This document shows, piece after piece, positions 1 to 64,000 of a stretch of DNA of 64,000 nucleotides (positions are counted from its first letter, which is position 1; the number at the start of each line of letters is the position of its first letter). The stretch is from Mantamonas sphyraenae STR306. Taxonomy: Eukaryota; Protista; CRuMs. The DNA is taken from NCBI GenBank assembly GCA_026936335.1, contig JAPMXV010000015.1, positions 124,001 to 188,000 on the forward strand, given 5' to 3'. A program made the translations under genes and the position numbers. A model generated the notes under the pieces. It worked only from the letters and a program-made list of their open reading frames with translations. It had not been told where the DNA came from and made no database searches.

Positions 1-1096
1 AGCGCAACAACAATGGCAACAATGGCAACAAGGGGGGCCAACGGAACTACCACCAGAACAACAAGAACCACCAGCAGAACAACAACAACAACAACACGAC
101 AGCAGGCCAGAAGCGAGTGAACCGGGAGCGTGTGAGCACGCAACAGCAGCTGGACGAAGTGCTGAGCAGCGTTGGGTTGGACATGAGTGCTCTGAATGGA
201 ATTGGTGGTGGTGGCAACGGCAATGCCAGCGGCAGCGGGCCGTCTGCAGGCGGCTTCATGGACGTGAGCGCACTGGAGCAGCAGATGAAGCAGCAGCAAC
301 AGCAGCAGAAGCAGGGCCAGAGCCAAAGTCGGGGTCAAGGTCAGGTCAAGGTCAGGGTCAAGGTCAGGGTCAGGGCGGCAGCAGGGGTGGGAATCAGACA
401 TACGGCGGACAGATGTGGAGCCAGAACGGAGGGCAGAATGTGCAAGCTGGCAACTCGCAGGCGGTGCTGCACAACCTGTTTGCACAGAACCCGATGGGCC
501 AGCAGCAGGTGCAGCCGCAGCAGAGTTTTCAAGTGCAACAGCAATTACAGGCGATGCAGGCGATGCAGCAGCAACAGCAGATGCAACCGCAGCAGATTCT
601 GCACGGAGGAATGGGCAACATGCTTCTGTCGCCGCAGCAGCTTGCATACGGGAGCCAGGGCACGGTGCAACAGACGACGCAGACCACAAGCAACAGCAAC
701 AGCAACAGCAACAGCTCGGGTGGCCACCAACTGCTCTTCCAGCAGCCAAGTCTGGATGCGGACTCGTCGTCTCTGCTGAACCAGATTCTGAAGGACATGA
801 CGCAGGACGGAGGACAGCAACAGCAACAAGCGAGCAGTGGCAGCGGCAGCGGCACGGCATCGTCAGAAGGCCAGCAGCAGCAGACGGATGGCGGGGAAAA
901 GAAACCGAAGAAGAAGCGCCCCCGCAAGAAGAAGAGCGGCAAGGACAATGGCAGCGGCAGTGGCAGTGGCAACAGCAACAGCAACAGCAAGGACAACAGC
1001 AAGGACAACGGCAACGACGATGCAAAGAGCCGAAAGTACGGCCGCGTGCCGCCTCAGGTTGCGCGTCTGCGTGCTGCCAGTGGCAAGAAGGAATGA
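1..1096 (+). CDS. N/Q/G-rich low-complexity protein, 3' part (5' truncated by window); apparent 1-nt deletion at ~344
   Basis: Frame 3 is open from base 3 (RNNNGNNGNKGGQRNYHQ...). At the GQGQ repeat (cag|gtcaag, ~344) the Q-rich sense continues in frame 2 (ORF 413..1096), which ends with a basic KKPKKKRPRKKK patch. Confidence 0.65.
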   Translation, partial: AQQQWQQWQQGGPTELPPEQQEPPAEQQQQQHDSRPEASEPGACEHATAAGRSAEQRWVGHECSEWNWWWWQRQCQRQRAVCRRLHGRERTGAADEAAATAAEAGPEPKSGSRSGQGQGQGQGQGGSRGGNQTYGGQMWSQNGGQNVQAGNSQAVLHNLFAQNPMGQQQVQPQQSFQVQQQLQAMQAMQQQQQMQPQQILHGGMGNMLLSPQQLAYGSQGTVQQTTQTTSNSNSNSNSSGGHQLLFQQPSLDADSSSLLNQILKDMTQDGGQQQQQASSGSGSGTASSEGQQQQTDGGEKKPKKKRPRKKKSGKDNGSGSGSGNSNSNSKDNSKDNGNDDAKSRKYGRVPPQVARLRAASGKKE

Positions 1097-1450
1097 GAAA
1101 GGAGAGAGTGATGGGAAAGGGGTGGTGGGTTTTGCCAAACACAAGGAACCGGAATGGATGAGTGTGGTTGCATTCCATGGATTCGGCATCTTCGCTCCGG
1201 CCAAACCAGCCAAAAACCAAAGCAACGTACGTTGGAACCCACACGCACAACACAACAGCCCACGTCCAGTGCAACACACCTTCCGTGTCAGAGACACACA
1301 GCACAGCACTGTGTGCGTGCCGCTGCGCGTTGGCTGGTTGCCTGCGCACGTGTGGCGGGAGATTGCAGAAGGGTGGCGAATTTGCATGCATTGCGAAAAA
1401 CACAAGCGACTCACACGCGTTACCTGGACCTCCTGCACACAGAAGACAAC

Positions 1451-2282
1451 ATGGGACGTATGCATGCACCTGGGTACGTTGCAATGCGAGCATGCACAAG
1501 CACGTGTGCGCTTGTATGCCTGCGTGCGAGCGCGGAAACCGTGTAGCCGTGGTTGGCCCTCTGAAAACTGACTCCCGCCTCACTCGCACCCCCCCCGCTG
1601 CCGCTCTCTGCGCGCTTGTGCCTCCTCTGCATCCACTCTCACAGCAAGGGTATCGCCAAATCGGCAATCCCCTACAAGCGCACTCCGCCCTCGTGGCTGA
1701 AGCTGACTCCTGAGGAGATCGAGGAGCACATCTGCCGCTACGCCAAGAAGGGTCTGACCCCGTCGCAGATTGGCGTCATCCTCCGTGATTCCTACGGTGT
1801 TGGTCAGGTCCGCTTTGCCGCTGGCTCCAAGATGCTGCGCATCCTGAAGAAGCACGGTGAGTTTGCTTGTCCCATCTGCCCTGTGTACACCAGCACGGCG
1901 CCTCGCTTGGTTTTTGTGGCCTTGGCTCGTTGCATGCGCCGCTTGTTTTCCAGCGGCGTGGTTTTCGACCACACCGCAGCCACGTGCGTGCATCCCATGG
2001 TCCATGGCACTGACACAATTGCAACGTGTGTGTGTGTGTGTTCTTCCCATCACCCCCACAGGTCTTGCCCCTCAGCTGCCTGAGGATCTTTATTTCCTGA
2101 TCAAGAAGGCCGTGAGCGTGCGCAAGCATCTCGAGAAGAACCACAAGGACAAGGACTCCAAGTTCCGCCTCATTCTCATCGAGTCGCGCATCCACCGTCT
2201 GTCGCGCTACTACCGCAAGCAGCGCGTGCTGCCGCCCAACTGGAAGTACCAGAGCGCCACCGCCAGCACCCTCGTGTCGTAA
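1451..2282 (+). CDS. RPS13: 40S ribosomal protein S13 (uS15); join(1451..1473,1645..1856,2062..2282), 151 aa
   Basis: [18 protein letters not shown]...[16 protein letters not shown]...[13 protein letters not shown]...[18 protein letters not shown]; two GT-AG introns restore a full-length frame. Confidence 0.98.
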
Positions 2283-2447
2283 ATGTTTTTTCTGGAACAG
2301 AAAGAAATCGGAAGCAAGTCGGTCGGCGCCCGTGTGTTCACGGGGACGAGGCCACTGCTCTCCACCTTCTCCGTCCTCCAAGTCCTCTCACGTGTGGTTG
2401 TGTGATTGCAGATAGGGTTGCATGTGTTCATTTTGCGTCTTGAAGGG

Positions 2448-3434
2448 CTAAGCGTTGTACAGGCGCAGGAGACTGTTCATGGGCGACGGCTGCCTGCACA
2501 GCGGACACTCAGGCTTGGATGCACACCATTCGGTGATGCACTGCCAACAAAACACATGGCCACACGGCGTGGCTGTGCTGTTGCTGCGTGCATCCAGGCA
2601 CATGGCACACTGTACATCCCGTTCCACTTCCACGTCGCCGCCGTCCAGTCGGTGGCCCACCTCGTGCCTGTTCTCGGCCATCTCCTCACTGGCTGATATC
2701 TCCCTGCCCTCTTCGTCCAGCACAGGCACCCTGCGCCCGCGGTTGCTCAGCTGCTCCACTTTGAGGTAGAAGGAGATGCCCAGTTGGACCACCAGCAGCA
2801 GGCCAAGCAGCCGATATGCAGGCGTTTGCAGCTGCTTGGCCACTTCCTTCCCACTCCCCGTGGCCTTTATCCGTGTGTACGCGTACTCTTGGCCACACAG
2901 CCTGCTGGCCACCTCAAAGTAGCGTCCGTCCAGGTAGAACAGCGCAAGGTGCAGCTGTTGCACCAGTTCCAGACCCTTGGCCACCGATGGCAGCCATTCC
3001 ACAACCTTGGCCAACCCTCGTTCCCATTGGCTACTTGCCCTTCCTTCCATCTCCGCCTGAGTGGCCATGCGGAACACAGCCTGCTGCAATCTGCTCGCCG
3101 TCCGCTCGGCCACGTATGGGCACACCACACTCAGAAACATCCACGTGGCCCGTTGCCCTCTGCTCGTCGGTCTCCTTCTACCCTCCCCATCCCTGTGCAC
3201 CTGCATCACATCCACAAACTCTTCGCCCAGCGTCTGCTCCTTGCTGCTGGCAAACACCGCCCAGTACGCAAGCTGCGTTGCCAGCCGCACGGGCTTTTCC
3301 ACAATCGCAAACTCCCGCTGGCCCAGCACCTGCCGTCCCACCTCCAACACCTCTTGTTCCAACAACGTCCGGTACATTGAATCCTTCTGCACGCACCGCA
3401 CCACCTGCGGTTGCGACGCCGACGGAAACTCCAT
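2448..3434 (-). CDS. PEX10: Peroxin 10 (Pex2/12 N-terminal domain + C3HC4 RING), 328 aa
   Basis: MEFPSASQPQVVRCVQKD, QTLGEEFVD, LHLALFYLDGRYFEVASRL and the C-terminal CAMCLD...TPCGHVFCWQCITEW...ECPLCRQ motifs. Confidence 0.93.
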   Translation of the reverse strand: MEFPSASQPQVVRCVQKDSMYRTLLEQEVLEVGRQVLGQREFAIVEKPVRLATQLAYWAVFASSKEQTLGEEFVDVMQVHRDGEGRRRPTSRGQRATWMFLSVVCPYVAERTASRLQQAVFRMATQAEMEGRASSQWERGLAKVVEWLPSVAKGLELVQQLHLALFYLDGRYFEVASRLCGQEYAYTRIKATGSGKEVAKQLQTPAYRLLGLLLVVQLGISFYLKVEQLSNRGRRVPVLDEEGREISASEEMAENRHEVGHRLDGGDVEVERDVQCAMCLDARSNSTATPCGHVFCWQCITEWCASKPECPLCRQPSPMNSLLRLYNA

Positions 3435-3507
3435 CTCTCTCTCTCTCTCTCTTTCCACTCTTTCCTTTGCCTCCTCCTGTGCACCCTCCTCCACTTTCGA
3501 GCACCCA

Positions 3508-6500
3508 TCAATCCCTGCGGTTGCGTCCTCCCTTCTTCTTTCGTGGCGCCCCTCCGCCTCCCGGTGCAGAGAATGTGTGTCCTCCGCCGCCTCCTCCGCC
3601 GCCTCCACCACCTCCCGCTGCGCTTCTTCCACCTGCGCTTCGCGTGCCACGACGCGATGGCGTCGATGTCGAACTTGACGTTGTTGTCGATCCCGATGAG
3701 CGCCCTGCAAACCGGCTGCCTCCTCCCTCGCGTCCTCCATCACGTCCTCCGTCGCGGTCGTTCCTGCCACTCGAGCCACCTCCGAATCGCCCTCCTCCTC
3801 CGCTGCTGCTCTTGTTGTTGCTGCTGCTGTTGCGTCCTCCTCCTCGGCTGTTCCCTCCATCCGATCCACTCCTGCCAAAGCGTCCGCCGCCTCCGCCGCC
3901 CCGCTCGTCCCGCTCGTCGTTGTTGTTTCTTCCTCCTTCGCTGCGGAACCGTCCGCTCCCGCTGCGTGCCCGGCCTCCGCCATTGTTGCTTTGGCTGTCG
4001 GCCTTCTCATCACGACGCGATGACCCACTGCGCCGTCCAGAGAATCGGCTTCCTCCAGACGATGATTCGTCCTCGTTGTTGCGATCGTCACGTCGAGACG
4101 ATCCGCTGCGACGTCCAAACCTGCCACCACCCTCCTCTTCGTCATCCTTCTTGTCATCCCTCCTCGACGATCCGCTTCGCCTCCCGAAACGACCACCACC
4201 CTCCTCCTCGTCATCCTTCTTGTCATCCCTCCTCGACGAGCCGCTGCGACGTCCGAACCTGCCTCCACTTTCCTCCTCGCCATCCTTCTTGTCATCCCTC
4301 CTCGACGAACCTCGGCGTCCAAAACGACCACCACCCTCCTCTTCGTCATCCTTCTTGTCATCTCTCCTCGACGAGACCGCTGCGGCGTCCGAAACGACCA
4401 CCACCCTCCTCCTCGTCATCCTTCTTGTCATCCCTCCTCGACGAGCCGCTGCGACGTCCAAACCTGCCTCCACTTTCCTCTTCATCATCCTTCTTGTCAT
4501 CTCTCCTCGACGAACCGCTGCGGCGTCCGAAACGACCACCACCCTCCTCCTCGTCATCCTTCTTGTCATCTCTCCTCGACGAACCGCTGCGCCTGCTGCC
4601 AAACCTACTCCCGCTGCTTTCTTCCTTCTCGTCTTTCTCCTCATCCTTGTCGTCGTTTCCACGCCTGGACGATCCACTCCTCCGTCCAAACCGTCCGCCC
4701 GATCCACTCTTGTCATCCTCATCCCCCTTCTTGTCTTTGTCTTCTTTGTCCTTGTCGCTGCTGCGTCGCCCAAACCTGCTGCTGCGGCTGCTTCCACTGT
4801 CTTCCTTTCCATCCCCTTCCTTGTCCTCGTCTTCGTTGCGCTTGCCAAACCTGCTGCTTCCGCTACGCCGCGAAGACCCAGACTTGCCCTTGTCCGACTC
4901 GTCTGCGTCTGCATCCTTGTCTTTTTCCGTGTTGTCGCCCTTGCTGCTTCCGCGTCGCCCGAATCGGCTGCTTCCGCTGCGCGAGCTCTTCTCTTCCTCG
5001 TCCTCTCCGTCCTTGTCCTTGTCCTTGTCCTTCTTGCCCGCCGTCTTGTCCTCCTCCTTGTCCCCTTCCTTCTTCCTGCCGAAACGGCTGCTGCCTCGAG
5101 AACTTCTCTTCTTCTCCCCATCCTCCTTGTCCTTGTCCTTGTCCTCCTCCTTATCCCCCTCCTTTTTCCTGCCAAATCGGCTGCTTCGCAAGGAACTGCC
5201 TTTCTTCTCTCCGTCTCCGTCCTTCTTGCTCTTGTCTCCATCCTCGTCCTCGTCCTCGTCGCCGTCCTTCTTCTTGCGTCCAAACCTACCCGACGTGCGC
5301 CTGCTGCTGCTCTTTTCCTCCTTGCCCTCGCTCTCCTCATCGTCCTCGTCGCCCTCCTCCTTGCCACGCCTGCCCAGACGCGCACTGCCTCCTCCACTTG
5401 CGGCTTCTGCCTTTTGCTTGGCCCTCTGTTCACGTCGCTTGCGCGCCTCCTCCGCCTTTTTGCGTTCCTCCTCTGCCTCGCGCTCCTTCTTGGCCACCTC
5501 TTCAAACGCCTGGTTCTTCAGCTCCTCCACTCGCTTGTCCTCCTCCTCTTCCTCGTCGTCCATTGTCACCTCCCTGTTGAATCCGTACGGCGATCCGATG
5601 AACGAAAACGGGTCGCGTTCCACCAGACTCTGCTCCGTGTTTTCCTCCGTCTCTTCGATGAGCAGCTCGTGTGCTGCCAGTGGCGTTTCTTCTGCGTCTG
5701 CCACTGCCTGCTTCTTGCTTCCACCCGTCTCGCCGTCGTTGTCGTCTGCTCCCACTGTGCTGCCTCCGCGTGCTCGCTTGCCCCGACGCGGCTGACCTCC
5801 CTGTACATCCTCACCCTTGCCCTCCTCTGTCTTCATGGATGAGGTGGCGGTGGCGGTGGCGGTGGCGCTTTGCTTTGCTTCGTTCGCTTTCTTTGCGACC
5901 ACGCTTGCCCCGCGTTCTCGCGCGGGGCGTTTGCGGTTCGACCCTGGCACGTACGGTGCAAATCCACTTGCCACGCCGCCCACCTCGCCGCTTGCGTCCT
6001 CCATCAGATCGCCGTCGCTTGTGCCTGCGACTGCACCAGAGCCCACTGTGGCTGTGTTGCTTCGCTTTCGTACGCTGCGCGTCGTGCTCAGCGGCCCTGC
6101 TTCCATGCGTGTGCTACCCACTTGGTCTTCTTCGTCCATGGCAACCTTGTCCACGTCTCCTGACGCCGTAGCCACGTCGTCGTCGTCCTCCGGAAGCAGT
6201 CCAAGGCGAACGTCGATTCGCCGCTTGACTTGTCGTGCGGTGCTCTCTTCGGCCTCTTCAGCAACAGAGGCGCCGTCGTGCCCATCCTCGTCGGGTCGGC
6301 TGCGTCGTTTCTGTCCGGCCTCGCTCGGCACAGGCGTTGCCAGCGCCGATGAGTGTCCCTGTATGGCCTTGCCACCCTTGTTCTTTTTGTTCTTCTTGCC
6401 ATTGCGTGCACCTGCTGCGGCCTTGGGCGTGCCTCCGCTCAGAATCTCGGCAATGGATTCCGGTGCGCGTCGTTGGCGCTTCTTTGCGCTCATGCTCAGC

Positions 6501-7797
6501 GTCAGCAGGTGGTCCTCGTGTGCATCCATGCTCTCGTCCAGCCCATCCTCGTCCTCGTCCATGGTTTCACGCTTGCGTCCCACAACCACGGGCGTCCTGG
6601 ACGCCAGCGACGCACGCGTGGCTCCGGACGTCAGGATGCCCAAATCCGCAGCGGAAACAACACTCGAGGCGTTGGACAATGTCGACGATGCACGCTTGCG
6701 AGTCGTCGTGCGAGGTACCACAGGCACGCCAGAGGGCGTGGACACACTGGTCTCGTGCACACCTGTCAACAGCGCTTCGGACGTGTTCAACGCAAGCGGA
6801 CGCCGGTTCAGAGGCGACACGAGCGTCTCACGCGCAGACACCTCCTCCTGCACCGGGAGGCTCGTATCCAACAGGCTGCGTGTGTGTTTGTTTGTGTTGC
6901 GCCGCCGGTAATCCACTGACGACGCCACAAGTGCTCCGTTTCCGCTTCGGTTTCCAGAAGACCCGGGCGTTCGCGGCCCACCTGTCCCATTCCCGCCCAC
7001 AATGCTTCCACTGGGCGTGCTTGCCAGGTGGAACGAGGCCCCAATGCCTTCACCGCTGCGTTCGCTACCGACTGCGTTTACGTCTCCAGATGCTGTGCGC
7101 CTCAACGCGCTTCCGCTCAACATCTCGCCTCCTCGCCCTGGCGTCCCTGTGCGGTTGCCGTCGTGAGTGTACGTGTGCGTGAGTGTGCGGTGTCAGCGCC
7201 CATGCGTTGATTGATCCCCCCTCCCTTGCCACAGCCGTGCTCCACTCCGCCTCGCTTCCATGCGTTCAAATCCGGCTGTTCCTGCAGCCGTTGATCGCTG
7301 CGCGCGGACTTTGCCTTGTCGACCTCTCACAACCTACCCATCGATGTGGTGCGCCCCAGCGGCGTACGTGCCACTGCTCCGTGGCCACTTGCATCTCTAG
7401 CACTTGCAGACGCTGCATTGGTGACTGCTCCCATGCGTCGTGGCGTCCTTGCCGGCGTTTTGACGCTGCGCATTTTCACGCGCTTTCTTCGCTGGCCTGC
7501 CGCAGAGCCCACTGCAGGCGTCCCTGCATCTCCTCGCTTGCTCTGTGCATCCGTGCCTCGCTTGAACGGCGTTGCACTGCTCTTGTTCGCCCCCTTGCTG
7601 TCCTTATTCATCATCTGCTGTACCCATGCGCTCAGTTGTGCGCGATTCCTACTCCCGAAATCCGCCCTCGTGTCAGGAACTCTTCCCAAGCGACCCCAAA
7701 CACGCCCACGCCCCACACCTCTCCCTGCACACCCCTCCCACACAACTCACAAGTAGGCAACCACTGCCACCAGTACGACAAACACCAGTGTCCACAT
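3508..7797 (-). CDS. N-terminally membrane-anchored disordered protein with RFG repeats, candidate transmembrane FG-nucleoporin; complement(join(3508..7146,7338..7648,7751..7797)), ~1331 aa after removing one extra base at ~4375
   Basis: Exon 1 MWTLVFVVLVAVVAY ends at a GTGAGT donor. Phases match through two CTGAC-containing introns into ORF 4358..7123, which continues in the 3508..5505 frame after a 1-nt insertion inside the repeat. Confidence 0.75.
4090..4590 (-). repeat. Coding tandem repeat, 69-nt unit (GGGRFGRRSGSSRRDDKKDDEEE), about 7 copies
   Basis: Recurring tcatccttcttgtcatc(c/t)ctcctcgacga unit on the + strand. Confidence 0.9.
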
Positions 7798-7986
7798 CCC
7801 GAGCAGCGAATTTCTCTTTGCTCTCTAACCGCACGAGCTCGTGGCCACACCCCATGGTCAAATGCCTCCAACCCGTGGAAACAACGCAACATTGCAATGA
7901 AATTCCATCTCATCTCCACCCACCCCTGGCTTTCGCCGGAAAGCGTGCCATCTCTCACGCCGAACCAAGAAATCTGCCAATCCATC
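7798..7986. promoter_or_regulatory. Divergent promoter (189 nt) shared by the TM-RFG gene and CAP-D2; E2F-like TTTCGCCG at 7931..7938
   Basis: Head-to-head start codons at 7797(-) and 7987(+); the motif fits the WTTSSCSS E2F consensus. Confidence 0.45.
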
Positions 7987-10900
7987 ATGTCCACGTTTCA
8001 GATTCCCGTACATCCCGAGGATCTTGCCCTGGACCTTGACGAGCGCTACTGCGTGCAACAGGAGCTGTGTGAAGAGTTTGCTGCCCTGTCGCGCCCCAAG
8101 CAGATGGCCCATCTTGACGGTACGTGGCCTGATCTGCCCGTCCGCGCCTTTTCGCCTTGTCCGCTCGCAACACAAAACGCGCACTCACACGTTCCCTACG
8201 CATCTTCACCCACAGATGTGTTTGCCACCCTGTCTGCGCCTCTTCGCATCGCCGAGCACGAGCAGTTTGACACGCTGTACTACTGCGTGAGGTGAGTTGC
8301 ACGCCGTTGGCGCGCTTTTGCGCGTGCGATCGCTCAACGTTCACCGTCTCAAAATCCGGCCGCTGACACCTGGGCCCCGTTCCTTTCAACCACACGCCAG
8401 CGAGCTGCACACACTTGCACCCTCGGTGCAAAACAAGTTTGTGCAGGGTATGCATGCAACATTCACATCCTTCTGTGTGTCGCTGGCCGACGTGAGCGCA
8501 GACGCAGCTGGCATGACTCAGCACAAGAGCGCGCTGGAGATGTTTGTGTTCCTGATTACCTGGTCTTTGCAACAGAACCTTAACGGCGACGCTGTCGGTA
8601 CCGGGGCAGACGCAGATGTTTCTGTGGCCGGTCCATCAAAGGGGCGTGGCAAGAAGAAGGCCAGCAAGAAGAGTGCTGCAAGTGCCAGCGAACACGCGGG
8701 CGAGCTGCTGGAGCTCTTTGTGTCGGCGCTGACGGCCTCGCTGCGACAAAACCTGGCGCGCTTCTGGAACCTGGTAGTGCCGCAGGACGACTTTATGTCG
8801 CTGTACACACGCGTTCTCTACGACATGCTGGAGAACGCCGAGGCTCTGAAGAATGCCGGGGTTCGAGACGAGCTGTGTGCCATGTTCCACCTGCTTCTCT
8901 CGCGCTACAATCACAACATCGCCGCCGTGACCAAAACGGTGCACCTGTTGTGCAACTCACCAGTGGCTTCGGGCTTCCTGGGCCAGCTGGCTGTGTACCT
9001 GTGCAAGCAGGAAGGCAACGCCGGCCCGCAGTTTGTCGCCGAAGTCGTCCGTGAGATCGGCCACATGGAGAGTGCCGACGTGGCACGCGAGGCCGGTGCC
9101 GCCAAGAACCTGGGCGTGTTCTTGACCGACGTGGCCGAGGGAGCACCGCGTGTGGTGTACGGCACGCTGGCATTGCTGTTGAACCACCTGGACGGCGAGT
9201 CGTACATGATGCGCAACGGCATCGTGACCATGATTGGCAAGCTGATTTGCTTTGACGTGCCTGCCGACGACAAGAACCGTGCCTCGCTCATCACCAACCG
9301 CGACATGCTCTTGGAGGTGTTGATTGCACGCGTCGCCGACGTCAACGCCTACGTGCGCTCCAAGGTGCTCCAGACCTGGACTGCCATCTGCGAGGAGCGC
9401 AAGATCCCAGTGGCTCAGTTGCAGGCTGTGGCTGACCTGGCTGTGGGGCGTGTCACCGACCGTTCGGCAGTCGTGCGCAAAAACGCCATCCATCTGCTCA
9501 CCACCCTGCTCGAGTACAATCCGTTCAGCGACAAGCTGGACCTGGTGCTCTTCAAGACTCGCCTTGCCGAGATAGAGACCACAATGCAGGCCGAGGTGGA
9601 GAAGCAGAAGGAAAAGGCCACCGAGGCGCTCAAGCAGGCACAAGCGCAGCAGGCTGCCCAGGAAGGAGAGGACAAGGAAGAAGATGGGGAGGATGAACTT
9701 GACGTGGAAGAGTTTGACGTGGAAGAGAAGGAGGATGAGGATGATGATGAGGAGGTGGAGGAGGAGGAGAAGCAGCAGCAACAGAGCGTGGAGGATGAGG
9801 AGGAAGAAGAGGAGGAAGGCAAGGAGGAAAGCGGAGAGGAGCAGGAGAAGCGGCTGCAGGCTCTGCTGTTTACGTTTGAGTACCACCAGCAAGCAGTGGC
9901 GTTTATCACAAGCATGCACGAGACGGTGCCTGTGCTGAGCGAGCTGCTGGGCTCCAAGAACGCGACCGACGTGTTGGAGGCGGTTGGCTTCTTCATTGCC
10001 GCCAAGCAGTTTGGTATCCCGGGCGTGTGGCAGGGCATCCGCAAGATGATGATGCTGGTGTGGTCGAAGGAGGAGTCGATCAAGAACGGTGTGGTGGCCG
10101 CGTACCAGACGCTCTTCCTCGACGTCAACGCCGATGGGGAGCGCTTCTCGCGTGCACACGCCGGTCAGGTGTGTGCCAACCTGATTGAGCTGGCCCTGAG
10201 TGCCACGCTGGCCGAGCTGACCTCCATGGAGCAGCTGCTGGGGGATTTCCTGGCACGCAAGATGATTCCGCTCAGCGTGGTGAAGACGCTGTGGGACGTG
10301 TTTGAGGGAAGCAGCAGCAGCCAGCAGTCGCGTGGTGCCTTGATGGTGCTGACAATGCTGGGTGCAGCCGATGCGTCTGTGCTGCGCGCCAAACTGGACG
10401 TGCTGGTGGAGCTTGGCCTGCGCAAGGCGGTTCAGAACAGCGACTGGTTCACGGTGCGCTACGCGTGCATCGGACTTCAGCAGTCGCAGCAGGGCGCACC
10501 GCGTCGCCCTGCATCGGACGACCTCTTTGCCGTCCTGCACACGGTTGTGTGTGCCCAGGGCGTCGACGACGTCGCGTGGACGGCCGCGGCCGAGCAGGCC
10601 ATCAACCTCGTGTTTCGCGTGTGTGAGCAGCCGGGTGACGTGTGCGAACGCATGCTGGTGGCTCTGACAGACGCTCTGGCGGACAGCGAAAGCGGAAGCG
10701 AAGCTGAGAGCGACGTCGAGGCTGAGGAGGAGGAGAACGAGACGGACGCAGACGACACACCGGCCAGCAACGCGCAACTGTGGAAGTTGACGCAGCTGCT
10801 GATGGTGTGCGGCCACACAGCCATCAAACAGCTGGTGTTTGTGGAGGAGATGCAGAGCGAGTATGTGAACGCCAAGCTCAAGGCGTCGCGCAAGGTGGAA

Positions 10901-12253
10901 GATGTGCTGGACAAGAAGAAGAAGCAGAAAAAGACGACGGCGGCGGCAAAGAAGGGAGGCAAGCGAGGAAGCAAGCAGCAGCAGCAGCACGAGGAAGAGG
11001 AAGAAATGAGCCTGGAAGAGGAACTGGGTCTGGGAGCGGCTGCCAACGACGATGCCGAGGCAGAGTACGTGGCGGCCATCATGGAGCAGGAGATTGTGCA
11101 GCGAAACCTGTTGAGCGAGTACGGCGGCCTGATTGTGGACGTATGCAACGGAATCGGGACACGCTTTCACGACGAGACACTGTGCTCCATGGCGGCGCTG
11201 GCACTGGCCAAGTACATGTGCGTGAGCTGCGAGTTTTGCGAGAGCAACCTGCAGCTGTTGTTCACACTCCTGGAGGAGGTGGAGGTGGCGTCGATCCGCG
11301 CCAACATTGTGATTACGTTGGGCGACCTTGCATTCCGCTTCCCCAACAGCGTTGAGCCGTGGTCGGGCCACATCTACGCGCGACTGCAGGACAAGGACAT
11401 GCGCGTGCGCAAGAACACGCTGATGGTGCTGACCCACCTGATCCTGAACGACATGGTCAAGGTGAAGGGCCAGGTGAGCCAGCTGGCAGTGTGCATGGTC
11501 GACAGTGAGCAGCGCATCGTGGATCTGGCGCGCCTGTTCTTCCACGAATTGTCGCACAAGGAAAACAGGATCTACAACATTCTGCCGGACGCCATCAGCA
11601 ATCTGTCCAGCGACCCTGCGGTGAGCGTGGCGGACTTTCGTCACATCATGCAATTCCTGTTTGGGTTCATCACGAAGGAGCGCCAGAGCGAGTCGCTGGT
11701 GGAGAAGCTGTGCCATCGCTTCATGGCCACCAAAGAAGAGCAGCAGTGGCGCGACATCGCATACTGTCTGACCCTGCTGAACTACACAGAGAAGTGCGTC
11801 AAGAAATTGGATAGCAACTTCAAGGCGTACCAGGACAAGCTGCTGGACGACGAGATCTGCGGCCACTTTGAGCACATTGTCGTCAACGCGCGCAAGTTTT
11901 GCAAGCCCGAGATGAAGGCGGCGCTGGACGAGCTGGAGCGCAAGATTGAGGAGATTGTGAATGTCGACGGTGACCGTGAGCTGTTCAAACGTCCGGCCAA
12001 GCAGGACGACGGCGCAGCGGAGGAAGACAAGGAGAACTCGAGCAACAAGGGCAAGGGCAAGGGCAAAGGTGGCAAGGGCAAGGGCAAGGCAAAGGCCAAG
12101 AAGGCGCCCAAGAAGAAGCCTGTGTTTGATGACGACGACGAAGACGACTGGAGTGTGGGGAGCAGTGACGACGAGGTCGACACGTTTGCCTTTGATGAGG
12201 TGGACCAGTCCATGGTGGTTCCCACACGCCGCAGTGCACGCATGCGAGGATAA
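7987..12253 (+). CDS. NCAPD2: Condensin I subunit CAP-D2 (Cnd1/Ycs4); join(7987..8119,8216..8291,8401..12253)
   Basis: HEAT-repeat protein with LDGESYMMRN, DVNAYVRSKVLQ, IRANIVITLGDLAFRFPN, VRKNTLMVLTHLILNDMVKVKGQ and IYNILPDAIS Cnd1 motifs. Confidence 0.96.
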
Positions 12254-12383
12254 ATGCACAGCAAGGGAAATGAACAGTTGGGTCCATTCCACGAAACACG
12301 ACGGCTGGTGGCAGTTGAAAATGGGCGAGGTGGCGTTTGCGGCGCCTTTGCAATACAAACCACACGTGCAGTGCAGGACAACC

Positions 12384-13706
12384 ATGAGCAGCAACAGCGA
12401 AAATGAGCAAAAGACCATTATCCACATCGGAGTTGTGGGGAGCAAAACCAGACGGACAGGACCCAACTTTGGCCAGATGGAGGACCTGCAAGGAGGAATT
12501 CGCGAGGACATCCACGCGAAAGCGCTGGTGCGCCTGGAGCCGCGAACGATGCATCTGAGCGAGTGGCATATCCGGGATATGCACGAGCACGACATGCAGC
12601 GCCAGCGGGAGTTTTCAGAGGGCAAGGTGGTGGTTGTGGAACAGCTGTCAAGCGAGAGTTTGGCGCTTGGGAAAGGCGAGGGACGCTTCATGGGCACGAG
12701 CGACAAGAACCTGTTTGGATGCTCACTGGTGCACTCGGCTCCGCAGAACGACGAGGAGAAACAAGTGCTGGAGGAGGTCAAGGGTTGGTGTGAAGAGTGG
12801 GTGGTGGTGGAGGAAAGTGACAAACCCATCTCGCGCGTGGAAGACCTGGCAGCTGGACTGGTGGACCTCGTGTTTGACAAGGTGGACAGCAGCGAAGCCG
12901 CGGCTGTGCTCTGCAACAATGTCGAAGCAGTGAAGAAGCATCTGGAGACGCGGGATGCTCGCGTGCAGCTGCTGCGCTCCATTCACCAGAAGCGTGCCAA
13001 TGCAAGCGTGGAAGCCATGCAAAAGGAGGTGGACGAAAAGGTCTCCCCCCCAGTGGTGGACATGATGCAGCTGATGTGGTACGCGGTCCGCAACGACAAC
13101 GCGGAGATTCTCGAGTTGCTGCTGGCGACATCGGAAGGGAAAAACCTGCTGGAACCGTGGGTGATGAGCTACATCCTCAGAGAGGACGCAGTGGAGTGTG
13201 CAAAGAAGGTGATCGATGATCCGACAACGGGAAGGGACATGGAGTCGGCGTACGCAAACGACAGCTGGCTGGTTTCCATGTTCAAGGGCAAGCCATTGAA
13301 ACCATGGGTGCAGCTTGCACAGGGCCCAAAGATCTTCAGGTGGTTGGTGGAGAGCGGAGCCGAGGTGGAGGCTGTGCACGAGGACGACGATGGGACCAAA
13401 GTCTCCTTGCTGTGCAATGCAGTGGTGGACGGCAGCAACCTGGAGCTCGTCAAGGCCATGCTGGAGGTTCCGAGCATCGCAGAGACTGTCGACATGCAGG
13501 TCCAGAGCGTCGGCAATGCCGATGTGACGCAAGGACCGCTGCACATTGCGTGTGGACGCGGGAATCTGGAGATCGCCGAGGCACTGATCAACGCAGGCGC
13601 TGATGTGACTGCGGAGAACAACATGGGGCAAACCTGGGAAAGCTTTTTCACCTACAACCAGGACGCCAAGGAACGCTTGCAAAAGGTGATTGATGGGAGA
13701 AAGTGA
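12384..13706 (+). CDS. Ankyrin-repeat protein, 440 aa
   Basis: C-terminal ANK motifs (GPLHIACGRGNLEIAEALINAGADVTAENNMGQT; MWYAVRNDNAEILELLL); N-terminal domain unassigned. Confidence 0.8.
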   Translation: MSSNSENEQKTIIHIGVVGSKTRRTGPNFGQMEDLQGGIREDIHAKALVRLEPRTMHLSEWHIRDMHEHDMQRQREFSEGKVVVVEQLSSESLALGKGEGRFMGTSDKNLFGCSLVHSAPQNDEEKQVLEEVKGWCEEWVVVEESDKPISRVEDLAAGLVDLVFDKVDSSEAAAVLCNNVEAVKKHLETRDARVQLLRSIHQKRANASVEAMQKEVDEKVSPPVVDMMQLMWYAVRNDNAEILELLLATSEGKNLLEPWVMSYILREDAVECAKKVIDDPTTGRDMESAYANDSWLVSMFKGKPLKPWVQLAQGPKIFRWLVESGAEVEAVHEDDDGTKVSLLCNAVVDGSNLELVKAMLEVPSIAETVDMQVQSVGNADVTQGPLHIACGRGNLEIAEALINAGADVTAENNMGQTWESFFTYNQDAKERLQKVIDGRK

Positions 13707-13747
13707 GGTGAAGGGAGGAATGGGAGAAAAGCCTTTCCCTCCAATCA

Positions 13748-15782
13748 TCACCCGTATCTGCGTTGAGCCATCCACACTTTGTACCTGTCCAGCGTATTCT
13801 GAACCCCCATACCAAGTCGTCCAGCCGTGTCCAGCTCGTCCTCGCTCGGCCATGGCAGCTCAACGCTCGTGCGATGACGCTCGACATTGCCCCGAAACTG
13901 CAAATTGTACTCTGTTGGCGCTGTACGAGGGCTGCTGACCACCACCTTTGGCTGTGATGCCGACTTTGGCTGCTGTGCTGCTTCTTCCATCTTGCGTGCC
14001 CTACGCGGGGTGCGCACCACAATCGGCTCTGGATCGCCAAAGAAGTGTTGGTGTGCAGGCGAGTATGGCCAATGCTCCGCTGATGCCAGCTTGTAAGACT
14101 GCTCATCCCTCTCCTCTTGCTCTTCCTCCTGTTGATCCTGTACACCTCCCTCCTCCTCCTCCTCCTCCACCTCCACATTCTTCTGCTGCTGTTCAGCATG
14201 GCTTGACCGATCCACGTCCAAAGCCGGAATCTCAGATGGTGTTTCCTTCCCCCATGCCATTCTCGTCTCCACAACAGGTGCAGCCCTCTGTATAATTGTT
14301 GTCTGCGCGTCTGCGTCGATCTGATCATCCACAACCTCCCCGTTCACAACATCCAGTACCATCCCCTTCCCCTTCTGTTCTGTCTCCTCAATTTCCTCCT
14401 CCTTTGGCACCTCTTCTTCCTCTTCCTCCTCATTCTGCAATCCCTCCACCTCCAGCACCTCGAGCATTGCGGCGTATTTTTCTGCCAACCTGCTCACCTC
14501 ACGGTCACCTTCCTCACCGGACGCCTTGCGCACCTCCTTGCGCATGAGCTTCTGTACATTGTCCGGCAAGTGGGCAACGACGTCGTCTGTGTCGAGCAGA
14601 TAGGCAAGCAACTGCGTGGGTGTGGCTCGCTCGTGCGAACGCAACTGCAGCATGCGATGCAACACTGCCAGCATCTGCCCTCCTGTCTCCTGGTAGCCCA
14701 TCTGATGAAGCGAGTGCACCTGTTCGTCCGTGGATAATCGCGGTTGACCCTCGAGGATAGCGCTTCGAGTGCGCAGGTTGTCGCCCTCGTGATCAAACGG
14801 CCGGTGCAGAAAGAGCATTTCGTACCACAGCACACCAAGAGACCACACGTCGGTAAGGTGTGTGTAGCGTAGCCTAGAGACCATTTCGGGGCTCTGATAG
14901 CTGAGAGTGCCAAAATGGTGGCCGTTCTTCTGCAGGCCCAAGACCTGCCAGCGGCGACCCAGCTCCATGTAGCTCACGCCAAAGTCGGCCAGCTTGAGCA
15001 CGCCCTGGGAATTGATGTACACGTTGGATGCCTTGATGTCCCTGTGGATGATGCGTTTGCGGTGCAGGTAGGCCAGGCCGGTGAGCAGCTGCGCGAGCAA
15101 CACCCACTGGTCGCCCTCGGCCACACACGTCTCTCGCAGCCTGTCCCGGGCATTGCGCAGACCACCCGCGCTGCCACGGGCCAGTTCGGCCACAGCACGC
15201 CGTTGCTCCGCAATCTGATCAGCCAGCGTGCCCTGGTCCATCCATTCCAGCACGAGGAACGATTCGTGCCGTTGCTCGCTGCGGAAACAGCCTGTGCCGG
15301 GAAGCCACGTCGGGTGTTAGCTCTCACACTCACACACACACACAGAGAGAGAGTGCCTTGTGCCTCCCACTTACCGTGGTACTTGATCACGTTGGGATGT
15401 TTGAGACACGCGAGCACACAGGCTTCGTGCAACAGGTTGTGTGCTCGCCCCATTTCGCTGCAACGCCTGTTCTTCAGCACCAGCTGCTTGTGAGGAACGT
15501 GTGCCGAGTCAGAGTTCCACTGCACCATTGGTGCCACACATACAATCATCCACTCTTGCCCCTGCCACTCACCTCACGGCCATCCACACGCAGTCTCGCA
15601 CGCCACACTGCGCCAAACACGCTTGTGTGCAGCTGTTCCACAAGATCAAAGCTCTTGAGATCCACTTCCATGTCCTCGTCCTCCCCCTCCCCCTCCACGT
15701 CTCCCTTCCCTCTCCTGCCACTCCTGCCCCTGCTGTCGCTTAGCCGAAGCCAGCCCGGTTCAAGCACCAGCCTTGACGACAT
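13748..15782 (-). CDS. Ser/Thr protein kinase, NEK-like; complement(join(13748..15291,15375..15483,15573..15782))
   Basis: LVLK, HEACVLACLKHPNVIKYHG, HRDIKASN, LKLADFG, GTLSYQSPE and DVWSLG motifs; two introns with matching phases; acidic disordered C-terminal tail. Confidence 0.88.
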
Positions 15783-15977
15783 GGTTTTGCTCTGGGCCAC
15801 ACGGGGACCTTTTGCCAAATCCCATCAGCCATCCCTTCAGTTCCGATCCGTTATCCTCTTTCCTCTCTCTTCTCTCTCTCCAATGATTTCCTCATCCAAC
15901 CATCCATCGATGCCTCGGGTCCAACAAACAAAACCGATTCGGCGCCGCTGACCCCACCCCCCCGTGCGGTGAGACCC

Positions 15978-18900
15978 ATGAGCCAGGAGATCGACTTGTG
16001 GGACCTTCGGGCGTACAATGCGCTCATTGGACCTCACGTGGCTCTGTACGACATGGCCTTTGGCGAGAGCATGATGCTGATTGTGCCCGTGGAGGACCCG
16101 CGCTCGACGCTGGGCCAGGACGAGCTGGAGTCGCACATGCTGTTTCCCTCTGTCGATGCACACCTTGCAGGCGAACAGAGTATAACCATGGTGGCGTTGG
16201 ATGGCTCCCTGGTCTCCCTGGATGTCGCCGAGCGAATGGTGGAGCGTGTGGACAATGTCGGCCAACGAGTGCAGCGACGCCTGCTGCAGGAGGAAACAGT
16301 GTACAATGCAAAGGCCCAAAAGATGCGCGTGCTGCTCATTGACAAGCCTCTGGACGTGCCAAACACCGATTCGGACCTCTCTGCCTCCCATGCAACAGAG
16401 GCAAAGGAACCTGCGACGGCAAGCAGGAGCCGAGGGCGCCAGTCGTCGGCCGACGCAGAAATGGAGGGAGAACTGAGGCAGCTGATGGGCAAAACGCCAC
16501 AGGAGGTGGCGTCGTTCCTCTTTAGCACCTTTTCCGCCTCGCAAAAGGTGTTGGGACGCATGGACGAGCAGCTGCAGGCGTTGCTGGCCCACGACGACTG
16601 GGAGCACTTTTTGCTGGAGGACGAGGTGGAGGACGCCGACGACGAACTCCTGTGGATAATGGAACAGGCTGGAAACCAGGCGGCGGTGGCACTTGCGGCT
16701 CGACGGCTTCACAAGCTGGTGGACGACGCTCGTGGGGCCCTGACAAACGTGTCCACTTCATCCAGCCGCAGCAGCAGCAAGGACACACGTGTGGAAGTCC
16801 TCACGCGTGCATTGGAGGCGTATGTCATGCAACAGGCCAACCATGCTGTCTTTGCACAGCTGTGTGCGCGTCACGCACGCACAGAAGAAGCGCTGCAGCG
16901 TAGCATCGAGCGTCTCGTGCACCTGGACATGGACACGTTTGGCATCCCGTTTGACGTCCAATGCGATGTGGATGCCACTGTGGATCTGCTCATGCAAATC
17001 CAGGCGTGTCCGTCGCCTGTGGAGAAGCTGCAGGCTGTGGAGGAGGCTACGCTGACACTGGTCACCACTGCCGAGGAACACGTGCAGCGTAGTGGACAAC
17101 AACGCCTTGTTTCTGGCGACGATCTGCTCATGCTCATGGCCTACTGTGTGGTTCACTCTGGCCTGTCCCATCTCCATGCCACCGTCACCTTTGTCGAGTT
17201 TTTCGTCCTCAGCACCGTCAGCGACCAGCAGCGCTACTGCCTGGCCAACCTCGACTCCTGCCTTGTGTATCTGCAGGGATTGTACAGCACCCACGCGGGT
17301 GGCGATGACGATGACGATGAGCATGCAGGGGACGACAGCAATGACATCGGCCACAATGGCCGTCGTCGCCTGCTTGAACGCACATCCTCATCCTCCTTGC
17401 AACAACGTCATCGTCGCTGGGCATCCTCCGACGACACTTTGTCCTCGCCTGTGTTTCCACTGCGTTCACAGCCGTCGTCATCGTCGTCGCGACGGCACCG
17501 TGGACGCGTGTGGTCGTGGGGAGCCTTGGATGTGGCCATGCTGGGTGTGGGCGATCGCAAACAGAGTCTGTCGGCCGCACGTGCCGAGCTCCGATGTATG
17601 GCTGTGCGTGGTGATATGCCCGACAGCGAACGAGTCGTCGACGTGGCCGGTGGATTCAACCATGTCATCTTGCTCACTCACACAGGCAATGTGTACGCCT
17701 TTGGCTGGAACCAATGTGGCCAGTGTGGCATCGAGACCACATCAACTTCATCATCATCATCCTCCGATTCCCTCCCATCTTCATTATTGCCCGCTGGCAC
17801 AGACGACAGCGACGACGCCGACGACGATGTGGCCCAGCCCACTCGACTGACATGGTTCCACCAGCAACGCGTGGTGACCCTCATTGCTGCTGGCGGTAAC
17901 CATTCCCTCTTTGTCACCGACGATGGCCACGTGTGGGCCTGTGGCGACAATTCGCACGGCCAATGCGGAGTCCAGGGCAACTCCACCCTCGCCATGCCCA
18001 CCCTTGTCACTCGCTTCCTCGACGGCGACGGCGCTGTCGTGGACAAAGGTGCCGTCACACAGTTGGCCTGTGGTGCCTCTCACTCTGCGGTGGTCAATGC
18101 CCAGGGCCACGTGTTTACCATGGGCCGTGGCACACATGGGCGATTGGGGCAAGGCAGTGGCATCAAGCAATCGGTGACGGTCCCCACACGCGTCGAATCG
18201 CTCTCCAATGTGCTCAAGGCGTCGTGTGGCTCGTCGCACACACTGTTCCTCACCCAACAGGGCCAAGTGTTCACATGCGGCAAGGGCATGTTGCTGGGAC
18301 ACGGCCAGGACATGGCAGACGAGTGGACACCACGTCTGCTGGAATCCCTCAGTGACATCCGTGTCATTGACATATGTGCAGGCTTCACCTGCTCCGCCGT
18401 CGTCACCTCCCACTACCAGGCGTGGACATTTGGCATCAACGAAAACCTGGTGTTGGGACGACCCACAACCCAAGACGATGTCCTGGAGTGGCACGAGCTC
18501 CAACAGCAAGCATCAACCACGTACGCACCGGCAAGTGTCCTGCTGCGTGGCACTGCAACTTCCTCCTCCTCCTCAACTATCACGACTGCTAGCACATCAT
18601 CGTCATCATCATCGTCGTCATCATCAACCAACGTCCCAACCACACCGAAGAAGCAGGAGCACACTATCGATGCATCAGTCGCCCTCAATTCGCCTCTGGG
18701 ACGCAGCGACAAGCCACTGGTCGACAGATTGCAGTACGTGCTGGATCTGGGCGATGCTGACCAGGACGAAGCCCTGGACGAGGAGCTCACGTGGCTGGAA
18801 GACGAGGACGCAGACAACACCGCCGCTTCGGAACACACGACCAATCACGCATCGTCGCATGACGACGTGGATACACCCAGCCCCACACAGCACGTGTTTG

Positions 18901-19271
18901 GCACCCGTCGCACAGGAGCTGCGGGGCGGCCTCTTGCGTCACAGGACGAGGACGAGAGCATGCTCCATGCCTATTCCGAGGTCCTGCCACAGCTTGTTCC
19001 GGGTCTTCTGCACACACAAGTGACAGCCATGGCATGCGGACAAGCACACATGATGGCTCTCACACGTACCGGTGACGTGTACGTGTGGGGAAACTCTCCC
19101 TACATCAACCCCGAAGCCACTGACGACGACGACATAGAGGATGACACCACAATGACACGCAACAGCCCTTTCGACACCAGCTCTCGCTATCCTGTGCGTG
19201 TCTCAGTTCTCCAGCAGCATCGTGTGCGTCTCATCGAAGCCACACAACACATCCTCCTCGCCGTCGCCTGA
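15978..19271 (+). CDS. VPS9-domain Rab GEF with VARP-like N-terminus and C-terminal RCC1 repeats, 1097 aa
   Basis: SPVEKLQAV...SGDDLLMLMAYCVV...RYCLANL (VPS9); several RCC1 repeats (AGGNHSLFVTDDGHVWACGDNSHGQCG, ACGASHSAVV...GRLG). Confidence 0.85.
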   Translation: MSQEIDLWDLRAYNALIGPHVALYDMAFGESMMLIVPVEDPRSTLGQDELESHMLFPSVDAHLAGEQSITMVALDGSLVSLDVAERMVERVDNVGQRVQRRLLQEETVYNAKAQKMRVLLIDKPLDVPNTDSDLSASHATEAKEPATASRSRGRQSSADAEMEGELRQLMGKTPQEVASFLFSTFSASQKVLGRMDEQLQALLAHDDWEHFLLEDEVEDADDELLWIMEQAGNQAAVALAARRLHKLVDDARGALTNVSTSSSRSSSKDTRVEVLTRALEAYVMQQANHAVFAQLCARHARTEEALQRSIERLVHLDMDTFGIPFDVQCDVDATVDLLMQIQACPSPVEKLQAVEEATLTLVTTAEEHVQRSGQQRLVSGDDLLMLMAYCVVHSGLSHLHATVTFVEFFVLSTVSDQQRYCLANLDSCLVYLQGLYSTHAGGDDDDDEHAGDDSNDIGHNGRRRLLERTSSSSLQQRHRRWASSDDTLSSPVFPLRSQPSSSSSRRHRGRVWSWGALDVAMLGVGDRKQSLSAARAELRCMAVRGDMPDSERVVDVAGGFNHVILLTHTGNVYAFGWNQCGQCGIETTSTSSSSSSDSLPSSLLPAGTDDSDDADDDVAQPTRLTWFHQQRVVTLIAAGGNHSLFVTDDGHVWACGDNSHGQCGVQGNSTLAMPTLVTRFLDGDGAVVDKGAVTQLACGASHSAVVNAQGHVFTMGRGTHGRLGQGSGIKQSVTVPTRVESLSNVLKASCGSSHTLFLTQQGQVFTCGKGMLLGHGQDMADEWTPRLLESLSDIRVIDICAGFTCSAVVTSHYQAWTFGINENLVLGRPTTQDDVLEWHELQQQASTTYAPASVLLRGTATSSSSSTITTASTSSSSSSSSSSTNVPTTPKKQEHTIDASVALNSPLGRSDKPLVDRLQYVLDLGDADQDEALDEELTWLEDEDADNTAASEHTTNHASSHDDVDTPSPTQHVFGTRRTGAAGRPLASQDEDESMLHAYSEVLPQLVPGLLHTQVTAMACGQAHMMALTRTGDVYVWGNSPYINPEATDDDDIEDDTTMTRNSPFDTSSRYPVRVSVLQQHRVRLIEATQHILLAVA

Positions 19272-19335
19272 GCCCCCATTTTCAACGACAACAACAAACA
19301 CAGTCTGAAAGCAATCGTGCATTCTCCTTTCCTCG

Positions 19336-20457
19336 TCAGTTCTTCTCTGTTTCTTTGTCAAAGGCAATCTTGAGCGAAATGTCCATGGCCTTGACGCTGT
19401 GCGTGAGGGAACCGCTGCTGATAAACTGCACCCCGGTCCGCGCAATCTGGCCAATGGTGGCCAGTGTGACGTTGCCCGACGCTTCTGTCTCCACCGTGCG
19501 GCCACTCTCCTTGATGATTGCCAGGGCCTCCTCCAGCAGGGAGGTGTCCACCACCGTCCCTTCCTCCTCGTTGGCGTCCAGCTTGACAAAGTTGTCCAGC
19601 ATGATGCGGTCGATCACCTCACACTCAACTGCCTCGCGCACCTCATCCAGGTTGCGTGTTTCCACCTCGATGCGTACGTCGTAGTGCCCGCTGCGGTCCA
19701 GATACTCTCGCGACCCCTCCGCTGCCTTGGTCAACGACCCTGCAATGTCCACGTGGTTGTCCTTGATCATCACCATGTCGTAGAGACCGTACCTGTGGTT
19801 GGTGCCCCCACCCAGCTTCACAGCCAGCTTGTCTGCCACACGCAGGCCAGGCGCCGTCTTGCGTGTGTCCAGCACCTTGGTTTCTGTCCCCTTGCACTCG
19901 TTCACCATCTGCCGTGTCATTGTTGCAATCCCACTCATCCGTTGCATCAAATTCAACGCCAATCGTTCGCCTGTGCTCGTCGTCCGTCGCTGTGGCGTCA
20001 GCTACCGGTTTGCCGAATTCCACCCCTTTTCCCCGTTCGTTCCTTCCCACTCTCACCCCACCACACACACACACTCTCTCTCTTTTCCCCACTCCCCCTT
20101 TTCCTTACCCATTAGAATGTTGCGTGCGTTGCCACTCACTGTGCCAAAGTGCACCCTGTCGTCTCCGCTGGCCTCGACCCAGTCACCATCCTCCATGGTA
20201 AACTCCACCTCCAACTCGGGGTCCACAGCCCCAAACACCATCTTGGCCACCTCCAATCCAGCCAACACGCCTGTCGCCTTGGCCAAGAACCGTGCAGTCG
20301 CCTTCATGTCTTCCGGCACTGTGGACATCGACGTCAAGTCACCAATCCCTTGCAGATCCTCCTTCAACGCCGTTTCAATCAATGCCATCATCTCCATCGT
20401 CGTGCTGATCTTTCCTGTTTCATCCAACTTGGGCAGTCGCTCTTGAAAAGTAAACAT
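19336..20457 (-). CDS. QPRT: Quinolinate phosphoribosyltransferase; complement(join(19336..19970,20109..20457))
   Basis: ALKEDL..GDLTS, GERLALNLMQRMSGIAT, LDTRKTAPGLR, NHRYGLYDMVMIKDNH, IMLDN and EASGNV motifs. Confidence 0.96.
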
Positions 20458-20729
20458 GCTCGTGTGTGTGCACTCTCAACTGTGGTGGGCAGGGTGGCGC
20501 CACCTGCTCCGCATCCAACCCCTCCCCACCACCCAACCAAACCCGCTATTCATCCATGGTTCGTGTCCCCACGCACCCTCGTCCCACCTACTCTTGCTCT
20601 CTAGCCCCGCCTTGGTTCCACCGTCGTCCATCTCCTCACCAGCGACCCTTTTGTACTTACCTTTTGCCACCCTTCCCCCTTCCCCCTTCTCCCCCCCTCT
20701 ACACCCCACAGAACGGCGTCAACTGTCGC

Positions 20730-22589
20730 ATGCCTGACCGTGCTACTGCCATGCGTGACCGCTGGCTGGAAATCCTTGGTCGCACCAAAGAGATCAGCAC
20801 AGCTCTCGACGAAGCGGAAAACTCGCGCAGCGCAAACAACGGCGGACTCAAGCGAACCCTCACGGCCGTCGATCTCACCGCCATTGGCGTCGGTGTATGT
20901 TCCCTCTCCCACCCTTTTCTCGCTGCATGCCATTCCTGCGTGTTCCCATGTTCCGTGTAGCTGCATGCGCGTCCCGGCTTTGCACTTTTCTCTCCGCAAA
21001 CCCTGGATCTGACGCGCTAAACCCTCTTTGGCCGCCCCTCTGGCTGTGCACCTTTGCCGCATGCACCACAGAGCACCATCGGCGCAGGAATCTTTGTGCT
21101 GACCGGCGTGGCCGCTGCCACTGCCGCTGGACCTGGAATCATCCTGTCCTACGTCTTTGCCGGCTTTGCCTGCGTCTGTGCCGCTCTGTGCTACTCCGAG
21201 TTTGCTTCCCGTGTGCCCATTGCCGGCTCCGCATACACCTACGCCTACACCACCACGGGTGAGTTTATGGCCTGGACCATTGGTTGGAACCTGGTCCTGG
21301 AGTACACTGTGGGATGTTCCACCGTGGCCCGCGGTTGGTCCGGCTACGTCGCCACCATGTTTCACGCCATGGGTGCTCCCCTGCCCACTTGGCTCTACTC
21401 CATTCCCGTGGGCGACACAAAGTTTGACCTTTTGGCTCTTCTCATTGTCGTGCTCGTCACAGCCCTCCTGTGTCGTGGTGTCAAGGAGTCTGTGCGCTTC
21501 AACGCCATCATGGTCGTCCTCCTCCTCATGGTCATCCTCTTTGTCATCTTTGCCGGCCTGGGCTTCACCGATGCCCAACGCAACTGGGACCCATTTCTCC
21601 CCTACGGCTTTGTGGGCATCTTCCGCGGCGCCGGCCTCATCTTCTTCTCGTACATCGGCTTCGACGCCGTCACCGCCGCTGCCGAGGAGACCAAGAACCC
21701 GGCCAAGGCCATCCCTCGCGGCGTCCTCGCCTCCCTGTCCATCACAACCCTGCTGTACATGAGCCTTGCCGCCGTCCTTACTGCCATGGTCCGCTACGAC
21801 GAGATCAACCAGGAAGCCCCGCTTTCGGCCGCCTTTGCCGTCCACGGTGCCCCGTGGGCAGAGGGCATTGTTTCCGCGGGCGCCTTTATTGGCCTCACCA
21901 CAACCATTGTCGCCTTGCTGCTCTCCCAGCCACGCATTTTCTACTCCATGGCACGCGACGGCCTTCTGTGGCCCTGGTTTGGTGAGGTCTCGGAAACCAG
22001 TGGAGTGCCCGTCAAGTCCACCATTGCCACGGGCGTGGTCGCTGGATCCATGGCCTTCTTTCTGGAGATTGAAGTGCTTGCCGAAATGGTGTCCATTGGC
22101 ACGCTCATGGCGTTTAGCATCGTCTGCGCCGCCGTCCTCACCCTCCGTTACCGTGGTCCCCAGGCCACCGCACAGCGCTTCACCATCAACAACGTCATTG
22201 GCGTCCTCTGTGTCTTCTGTCTCTGCCTGGGCTTCAGCGTCACCACGGGCTCCGTCGTGCCCTCGGTCATCTTTGCCTTTATTGTACTCGCCCTGTCTGC
22301 GTACATCTTCAAGCTGCCGCAGAACACCGAAGAGGTGCCCGACGGCGTGTTCCGCACCCCATTGGTGCCTTTCATCCCCATCTGCGGCATTGTTGTCAAC
22401 CTCATCCTCATGGCCAACCTGCCCGGCGCCACGTGGATCCGTCTCCTCGTCTGGCTCGTCATCGGTTACACCATCTACTTTGGCTACGGGATCAAGCACA
22501 GCACCATTCAACGCAAGGCCAACGCAAACCAGGAGCACAGCCTCGACGGTGCCGCTCGTTGGTCCAAGCTGGATGACACTGCCCACTGA
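20730..22589 (+). CDS. Cationic amino acid transporter (APC superfamily); join(20730..20894,21072..22589)
   Basis: LKRTLTAVDLTAIGVG|STIGAGIFV, CYSEFASRVPIAGSAYTY, FFSYIGFDAV and PRIFYSMARDGLL motifs; about 14 hydrophobic helices. An alternative ATG lies at 20751. Confidence 0.93.
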
Positions 22590-22626
22590 TGAACGTTCAT
22601 TCTCTTCTTCCCTGTCCTCTCCCTCC

Positions 22627-25600
22627 CTATGCACCCACTGCTCCAGCCACGTCGTTTGCAGACACTGCACGGATGTCTTTGTACAGCTTGATGACAAAGG
22701 TAGGCACCAGCGACGCCATGGCCGTCTGCAGGGCCCATGGTTCGTAGCCAAAGGCAAACACCACCACCATGATGATGTTGAGCAGGTTCATGAAGTAGCC
22801 AATGACTCGTTCGCGTCCAGGTGTGATCAGATCCAACGGTTCCAGGTCCACCTCGTCCTCATCCTTCTGCACCGTCTCCTCCTTGGAACGCGACTTGAGC
22901 GGTGGCGTTTTCTCCTTCTTGCGCTTCTTACGGATGTCCACACGCTCTTCCATCATGTCCTCCAGCGTCTTGCTGGTGTGTCGGTCCAATTTGGCCACCT
23001 TTTCAGCCTGCCGCATGGCCAGCAGCTTCTGTTCGCGCTCGAATCCGGATTCCTTCATCGCCGCCGCACGCAGATTGAGAAAGTATTCTTCGTGCACTGC
23101 ATCTGCACTTGCAAGGCTTCTCTTGTGTAGCGACGTGTCCACTCCATACGTTTCCTTCTCGTCCACCTGGTCGTCATCCTCCTCCTGGTTGTCCTTGCTG
23201 CCTTGCCTTGTCCTTGCCCTTGTCCCTTCTTTGACGTTTTGCTCTTGCTCTTCACATCCTTTCCAGAGGGCCCCATCGGTCCAACAAACTCCCACAAATC
23301 GTCCTCATCACCACCCAACGGCCCACCGGGTCCCTTCTTGGACTTTCTCTCTTTGCCTTTCTCCTTCTTCTCCTTCTTCTCCTTCTTCTCCTTCTTCTCC
23401 TTCTTCTCCTCCTCTCCTTCTCCTTCTGTTCCTTTCTCTCCTTCCTCTCCTTCTCCTTCTGTTCCTTCTTCTCCTTGAGGTTGCCTTCATCTTGCACCTT
23501 GGACGTTTTCTTGCCCTTGCTGCTCGTGCTGGAGCTACTGGAGCTACTGGAGCTGCCCTTGTCAGATGGCCATTTGACCTTTGAACCACGCACGTGATTG
23601 CGGATCTGCCGGCGCCACGTGTCTGCATCCTCCGTGCGTCGTGAATTCAGCAGCACAAACTCTTCCACTTGGTCCATGTTCCGCACCACATAGCTCCAGT
23701 CGCTGGGATGTTTCATCAGCTTCAGCAGACCGCCACGCACCATGTGACCCTGTCCTCCATCCTTGTCCGCCAAATCGGCCACTTGCTCGATCCACTCCAC
23801 ATGGCGCTCCTGCTCCATTTCTTTCACTGCCCCATCGGCCAGCTTCTCTGCCTGCTTGCGGAAATGACTTTGCCACGACAATTTGCCCATCTTGGTCGAG
23901 TTGCGGGTCCACTCTGCCAAGGATGGCATCCAAGTTGTGGCGCACAGTGCATATGCATCGTTTGCCAGCAATCTCCTCAGCTCCGCTTCGTAGCGAGGCC
24001 CAAACTCCTTCACAAACGCCTCTACCTCGTCTGCCAGACCAGGCGCCTGGTGCATCTGCATCTTGTACAACAGCTCCTTTGCGTTGGCATTCACCAAAGT
24101 GGCTGGTTCTTCTCGTTCCACCTCTTGCAGCCACGCAAGCGTCTCTGCGCCCGATTGTGAGTCCCACACCGTGCTGTCCACACGCAGCGTCTTGTAAGAA
24201 CGTTCACTCAGCAGAGTGTATGCACACAAATTCTTGGCCGCCTCTCGGCCATCCTCTGTGCTCATCGACGCCATCCACGTGTCCTGGATCTCATAGAAGC
24301 GCTGAAACAAGCTCTGCACGCGCTCCATCTCCGCCTCCCACAGTTTCACATCGGACCCCTTGTAGTCAGGATGTGCACGTCGCACTTCCTTTATGCCTTT
24401 GATGGCTTTGTCGATGTGTTTGTACGACTTTTTGTCAGTCTTGCTAGCTTTCCAATTGCTCAGCTCCTCATGCAGCACGGCCAGGTCTGCATCGAGGACA
24501 TCCTCTGAGCTGTTGTCCAGCGTAAAACTCAGCCGCTCGTGCACCCTCTTTCCTTCTGGGACCTTCTCTCGAATCTTCTCATACAGACGGATCAGATTCT
24601 TCCTCTCCTGCAATTGGTGCTCTCCACTCCTGTGCTCCATCACACGTCGATAGTACTTCTGGACGCCCTCCATTGCATCGTCGGAGAGTACACCCAGAGG
24701 AAGCCTGTCCACATCCATGCCCATGTCACGAAGTGCTCGTTGCTGCTTTTCTGCCTCCACCCGGTCCAGGACAAGCTCGGTCATCTTTGCTTTCCAGTGC
24801 TTGCGCAGCGCAGACGTGTCCAGACACATACCATTGCCCTTGTCGAACAACCACACAGCGAACGCCTCGTCCAGCTGTGCGCACTCCTCTGCTGTCAACC
24901 CGTACCTTTGCTGCACCGCCTTGAGCTCGCATGCCGCCTTGATTGCCTCATTGTACTTTGCCACGAACAAACCGACCTCGGACGGCCCCGACAACACCAA
25001 GCCTTCGTCTTGAAAGTCTTCCATCATCTTCGTAAACGCATCAGGCGGGGCTGCACTCACGTGAAACGTGTCCACATACACATCCGCCCGGATGCCATTC
25101 TGCCCCAAGACGTTGCTAGACTCCTTCTTGCTCACCTTGGCCAAGTTGTCCTTCACCTCTTGATCCTTCTTGTCCTTTTTCGACCGCTTGGACTTCTTCT
25201 TCTTGTCCTTTCCAGAGGGGCCCTGAGGCCCCTGGTGTTCCTCTGGCCCCATTGGACCCTCCGGTCCATGTTTGCTCTTCCTGCTCTTGCCCTTGTCCTT
25301 GCTCTTCTTCCTATCCTTGCTCTTGTCCTTGCTCTTGTCCTTGCTCTTGTCCTTGCTCTTGTCCTTCCCCTTGGGGCTCCTGGTCGTCGTCTCACTCATC
25401 TCACCGACTGTCCCATTGAAGTACTTGCGCTTCCACGACTTGGGAGCCTTGCTGCTTGTATGAATGCCGAGCTTCTTGGCCTTGTCACGACCCATCTCCA
25501 CCAGCTGCTTCTTCAAACTGTGTTCCACCTCATCGAAAGAGGTCCCTTTCAACAAATTCAACGCTTCTCGTCCTTCCTCACTGGTAATGTACGCCATAAA

Positions 25601-28600
25601 GTCCTCTGCACAGATGTCCATCCACATGGCATACTTCCCCTTGCACGCGAGATCCGTGATACTCCCTTTGATCACCATTCGCAGCCATGCATCCTCCTCT
25701 CGCTCCAGAGCCTCAGTCACCTCGGGATACTCACTGGGCACTTTGGGCGACCAGTTCATCGTGATCATCATGGTGTGCATGTTCTTGACCAAATCCTTGG
25801 ACGAGCAGATTTGCTTCGCGTTCATCGCAAGGGCATACATGGTCTCCTGCGGCAGCGTCAGAAAGTGTTCGCAGTCGTCATCGGTCCTCAGGCACTGTTG
25901 AAGCACTTGGAGCATCTTTGTCGACATCTCTTCCTCCAACACACACTCGTTCATCGCGAGCCACAACCTCGTTTTGCACTCTCGTCCCAGCGGACCCACA
26001 GCACACCACGGAGCCTTGCCCAAGATGCGTGCCATGTTCTTTCCACGCATCTGCAGCAATTGGTCTCCCTGTGCATACTTCACTGCCTTTTCTATGCCGT
26101 CCGTTTTCTGGATATGTGCGTCGTACAAGCGCAACTCGGCCTGCAGCTTGCGCAGCAGAATCACAGATGCCACTGTGCGACGCAGGCCACGCAGCATCAC
26201 GTACTGCTTGCGCAGCTCCACGGCTTCCGATGCCTGCTTCTGTTTCTCCGCTGCCCTTTGCGCCTCGTTGATCGCTTTGGAGCGAGCCGACAACTCTTCC
26301 ACCAGCGCGTCCACAACCGCCTCGCTCAGCTCACCCACAGCAGGTTCTGAGCCTCCCAATCCCGAGCCATGACTTTGGTAGATGCGTTGTACCTCCTCCT
26401 CCACGGTGGCCAACAATGGTTCCACCCACGACACCAGCGACCCCGCCTCAGACTTGCTAGCCTCTGCTTTCTCGGCTGCCACCTTGCAGGCAATCACTCC
26501 CTGGTCACTCACCTCCAATCCTTGCTCACTCAGAACGTTTTCCACTCGCGAACCAATACCCGTTGCCGTTTCGTTTGCGTGTTGTGTCGCAGCCTCCATC
26601 ATCTGCGTCACCAGTTCTTCCTCCACCCCCGCCTGCCACTGGGCCCATTCCTTCTCCCACTTTCTCTGCACATCTTTGGGCATATAAACAGGCCCTTGAT
26701 TGCACATCCATTCCAGAAAGTGGTCCATCAGCTCCTGCTTGCGTGCCAAACGAGCTTGCTTCTCCTCCAACTTCCTCTCCAGCTGTTGCAGCTCCAAGGC
26801 GGCCACCACCGCTTCCTTGCCAAAGACCAACCCCTGGTCCCAAGCATCCTCCTCCTCATCATCAAAGCCCTCCATCACGTTGTCCTCTTCCTCGCTCTTC
26901 TTCTTGTCCTCCTTGCCCTTGCTCTTCTTTTTCTTCGAGGCACTCTTTTCCACCAGTTCCTTAAGCAGCTGGTATCGCACCTCTCCAATAACCTCGGGCA
27001 TTGCCTCCACCTCTTTGGTGAGCCTCTCATAGTGCTGCGTGATGTCCACGGCCGCTTTCAGCGCCTCTGTGTACATCGTGTCAAAGAGCTTGTCGTTGAC
27101 CAGTGCAGGGTCGTCACGCACCGTTTTTCGCAGTGCCTGGCCGTCTTTCTTGCTCCAATTCTTGCCCTTGCGCTTGTTGTGCTTGATTGCCCTTTCCCGA
27201 GTTCTCTCCGAGACGCCTTCTTTCACCTCTTCCCACCACTCTGGCCGGACTCCCAGCACACGCAGCTCGTCCACATTTCCCTGCAGAAACCCATCGGCTT
27301 GCGTGAGATACTCCAACAGCTTGCCTTGCAGCTCGTCCCATTCTTCGCGCTCCTCTTCCACACGCTTGCGGCCCCATTCAACACGTTCCAGCAGTTCGCG
27401 CTTGTCCTTCATCCCAGCACGTCGCTTTTCCACCTCGGAGCGCCTCACCTCGTCCACAGCCGCGTTCTTGAGCGTCTCCAGACCTTCCAGCTCCATCTCC
27501 ACACGATCCAACTCTGTCTCTTCTTCCTCTTCCTCCTCCTTCTCCCCTTCCTCGTCGTCTTGAAGCAGATGCACGTGTTCCTCGTCCAAATCTCCCTGTT
27601 CGTCGTCGTCATCAACAGGCTCGCTCATGTCCGAAAGCACACTCAGGTCCAGTGGAGTGTCAGCCCTGCTGGCATCCATGTCCTCGTCTTCGTCGTCCAG
27701 CTCATGATCTTCACCCAAATCATGATCGTCGTCAGACTGCTGCTCCTGCTCTTCTTCCTCGTCATCCTCCTCTTCCTCGTCCTCTTCCCCTTCCTGACTC
27801 TGCTCCTCAATACGCTTCGCTGCTTCCTCCGCTTCCAGCCGTTCGCGTTCTTCCCTTTCCCGTTTCTCACGCTCTTCTTTCTCCTTTTCCTTGCGTGCGG
27901 TCACCAGGTTGCGTCCAACCTCCAATGCCTCCGCCTGCAGCTCTTGGGAGTCGTAGGCAAGCGTGATCTCGTTCAGAATGCGCAAGCGTGCCTCATCGTC
28001 AATCAGATTCCTCTGCAGATCGCGCTCCAGCTTGGCAGCACGTGCAAAAGCGCCCTGCAGGAATGCCAACGCCTGTGGGCTCACTGCGTTGCCAAACGCT
28101 TCCGTGAGCGCACGCCTTCGTTCATGCTGCTCCTTCTTGTGCTCAGTCTTGCGCGTCTCCTTTTCACGGTTCGTCTCACGCTTTGTGCGCACGCTGTGCC
28201 TACGTCGCTCGTCTCGCTCCTTCTGCAGGCGGTACTGGCTGCGTGTGGCCAGGGCCCAAAACACATCCAACGCAGGCGGGTTGTTGACCTGTTCCTGCAA
28301 CTTTCCCAGCACCACCGTCACGGGCGTCATCATCCAGATCAGTCCTGTGGCTCTGGCAATCACAGCCAACACAGCCTCCTGCTGCGAGTCTTCGTCTTCG
28401 TCGTCATCGTCAAACTCTTCTGCGCGCTGCTTGATGTGAAGCGCATGCACCAGCTTGAACGACCAGTTGCCCACGAGGAGGTAGAAGAGACGCACAATAA
28501 TGGTGGCCACAAAGTCCGCCGCCAGCACAAAGGGCACCATGCACGCTCGGCAATTGCGACGCTGTTGATAGTACAATTCGCGCTGTTTCGACACCCGGCG

Positions 28601-31600
28601 CCAGAACTTGAGGTCTCCTACGAGCAGATGCATGTTGTTGAGCACCAGTCCGACTGTGATGATGGCTGTGAGGACCGAGCCCACCACCGCGTGACGAGAT
28701 CGACGTCGCCGCAGTTGCGTGGCTGGCCCACAACCACACTGCCCAACACGGAACCCAACATGACAAACAGCACCTGAATAGTGTAAAAGATGGCGCCGTC
28801 GGCCAGTCCGGCGAGGACGCCCACCACAGCAGCAGCAGCAGGCGATTTTTGGCGCTTCTTCAGCGAGCGCAGGAACATCGTCGTCACAAGGAGCATGTCT
28901 CGCCCCAGCATGACACGCAGAAAAATGACCACGACGCCCATGAGCAAGGGAGACAGCACAGTGAGCAGTCCGCCGCAGTTCCAGTCCACGCTGAGTGGCA
29001 GGTCGATCGCGGTCAGTGTGATTTTGAAAATGTTGACGACCTCAAAGGGGAACTCGCCCAGGGCCAGGTTAATGCCCAGGTCAAAGCTGATGGGGTTCAA
29101 CCATGCAAAGTACTTTCGGAAACTCGTAAACACGAGCGACAGCGTGAACAGGGTGCGCACAGCCGCAAAGAACAGCGCCAGAACATTGAAGATGGTCACA
29201 ATCGCATAGTTGACCACCTTTTCGCTTGACGAAGGCTCCGAAGGCTCATCTTCTGCCACCATGTCTTCCAGACCACTGTGCACCTTGCTTCCCACGTCCC
29301 CTTCGTCGTCCTCCGACGGTGGTGCCGGACCATCACCCTCTGCAAGGCCATCCAAGGTCTGGACCACACCTGCGGCCGAGTCGAAGCTGCTCATGGCGGC
29401 GTGGCCGCGTTCCAAAGCCCCTTTCTTTTCATCCGCTGCGTCCGCTTCGTCGGCTTCTTCGTCCTCCCCGTCGTCCTCGTTCTCGTCTTCGTCCTCGTCA
29501 CTCATGTCCCCCTCTGTGATCATTGGCTCTGACGTGTCGAGGACAGACAGTTCGAGGGCGTCGCCGTCCATGGTGGGCGTGTCCAAAAAGTCCGAGTCGT
29601 CCGAGTCGTCCGAGTCATCGTCATCGTCGTCGTCCTCGTCGCCACTCTCCACTTTCATCTTGTTCCCCTTCTCCTGCTTTGCCTTTTGTCGCTCCTCTTC
29701 CTCCTTCAAGTAGGCCTCTTCCTCCTCCTTTTGCTTTCGCGCCTCCTCAGCCTCGCGCAACAGCCTCGCACGCGCGACCTTTGGATCCAAACCAGTGGCG
29801 TTGGACAGCTGGCGCACACGCAGCTCAAAGGCAGCGTCGCGCATGTTGCTCTTTGCACGGTCCTTGAATCCCGCAAGAAAGTCCTCGATGCGTGTGACGC
29901 CGCCCTTGGCCCATTGCAGAGGTGGGTAGTGGGCGACACAGCAGAATCCGGGGAGGAAAACGAGAAGGGGGACGATGATAAAGATGACGAGGAGAACAAG
30001 AGGCAGGAATTGCAGGTTGTCGCGAATGACAAGGGCCAATTCGACGCGGTCCTTGGTGTTGGAAGTGTGGATGCCTTCTGTGGCCAGAACAAGGTACATG
30101 CGCTCGTCGTCTTCGTTCATGACGGTGCGATCGATGTCCAAGGTGCGTGTGGTCGCATCCAGTGTCAGCGCTGCGGTTTGTGAGCAGTTGGAGCACGTGA
30201 AGGCCACGTAGCGGACGGATTTCTGGTCCGCAAACGGTACCAGATCGACGTCAAACACGGTGGGCGTGCCGTATGTGCCTAGGACATGAAGGGTGGGCAA
30301 CAGATTGGTGGTTGTCTTGAGCTGCAGCTGGCTGACGCTGTTGTGCTTGCTGATTTGAGCCCACCGTTGCACGGGGCGTCCCAGTTGCGCACCTGCAAGC
30401 ACAGTGGCACCCCCTCCATTGACGACTTCCAGTGATCGGTCCGCAGAGTCTGTAGTGCAGCCTGTCCAGCGGCGGAAGCCCGATCGCGTAGCGCACTGGG
30501 AATTCCACCATCCAAACGAAGCGTTGACGACGCTGCGCGTGTACACAATCCTGACTTGGCAGACCCATCCAAAGGCATGCGTGGAGTTTCCGTCGTTGCG
30601 CGTGGATGCGGTGACAAACAGACGGCGTTTGAGGCCGTTTGGTGTTGTGCAGCCGCAGCGGTGAGCGGGCGAATAGTCCGTGGTGGCATCCAGTGTGTCA
30701 CCGTACGTGTTGCCACACTTGCTGTCACATGTCAGTGTCGACTGGATTTGGACCTCACCGCAGGATGCCACCGTGCTGAGGCGCTCGATACGCACGTTGT
30801 TGACGGGAAACATGGATCCCTCGGCCACAAAGTCCACAAAGAAGACGGCTTGGGCGTTGTCCACATAGGTACCGTCCTGAAGAAACGCACGCGTGAGTGT
30901 CACGGTGCGCGAGATGTCCACGGCCCCGGTCGTGTCTGTGGTGAGGATGTTGGCTGTGCCTTGGCACTGTGGTCCGTACGCAGGCGATGTGCACGCACAA
31001 CGATTGTCACCGAGGGCACGTGTGCTGTTGAATACGGTGGTTCCTTTGAAGAAACAGGCGTCGAGGACATTTGTGCGTGCGTGGCCCGTGCAGTTGCCTC
31101 CTGTGACCCATGGCAAACAAGTGACACTCAGCGAGTACGACGTGATGCCCCCCACACGCATATCGCAGCCACAGGAGGCGTGCGAGGACAGCGAGGAGCC
31201 AAAGGAGTAGTCCTGGGCGACAGAGAGGCCTGATGCAACAGCGGCCGCAGGAGCTTGCCACGGATTGGCACAGCTGCGCGAAGAGACCGAGCATGAGAAA
31301 CGCACGTGAAGGAGCATGTGGTGAGCAGCAGCCACACCTTGTGCGTCTTGCAGCCCAAACAGAACTTGTCGGCCCTGGTGTGCGTTGACTGTGAGACGCA
31401 CGTGTGCCTGCTGGCCGGGGAGGAGGTTGAGAGCGGCAAGAGCGCCTTCGAGATTGGAAGGTTCAGAGGATTGTGTTGCTGGCTGGTCGCAACTGGCGCC
31501 AGCCCAGCCCTGGTCGCAGGAGCAGCGTTTGAGTTGTGTGTCGTAGCTGCCGTGGCTGGAACAAACGTGGCCTGTTGTCAGTCGCACGGTGGCCTGGCAG

Positions 31601-32968
31601 ACCTCTGTGGTGCTTCCAGTACGTCGCAGAATCAGAGCGTGTTGCAGGTTGTTGCTTGTGCAGGGAGCGCCCGCACAAGACGAGCCGTCGCCGGGAAGCA
31701 AGGCTGGCGAGGTGTAGGTTGTGATCTGGCCACTGTTGCACCAACAAAGGGAAGAGGAGGCCGAGCAGGCGTAGTGTGTGTGAAGCTGGAGCCCTGCCGA
31801 GCAGTTTGTCGAAAGCACTGAGGCAGAGATGCGCGCGGTGGCTGTGACCAGCGTTGCAAGCACGCTGGAGGCATCTTTGCCTGCATCGATGACCACCGTG
31901 GCATCGAGAGAGCCTGAAGAGGCCAAAGAGGATGTGTTTTGCCACGCGGTGGCTGGATGCGCTTGCTGGACGAGTGCGGGGGAGACGTGTGTTGCCACCG
32001 ACCACTGCCCGCCCTGACGTAGCTGCACTCGAAGCATGTCTGTTGCTTGGCCTGCGTAGCCGTCCAAAGAACACAAAATGGTTCGTTCGCCCAGAACTTG
32101 GGCGCTGAATGTTTGGCTGCCAAGCATGCAGGCAGGTTTTGCCTCGAAGCTGCACACTCTGCAGCTCCGTTGCGTACTGGTGCAGTCCGTCGAGACCCAA
32201 TTTCCAGTGTTGCCTTGTCTGCATGTGGACGAAATCCATTGGGCAAGGGTTTGGGGCCGTGTGAGCTGGCGCGGATGTGGGGGAAGCACGGGCACAGCAC
32301 AACAGGCACTGGCCAACTCACGATTGCAGGATCGCACAGGTCGACATGGCACTGGGTTGGCCTGGTACCCATGCGGTGAAATCAAATGCGGAACCATCGG
32401 ACCATACGAATTCGCCTGAGCAGCCGGGGGTGGAGTGTGAGGGGAATGGGTTCCGTGTGCGTGCGTGTGTGAGCGCTTTGTGCAGATGCAAAAGAAGGGC
32501 GATTTGAGCGGCCAAGAAAACCAACCTGCGCTCCCACGAGAGGCGCCCAGAAACGCCTCGCGGTTTTGTGTAGTCGAGCATGCAGAGAGAGTTAGGTTGG
32601 CCAAGTGGTCGTTGGTTGCCTTTGTGTGGACGCTGGGCAGGGTGGCGTTCTGAAAAGTGCGTGTCAGTGTGCGGCCCACAACGAAAATTCCTGAAAAGCA
32701 CGCTTTGGGAGACACATACGATGTTTGCACAGGCGGCGGACATTTCGAGCTGTGTGCTCAACGTGTCGATGGCTGCCTCATGCACCGTACGAATGTCCGA
32801 GATGCGCGTGGAGGCGTCAAGGGTGACCAGGAGGGCGGTGGAGCCGGCGTGGATCGGCTGGACAGAGGCCACCCCGGGGATGCTCTGTGCACCAGCGGGG
32901 TGCGCCAACAGAACCCAAAGACCCGCAAGAAGGGCGATGGAAAGCAGAGAAAAGGTGGGAGGATGCAT
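22627..32968 (-). CDS. Giant multi-pass membrane protein: signal peptide, C-type lectin, EGF-like modules, TM bundle, ~1600-aa charged region, two terminal TMs; complement(join(22627..32218,32322..32415,32526..32649,32720..32968)), ~3350 aa after repairing 3 single-base deletions (~28689, ~23412, ~23202)
   Basis: MHPPTFSLLSIALLAGLWVLLAHPAGA signal peptide; spliced CTLD (ATLPSVHTKATNDHL...FVWSDGSAFDFTAWVPGQPS...GNWVSTDC); EGF CSSHG...CSCDQGWAGASC; consecutive overlapping long ORFs. Confidence 0.72.
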
Positions 32969-32988
32969 TTTGGTCGCGGCACCGCAAG

Positions 32989-33889
32989 TCACCGTCCCAG
33001 GAGTTGGCGAAGGACGCGCACCCCGTGGACCGAACTGGCAGCCATGGCAACAAAGAGGACGGTGGAAGAGGTGAGGATGCGTTGGACGACACGATGGATG
33101 TCGTTGGCGGCGGGAAAGAGGACCCAGTACCAGTCATTGGCAGAGTTGAGGAGGAGGACAGCCAGGATGGCAGCTGCTTCCATGGTGCGTTTGGCTCGTC
33201 GTTCAGTCCATTGGGTGGCTACAACGTACAGTGGGGCCATGAGGAGGATGCTTGACACGAGGGCAATTCTGCTCTCGTCCTTGTTGACACACTGCTTGGA
33301 AAATAGGTCAAACGAGACGGAAGAAGCAGTGTAGATGGCGCCTCCAAGCATAACCAATGCATACATGAGGTGGAAGCGTGTAAGAGAAGGCTGTGCTTGC
33401 ACGGGCTGATCTTTGCCCAACGCCGGCGTTGCCTTGGCGCTCAGGGCCAGGCGGGTCACAAACAGGCCCACCAACCAGCGGCCCAGCACGAGGTCGAGAA
33501 GAACTGGGAACAGGAGTGGCATGCCGGGATGTGTGTGCCAGGGATGTCAGTGGAGGGCGCTGGTGGAACAATGGGCGAGGAAAGAGCCACGAGAGAGACG
33601 ACGGGAGGGAACCAAACGCACCGACAAAGACGACGCAGGTGCGGATGGGGTCCTCCGACGAGTCCCAGGCGGTGACAGCCTTGGGAAACTGGCCAGCAGA
33701 GACGGGCCGAGCAAAAAGCCAGATGGCACAGGCTGAGAGGACGCCGAGAGTGTTTGCAGCGCGGCCTCCGGTGTAGAAAACGGCGTGGCGTTGCTTCCAG
33801 ACGGCCCAGGAGAGCACACAAAGGTAAATGATGACGGAAGTCTGCATCCACCACAGCGTGACGTCACCAGAGGTGCCGATTTCGGGCAT
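32989..33889 (-). CDS. Hypothetical multi-pass membrane protein; complement(join(32989..33503,33622..33889)), ~260 aa
   Basis: About 7 hydrophobic segments; a GTGCGT...CTGAC...CCCAG intron joins the two ORFs in phase. Start codon uncertain. Confidence 0.6.
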
Positions 33890-33960
33890 GGCGAGTCTCG
33901 GGGGGCTTCGGAGCACTGGGTGGCCAACGCAACCCAGCCCGACCCGGACAGCCAGCAGCC

Positions 33961-34890
33961 ATGGACACATCGATGTTTCTTCGGACGCAGGAGTGGTTGG
34001 TGGATACAAAGTCAGGACGGCGTTGGGATCGGTTTGTGGAGCGTGTGCGCAAGCACGGGCAGGTGAGCGAAACGGAGGAGGTTGTGAGTGAGGCGTTGGG
34101 AGTGCTGCTGGGCAAGCTGGCAAATATGGAGGACGCAGACACAGGGAGCAGCTCGGATGAGGATCCACCCATGGATGTGTTGCTCCACGGCCAGTGTGCG
34201 TTTGAGGTGCGCGGGGTGCGGTGTGTGTTTGGCGACGGGTCGGATCAGCTTGCGTTGCGGGTGGCTGTGGCGGAAGTGTGTGGCAAGACGTGTGTGATGG
34301 TGGCTTCATTTGGCACAAAGGCGTATGCAGTGGATCATTTTGGCATCCAGGATGTGCAGGGACCGCAGGAGCAGGCTGTGGCCAGGATAGGGTTTGTGGG
34401 CGTGGACTGGTTGCTCATGGGAGCGGAGCAGAGCAGGAGCGGCGCAGACGCACAGCTGCATCACCTCATTGACACAATGGCAGCACTGCTGCCGTCTGGG
34501 GAAGACATAGAAGTGAGCCAGGAAGAGTTCCTGGGAACCAGCGAAGGCCAGGCGTGGCTGGAACAGGCGCACCACTTTGCGTGCTGGTTTCCTCTGGAGG
34601 TGGATGTGACGTGGGAAGAGAACAAGCAAGACGTGAGCAAGCAGTTGAACGCATTGGCAAACGGGTTGGTGGGGCTTCGGGACGTGCCTGCTTCGGCAAG
34701 GAGTGGTGACCCAGGGAAGGACACGTTGGATCTCATGGATGCACAGGCACTGGAAGAGCTGGAGAAACAGATACTAGCGTGCGGGGTTGGTTCACAAGCA
34801 GATGAGGAGGAGGCCAGGCGCTTGGTGGACAGGATGACAGAGGCGTTTCTGGGTTCTGAGGATCGGGTCGAGGATGGGATGGAACATTAA
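33961..34890 (+). CDS. Hypothetical protein, 309 aa
   Basis: Long ORF with globular, acidic composition and coding-like codon usage; no family recognised. Confidence 0.65.
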   Translation: MDTSMFLRTQEWLVDTKSGRRWDRFVERVRKHGQVSETEEVVSEALGVLLGKLANMEDADTGSSSDEDPPMDVLLHGQCAFEVRGVRCVFGDGSDQLALRVAVAEVCGKTCVMVASFGTKAYAVDHFGIQDVQGPQEQAVARIGFVGVDWLLMGAEQSRSGADAQLHHLIDTMAALLPSGEDIEVSQEEFLGTSEGQAWLEQAHHFACWFPLEVDVTWEENKQDVSKQLNALANGLVGLRDVPASARSGDPGKDTLDLMDAQALEELEKQILACGVGSQADEEEARRLVDRMTEAFLGSEDRVEDGMEH

Positions 34891-35012
34891 CGGTAGTGGT
34901 GAGCAAACACAGAAATACAGCTGTGAAACTTTGGACGGGAAATGTTTGCTGTGTGTGGACATGGAAAGAGGAGGCCGCGCAGGCGAAGCAAACCTGGTTG
35001 ACATTGCTGCTG

Positions 35013-37259
35013 ATGGACAAACTGCGGCAGAGGGGATTGCATCAACAGCATTTGGCCGTGGGATCACCTTCCAAAGGAGTGAGGAACAACAAGACAAAGC
35101 TGCGGAGTCTTCTGAGCTTGGACTTGGCGGCGCTGAAAGTCAAGTCGTCGACACAGCCGCGCAGCATGGCCGACCGCGTGCGAGCCAAGCAACAACAACG
35201 TGCACGTGAGAGCAACCGCAACATACAAAGCAGTGGACTGGGCAGCGACGGCGCCAAGGGCCAGGGAAAGACGGATGGGCCGCGCGGACCTGGCGCTGAT
35301 CACCCACCGCCGTTGTCAGGAACGCAAAAACCAGCAGGCGCGAAAGAAGCGCTGAGGATGCTTGCTGACGGCCTTGGAGGAGTGCCCCTGCGCAAAGGAC
35401 ACACACAGGGGAGTACAAGCCAGTCAATGTCCCAGACACGTGAACGGTCGCCTGCAAAGAAGAGCCGTGCGCAGTTGATGGTGGAGGCGGCCCAAGCACA
35501 GATGCAACAGCGGACAGAGAAGAAGCGGAGCAGGCAGGAGACACAGGAGGCACAGGAGGACGGAGTTTGGGGCGAGGGTACACACAAGGGGGTCGGGGAT
35601 TGGCAGTCGGGGAATGGCGGCAGTGGAGGAAGCAGCGGGAGCAGCGGGAGCATGAACAGCGGGGCGCGCAAAGGAACAGGCAGCCTGATGCGACGCAGGA
35701 AGCGGGCGATGGAGCGAGCAGCAAAGGAGCAACAACGTCGGAAACGTCAGCTGGAAGAAATGAGCCAGGGCAGTGGGCAGCATGGAGAGGAGGATGGGGA
35801 TGTGGGTTCAGAGGGAGGAGAAGGCAAGAGGCAGCGAGTGCACAGCGGCGACGGCTTGTCGTCATCGTCGCAATCGTCTTCATCGCAAACGGAGTACGAC
35901 ATGGCACTTGACTTTCACCACGGGGCTGAGGCCATGGACAGCGGCGCACACTCGCTGGTGATGGAGGAGTTTGAGTACCATCTTGCTGGGCTGGGCCCGG
36001 AGAACAGCACGGGGGTACGTCGAGACTCTGCGGTGGAGCTGGCAAAGCTGTTTGCAGAACGCAAGAACAGGATGCTGTTCAGAGCACATGGGGTTATGGA
36101 ACGGCTGCTGCCGGTGTGTGACCGTGTGGAACGCGACCGTACGTTGTCGTGGGTTGTGTGCTGCATCCTGCATATGGCTGTGCAGGACATTACAGGCATC
36201 GAGGACCTGTGTACAGAAGGGACGGCGGAGCTGCTGCGAGATGTGCTGCTTTCGTGCGAGCGGGACGGGACGGTGAACGCGGGTGTCAAGGAGACGATGG
36301 ATGCGCTGTACGACACAGGCGCACAGCTGGACCTGTGTGACATGGTCTTGGCCATCCTTGGACAGGTTGTGCGTCTGAACAATCCGTTCAAGGAGGTGCT
36401 GCAACGGAAAGGTGTCCTCGCACCTGTTTGTGAGCTGGTACGCGGGAAGAAGCAGCTGGCTGCGTCGCTGCACGTGCTTGAGTGGGCCACGTTCCGATCG
36501 GCAGAGAACCAGCGGTATGTGGGCGCAGAGGCACATGAAAACATGCTGCCGGTGCTGTTCGAACTGGTACGAGAGTGTGTGCAAGCACGACAACATCTGG
36601 AGCGGCTGATGAGTGTTGTGCGCGTGCTCGTCAACGTGACGCATGACGAAAGCATGTGCTGCAAGGCTGTTGCAGGCAACAAGAACCACCTGCACGTTCT
36701 ACTCTCCGTGTTTGAGGTGCACGAGTTTATGGCGCAGCGTGAGGATGCGTTCAACTGCCAGGTTCTTCTGTACAGCCTGCTGACCAACCTGGTTGAGACA
36801 GACCTTATGAATGTGTACCACACAGTGAACTTTGCGTACAGCACGGGCATGTCGAGCGCACGGTTCCACCTTGCACTGTTTGCCCTGACGCAAGGAATGG
36901 AGATGGACAAGGAAGACGATGATATGGCTGCCCTTGCTGTGCTGCCCAAGGATGACAACGAGGCAGTGCGTGTGGTGCTCTGTGGTCATATCAGCCTCTT
37001 TGTGGGCTGTCTGTTGCTCCACAATCAGGAAGCACGTCTGGAGGTGCAGGAGCTCGTCGACGGGGCACTGGTGTCCAGACTGGTCAACAGTCTGCGTGCG
37101 TTTGCACACGCCCAATCACAGGCAGGGTCGATGACTGAGCACGGCACGCTGCGGATAAAGAGCGTGCTCGATCTGTGGCACGGCTTTGTTGCGCTCTCGG
37201 ATTCGCAATCCTCCACAGAGAGTGCGACGTCATCAGCCAACTCGGCAGCTACGGTGTAG
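35013..37259 (+). CDS. WAPL: Cohesin release factor WAPL (start uncertain: 35013 or 35166)
   Basis: Disordered N-terminus followed by EEFEYHLAGLG...VRRDSAVELA...RMLFRAHG and HEAT-like helices (VRVLVNVTHD, LLTNLVE), typical of the WAPL domain. Confidence 0.85.
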   Translation: MDKLRQRGLHQQHLAVGSPSKGVRNNKTKLRSLLSLDLAALKVKSSTQPRSMADRVRAKQQQRARESNRNIQSSGLGSDGAKGQGKTDGPRGPGADHPPPLSGTQKPAGAKEALRMLADGLGGVPLRKGHTQGSTSQSMSQTRERSPAKKSRAQLMVEAAQAQMQQRTEKKRSRQETQEAQEDGVWGEGTHKGVGDWQSGNGGSGGSSGSSGSMNSGARKGTGSLMRRRKRAMERAAKEQQRRKRQLEEMSQGSGQHGEEDGDVGSEGGEGKRQRVHSGDGLSSSSQSSSSQTEYDMALDFHHGAEAMDSGAHSLVMEEFEYHLAGLGPENSTGVRRDSAVELAKLFAERKNRMLFRAHGVMERLLPVCDRVERDRTLSWVVCCILHMAVQDITGIEDLCTEGTAELLRDVLLSCERDGTVNAGVKETMDALYDTGAQLDLCDMVLAILGQVVRLNNPFKEVLQRKGVLAPVCELVRGKKQLAASLHVLEWATFRSAENQRYVGAEAHENMLPVLFELVRECVQARQHLERLMSVVRVLVNVTHDESMCCKAVAGNKNHLHVLLSVFEVHEFMAQREDAFNCQVLLYSLLTNLVETDLMNVYHTVNFAYSTGMSSARFHLALFALTQGMEMDKEDDDMAALAVLPKDDNEAVRVVLCGHISLFVGCLLLHNQEARLEVQELVDGALVSRLVNSLRAFAHAQSQAGSMTEHGTLRIKSVLDLWHGFVALSDSQSSTESATSSANSAATV

Positions 37260-37362
37260 CGGATGACTGCGAAGCGGAGGCAATTGATGCGTCGCAGGTG
37301 GCAGTGTCAGCACGTGTGACGGCCGCGACGGCAAAACCAAAGAAAACCCAATCAAAACAAAC

Positions 37363-38297
37363 ATGGTGTGTTGATGAGAGAGAGGGAGAGGGAGAGAGTG
37401 TGTGTGGGTGTGGGTGTATGGATAGACAGGGAGTTGGCGAAGGGTGCGATGTGTGGATGGATGGAGGTTGAGCGAATGTTTGTTGCGGAAACTGACAGGG
37501 AGTTGGCGGTGGGGTACAGCCCGGAAAGCGCGACAACAAGAAGACCCCGATGAGCCGTTCGGTGAAGGCCGGACTTACGGTGAGTGTTTAGCGTGTGTGC
37601 GGGGAGGTTGGAAAGGGCAGGAGGGGGGGAGAAGGGAGCGGACGGGTTTTTTGGCGCGCAGAATGAGTTTTGGCGCGAGGAAGCAAAAGAGGGTGGTGTG
37701 TGTTGAAGGGAGGGAGTGATTGGAGAATTAGGAGTAGGGAGGTGTGGGTGGCAGGAAACGACGTGGGATGGGGCAGGGTGGAGGGTTGGAGAGGAGGTGT
37801 GTGTTGGGAGAGAGGGGAGAGAGGAGTGCGGGGCGTGTGGAAAAGGGCGCGAAAGTTGACGTGGAGAGAGAATTTGAGCGGGAGTTTTTGCGGGTTTTGT
37901 TTTTTTTGGGGATGGGGATGAGGAGGGGAGGACTGACACGTGGAGGGTGTGTGTGTGTGTGATGTGTGGATAGTTCCCTGTGGGACGTATCCACCGTTAC
38001 CTGAAGAACAGCACGGCGAACCGTGGACGTGTGGGAGCAGCAGCAGCGGTGTACGCAGCGGCGATCCTGGAGTACCTGACGGCTGAGGTGTTGGAGCTGG
38101 CGGGCAACGCATCGAAGGATCTGCGTGTGAAGCGTATCACACCGCGTCACTTGCAGCTTGCCATCCGTGGTGATGAGGAGCTGGACACGCTGATCAAGGC
38201 GACGCTGAGCGGTGGTGGTGTGATCCCGCACATCCACAAGTCTCTGCTGAACAAGAGCATGGGCAAGAAGGACAAGGAGGGTGGAATGCTGATGTGA
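37363..38297 (+). CDS. H2AZ: Histone H2A.Z, copy 1; join(37363..37365,37520..37579,37974..38297), 128 aa
   Basis: [20 protein letters not shown]...[10 protein letters not shown]...[49 protein letters not shown] (H2A.Z-specific); first exon is the ATG alone. Confidence 0.97.
37649..37854. promoter_or_regulatory. Cluster of E2F-like sites in H2A.Z intron 2 (TTTTGGCGCG at 37649 and 37668; GGGCGCGAAA at 37845)
   Basis: Exact matches to TTTSSCGC; retained in copy 2 (43166, 43185, 43362). Confidence 0.55.
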
Positions 38298-38532
38298 AGA
38301 GGATGCGAGGGAGTTGTGGAGGAGGAAGGAAAGGAGAAGGGAGACGGGTGGTGTTGTGTGTGCGTGTATGCGTGTGCGTGTGTGTGGATACGGACTGTGT
38401 CGGTGGCCGAGCTGGCCCATTGTATGGGTTGCCAGTGGAGGGCATCGAGGGAGTGGGATCCCCACACATGGTGTGCACCGAGGAACAAAAGCGCAACGTC
38501 TTCCACCTCTTTTCGTCTTTTTCGTTGCGGCC

Positions 38533-39044
38533 ATGGGCATCACGCAGAGCATCAACAATTTCGCCAACGGCGTGGAGGAAAAGGCCAAGACGATGGCCAT
38601 GATCCAGGCGTATCGGCGTGCGTTGTGGCGTGAGGAAACACGGTGGGAGCCCGGCTGCTGACACGCAAACGGAATTTTCGCAGAGCGCGAAAAAGAAATC
38701 GCCATGATGCGCAAGCAACAGGCCGTGCGGGTTGCGTTTGCACGCGACCGCGCGTATTACCTCGGCACAGCCTGGAGTGGACTTGTTCTGACTGCCATTG
38801 TGTCTCGTGTCCGCACAGGGACGGTGCCTACACTTGTGCGAGCTCCGCTGGGTGGTATCAGCTTCGTGCTGGCATACCACATCGATTTGGGATGGTACAA
38901 CAAGCTGGAACGCGTGCGCGCAGAGCAGACAGCATTCTCAACGACCCTGTCCAGGCTGACCTCTTCCTGGGGCCCGAGCCTCCGCTGCCGGAAGCCATGA
39001 AGCCCATCCGCGAGTTGCTCGAGCGCCAGGAGCAGGACATGTGA
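38533..39044 (+). CDS. PLGRKT: PLGRKT (C9orf46)-like small membrane protein; join(38533..38617,38684..39044) with apparent 1-nt deletion at ~38925
   Basis: MMRKQQAVRVAFARD..YYLG...PLGGISFVLAYHIDLGWYNKLERVRAE[A]DSIL resembles the recalled PLGRKT pattern MRERQMAMQIAWSRE...YQYDLGYGTLLERMKGEAEDIL. Confidence 0.75.
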
Positions 39045-39156
39045 ATTGATTCCTCCTCACACCAACAACAACAAAAAAAAATCGATGGCCACCATTGGGC
39101 GCTTCATTCGTGGGCTGCCATCACAGCAACATGATTCACCCTAAGCTCAGTACGCT

Positions 39157-41336
39157 TCAACGCTTCTTGCCGCCCGCAGGCTTGGGTTTGCGCTGCTTGC
39201 TCAGCTTGGCCGCAGCTTTGTCGTCAATGTCCATCATCTTGTCGGTGAGGCCGTATTCGGACAGGATCTCCACCATTTCGTGGACCTTGTGGCCCTGGAT
39301 GTTGATTTCCAGGCCTTTGGCGGCTTTTGTCTCGACGTGGGACGTGCTCACCGCGCAGGCAAGTCGCTTCTGGGCAATGGGTGCCAGCTGATCGGGGTCG
39401 ATGCCAAATGCCTCCAGTCCAAACGCAAACGTGTTGACCTTGCGTCCGCCGCGGATCTCCGAGGTGATTTTCACGGGTGGGATGTCGCCCTTGCGCACCT
39501 GCGGCTCGCTGCCGTCCGCAAAGTTGATCACACTGTGCACTTGCATCTTGCTTGCCACGGCCTGGATCAGTTCTGCCCGTGTCGACGTCTCTGTGGGCCT
39601 GTTGTTCTTGGGAAACATGGTGATCAGCTCGGGGCTGAGCCACACCGTGTTCTTCTGCACCTTCAGTTCCAGGTCCTCCACATACGCCCACACTGCCTCC
39701 CGCACCTCCTTCTGTGTGTACAGCTTCTTTGTGTCCATCTTGAGCTGCTCAAACAGCGCCACCGTTTGGCCCGAAGGCTTCCAAAGATGAGAGATTTGAA
39801 TTTTGGTGGCCTTGCCCTTGCTGCTTCCGCTGCTGCTTCCGCCTCCGCTTCCGCTGCTGCTGCTGCTGCTGCTGCCTGCTGACGCCTTTGCCTTGCCCTT
39901 GCCCTTCTTGCTGCTGCTGCTGCTGCCTGCATTGGCTTCGAGCAACGACATGTCAAAGGCCGGCTGGAAGCTCTTGAACTCTTCGTTGTCACGGTAGATG
40001 GCAGAGATGGACTCGTTGTTGCGCTGTTTCTTGACCTTTGCAAAGTTGCGCTTCTCCAGTGTCTTGAGGTACTTGTTGAGCTTGCCATACGTGCTCTTCT
40101 TGATGTCCAGCACATACCCGGCCGGGCACATCTGCTGCGCGTGGTGCGAATACACCGTGCCTGCCTGCATGGGCAGCTCATCGTCCTTAACCAACTCCCG
40201 AAGCGCCATCACAAAGCAGTAGTCCAGCAGCTGGTCCTGCTCTTTGCCCTTGAGCACAATGGGCTGTCCCGACGACGATTCTTCGCCTTCGTTGCCCCCA
40301 TCCTCCTCGTCTTCCTCCTCTTCCTCTGTGTCCAGCAGCACTTCGGGGCCTTCGGTGTCATCCTCACCATCGTCGCCTGCGGCTGCGGTGTCGTCGTTGC
40401 CCTCCTCGTCATCACTTTCAGCGTCCGCGGAGCTGCTGCTGCCACCGCTGCTGCCGGCGTTGCTCTCGACAAAGTCGTCGCCCAGAGCGTCACGCTTGGC
40501 CTTTTGGTAGTCGTCGGTGACACCACGGACGTGCACAGGCTCAAAGTCGTCGTCGTCGAGCCATGCGGGCGCCAGAGTCTTGCTGCCCTTGGCCCACAGC
40601 GCGTCCTTGTAGTAGTGCTCCACCAGAAGCATCTTGCCGTCGCCGTCGCGGCCCATCTTGTTGGCATAGTCACTGTCCACATTGGCGCGTCCCAAGGCCA
40701 ACGGCACGCCCGTCTCGATCATTTTCAGGGCCAGGGGTTGGCCCTCGCGAAATTCTGGGAATCCGGCCTGGGGCACAACCACGCCACGAGTCATAAAATC
40801 TGCAGGGAGGGCGTATGGCCAGCGGCAGGCGGATGCACGTGTGGATCGGCAGGGACAATGTACGGCGGTGTGAGTGAGTGTGTGTGTGTGTGAGTGTGTG
40901 AGCGGAATCGAGCCTGTGTGCGGAGTTGTCACTGCATGCACTGGATACGCGTGTGCATGGCGTGGGATGACTTACCTGCGCCGTTGCTGATGCGAGTAAA
41001 CACAGGCAAATGGGTGTACACGGAAGGGATGCAGTTGGGGAATTTCCAGAGCATGTAGAGGGTGGGGCAGAAGGTGCTGCGCCCGTCGAGGTCGAGCACA
41101 AAGGGCTCGTCGTTGACAAGGTACACAATCATGTACTGGTCCTGTTCGCACTTGCATTGGTGCACGGGATCCTTGGGTGCCCACAGTGTGTCGAAGAGCT
41201 CCATGTCGAGGTTGGGGAAGGCCTTGATGACCTTGGCCCGAAGCTTCTTGCGCTCCGAGGCCTTGATGAGCGTGTTTGTGCGGAATTCAAACGGCTTGTG
41301 GAATACGGACACGTGGCCCTTTTCACTGGTGCTCAT
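39157..41336 (-). CDS. EIF2D: Translation factor eIF2D (ligatin); complement(join(39157..40799,40976..41336)), 667 aa
   Basis: Pre-PUA/PUA (IKASERKKLR, CPTLYMLW, NGADFM), winged helix LDIKKSTYGKLNKYL, SWIB region and C-terminal SUI1 domain (RGGRKVNT...GLEAFGID...INIQG). Confidence 0.93.
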
Positions 41337-41450
41337 ACAGAAGGAACGTGTGCGAGGTGTTTTGTCGTGTGTGTGTGAGCCAGCGCAGAAGGGGCCAAAC
41401 AAGGACCCAACTCACAAACACCCTCCCACCCACAACCATCGGGCCGCATC

Positions 41451-42822
41451 ATGTCGGACGACCCCATTGTGGAAGTGGAAAGCACGTCGTTGGACGTCGA
41501 ACTGGACGAGGAGGAACAAAGCGGGGAGGCGGTGGAGCTGGAAGAGAATGACGCGGAGCGAAAGTCGGACGAGGCAGAGGGAGAATCCAAGAAAGAAATT
41601 TACACATACAAGGCACCATGGACGATCTACGGCATGGGCTGGAGTGTCAAAAACAGCCAGGACTTCCGGATTGCCATCGGTAGGTGGGCGGGAGTTTTTC
41701 CGTTGCCATTTCGAGGCGCGCGCGAAGCCGCAGGGGGCAGCTGGAGCGTGTGTGTGGCGCAACAGAGGGAAGGAGACATGAGGAAAGGCGGAACACGAGT
41801 GAGTACTGCTCAGGGATTGACACGGCAGACGGGGCACATGTGCACAGGGAGCTTCATCGAGGACTACACAAACAAAGTCGACGTGTTGGCGCTCAAAGAC
41901 GAAAAGTTTGAGAAGCTGTGCTCGTTTGATCATCCGTACCCGACGACAAAGATCATGTGGAATCCAAACCCGAGTGGGCCGGATCTGATTGGCACCACAG
42001 GCGACTACATGCGGCTGTGGAGGGTGTCGGAGGAGCAGGATTCCGTGCGGAAGGAAGTCGTGCTGAACAACGTGCGTTGCGTTCACGGTGGGAGGGGACA
42101 CAGGGCTGGGTTGCAGGCACGTGCACATGGACGCTGACACCGACACAACACACGTGGGCCACACACAGAACAAGCACAGCGACTTTTGTGCGCCGCTGAC
42201 GTCGTTTGACTGGAACACGGCAAGGCCAAACGTGGTGGGCACGGCGTCGATCGACACAACGTGCTCGATCTGGGACATCGAGGCCAAGACGGCTACGCAT
42301 CAACTAATTGCACACGATCGGGAGGTGTACGACATTGCGTTTGAGCCGGAGAGCGAGAATGTGTTTGCGAGCTGCAGCGCCGATGGCTCGCTGCGGCAGT
42401 TTGACCTGCGCTCGCTGATGACCTCGACCATTGTGTACGAAACGGAGGACAACTCGGCGCTGCTGCGACTGAACTGGAACATGCTGGACACAAAGGTGCT
42501 GGCCACGTTCAAGCAGGACACGCACGAGGTGATCATCCTTGACATGCGGCTGCCAGGCGTGCCTGTGGCCACGCTAACGAGCCACACGGCAAGCGTCAAC
42601 GCAGTCAGCTGGGCGCCTCATTCTGCTGGCCACTTGTGCACGGCAGGAGACGACGCCCAGGCACTGATTTGGGAAATCGCCGAGGTGAACAAGAGCGAGA
42701 TTGAAGACCCCATCCTGGCATACCAGGCAGACGGCGAGATCAACCAGATGATGTGGAACACGGCGCAACCCGAGTGGATCTCCATCTCTTTTGACAAGAC
42801 GATGCAGTTCTTGCGAGTGTGA
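41451..42822 (+). CDS. DCAF7: WD40 protein DCAF7/WDR68 (AN11/TTG1 family); join(41451..41679,41848..42071,42169..42822)
   Basis: EIYTYKAPWTIY, GSFIEDYTNKV, FDHPYPTTKIMW, SDFCAPLTSFDWN, QLIAHDREVYDIAF and WAPHS motifs. Confidence 0.96.
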
Positions 42823-42830
42823 TCTGTGCT

Positions 42831-43997
42831 GTGTGACGGCCGCGACGACGAAACCAAAGAAAACCCAATCAAAACAAACATGGTGTGTTGATGAGAGAGA
42901 AGGAGAGGGAGAGAGAGTGTGTGGGTGTGGGTGTATGGATAGACAGGGAGTTGGCGAAGGGTGCGATGTGTGGATGGATGGAGGTTGAGCGAATGTTTGT
43001 TGCGGAAACTGACAGGGAGTTGGCGGTGGGGTACAGCCCGGAAAGCGTGACAACAAGAAGACCCCGATGAGCCGTTCGGTGAAGGCCGGACTTACGGTGA
43101 GTGTTTAGCGTGTGTGCGGGGAGGTTGGAAAGGGCAGGAGGGGAGGAGAAGGGAGCGGACGGGTTTTTTGGCGCGCAGAATGAGTTTTGGCGCGAGGAAG
43201 GAAAAGAGGGTGGTGTGTGTTGAAGGGAGGGAGTGATTGGAGAATTGGGAGTAGGGAGGTGTGGGTGGCGGGAAATGACGTGGGATGGGGCAGGGTGGAG
43301 GGTTGGAGAGGAGGTGTGTGTTGGGAGAGAGGGGAGAGAGGAGTGCGGGGCGTGTGGAAAAGGGCGCGAAAGTTGACGTGGAGAGAGAATTTGAGCGGGA
43401 GTTTTTGCGGGTTTTGTTTTTTTTTGGGGATGGGGATGAGGAGGGGAGGACTGACACGTGGAGGGTGTGTGTGTGTGTGTGATGTGTGGATAGTTCCCTG
43501 TGGGACGTATCCACCGTTACCTGAAGAACAGCACGGCGAACCGTGGACGTGTGGGAGCAGCAGCAGCGGTGTACGCAGCAGCGATCCTGGAGTACCTGAC
43601 GGCTGAGGTGTTGGAGCTGGCGGGCAACGCATCGAAGGATCTGCGTGTGAAGCGTATCACACCGCGTCACTTGCAGCTTGCCATCCGTGGTGATGAGGAG
43701 CTGGACACGCTGATCAAGGCGACGCTGAGCGGTGGTGGTGTGATCCCGCACATCCACAAGTCTCTGCTGAACAAGAGCATGGGCAAGAAGGACAAGGAGG
43801 GTGGAATGCTGATGTGAAGAGGATGCGAAGGAGTTGTGGAGGAGGAAGGAAAGGAGAAGGGAGACGGGTGGTGTTGTGTGTGCGTGTATGTGTGTGTGAT
43901 GGATACGGACTGTGTCGGTGGTCGAGCTGGCCCATTGTATGGGTTGCCAGTGGAGGGCATCGAGGGAGTGGGATCCCCACACATGGTGTGCACCGAG
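42831..43997 (+). repeat. Direct repeat, copy 2 (H2A.Z cassette)
   Basis: Offset about 5517 nt from copy 1; differs by scattered substitutions and microsatellite lengths. Confidence 0.95.
42880..43817 (+). CDS. H2AZ: Histone H2A.Z, copy 2; join(42880..42882,43037..43096,43494..43817)
   Basis: Protein identical to copy 1; I saw two synonymous changes (cgc/cgt, gcg/gca). Confidence 0.97.
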
Positions 43998-44040
43998 AAC
44001 AAAAACCGCCTTGCGCCATTCCGTGCACTGGAATCGAAAG

Positions 44041-45459
44041 ATGAGCAGTACGTTGTCCTCGTCGTCGTACCAGGAAAATGCAAAGCGGATGGAGTCGTTC
44101 CGTGCTGCGTATTGGTCTCTGAAACCACGGAGGCTGAGTGTGGCTGTGGTTGCGCGACACGGGTGGAGCAACACGGGAGTGAACACGCTCACGTGTGGCA
44201 AGTGTGCGGCACGGCTTGTATATAGTGAGGAAGCCGACAAGAGCGAGGAGGAAGTGGTGGATGCGTTTGAGGAGCAGTTGCAACTGGCGCACCGTGAGCA
44301 TTGTCCGTTCCGTGGCGGAGCAGCGCCCGAGTTTTTCACGCAGTTGCCTATGCTGGAGGGCAAGCAGCTACGCGCACACCTGAACGCATCTGTGCAGTCG
44401 CTGGTGGACGTGGCGTCGTGTGTGCTGCACGTGCCACAGCTGGCGGAAAGTGCGGCAACCCGCGCTGTGTTGGATGCGGTGGCCCAGGCGCTTCCAGAAG
44501 TCGAATGGAAGAACGAGGTGTTTGCGCAAGTGGAAGACAAACTGCAGCGGCGCGACCTGCTTGCGTTGGTGCTGTGTGGATGGCGCTGTGACGTGCTGGA
44601 GGGGGCCGACGAGGAGGTGGAGGCATTTGAGGCGACACACACGCTTGCGTGTTCGCTCTGTGCACGGAGAGTGGGACTGTGGAGTGTGGAAACACAAACA
44701 GTGGCGTTGAAGGATGTGGACACGGTGGGAAGCAAGCGCAAGGCCAAAGCCGGAGCAAAGTCGCAGCCGGCGTTCAAGAAGCGTGTGCTGGACGTGCAGA
44801 TTGCAGCCAGCAAGGTTGCGCTTGAGCAAGCCTCGAGTAGCGTCCACATAGGGCTGGCAGCGTCGTCGGTGCGCTTCCAGGTGGACCTGATCGAAGACCA
44901 CCGGTGGTATTGTGCGTACAGGGACACCCGAGGCTGGGAGCGGTTCCTGAGGCAGTTGGGCAGGCAGCAGCAGTCGCCCAACAAGAGCACGGTCGGGAGT
45001 GTGGGCAATGGTGGCAGTAAGACGCCGTCAAGCACGCAAAAGCGCATGGCAGGCGAGTTTTTGGCCCGTTTCCACGCGGTTGTGCGCGATTCGGTGATGG
45101 ACACGGAGAGCGTGCACGCGGCTAGAAACAGTGGTCGCAATGGGCAGCAGCAGGGGCAGTCTACACAAGAGGAAGAGGAGGAGGACGAGAAGGGAGCAGG
45201 AGATGGGGTCGAGGTTGAGGTTGAGGTGGAGGTGGAGACACCGAGCAGCAGCAGCAGCACTGCAATCAAGAAGCAGGCAGGCGCAGCCAAGCTGGGCTCG
45301 TCAGCAACCCCAATGACATCGACGGAGGGAGTGAGCAAAGATTCGGGCAAGCAGGTGAGCAACGAGGTGAGCAAGGACGAAGGCAAGGAGCAGGAAAAGG
45401 CAAAGCCGCGGAGGATCTCGCTGAAGCGATTCCGCAGCACCAGCAGTGGCACAGGATGA
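44041..45459 (+). CDS. ZC3HC1: ZC3HC1/NIPA (Rsm1/Pml39-like) protein with two BIR-like C3HC modules
   Basis: RMESF...W..KP...ARHGW...LTCGKC...LAHREHCPF, and a second module LCGW...LACSLCARRVGLW...HRWYCAY. Confidence 0.85.
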   Translation: MSSTLSSSSYQENAKRMESFRAAYWSLKPRRLSVAVVARHGWSNTGVNTLTCGKCAARLVYSEEADKSEEEVVDAFEEQLQLAHREHCPFRGGAAPEFFTQLPMLEGKQLRAHLNASVQSLVDVASCVLHVPQLAESAATRAVLDAVAQALPEVEWKNEVFAQVEDKLQRRDLLALVLCGWRCDVLEGADEEVEAFEATHTLACSLCARRVGLWSVETQTVALKDVDTVGSKRKAKAGAKSQPAFKKRVLDVQIAASKVALEQASSSVHIGLAASSVRFQVDLIEDHRWYCAYRDTRGWERFLRQLGRQQQSPNKSTVGSVGNGGSKTPSSTQKRMAGEFLARFHAVVRDSVMDTESVHAARNSGRNGQQQGQSTQEEEEEDEKGAGDGVEVEVEVEVETPSSSSSTAIKKQAGAAKLGSSATPMTSTEGVSKDSGKQVSNEVSKDEGKEQEKAKPRRISLKRFRSTSSGTG

Positions 45460-45552
45460 TGCAAACGGTGTTGGAATGGATTGTCGTTGGCATGGTGTGT
45501 GCGCATGTGCACACGGAGAACCAAAAAAAACAAACAACACTCGCCCCTCGCC

Positions 45553-46361
45553 ATGCAGAAAGCATTTGCGATTGTGATTCTGGCAATGTTGGCATGCGCC
45601 ATTGCCGTGGAAGGTACGCTGACAATGCATGTGGGGGAGAGGCTGGACTCGAAATGCGGCCGTGCGGGGCGGGGGTGTTTTGGGAGGGAAAAAATCCGAC
45701 TTTTTCGCGGCCGGGCTGGATTCGGAATGAGGCGACGTGCGCGTGCAGGAGGGGGGACTGACACACGGAATGGGGCGCATTACACGCGGGAACACACATT
45801 GGTACAGAAATCCCGGCGGTGCAAAGCAGCCAGTTGACGGTGGAGTCGTCTGTGGCCTCGGAAACGCCTGCGGAGAAAAGCAGCGTGGATGTGGCGGAGA
45901 CGTCGGCGGCCAAGGAGACCTCGGAAGAGACGGCGTCGGTCGAGGCCGATGCTGGCGAAGAGGAGGAGCACGCAGAGGAGGCAAAGGACGCAGAGGAGTC
46001 GAACGAGAGCGATGCTGAGGAGCAGGAGGGCGAGCTGGAGGCTCATGTTTGGGATGCGGAGGAAGATGTCGAGGCGGACTCTGGCGACGAGGATGTGGAG
46101 GAGGTGGACGCAGGCAACAACACGGACGAGGACGAGATGGACAAGATGGAGGCAGCCGCGGACGATGATGAGGCCGCTGTGGCTTCGTCGGACGAGTCGG
46201 AGGAAGAGGAGGGAGAAGAGGAAGAGGAGGCAGACTCGGCCTCGGATGAGGACGAGCAACAGGAGCAGGAGTTGCAGTCGGATGCGTCGGATGCGTCGGA
46301 TGACGAGGCCGACGACGATGAGGAGGCCTCCTCGGACGACGAGGACGAAGAGGACGAGTGA
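45553..46361 (+). CDS. Secreted highly acidic (D/E/A/S) protein; join(45553..45613,45808..46361), ~204 aa
   Basis: Signal peptide MQKAFAIVILAMLACAIAVE; GTACGC...CTGAC...ACAG intron is in phase with ORF 45819..46361. Confidence 0.75.
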
Positions 46362-46590
46362 GATCCTTTTTTCTCTCGCGGCAGCGTGATGCCCACGTGA
46401 GTGGTGAGCAAACGCTGGAGAATGCACTGCAAATAGTCTCTTTCCTTGGTTGGGAGTTGTTGTTTTTGGATGCGAGCCGCCGCAGCGAGGACTGTCTTGT
46501 CATTTCGGCAAATTCGCCGGAGGATGTCTCGAGTGGGGCTGCCTGCGCCGGACGATGCAACGCAAAACCTCCTCTCCCCCGCAACGAACG

Positions 46591-48755
46591 ATGGACATCG
46601 AGCAGCACTCACAGGCAGCTTCTTCTCAGGCCACTGGGCAACCTGCGTCGTCGTCGTCCACGACGGGGATGCCGGCAGCAACAGAGGCGGCAGCAGCCCC
46701 GGCAGCAGCAGCGCCGGCGGCAACGATGGAGGTGGAAACGGCGCCTGTGGCGGGCACAGGGGCAGTTGGGGCGTCTACCACGGGCGCGGCACAGAGCAAC
46801 AGTGAGCCAGGCGCGTCGGTCGCACAGGCGCACGCAAGCTCAGGCATGGGAGGAGGCCAGGGAGGCGGCGGCGAAAGCGCGGGCGCGCAGTCGCAGGCCG
46901 CAGTTTCCGGCCACGACACGGGGGTACAGAGCAGCGGGATGGATGTGGAGACGTATGGAACGAGCACAGGAAGCACAGGCGAACAGGGCGCACCCAGCGC
47001 AAATGCAGGCGAAGCGTCAGCAAGCACACAGGGCGCGGGAGAGGCGTCCACGTCTGCCGGGAGCGCGGGAGTTTGGCCGGCCGCTCCGGTTTCCTCCTCC
47101 ATGCAGGTGGACGGCAGTGATGCCGGCAGCAGCCACGCTCAGGGCAGTGCTGCAGGCCAGCAGCCGCCCAGTCAGCCGACACATGCGGTCACCAAGCAAG
47201 GTAAGGGAAAGGCTTTTCCACATGCAATTCAATTGGCGCGTCGCTCACCGCCAACGACACACCTCACAGAGCCCGAGGCGGACCAGGCTGGGCATGCGCA
47301 GGTGCAAGCCACGTCGGGGATGGACGTGGAGGACACTCAGGGAGCACAGGGCGCTCAGGTCTCGTCTGGCGCAGTCCCTGTGCAGGCGGGACAAACAACG
47401 ACGACGACGACCACGACGACGACGACATCGGCACCCGCGCAGCAGGCCACACAGGCCGCCGTTCCCATCCAGGGAAACACAGCAGGCGCAGGAGCGCCCG
47501 CAGCCTTGGGAGGAGTGCCCTACGGCTCCAACCTGGGTGCCCCGCAGAGTAGGTTGGACCCCAAAAGAGAACCTGTCAAAACGCGCGCCAAAAATGGGCG
47601 GCCTGGCAAAAGCGCGCCAAAAACTGAGCGGCAAGCACACACAGACGTGGCTGACACACACGCACACACGCGCACCACACACGCACACGCACGCACGCAC
47701 ACACACACACACACGCAGCGTCGCGAGGAGAGATTCTGCTAACGCCTGCGCAGGCCAAGGAGAAAAAGGTGGGCAAGGGGTACGTGCTGGAACCTGTGGG
47801 TGTGCAGCCTGCTGTGAAGCCCGACCCTGTGAACAACCCGGAGGAGTTTGGTCTGGGCAAGCGCAAGCGCAAGGAGAAGAACTACGCGCAGATGGCCAAG
47901 CCGCCGACGCCCAAGGTGGTGCCTCCGCCACGACGCAAATCCAGCGCCAAGAAGAGCGGCTCGCGTGCACAAGCAGGTGCAGGAGGCTGGCCGCAGTACG
48001 GCGGCGGTGACGTGCCTGCGTACCTGGGCGGACAGAACATGCTTCTGGACAGCGAAGAGTCGCGCAAACGCAAGGCGATGGACGATGCAGACCAAATTGC
48101 CAACATCCTCGACAGCGGCGACTTTGACGTCAGCGGCAGTTACGGCGGGTTTGGAGACAGCCTGGGTGGCGCAGGGCTGAGCACAGACATGTCGATGAGC
48201 ACGAGCATGGCAGCAGCACCCACGCAGCCGCCGGCCAAGAAACAGCGCAGCGCAAGCACAAAGCTGACGCCCGAGCTGACGGCCAAGGCAGCGATGGTGA
48301 CGGACAAGCTGATCCAGTCGCCGATGGCCACGGGACTCACGGCGCCAGTGAACCAGCTGTACGACATGTCGCAGATTCCGCACTACTTTGTGGTGATCAA
48401 GAAGCCCATGGATCTCGGCACAATCAGGACGCGCCTGGACGAGGGCTACTTTGACACGGTGGAAAAGTGGGCCACCGATGTGCGACTGGTGTTTGAAAAC
48501 TGCCGCACCTTTAACGAAGACAACTCGCCGCTGTGGGTCAACGCAACCACGCTGCTGAACGACTTCAACGCAACCGTGACGGCCGAATTTCCCAAGCCCG
48601 GTTCCGGAGGCAGCAGCTCCAAGCGCAGCAAGCGCACAGGCTCCAAGGACAAGTCCAAGAAGGAGCGCAAGCCGCGCAAGAAGAAGAACACAGACGACAG
48701 CATGTCGGTGGACGGTTCGTCGAGCGGCAACAACAACAACAACAACAACAGCAAT

Positions 48756-48786
<31 letters not shown>

Positions 48787-51047
48787 GCAACAACAACAAC
48801 GGCGGAGGAGGTGTGGACGTGTCTATGGTGCAGCAGCTGCAAAACAGCATCATGCAGCTCCAGCAACAGGTTATCCAACTGTCGCAGGAGAAGAGCACCA
48901 TGCAGCAGCAGATCCTGCAGATGCAGCACGCGGCTGTGGTACAGCACCAACAGGCGGCGCAGCAACAGCAAGGCGGAGCACAGGGAGGGTATGGCATGGC
49001 ACCGTACAACATGTACGGCATGCCTCCAGGCATGCCTATGGCGGGCATGGGCATGCAGCAGGGTGCAGGTATGCAGCAGCAGGGCATGGGTGGAGTTGAT
49101 GCAGGCGACAACAGCAACGCCTCGACAGGCTCTGCAGGCCGTACCTCAAAGAGCGGACGCAACACAGGCCGTCGCAAGACGACCACGTCGCGCAGCACCG
49201 GCAGCACGGGCGGCGGACGCAAGAAGAACACAACCGCTGCGTCGCGCAAGAAGAACACGACAACACGCAAGCGCGCAGCGCCGCGCTCGCGCACTCCCAA
49301 GGCCAAGGAAATGACGTACGAGGAGAAGCACCAGCTGGGCGCCAATATCAACCGGCTGCCCGGCACGTCGCTGCCTGCGCTGCTGACAATCATCAGCAAG
49401 CGCGTGGGTGTGGACAAGAAGGAGGGCGAGATTGAGATTGACATCGATGCCCTGGACGCAGCCACCCTGCGGGAGATTGAAAAGTACGTCAACTCGGAAT
49501 TGGCAGAAGTGGACAAGTCGCAGATGAACGCCATGATCCAACAGGCAGGCGCAGGCGGAGGGGATGCCATGCAGACGGAGGGTGTGTCAGACGCAGCCAT
49601 GGCAGCGGCGGCAGCGGCCGAGAGCCAGATGGCAGCGGCCGAGGCGGCTGCACACATGGAAACGGAGGACCAGAGCCAGCGCAGCGCAGGCACAGGCAGC
49701 GATGCAAACAAGAACGAGTCGGCCAAGGCAGCGAGCGCAGCAGTGGCAGCGGCAGCGGCAGCGGCAGCCGCCAAGGACGACGACGACGACGACAGCGACT
49801 CGGACAGCTCGTCAGACAGTTCCTCTTCGGACAGCGACACAGGAAAGGTATGATGACGACGACGTTGATGATGTTCCAGAGAGGAGTCCATCACGTGAGG
49901 GGTTCTTGTGTGCAGAGGCAGGCGTACGCAAAGGGCGACCCGTCCTGGCCTCCTCTTCACTCTCACTCTCACTCCAGCTGTCTCGCTCTCTTGCTTGCTT
50001 GCTCTCTCTTGCGCGCACACAGTGTGCGCTATGCCGTGTGTGCATGCATGGAGAGCCAGCAGGGGGGAGGGAAAGACGCGAGGTGCCGCTGTGCGGGAGA
50101 GTGAGGGTGGAGGGTCGTGTGCATGGCGAACGGGGGAAGGGAATGGGAATGACGGGGGGAGGAAGCGGAGGAACGGGCGTGGGGATTGGGCAAAGCTACC
50201 GAGCATGGGGGAAGCAGGTCGAGATGGGTGCGGTGTGGAAGTGGTGGTGGGGTGGTTTCTTCTTAATTTCTGAAAGGCAACAACCACAACCGCCCCGACA
50301 CTCCTCATCTCGTTCATGTTCTCACTTCCTCCGTGCTTGCTGGCTGGTCCATCCCCGCCTCCCCTCCTTTTCCTGCGCCGTCTTTTCCCTGCGCACGCTG
50401 AAATCCGAGGCAGGACGATTCCCCCGCTCACACACCCCCACACCCCCACACCTACCTCTCAATCCCACACAATGCAACAGGCGACCAGCAACGCACCGAC
50501 CATCCTGCCGCGGGACCCGTCGATGGTGTTTGACCAGGAGGTGGAGGTGAAGGAGTCGTGGGCGTTTGCGGCGGAGGAGGAAAAGAGCACGGATACGCCG
50601 GCGGACGACGACAAGCCGAACAAAGATGATCCGGCTTGGTCGACTTACCAGAACAAGAACCTGTTGAACCAGCAGCGTCAGAAGGAACGCGAGGAACAGG
50701 AGCAGAAGATGAAGGAGGAAAAGGCACGCCGCGAGGCGGAACTCGCCGAGAAGGAAGCCAAGCGTCGCCAGGAACTGGCAGAGGCCGAAGAGAAGCGTAA
50801 GGAACAGGAGCGACTGGATGCCGAGCGCAGGGAGCGGGAGATTGAGGAGCGACGCGAGAAGGAAAGGCAGGAACGTGAGCAGCAGGCCGGAGAGATCGAC
50901 CTCAACGAGGAACGCAATCTCATGGCTTCGTTTGAGAGTGGAGGTGGCGTGGGTGACACGGACATGTCCGACTTTGACGGGTTTGGCTCGGGAGGTTTTG
51001 ACGTGGACATGCTGCGCGAGGCAATGGGCAACAATGATGACGAGTGA
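46591..51047 (+). CDS. BET-family protein (one bromodomain + ET + BRD4-like C-terminal motif); join(46591..47200,47270..47548,47719..49847,50481..51047)
   Basis: YFVVIKKPMDLGTI...DVRLVFENCRTFN (bromodomain); MTYEEKHQL...EIEIDIDAL (ET); final exon ...REQQAGEIDLNEERNLMASFE resembles the BRD4 CTM. Confidence 0.87.
48729..48800 (+). repeat. (AAC)n coding microsatellite, poly-Asn in the BET protein
   Basis: Seen directly. Confidence 0.9.
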
Positions 51048-51132
51048 TGGAGTGATGGAAAGGAGGGACACGCACACATGCGCGCATACAATGCTGGATT
51101 AGCAGTACACGAGAACAAACGCAAATGCTACT

Positions 51133-51706
51133 TTATGCCCTCGTTCCTTGATGTGTGTGGTCAGCCGTGTATGTGTGTGGTTCGCCGCGTTCCAGCACAA
51201 CCACCGCAAATGCGTCTCGATCGTGCGCAATGCTTACGTGCACATGCACAATGCCTTCCTGTTGCAGCCGTTGCTGCACCCGACCGTATTGGTAGAGGTA
51301 CGGCTCGCCGTGTGGACCTGTGAGGGTACAGATCTCTGGGTGGCGCACACGCAGACGCCGTATTGCTTTGTACATGCTCTCCTTGACCGCAAAACTGTGT
51401 GCATACCGCACAGACATGCGTCAGTATGCGAAATGGCTCACGACCGCTCATCTGAGCTCGGCCCCTGCGGCAACCTACCGCCCGGCAAGGTACTCTTCGC
51501 CCCGACGACCGTGTCTGGCTGCCAGTTCGTCGTATCGTTCGATCTCCTGTGGATGAAACACACGTGAGAGGAAGCGTGTGCCGTAGCGGTGCACCAGACC
51601 CGCCACCCTTTTCACCTGCACCACGTCTGACCCCAAACCTGCGATGCCCATCCCATTGTTGGTTCCATCGGCGCCTGCCCAAACATACACCTTTCACTTG
51701 GCGCAT
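51133..51706 (-). CDS. acpS: AcpS-type 4'-phosphopantetheinyl transferase; complement(join(51133..51394,51479..51638,51691..51706)); alternative start at 51651
   Basis: GLGSDVV..R...YGTRFLSRVF...EYLAGR|FAVKESMYKA...GEP...VHVSIAHD motifs across an 84-nt intron. Confidence 0.88.
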
Positions 51707-51742
51707 CTCTTTCTCTGCTGGTGTGCAATCATCTCCACAGGC

Positions 51743-52273
51743 ATGTTTCACGTCGTTTCACAAGCACCCGGCCCCAGGGGCCTGCAGCAGCTGCCACCGG
51801 GCGCTCCGCCGGCCCTGCATCCACTCATGGCGCCCCTGCTGCTCGGTATCGAGGTGAACCCCCGTGCACACGAACAAAAACATGACAGTGACCACGTTGA
51901 GCTGCCAGCCGTACGCGTGCTGACGCCGTCTGCCAGGATGGTGCACATTTCAAGCAAACTCGCCTTGTTCCTGACAGTGCACGCTTGGACGCACACTTCC
52001 TTCTGTATGACCCCATGGCCCCAAAACGGCACGACTACACACTCGGTGCATGTTGTTTTCATTCCTTCGCCCCTTGCAGGCATACGCACCTCCATGTACA
52101 CTCGTCCCTTGACCAGCGGCTGCGTCGACGTGCTGCTTGCCGTGTATGCGCACAAAGAAGCACACACGCAAGAGCTGTCTGCTGTGGCAGGCATTGTACG
52201 CATCGGTCTGCGCCCACGGCTTATTTCTTCTTCTTCTTCTCCGGGTGGGCAAGAATGTGCACGGCAAAGTTAA
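51743..52273 (+). CDS. Possible small hypothetical protein; join(51743..52004,52080..52273)
   Basis: Open frame with an in-frame GTATGA...CCCCTTGCAG intron candidate; it fills an otherwise long gap and overlaps the PI3K 3' end. Confidence 0.3.
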   Translation: MFHVVSQAPGPRGLQQLPPGAPPALHPLMAPLLLGIEVNPRAHEQKHDSDHVELPAVRVLTPSARMVHISSKLALFLTVHAWTHTSFCMTPWPQNGTTTHSVHVVFIPSPLAGIRTSMYTRPLTSGCVDVLLAVYAHKEAHTQELSAVAGIVRIGLRPRLISSSSSPGGQECARQS

Positions 52274-55200
52274 TCTGGGTGGCCTTTGTGTCCAGCGACT
52301 CAAAGATGAGGGTGCGGAACATGTCCACAGCCTCTTCTTCGCTCACCTCGAGGGCAAACGCGTCGCGGAGGTAGTCGATGTCGTCGGCGGTCTGCAGCTC
52401 GGGAATGCCTGTGCTGAGCATCATGGCAAACAAGTTGATAAACAGCTGGGCATGCGAGCGCAGGATGGCGTACGCTTTGCACGCCGTGGACACAAATTTC
52501 ATGAACGTCGGGCTCTCGCGGCCGCCCATGACGTAGGCAAACTCGGGCGTGAGCACAAAGGGGGCCTTTTCGCGTTTGTAGATCCAGAACGTTTTGAAAT
52601 TGCCCAGGAAGTGGCCAAAGTCGATGTGGAAGAGGTGACCCAGGCGCGTGATCATGATGTTGTCGTTGTGCCTGTCGCCAATGCCCAGCACGTACGTGGC
52701 GACACAGTAGCCGGCCAGACTCAGGGTGAACGAGTTGACAGCCTTCATGTACGCGTCGTCACTGGGGTTGTTCTCACGTAGCCACTGAGCCAGCGGCGTG
52801 GACTTGAATGCCGCCGTTGCGCCGCCGGCTGCCTTTTGGATGTTGGAAATCGTGTCCGAGTTCTCCACCACCTCGATGAAGCCGATTTCGTCGCCCGTTG
52901 CCACGCAGCCGTAGGGGCTGAGCTGCAGGTCAAGACCCTCGTTCTTCCAAATGTCGTCCATGATGTTGAGCATCTGCAGGGTGAGCAGATCCTGGCGCAG
53001 GTCGTCGCCGCTCTTGAAGAGCACGCGGATCGGCGAGCCGTTCTCGTCGGCGTTCTTGAACACCAACCACAGCGGCTTTTTGGCACTGTCCATGATCTTT
53101 GTCTTTTCCACCAGCAAGCCACTGCACACCATGGACGGATTGAGCGGGATCTGGAAGCGAGGAGGAAACGTGATTTTCTGCAGCTCGGCCTGCAGCACGG
53201 GCATGCGTTCATCCTTGGGCGCTGCCTTCATGGCAGTGGCTGCGTAATGCAGGCGCTTGCACAGCTCGTTCTGTTGGATGAGCTGTGCCCTGTGCTCCCC
53301 ACAGCCTCGCAGGTAGGCCTCGAGCAGAAGGCCATACCGTTCGCTGATTTCCGGTACATGCATCTCCGACTGCAGGTGCCAAAACAGTCGCTGACCAATC
53401 TTCATGCGGTTTTGCAGAGCGCGCCTCAGCAGGAAGCAGGCAAGGGCGCTGTCGTGGAAGGCCTCGTACTTGAGAGCCTGGATGAGCTGGAGCAGATAGC
53501 TGGCCAGCTCGTGGTCGGTGAGCTCCTCCAGGTACTCGACGGCATACTCGCGCACGACGCTGTCGGGAAACTTTGCGTCCAGGAGCTCCAAGGCATATTC
53601 GGGCGACGGCGGCGCCCACAGGGTGAGGAGGCGATAGGCCTCGGCCACCTCACGTGGATCCACCCAGCTGACACTGAGAAGGAACTTGGCCAGCAAGCGC
53701 GGTTCGCGTGTGTTGTAGTCGCGCGTCTCGTACAGGATGCGCTTCTGGTCGTACGAAAGGCGGTACAGCGGATCGGTGCTTGCCAGGTATTGCAGTTCCT
53801 TCTGTTCGATACGTGTGGGCGCGCGTGCGGGCTCCACCTCGAGCATGTCCTCCTCCGACAGCGTGGTGAACAGGACGGGTCGTGCAAAACGCTGGAATTC
53901 GATGTACAGCTCGGGGGGATTGCTTGTGCGCACGTTGGGCACACACGTGCCGATGGGGTTGGCCTCCTCGTCGGGCCACAGCTTGAGTGCACGCTTGCCC
54001 GTTTGCAAGTGGTGGTTGGCATCGACTAGATGGCAGTTGACCCATCCCACGGGCGTGGGCTCTTCTTTGGGCAGCTGCGAATAGACCGTGAGACAGATGC
54101 GTGTGCTCTGGTGCAGGTGGCACAGCAGCTGGTAGGTGCGAATGGTTTCGTTGAAGATCACATCGGTGGCGTAGGGCACCTTGCGGGTGAACATGAGCTG
54201 GTCGATGTTCTTGCCTCCGTAGTACAATCCCATCGTCACAAACATGGACGGCGCATCCACGGGCTCATCAAAGAACGCAGGCATGTTCTTCTTCACATGC
54301 TTCTCCGCCTTGTGATGCTTGTCCTTGGCACGCGCGGCCTCGCGCTCCTTGGCACTCGGCGGCACCGTAGGCAGGTTCCACGTGCCCAGGATGGTCAGCT
54401 GGAAGAACTGCGACATGTCCAGGTTGGTGAAGTATTGCACGTCCTTGATGCGGGTGTCGTAGATGCTGGAACACTGCTCTTGCTTCTGCATCTCCATCTC
54501 TTGGGAGACTGTCAGACGCAGATCCAGCTGCTGCTGCTGTTCGCGCGCGTCCGCCACCCCGTCCTCCTCCTCCATGTTGGAGGAAGACGACGAGGAGGAG
54601 GAGGAGGAGGAGGAGGAGGAAGAAGAAGAGGATGATGATCCGATGCTGGGGCGCACGGGGTTGTCAAACATGTCCACGAGGTCCGGGCGCGACCAGATAC
54701 GGTCGCCCTTGACAATGACAAGTTCGATGCGACGGCGCTTGCTGATGCACTCGCGCACGTACTCGACCTGGATGAGCTTGGGGTTGTCAAAGAGGTATTC
54801 TTCGCGGCCGTTGATCTTGAGGATGAAGTAGGAGACGTCCTCGGGATCAAAGTTGCCGTAGTACTTGTCGAGGAACTTGTGCAAGATGTCGTTGGCGCGG
54901 TCCTCCTCACCGCAGCCGATGGAGCGCTTGACGTTGCCGGCCTGGTAGATGATGCGGACGACAAAGTTTCCTGCAAGCACATCCGTGAGCGGTGCAGTGG
55001 AGATGTGTGCAGGCAGGAGGGCGGTGCGTTCCTCCTGGAAAGGTGCACAATCGGGCAAGACGTCGAGCAGGCGGTTGACAGTGCGTCGAAAGTTGCTCAT
55101 GTCGTTTTCGCCTGTGATGTCATTGCTCCAGCCGATGGGGCGGCCGATGAGGTTGCCGATTTCCAAGCCCATGAGCTTGCTCTGCTTGTCCTTGACCTTG

Positions 55201-57847
55201 CTGCTGCGCACGAGCTCAAAGCTGAGGCGGTAGTTCATGGAGGTGGAGGCGCAGTTGACGGCGTGCAGAGGCACGTGTTCCTTGTAGATGGGCGGACACT
55301 GAGCAGGCTTCAGGTACCAATCCTTCAGTGGACCCAGCTCCTGCACGAGACGCCGTTGCGACGCTGTGCCTGCACCCAGATCAGCAAACAGGTTGCGTTT
55401 GATGTCGGCCACCGTCTGGTCAAAGTTGGCGCGCATGGCAAAGTCTTTGCCTCGCGGCAACTTGACGGGAAACACCATCTCAATGGGTGTGGCCACCTTG
55501 GCCACAATGTCTGTCACTGTCAGTTTGGGTGCGTGCTGCGCCTTTTTGATGATCGCTTGCATCGATTCGTCGCCGTCGCCGTCGCCGTCGCCGTCCACGT
55601 CCATGTCAAAGTCGTCCTGGTCGTGTACAATGGCACTCAGGTCACTCAGATCGCTTGCCATGCTCGCCACGCTGCTGTTGCTGTCTGTGCGTGATGCAAG
55701 GGCGTGTGGCGCGCGGTGGCTCTTGCGCATGCTGTGACCAGAGGAGGAAGGATCGTCTCCTGACGACGATGCAGCCGAAGACGCAGCAGCGGCGGCTGCG
55801 GCTGCAGCGCTGCTTTTGCCACGCGAAGACACACCCATGGCCTTGAGCTGCAGGGGCGAGGCTCCACTGCTGGTAGAGACGGGGCGTGAGAAGCGGGCCG
55901 AGTTGCGGAGGCGCATCGAGCCTGCACGTGACCTGCGCATGGACACCTCCACACCGAGCGAGGAGATGGCACTGACGGGTGCCGGCTGCACCGTCTGTTG
56001 ATCCGCCGCAGAGGCAGGCTCGTGCTGTTGGTTGGATGTGGTCTGAGCGGCTGTGTCCGAGTCGTGGGCGTTGTTTGTGTGCAAACCGGACGGACGTGCG
56101 GGGCCGATGCGTGCCGACCGACGCTGGGCGGCAATGGACGAGCCACGTGCACGTGTACCCAGGACACCGTCATGCGGATCAAAAGACCCTAGGCCACGCT
56201 GTTGTTGTGTACGTTGCTGCTGTGCCTGGAGTGCCTGCATGCGCGCTTGCTTCTCTTTGTCTTCTTGCACCTCCAATTGGGGGATTTCCAGGTTCTTCAG
56301 GCACGATTCGACACGCAGGGCGGAAAACAGGGTTGCGTCTGCGTCGAGGGGCGCGTCGGCATCCTCGGCTGCGATGTTGCCTCCGCGCAGCGCCTGCAGC
56401 AAGGTTTCCAGATTTGCTTCCAACTGAGATTGAAACTCCGAGGCAGTTACCGCCGGGTTGTCGCAGTGGATGACCACAGAGGCGTCGCCGACGGTGACCT
56501 GGATGGGGAAAGAGCGTGTCTTTGTGCTGCTGCCACTCTCGCCGCCCTGATCGTTGTTGCTGGGCGGCGGACTGCTGCGGTCGGTCAGCGGCTCCTTGCC
56601 TTTGTTGTTGTTGCTGTTTGAAGAGGAGGGCGATTGCTGTTGCTGGTCGCCTGAGTTGTTGTCGCCGGCGCTCTGTTGCTGAGACACCATGCGGAACACT
56701 TTTGTGCTCGAGCGGTTTCTGCCCATTTCCGTGTGATTTGGGCTTTCCTTTGTCTCTGTAACTGTGGACGCGCTTGTGTGTGACGCGGCCTGTTCTGTGT
56801 GTGCCTGAGCTTCTACTTCTGCTTGGGCTTGGGGTTGGACCTGTGTTGTCGCGGTGGCGTTCGAGGCGGTTGCGTCTTCAGGTTCAATGACAATCTGAAT
56901 ACTGTCGAGGTCCGATGTGTCAACAGTGGTCGATGAGGTGGTGGTTGTGGTGGTTGTGGTGGTAGTGCCTTCGCTTGCTTCGGTTTGCGTTTGCGAGTCT
57001 GCTAGGGCAACGACGGATGTTGTGGTGTGTGAGAAGGGGTGGTTTTCGCTGCTGTTGAGGTCGTTCTTGTCGACGGTGTGTCGCTTGGGGATGGAGTTTG
57101 TGTTGGCTGGGCTGAGCGACTGAAAAGTGCTGGCAAATGCGTTCTGTCGTGTGGTGGAGGAACGTGCGGCACCAAAGACGCTTGCTTTGCGAAGGCTGCG
57201 GAGCTTCTGCTTGGCTCGTGCAAACTTCTTCTTGCTGGTGATGCTCAGGGGCTGGCGAACAAGGAGCTGGACTGTGTCCTGCTGTTCGATGGCTTTGCTG
57301 ATGTACGGGTGGGCTTTGCTAAACTTGATGAAATCCACCTCGAGCGCTTCGTTGCGCTGTGGGCCAATCGGTGTCAGCATCCAGTGCGGGACATATATGG
57401 GGACGCGGAGCAGATGGAAACGCACCTGGGCAAGGCACAAAGTGGCCTGCGCGCGGCTCTCTGCGTCGGGAAGGGTTGCTTTGAAAACCTGGGCCTGGGC
57501 AGGAAAAAACGCAAGGTGGGCGGAGAGGGTCAGCGCAAGGAAGGTGGACGCAAAGGAAGCACAGGGCGCACACAAGGGAACAGAACGCACCTTGACTTGA
57601 TCGACTGTGAATCGGATAGGGAATTCAAACAGAAAAGTTTCTTGAGTTTCTTCGAGAACGACCTGTGTGGAGCAAAAGGGCAGCGACGGGGAGCTTGGGT
57701 CAGCCCAAGGGGGGATTTCACCGCAGTTTGTGGGAGGGCACGGGACACGTTTTGCACACAGAGGCAGACTGTGGTGATGGTGGTGGTGGTGGTGCATGGG
57801 AAGGGCGTTGCCAGAAAACATACTTCGGTTTGGATCTTTTTGCTCAT
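52221..57847 (-). CDS. Class I phosphoinositide 3-kinase catalytic subunit; complement(join(52221..57356,57426..57494,57591..57662,57824..57847)), ~1766 aa
   Basis: Ras-binding (FILKINGREEYL), C2, helical (ALELLDAKFPD..VREYAV) and kinase (MDSAKKPLWL, FKSGDDLRQD, GIGDRHNDNIM, HIDFGHFLGNFK) domains. Confidence 0.95.
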
Positions 57848-58080
57848 GCAGCAGAGTGCAGGAGGACTTGGGATTCAAGGGGGGTCGGGAATGGGTTTGG
57901 AGACCTTGACCTGACCGAGAGAAGAGAAAGGATTGGAAACGAAAGGCGAGGCTTGCAGAGACGAACAGATGGAGCAGCCAAGCCAAAAAGGGGGGGGGGG
58001 AAGAGAAGTGTTGTGTGTTGCGCCACCAGGAAAGGATGGCGAGCGCAGCGCGGGGGGAGGCAGGGAGAGACAGGTCGACG

Positions 58081-59617
58081 ATGCAGAGCGCGCGTGAGAC
58101 GTCCAGGATTGGATATGACAAAGCAGACTTTCCCATTGCGTGCGAAAACTGCCTGGGCGACAATCCGTACATGCGGATGACCAAGAAGGACCTGGCACAG
58201 GAGTGCCACGTGTGCCAGCGTCCCATGACGGTGTTTCGCTGGAAGGCAGGCACCAATGGACGCACAAAGAAGACGGTGATCTGCCAGCAGTGTGCCAAAC
58301 TCAAGAACGTGTGTCAGGTTTGCCTGTTGGATCTCCAATTTAGTACGTCGAGGGTCAGAGAGGTCACGGGGAAGCGAGGATGGATGTCAACGGGGAAGGG
58401 CGCGCCAAACGGAGCGGGACACGGGACACACACACGGACACACAGCAACTGACACGATCCTTTGTTTCATCCACAGACGTGCCTGTACAGGTCCGCGACA
58501 CTGCGTTGGGCATTGATTCGGGCGACGTGCCCGTTTCTGCGGTGAACAGGGAGTACTACGCACAGATGGCGGACAGGCGCATGGCCCAGAGTGGCGGGGG
58601 AAACGCGTTTGCTGAGATCGACATGGCCGCCGCAGCACAGAATCTGATGCAATACCATCAGGAGAGTGACGGGTCGGGTATGACAGGTGGTGGAAAGATG
58701 CGTGGGGGCAACAGTAGGTTGACGGAAGCAGGGGCACCGGTGCCAAAGGCGCAGATTCCGTGGGGGAGGGTGGGTTGGAAGGAGACTGACACCGGAGGAT
58801 GGCATGCATGACAAACACATCAGACATCATGAACAGAATCAACAACCAGAAGCCGTACTACGGTCGCAACCGAACCAAGCTGTGTTCGTTCTTCCTGAAG
58901 GGAGAGTGCAACCGTGGAGAGATGTGCCCGTACCGACACGAGGTGCCCGAGAACGTGGACGAGGAGTTGGCCCACCAAAACATCAAAGACCGTTACTACG
59001 GCCAAAACGACCCTGTGGCGAAGAAGATGCTGAACCGGCTGACAGGCAAGGGGAAGGCAGGCAAGCTGCCGCCACCGGAAGACACGATGATCACCACACT
59101 GTTTGTGGGAGGCATTGACGGGTCGATGTCGCAGGCGCAAATCTTGGAGGTGTTTGCGGCGTACGGGGTCGTGGAGGATGTGCATGTGGTGTACAACAAG
59201 AGTTGTGCGTTTGTCAAGTTTGCCTCACGGGAGAACGCCGAGGCGGCGGCTGAGGCGCTGTACGGCACGCTGGCCATCAACGGGGTCAATCTGCGCCTGG
59301 CATGGGGCAAGCCACGTGCAAAGAACTATGGCAGCAAGGCGGTGGCCAAGGCACAGGCAGATGCAGACACTGGGGACGACGGCGAACAGGTACAGCAGAG
59401 CTACTATGCCAAACCTAGTAGCAGTAGCAGCAGTAGTAGCAGTAGTAGTAGCAGTAGTAGTAGCAGTAGCAGTAGTAGTGCCCTGCTGGCAGGTGTGGGT
59501 GGATACGGAGAGCAACAATACCCGAGCATGGATCCGTACCAGCAGGGAGGGGCCAAGAACAACGAGAGATCCAACAGCGAGGCGTATCCAGACACAGAGG
59601 GGCAATTCACTGCATAA
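58081..59617 (+). CDS. RBM22: Pre-mRNA splicing factor RBM22/Slt11; join(58081..58342,58477..58713,58824..59617); start and second donor uncertain
   Basis: DFPIACENCLGDNPYMRMTK, KKTVICQQCAKLKNVCQVCLLDL, CCCH CSFFLKGECNRGEMCPYRHE, QNIKDRYYG and RRM ITTLFVGG. Confidence 0.95.
59418..59479 (+). repeat. (AGY)n coding microsatellite, poly-Ser
   Basis: Seen directly. Confidence 0.9.
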
Positions 59618-59638
59618 AGAATCCTTGTGTATTGCGGC

Positions 59639-61027
59639 CTACGTGCCGGGCATCTTGAGCATAAAGGTGTACTGCATGTTGGTGAACTCACCAAAGCCAT
59701 CCTCGATCTGGGTGGGCGGGATGACGCCCGATTGCACGAGTTGGACAAAGTCGAGCACCTCCTGCAGGGCCGACACATCCAGGTTGCTCTCCACATGACC
59801 GCAGGACAGCTTGATGGAGCCGTCGTGGCCCATCTCCTGTTTCTCCAGCACAGGGGTGTCGTAGGCAGAAGTGGACACGGAGGAGACACCGCCCGTGTTG
59901 CCTTGGTTTGAGGGAGGGAACATGTCCTTGACGTCGGAGCCGCTGAAGAAGAGGTCGACGGCGGCCCCCAGGTCCCAATCGCAGGTTTGCATGAGGGCAC
60001 GCAGATCCATCTGTGTCTTGAGGGTTTGAAAGTCCATACCCAACATGTTGCACAGTTCCATCTGCATTTTCGTCTGCTCGCCCTTAGTCAGGGATTCGGT
60101 TGTTTCGAGGGGAACTCCGGCCGCGTCGACGGAAGGCCCCTCGGGCGGATTGCTGCTCTCCTGACTCTCGGAAGGCATGCCCTCGTCTGTACTGTCATCT
60201 TTAGGAGGCTCTTCCTTCTGTGTTTCGTCCACTGTGTCCTCCTGTGGTTCGGGTTCGTCGACGGCAAGTGGGGTGGGAGTCCACTCGTCGTCCTGAGCTG
60301 CGGCGGTGGTGAAATCAATCATCTTTTGCACGCTTTCGAGGAAGGATTCCACAGAGCTGCCAATGCAGTCGAGATGGACGACAGTGAATGGGTCTTGAGG
60401 GCAGAAGGGCCAGTGGGAGGAAGGGATGGGGAATTCTGTGTCAGGAACAGCTGCAGATGGAAGCGGGAACGGCACTGAGGGCAATGGCCATTGCGTACAA
60501 AGGGTGTCGCCCACAAAGAGTCTACGGTCACGGTGGTCAAACAGGGCAATACTGTCGCTTGTGTGGCCGGGGGTAAAGAGAACCTCGAGGCTGAGTGCTT
60601 TGGTCTGGTTTTGGTCGTCAAGGAAGAGGAGGTCGCCCTCGTTGAGCCAACGGGTGACGGTAAAGGGCTTTGTGGCACAATTGTGGGCCATGCACAGAGA
60701 GGTGACTTCCCAGTTGTCGGTAAACTTGCGGTCGCCCTCACCCATGCACAGATCGAGGACGCCGTCGCTGTTGTCACCACAAAACTCGTGGTTGCAACCC
60801 ACGTGGTCAAAGTGCACATGTGTGCTGACCACAAGGTAGGGAAGGCCCTTTGGGTTGAGGGCCTTGTCGACAAAGGCGCGGTAGCTTGTTTTTCCCGTTC
60901 CCGTGTCGATCAGGATCAGCTTGTCCGCACCCTCCACCACGTACAGGAAGGGATACTGACCATACGGATCGTCTTCCACCACGCGCCACGTCGTGTTTGA
61001 GATCTGTTCGGCGTTGAACTTGGACAT
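59639..61027 (-). CDS. Metallo-beta-lactamase-fold hydrolase (MBLAC2-like) with inserted UBA-like domain; complement(join(59639..60393,60499..61027))
   Basis: LIDTG, THVHFDHVG, TPGHT, FVGDTLY and a distal SCGH motif. Confidence 0.85.
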   Translation of the reverse strand: MSKFNAEQISNTTWRVVEDDPYGQYPFLYVVEGADKLILIDTGTGKTSYRAFVDKALNPKGLPYLVVSTHVHFDHVGCNHEFCGDNSDGVLDLCMGEGDRKFTDNWEVTSLCMAHNCATKPFTVTRWLNEGDLLFLDDQNQTKALSLEVLFTPGHTSDSIALFDHRDRRLFVGDTLCTQWPLPSVPFPLPSAAVPDTEFPIPSSHWPFCPQDPFTVVHLDCIGSSVESFLESVQKMIDFTTAAAQDDEWTPTPLAVDEPEPQEDTVDETQKEEPPKDDSTDEGMPSESQESSNPPEGPSVDAAGVPLETTESLTKGEQTKMQMELCNMLGMDFQTLKTQMDLRALMQTCDWDLGAAVDLFFSGSDVKDMFPPSNQGNTGGVSSVSTSAYDTPVLEKQEMGHDGSIKLSCGHVESNLDVSALQEVLDFVQLVQSGVIPPTQIEDGFGEFTNMQYTFMLKMPGT

Positions 61028-61106
61028 GGTCGAATGGGATGCGCGCGCCAGTGCACACTTTCCCTCAGGAAAACCCCCAAAACCAACCCCCCAAACCCCC
61101 TTTTCA

Positions 61107-64000
61107 ATGACCAGAAGAGCAGCTTTGCTTGTCCTGGCCATGCTCTGCCTGAGCATGGGCGCCTGCGTGCGTGCCATGAGCGAGAGCGAGGCAGAGTCTG
61201 TGTCTGCATCCGAGGTGTCGTCGTCGTCGGACGACGAGCAGCAGGTGCAGGCGCAGGATGCTGTGTCCGAATCCGAGTCAAGCGATGACGAGGATGTGGG
61301 AGACTTGGATGAGGACACACGTGCTGCGGTTGCGATGACGGCATTGTGAGTTTTTGGTGCGGGCGGTGGCGAAAAACGGGAAGGTTCGACGAGCATGTGG
61401 AAAAATGGAGGGTGCGATGTTTGGAGCTGACCCCTTTTTTGGCACTTTTCAGGACCATGCCGCGCGACCTGAAGGCACAAAACGATCGCTATGTGCGTTG
61501 CCATCGCCGCAGCAATGTGGCAGTGCGACGTCTGATGCGCATGGTGGACGCAAACATGTCTGTGTGCCGTGAGGGCCTGCGACGACGCGGTTTGGTGCGT
61601 GCGTGGCCTACACTTCGCTCTTCCGGACGCTCTCTGCGTCGCATGCGCCATGCGCTGCGATCGTACCTTCGCCGATCTGGCCGTTATACACGCGGCATGG
61701 CCAAGGGCATGGCGTCTCCGGACGATGTGATTGACAGCGAGCTGAGCCTGATCATGGACTCGGATCGATTGGGTTTGCTGTCCCGCAGGATGCTGCAGCG
61801 TGCCAAGGCCATGCAGCGCGCCATGCGTGCGGCTGTGACTTCTTCCAGCGGCGATGATGTGGAGGATGAGGATGATGATGAAGATGAGCGACGCCAGCGT
61901 TCGCGCAGCAGCTCCCCTCGTTCTGGCGGTGCACCTGCATCTCCCGGTCGCGGAGCAAGCTCTGGGGCAGCTGGACGTCGTGGACGCCGCGGATCTGTGC
62001 AGGCGATGTCGATGAGCGAACTTGCCAGCGCAGCAGGCCGTGGAGTTTCTGAGCTGGGCGCAGCTGCACGTGATGCGGCTGCGGCGACGGGCCGTGCGGT
62101 GCGTCAAGGCGCACAGGTTGCGTTTGACACGGGTGTGCGTGCTGTGCAGGCGGGCGGTCGCATTGCACGTGACAACGCCGAGCTGATTGGCACCGTGGCA
62201 GGCGGTGTGGCAGGCACGATTGCATGCGGACCGGGATGCGGACGTGTGGGAGCTGCGCTGGGCGGAGGAGTGGGTGCATTCATCCAGACGCGTGGAACCA
62301 CGCAGGAGAGGATGAACGCTGCATTGCGTTCGGCAACGATCGGCATTGTGGATCCGTTTGGGCGTGTGATGGCAGTGCCGGGCGTGAGGAACGTGGTGAA
62401 CGGCGCGGTGACGAGTGTGACGGGTCGTGTGATGACCTCTGCAGCAGCGCAGCGATTGGCAAACACAGCCGTGGGCCAGGCGCTGACGTCGCGTGTGGGT
62501 GCTTTGACCGCTCAGAACGCTGCCCGTGCCGCGGTGACGCGTGCTGCAGTCCAGCGTGCGATTGCTCGTGGTGGCATTCGCGGACGTGCTGTGCAGGGTG
62601 TGTTTGACGCTGCCAAGGAGCAGTTCAACCGTGTTGTTGCCAGTCGTGTTGTTCCCCGTGCCATGGTTGCCTCGCGTGTCAAGGGTGCTATGGAAAGTGC
62701 CCTTGGTGCAGGCATCGATGCTGGTCTGCGTGCCGTCCAGGGTCGTCCTCGCACAGGTGTCTCTAGTGGCCCTACCACTCGTGGTGGGCGTCGTGGTGCT
62801 CGTGGTACGCGTGCTGCGACCACCTCTCGTGGCCCTACCACTCGTGGTGGACGTCGTGGTGCTCGTGGTGCTGGTCGCTCTCGTGGCCCTACCACTCGTG
62901 GTGGACGTCGTGGTGCTCGTGGTGGACGCCGTGGTGGACGCTCTCGTGGCCCTACCACTCGTGGACGTCGTGGTGCTCGTCGTGGTGGTCGCTCTCGTGC
63001 CCTACCACTCGTGGTGCGTCGTGGTGCTCGTGGTGGACGCCGTGGTGGTCGCTCTCGTGGCCCTACCACTCGTGGTGGACGTCGTGGTGCTCGTGGTGGC
63101 CGCCGTGGTCGCTCTCGTGGCCCTACCACTCGTGGTGGGACGTCGTGGTGCTCGTGGTGGACGCCGTGGTCGCTCTCGTGCCCTACCACTCGTGGTGGGC
63201 GTCGTGGTCGTGGTGGACGCCGTGGTGGTCGCTCTCGTGGCCCTACCACTCGTGGTGGGCGTCGTGGTGCTCGTGGTGGACGCCGTGGTGGTCGCTCTCG
63301 TGGCCCTACCACTCGTGGTGGACGTCGTGGTGCTCGTGGTGGACGCCGTGGTGGTCGCTCTCGTGGCCCTACCACTCGTGGTGGACGTCGTGGTGCTCGT
63401 GGTGGACGCCGTGGTGGTCGCTCTCGTGGCCCTACCACTCGTGGTGGGCGTCGTGGTGCTCGTGGTGGACGCCGTGGCGGTCGCTCTCGTGGCCCTACCA
63501 CTCGTGGTGGACGTCGTGGTGCTCGTGGTGGACGTCGTGGTGGCCGCCGTGGTGGTCGCTCTCGTGGCCCTACCACTCGTGGGCGTCGTGGTGCTCGTGG
63601 TGGACGCCGTGGCGGTCGCTCTCGTGGCCCTACCACTCGTGGTGGACGTCGTGGTGCTCGTGGTGGACGTCGTGGTGGACGCCGTCGGTCGCTCTCGTGG
63701 CCCTACCACTCGCGGTGGACGTCGTGGTGCTCGTGGTGGACGTCGTGGTGGACGCCGTGGTGGCCGCTCTCGTGGCCCTACCACTCGCGGTGGACGTCGT
63801 GGTGGACGCCGTGGCGGTCGCTCTCGTGGCCCTACCACTCGCGGTGGACGTCGTGGTGCTCGTGGTGGACGTCGTGGTGGACGCCGTGGTGGCCGCTCTC
63901 GTGGTCCTACCAGCCGTGGTGGACGCCGTGGTGGACGCCGTGGTGGCCGCTCTCGTGGCCGCACCACTCGCAGACGTCTCTCGTGTGGACGTCGTGGTGG
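61107..64000 (+). CDS. Secreted precursor with acidic segments, glycine zipper and Arg/Gly tandem repeats; join(61107..61345,61453..>64000), 3' incomplete, indels in the repeat
   Basis: Signal peptide MTRRAALLVLAMLCLSMGACVRA; GTGAGT...CTGAC...TTTTCAG intron; the frame stays open from 61454 into the repeat. It is absent from the ORF track, presumably because no stop is reached. Confidence 0.75.
62761..64000 (+). repeat. Coding tandem repeat, ~63-nt unit (SRGPTTRGGRRGARGGRRGGR), about 20 copies of variable length
   Basis: Recurring ctctcgtggccctaccactcgtggtggacgtcgtggtgctcgtgg. Confidence 0.95.

Follow-up and report, generated by a model that had tools for sequence, protein, structure and literature searches.

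Our preferred reading, which has the balance of probability modestly in its favour, is that the minus-strand gene running from 7797 to 3508 of the window (the whole 64,000-nucleotide stretch of Mantamonas sphyraenae DNA analysed here) encodes a lineage-specific, single-pass membrane-anchored FG-nucleoporin, one that is analogous to, though not detectably homologous with, POM121 of vertebrates and TtPom121 of Tetrahymena. A membrane-tethered pore protein appears most likely because the recognisable nuclear-pore proteins of this organism share its unusual RFG motif. We regard it as an architectural analogue of POM121 and TtPom121 instead of a family member because no Pfam domain, POM121 match or detectable homologue was found.

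The gene comprises three exons that encode one 1331-aa product, starting at the first ATG (7797) after an in-frame stop at 7827-7825. Both 5' introns, which begin with GT and end with AG when read on the minus strand, are spanned by a single 1796-nt contig of run X3, which we treat as RNA because its depth is zero within intron 2 (7164-7324) and across the intergenic stretch. This contig carries both splice joints and thus confirms the two hidden 5' exons (7751..7797 and 7338..7648) proposed in the initial annotation, with exon 1 spliced into the mRNA (joint 7647/8 to 7750/1). Within the tandem array, the window holds a base at 4375 that is absent from the other repeat copies and shifts the frame by +1. 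The contigs of X3 (depth 252) and X4 are missing this base, which restores the frame; the evidence comes from these two runs, since no contig of the DNA runs X1 and X2 spans the position, and the extra base is probably an assembly indel. The proposed head-to-head neighbour, condensin CAP-D2, was also confirmed (Cnd1, 188.9 bits), the two start codons lying 189 bp apart. The features of the gene, in the order in which they are read, are:

7751..7797, minus strand: exon 1, starting with the ATG at 7797 and coding for the hydrophobic segment, a predicted signal-anchor/TM helix; the X3 contig joins 7751 to 7648
7649..7750, minus strand: intron 1, 102 nt, GT..AG; joint 7647 to 7750, cut +1 (X3 contig)
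7338..7648, minus strand: exon 2, net +17 over 103 aa, S/T/A-rich, five S/T-P sites
7438-7494, minus strand: NLS-like patch in exon 2
7147..7337, minus strand: intron 2, 191 nt, GT..AG; joint 7145 to 7337, cut +1 (X3 contig)
3508..7146, minus strand: exon 3, stop codon at 3508-3510; frame unbroken only without the extra base at 4375
5576..5614, minus strand: hydrophobic motif DPFSFIGSPYGFN, aa 631-643, the sole aromatic cluster outside the repeats
5393..5554, minus strand: E/K/R-rich charged single helix predicted by AF2 in single-sequence mode, aa 651-704 (residues 531-584 of the modelled piece)
3694..5299, minus strand: RFG-repeat (FG-type) domain, aa ~736-1270, with 20 [S/G]-R-F motifs, 17 of them followed by Gly
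4097..4591, minus strand: youngest part of the array, a 69-nt (23-aa) unit in 7.2 copies (TRF, 84% matches)
4375..4375, minus strand: surplus base that shifts the frame by +1 within the 69-nt tandem array
3511..3579, minus strand: C-terminal HTFSAPGG motif and basic tail PRKKKGGRNRRD

The protein begins with 15 consecutive uncharged residues, mostly V/L/F/A (aa 2-16), to which the split codon at the end of exon 1 adds a Leu. The Kyte-Doolittle mean of this segment is +2.55 and its summed value on the Hessa scale is -1.66 kcal/mol, from which we infer membrane insertion. The other elements described in the initial annotation are equally present, namely the NLS-like patches QRRKRVK, KKRQRR and RKRPAR, the TP/SP sites (14 S/T-P sites in all) and the basic C-terminal tail with HTFSAPGG. 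In an AF2 single-sequence model of the 620 aa preceding the repeats, the charged helix reaches pLDDT values of 84-95 and everything else stays below 50; going by this model, we read the helix as a spacer.

The C-terminal part is dominated by the RFG repeats, and the earlier description of about 20 S/G-R-F-(G) motifs with K/D/E spacers was accurate: 20 R-F were counted, including 17 R-F-G. Basic and acidic blocks form the spacers. With motifs spaced 22-40 aa apart and a fraction of charged residues of 0.4-0.6, the domain ranks among the looser, non-cohesive FG domains. Of the 22 hydrophobic residues in the C-terminal 596 aa, 21 are Phe and one is I/L/M/V. The protein combines a long disordered domain and many FG motifs with Phe as the dominant hydrophobic residue, as FG-nucleoporins do. 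Arg precedes 20 of the 21 Phe in the repeat domain but only 21 of 437 in long ORFs elsewhere in the window, which serve as background (Fisher p ~1e-22). In the repeat domain it is written with five different codons from both codon families. RFG is absent from the 15,413 aa of other long ORFs of the window, and its enrichment in the candidate is far above chance. Across the 25-Mb genome, triple-RFG DNA patterns occur at few loci, and the array studied here is the longest pure RFG array. One triple-RFG locus (G000:C51:569860) was rejected as an FG array, being a collagen-like G-X-Y repeat.

What, then, does the motif signify in this organism? [S/G]-R-F-G is also found in the homologues of Nup98-96, Nup62/Nsp1, Nup54 and Nup58 and in a RanBD (Nup50/Nup2-like) homologue of the same genome, and SRFG is present in Nup54 of Mantamonas plastica too. 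In the Nup98-96 homologue, identified by its autoproteolytic domain (135 bits) and a GLEBS-like motif, 11 of the 14 Phe in the same ORF are part of RFG. When the recognisable FG-Nup homologues are pooled, Phe follows Arg in 28 of 42 cases, a proportion far above the background of 21 in 437 (p 7e-22). Five FG-Nup homologues thus support reading R-F-G as an FG motif of the nucleoporin type, and the idea that this repeat type is special to one protein was not borne out, as it is the general FG flavour of the organism. Spacers rich in K/D/E are common to Nsp1, Nup58 and the candidate, and the FG regions of the former two come nearest to it in spacer chemistry. Our literature search returned no relevant report on SRFG in nucleoporins or on Mantamonas nucleoporins.

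Two ankyrin-repeat proteins (L014, L015) and a giant UBA/HECT-type protein (L016) likewise bear RFG/FG arrays, so pore residence cannot be diagnosed from the motif by itself. That such arrays sit on several unrelated proteins suggests that RFG could serve as a short linear motif of general use or as a condensate 'sticker', and that the candidate could be a scaffold anchored in the ER or inner nuclear membrane without being a pore component. The ER protein p180/RRBP1 has an N-terminal anchor, a basic region and tandem repeats, a combination that the candidate resembles. Furthermore, no scaffold-binding domain was found by Pfam on the exon pieces or in the AF2 single-sequence model, which leaves the N-terminal segment, with a core of only 15-16 residues, as the sole possible anchor to the pore membrane or scaffold. 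However, in spacer chemistry the candidate comes closest to the FG regions of the organism's own Nsp1 and Nup58, it carries several NLS-like patches, and no other pure RFG array in the genome is as long. We consider the scaffold reading unlikely, though it is the strongest of the alternatives.

The short hydrophobic core also bears on whether the protein could be a soluble or peripheral FG-nucleoporin of the Nup153/Nup1-like basket, the hydrophobic stretch merely dipping into the membrane or remaining unused. A paralogue-like RFG protein at G000:C51, a locus with an apparent frameshift, would fit this picture: it has the same repeat unit and likewise carries H[TA]FSAPG, a motif that in open frame is confined genome-wide to these two proteins, and no hydrophobic segment was seen in it. 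A hydrophobic match upstream of this paralogue was rejected as a poly-Ser tract read out of frame, and BLASTP of the N-terminal 620 aa of the candidate against the upstream ORF gave no similarity. We nevertheless judge a soluble or peripheral form improbable, as the candidate's uncharged run of mostly V/L/F/A residues is not amphipathic, and the exon that encodes it is spliced into the mRNA and begins at the first ATG past an in-frame stop.

Still less probable is an RNA-binding or nucleolar protein of the RGG/GAR type, in which the R/G/S-rich C terminus would be an Arg-methylated RNA-binding region. Over its last ~150 aa the array is indeed G/R/S-rich (GGGGRFGGG, GGRDGGREGGG), but dense RGG/RG repeats are not found: the C-terminal 596 aa contain two RGG, whereas the classical GAR region of fibrillarin from the same genome has 19 RGG and no RFG in 85 aa, and neither acidic K/D/E spacers nor an N-terminal anchor is typical of this class. 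Least credible of all is a secreted or surface repeat protein with its N terminus cleaved off as a signal peptide: small residues after the h-region (VVA, NRA, LSA) could form a signal-peptidase site, but the 103 aa past the hydrophobic segment carry a net charge of +17, the protein has NLS-like patches and no Cys at all, and its motif is that of nuclear pore proteins.

Homology searches returned no relatives. Pfam found no domain in the three exon pieces, apart from a sub-threshold ArfGap (E 0.31). An exon-wise six-frame search of the 25-Mb genome gave no match to PF15229 (POM121) at E<=1 and did not detect PF09531 (Ndc1), both of which are weak absences in a search of this kind. A word-indexed protein search with exon 3a returned nothing, the ESM Atlas feature search with the candidate gave no usable match, and a metagenome scan with the 620 non-repeat residues found no relative. 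Exhaustive phmmer of the candidate against 1.84e9 representatives, M. plastica proteins included, gave zero matches. The POM121-like label of the initial annotation holds for the layout, as judged by hydropathy and motif patterns, and is not supported as regards homology, with no PF15229 match in protein or genome.

Returning to the membrane-anchored nucleoporin, we envisage that the uncharged residues 2-16 act as a signal-anchor and that the strongly basic flank behind them keeps the C-terminal 1300 residues on the cytoplasmic, pore or nucleoplasmic side. Importins recognising the NLS-like patches may carry the protein to the inner nuclear membrane or the membrane of the pore, or hold it there, and a disordered linker of ~600 aa together with the charged helix would bring the FG-type domain of ~550 aa into the channel or close to it. 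Pore localisation, as we infer it, would allow the Phe residues to bind nuclear transport receptors, while the flanking Arg may complement acidic receptor surfaces and possibly add Arg-Phe cohesion. The genome contains eight IBN_N matches, five of which match solved importin-4, importin-9, exportin-5, Kap120 and CAS, and two further ones we take, from reading their sequences, to be CRM1 and importin-7; importin-beta1 was not identified among the eight. A single-ORF NTF2-family match resembles p15/NXT1, and the best NTF2 candidate is a second short NTF2-domain gene split over two open frames.

More tentatively, and at somewhat less than even probability, the whole Mantamonas permeability barrier may have been rebuilt on Arg-flanked, charge-rich R-F-G, and the candidate may have arisen independently as the membrane-tethered protein that bears the largest RFG domain. 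If so, co-evolved transport receptors would be implied, and the barrier would be partly held by Arg-Phe contacts and not by purely hydrophobic GLFG cohesion. Published work describes the Nup98-type FG domains of all eukaryotic clades as extremely poor in charged residues and rich in GLFG, and Arg as extremely depleted in FG domains (PMC9918544). Mantamonas Nup98 has no GLFG and is about one-third charged. Here, a deep-branching CRuMs lineage uses Arg-Phe-Gly in all recognisable FG-Nups examined and has, in addition, a large RFG orphan with a putative membrane anchor. Should the latter reside in the pore, it would offer a natural experiment on how barrier selectivity depends on charge and on the context of FG motifs, on receptor-barrier co-evolution and on how often the POM121 layout has originated. 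The RFG signature also provides a practical handle on fast-evolving FG-Nups of this lineage that would otherwise escape detection.

Finally, we would place the candidate among known systems. GAR/RGG domains such as those of fibrillarin and nucleolin are likewise R/G-rich with Phe as the sole hydrophobic residue, but their tripeptide is RGG and not RFG, and they have no acidic spacers. The FxFG domain of yeast Nsp1 shares regular single-motif repeats and long, highly charged K/D/E spacers, but is built on FSFG and anchored via a C-terminal coiled coil (PF05064) that the candidate lacks; the Mantamonas Nsp1 unit, SRFGRKK followed by D/E/K, is almost identical to the older repeats of the candidate. 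With vertebrate POM121 (PF15229), the protein has in common a single N-terminal hydrophobic anchor, a basic NLS-bearing region behind it and, after a long disordered body, FG-type repeats that lie in the C-terminal third. Unlike POM121, whose FG repeats are mostly uncharged, it uses R-F-G with highly charged spacers and has a predicted charged single helix before the repeats, and the two show no sequence match. The POM121 layout recurs outside vertebrates, since Tetrahymena TtPom121 is a nucleoporin with an N-terminal TM segment and C-terminal FG repeats that localises to pores (PMC5450191); the Mantamonas candidate is alike in layout and different in repeat flavour.

Contigs of four public sequencing runs, placed on window positions 3300-8100, gave a three-exon gene model for the candidate on the minus strand of the window. 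The exons, delimited by contig junctions of the run X3, and the downstream neighbour are:

7751-7797, minus strand, exon 1
7338-7648, minus strand, exon 2
7146-3508, minus strand, exon 3
2451-3434, minus strand, Pex2/Pex12-type RING peroxin (downstream neighbour)

A single X3 contig of 1796 nt covers 5715-7145, skips to 7337/8-7647/8, skips again to 7750/1 and continues for another 54 nt; both skipped stretches carry minus-strand GT..AG at their ends. X3 behaves as RNA, and its depth is zero within intron 2 and across the intergenic stretch 7808-7968. The two hidden 5' exons proposed in the initial annotation thus match the X3 junctions exactly, and the in-frame stop at 7827-7825 is followed by no ATG before that at 7797. 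Between this start codon and that of the condensin CAP-D2 gene, which is transcribed divergently, lie 189 bp (7798-7986), confirming the head-to-head arrangement described earlier; given this short distance, the two genes probably share a bidirectional promoter.

The reading frame is interrupted by a +1 frameshift, not mentioned in the initial annotation, at window position 4375 within a 69-nt tandem array. Base 4375 is missing from the X3 and X4 contigs as well as from the other repeat copies, and no contig from the DNA runs spans the array. We take the extra base for an assembly indel; the product is then a continuous 1331-aa protein. Single-base frameshifts inside repeats occur in this PacBio-based assembly at window 4375 and, probably, near position 6100 of L010, a locus cut from the same genome. 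The candidate was searched and analysed piecewise (exon 1, exon 2, exon 3a at 4376-7144 and exon 3b at 3511-4374), and full-protein positions were computed by arithmetic from these pieces.

The spliced model does begin with the hydrophobic segment anticipated from the 5' exons: residues 1-16 are V/L/F/A-rich, uncharged and the only hydrophobic part of the protein, and the 15 residues from exon 1 have a Kyte-Doolittle mean of 2.55 and a summed biological hydrophobicity of -1.66 kcal/mol. The following 103 residues carry a net charge of +17, an NLS-like patch and five S/T-P sites. Since a short uncharged N-terminus is followed by a strongly positive C-flank, the protein would insert into the membrane with its bulk on the cytoplasmic/pore side. 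Further K/R patches and nine S/T-P sites are found in residues 121-630, whose composition is that of a disordered region and whose pLDDT stays below 50 in an AF2 model made from the single sequence, bearing out the long basic disordered region of the initial annotation. A small aromatic motif, DPFSFIGSPYGFN (residues 631-643), and a very charged single helix confidently predicted by AF2 (651-704) precede the repeats, and the C-terminus consists of HTFSAPGG and a basic tail.

The repeat array at residues ~736-1270 contains 20 R-F motifs, of which 17 continue as R-F-G, at intervals of 22-40 residues; the spacers consist of basic blocks (RR/KK, S-rich) and acidic ones (D/E), in line with the approximately 20 motifs and K/D/E spacers first noted. 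Over the last 596 residues there are 21 Phe, a single I/L/M/V, and neither Trp/Tyr nor Cys. Arg precedes 20 of the 21 Phe in the repeat domain versus 21 of 437 in the other long ORFs of the window (p about 1e-22), where RFG is absent from 15,413 aa. The Arg codons before Phe are AGG, CGT, CGA, CGG and CGC, and the Phe and Gly codons vary too, so the motif has been kept by selection and not by recent duplication alone. RGG occurs twice in the 596 residues; the classical GAR domain of fibrillarin from the same genome, used as a control, has 19 RGG and no RFG.

But is this motif peculiar to the candidate? The Nup98-96 homologue (L008:2196-8243, minus strand; contig C49, ~426.2-432.2 kb) combines in one open frame a GLEBS-like motif that aligns with insect and other Nup98s, FG motifs, a tract rich in R/S and the autoproteolytic domain, which scores 135 bits. 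Its 14 FG motifs include 11 RFG and no GLFG, and charged residues make up 32% of its FG region, whose net charge is +0.17 per residue; the same part of 13 further Nup98 homologues (plants, animals, apicomplexans, fungi) has 0.1-2% Arg and 2-11% charged residues, leaving aside one homologue with almost no FG motifs there. The Nsp1/Nup62 homologue (PF05064) has SRFGR, RSFG and RKFG before its domain, and the style of its K/D/E spacers is nearly that of the older repeats in the candidate. Three SRFG precede the domain of the Nup54 homologue, the Nup58 homologue carries SRFG/SGFG/GGFG and KD spacers N-terminally, and three SRFG C-terminally in the same ORF, and a RanBD protein (Nup50/Nup2/RanBP3 type) has SRF[G/N]RK motifs in its ORF. 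When these five homologues are pooled, Arg precedes 28 of 42 Phe (p 7e-22 versus background). The candidate's RFG motif is identical to the FG flavour seen in those FG-Nups of the organism that can be recognised. The sole database relative of the organism's Nup54, from Mantamonas plastica (EP00003_Mantamonas_plastica_P021714; 49% identity in the helical domain), has an R/S/G-rich N-terminus with Arg-flanked SRFG, GGFG and SGFG motifs, indicating that the flavour is conserved within the genus.

Ng et al. 2023 (PMC9918544) describe two features of Nup98 FG domains as shared by all eukaryotic clades: extreme selection against charged residues and prevalent GLFG. By their account, arginines are extremely depleted in FG domains, while cargo enters FG phases more readily when it carries Arg. 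Mantamonas Nups and the candidate place Arg next to Phe, and the Nup98-96 homologue contradicts the two features described as pan-eukaryotic. We found no paper describing an Arg-Phe FG flavour of Mantamonas Nups. The GC content of the window (59.2%) compares with 59.19% for the FALCON assembly of Mantamonas sphyraenae (25.06 Mb, 78 contigs; PMC10492846).

DNA patterns built from three RFG codon triplets, in three ranges of spacing, were scanned over 25 Mb and matched few loci: the candidate, Nup98, Nup54, a gene on contig C51, and a few others, including isolated matches that are in part simple repeats. The others are:

L014:4203-8138, plus strand, ankyrin-repeat protein of ~1300 aa with an N-terminal tandem array of FG-type motifs
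L015:1649-5650, minus strand, ankyrin-repeat protein of ~1300 aa with an N-terminal tandem array of FG-type motifs
L016:583-9900 (contig C70), minus strand, giant protein of >3100 aa with a UBA-like segment, a GGFG/poly-Gly tract and ~9 scattered basic RFG
L017:4725-5798 (C51, ~569.7 kb), plus strand, collagen-like G-X-Y repeat

The C51 gene (L010:3913-8167, minus strand; ~424.9-429.2 kb) is paralogue-like, with 15 RFG in an RFG/KFG array and a basic tail at its end. It shares with the candidate the repeat unit GGRFG.R.GSSRR.DK..D/E (64% over 25 aa) and the motif H[TA]FSAPG, whose only other match in the genome is out of frame and contains a stop codon. We saw no hydrophobic or TM segment and no Pfam domain in it; as an upstream ORF in another frame overlaps it near L010:6100, a frameshift or small intron probably conceals a longer protein. 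The two ankyrin-repeat proteins are paralogous; their arrays of SRFG/RGFG/GSFG (or SGFG/SRFG/NTFG) motifs in S/T/N-rich spacers give the ankyrin body an arm that resembles an FG-Nup. The L017 match is a false positive (Pfam Collagen, 71.7 bits), an extremely basic, triple-helix-type sequence reading GRF-GRR-GRW-GRK-GRK. L018:3603-7929 (plus strand; contig C15, ~293-297 kb) has a long tandem SSFDGGFDAFGSNNNEQQQPQQQK array followed by NPF/NPFG motifs, with several frameshifts between repeat blocks, and resembles the tail of an endocytic adaptor more than a nucleoporin.

In this genome RFG/FG arrays also occur on ankyrin-repeat proteins and on the giant HECT-type protein, which shows that RFG extends beyond pore proteins; the motif is therefore strong circumstantial evidence of pore residence, not proof. 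The candidate may be targeted in an importin-dependent manner, reside in the pore and bind transport receptors. Pfam, word search, exhaustive phmmer, Atlas and a metagenome scan returned no relatives of it, and exon-wise six-frame searches of the genome gave no match to PF15229 (POM121) at E<=1 or to PF09531 (Ndc1). The proposed homology to POM121 was thus not borne out, and because family membership fails the one available sequence test, we file the candidate as a POM121 analogue. For its layout of hydrophobic N-terminus, disordered basic body and selected RFG array there are two precedents: vertebrate POM121 and Tetrahymena TtPom121, which has been localised to pores (PMC5450191).
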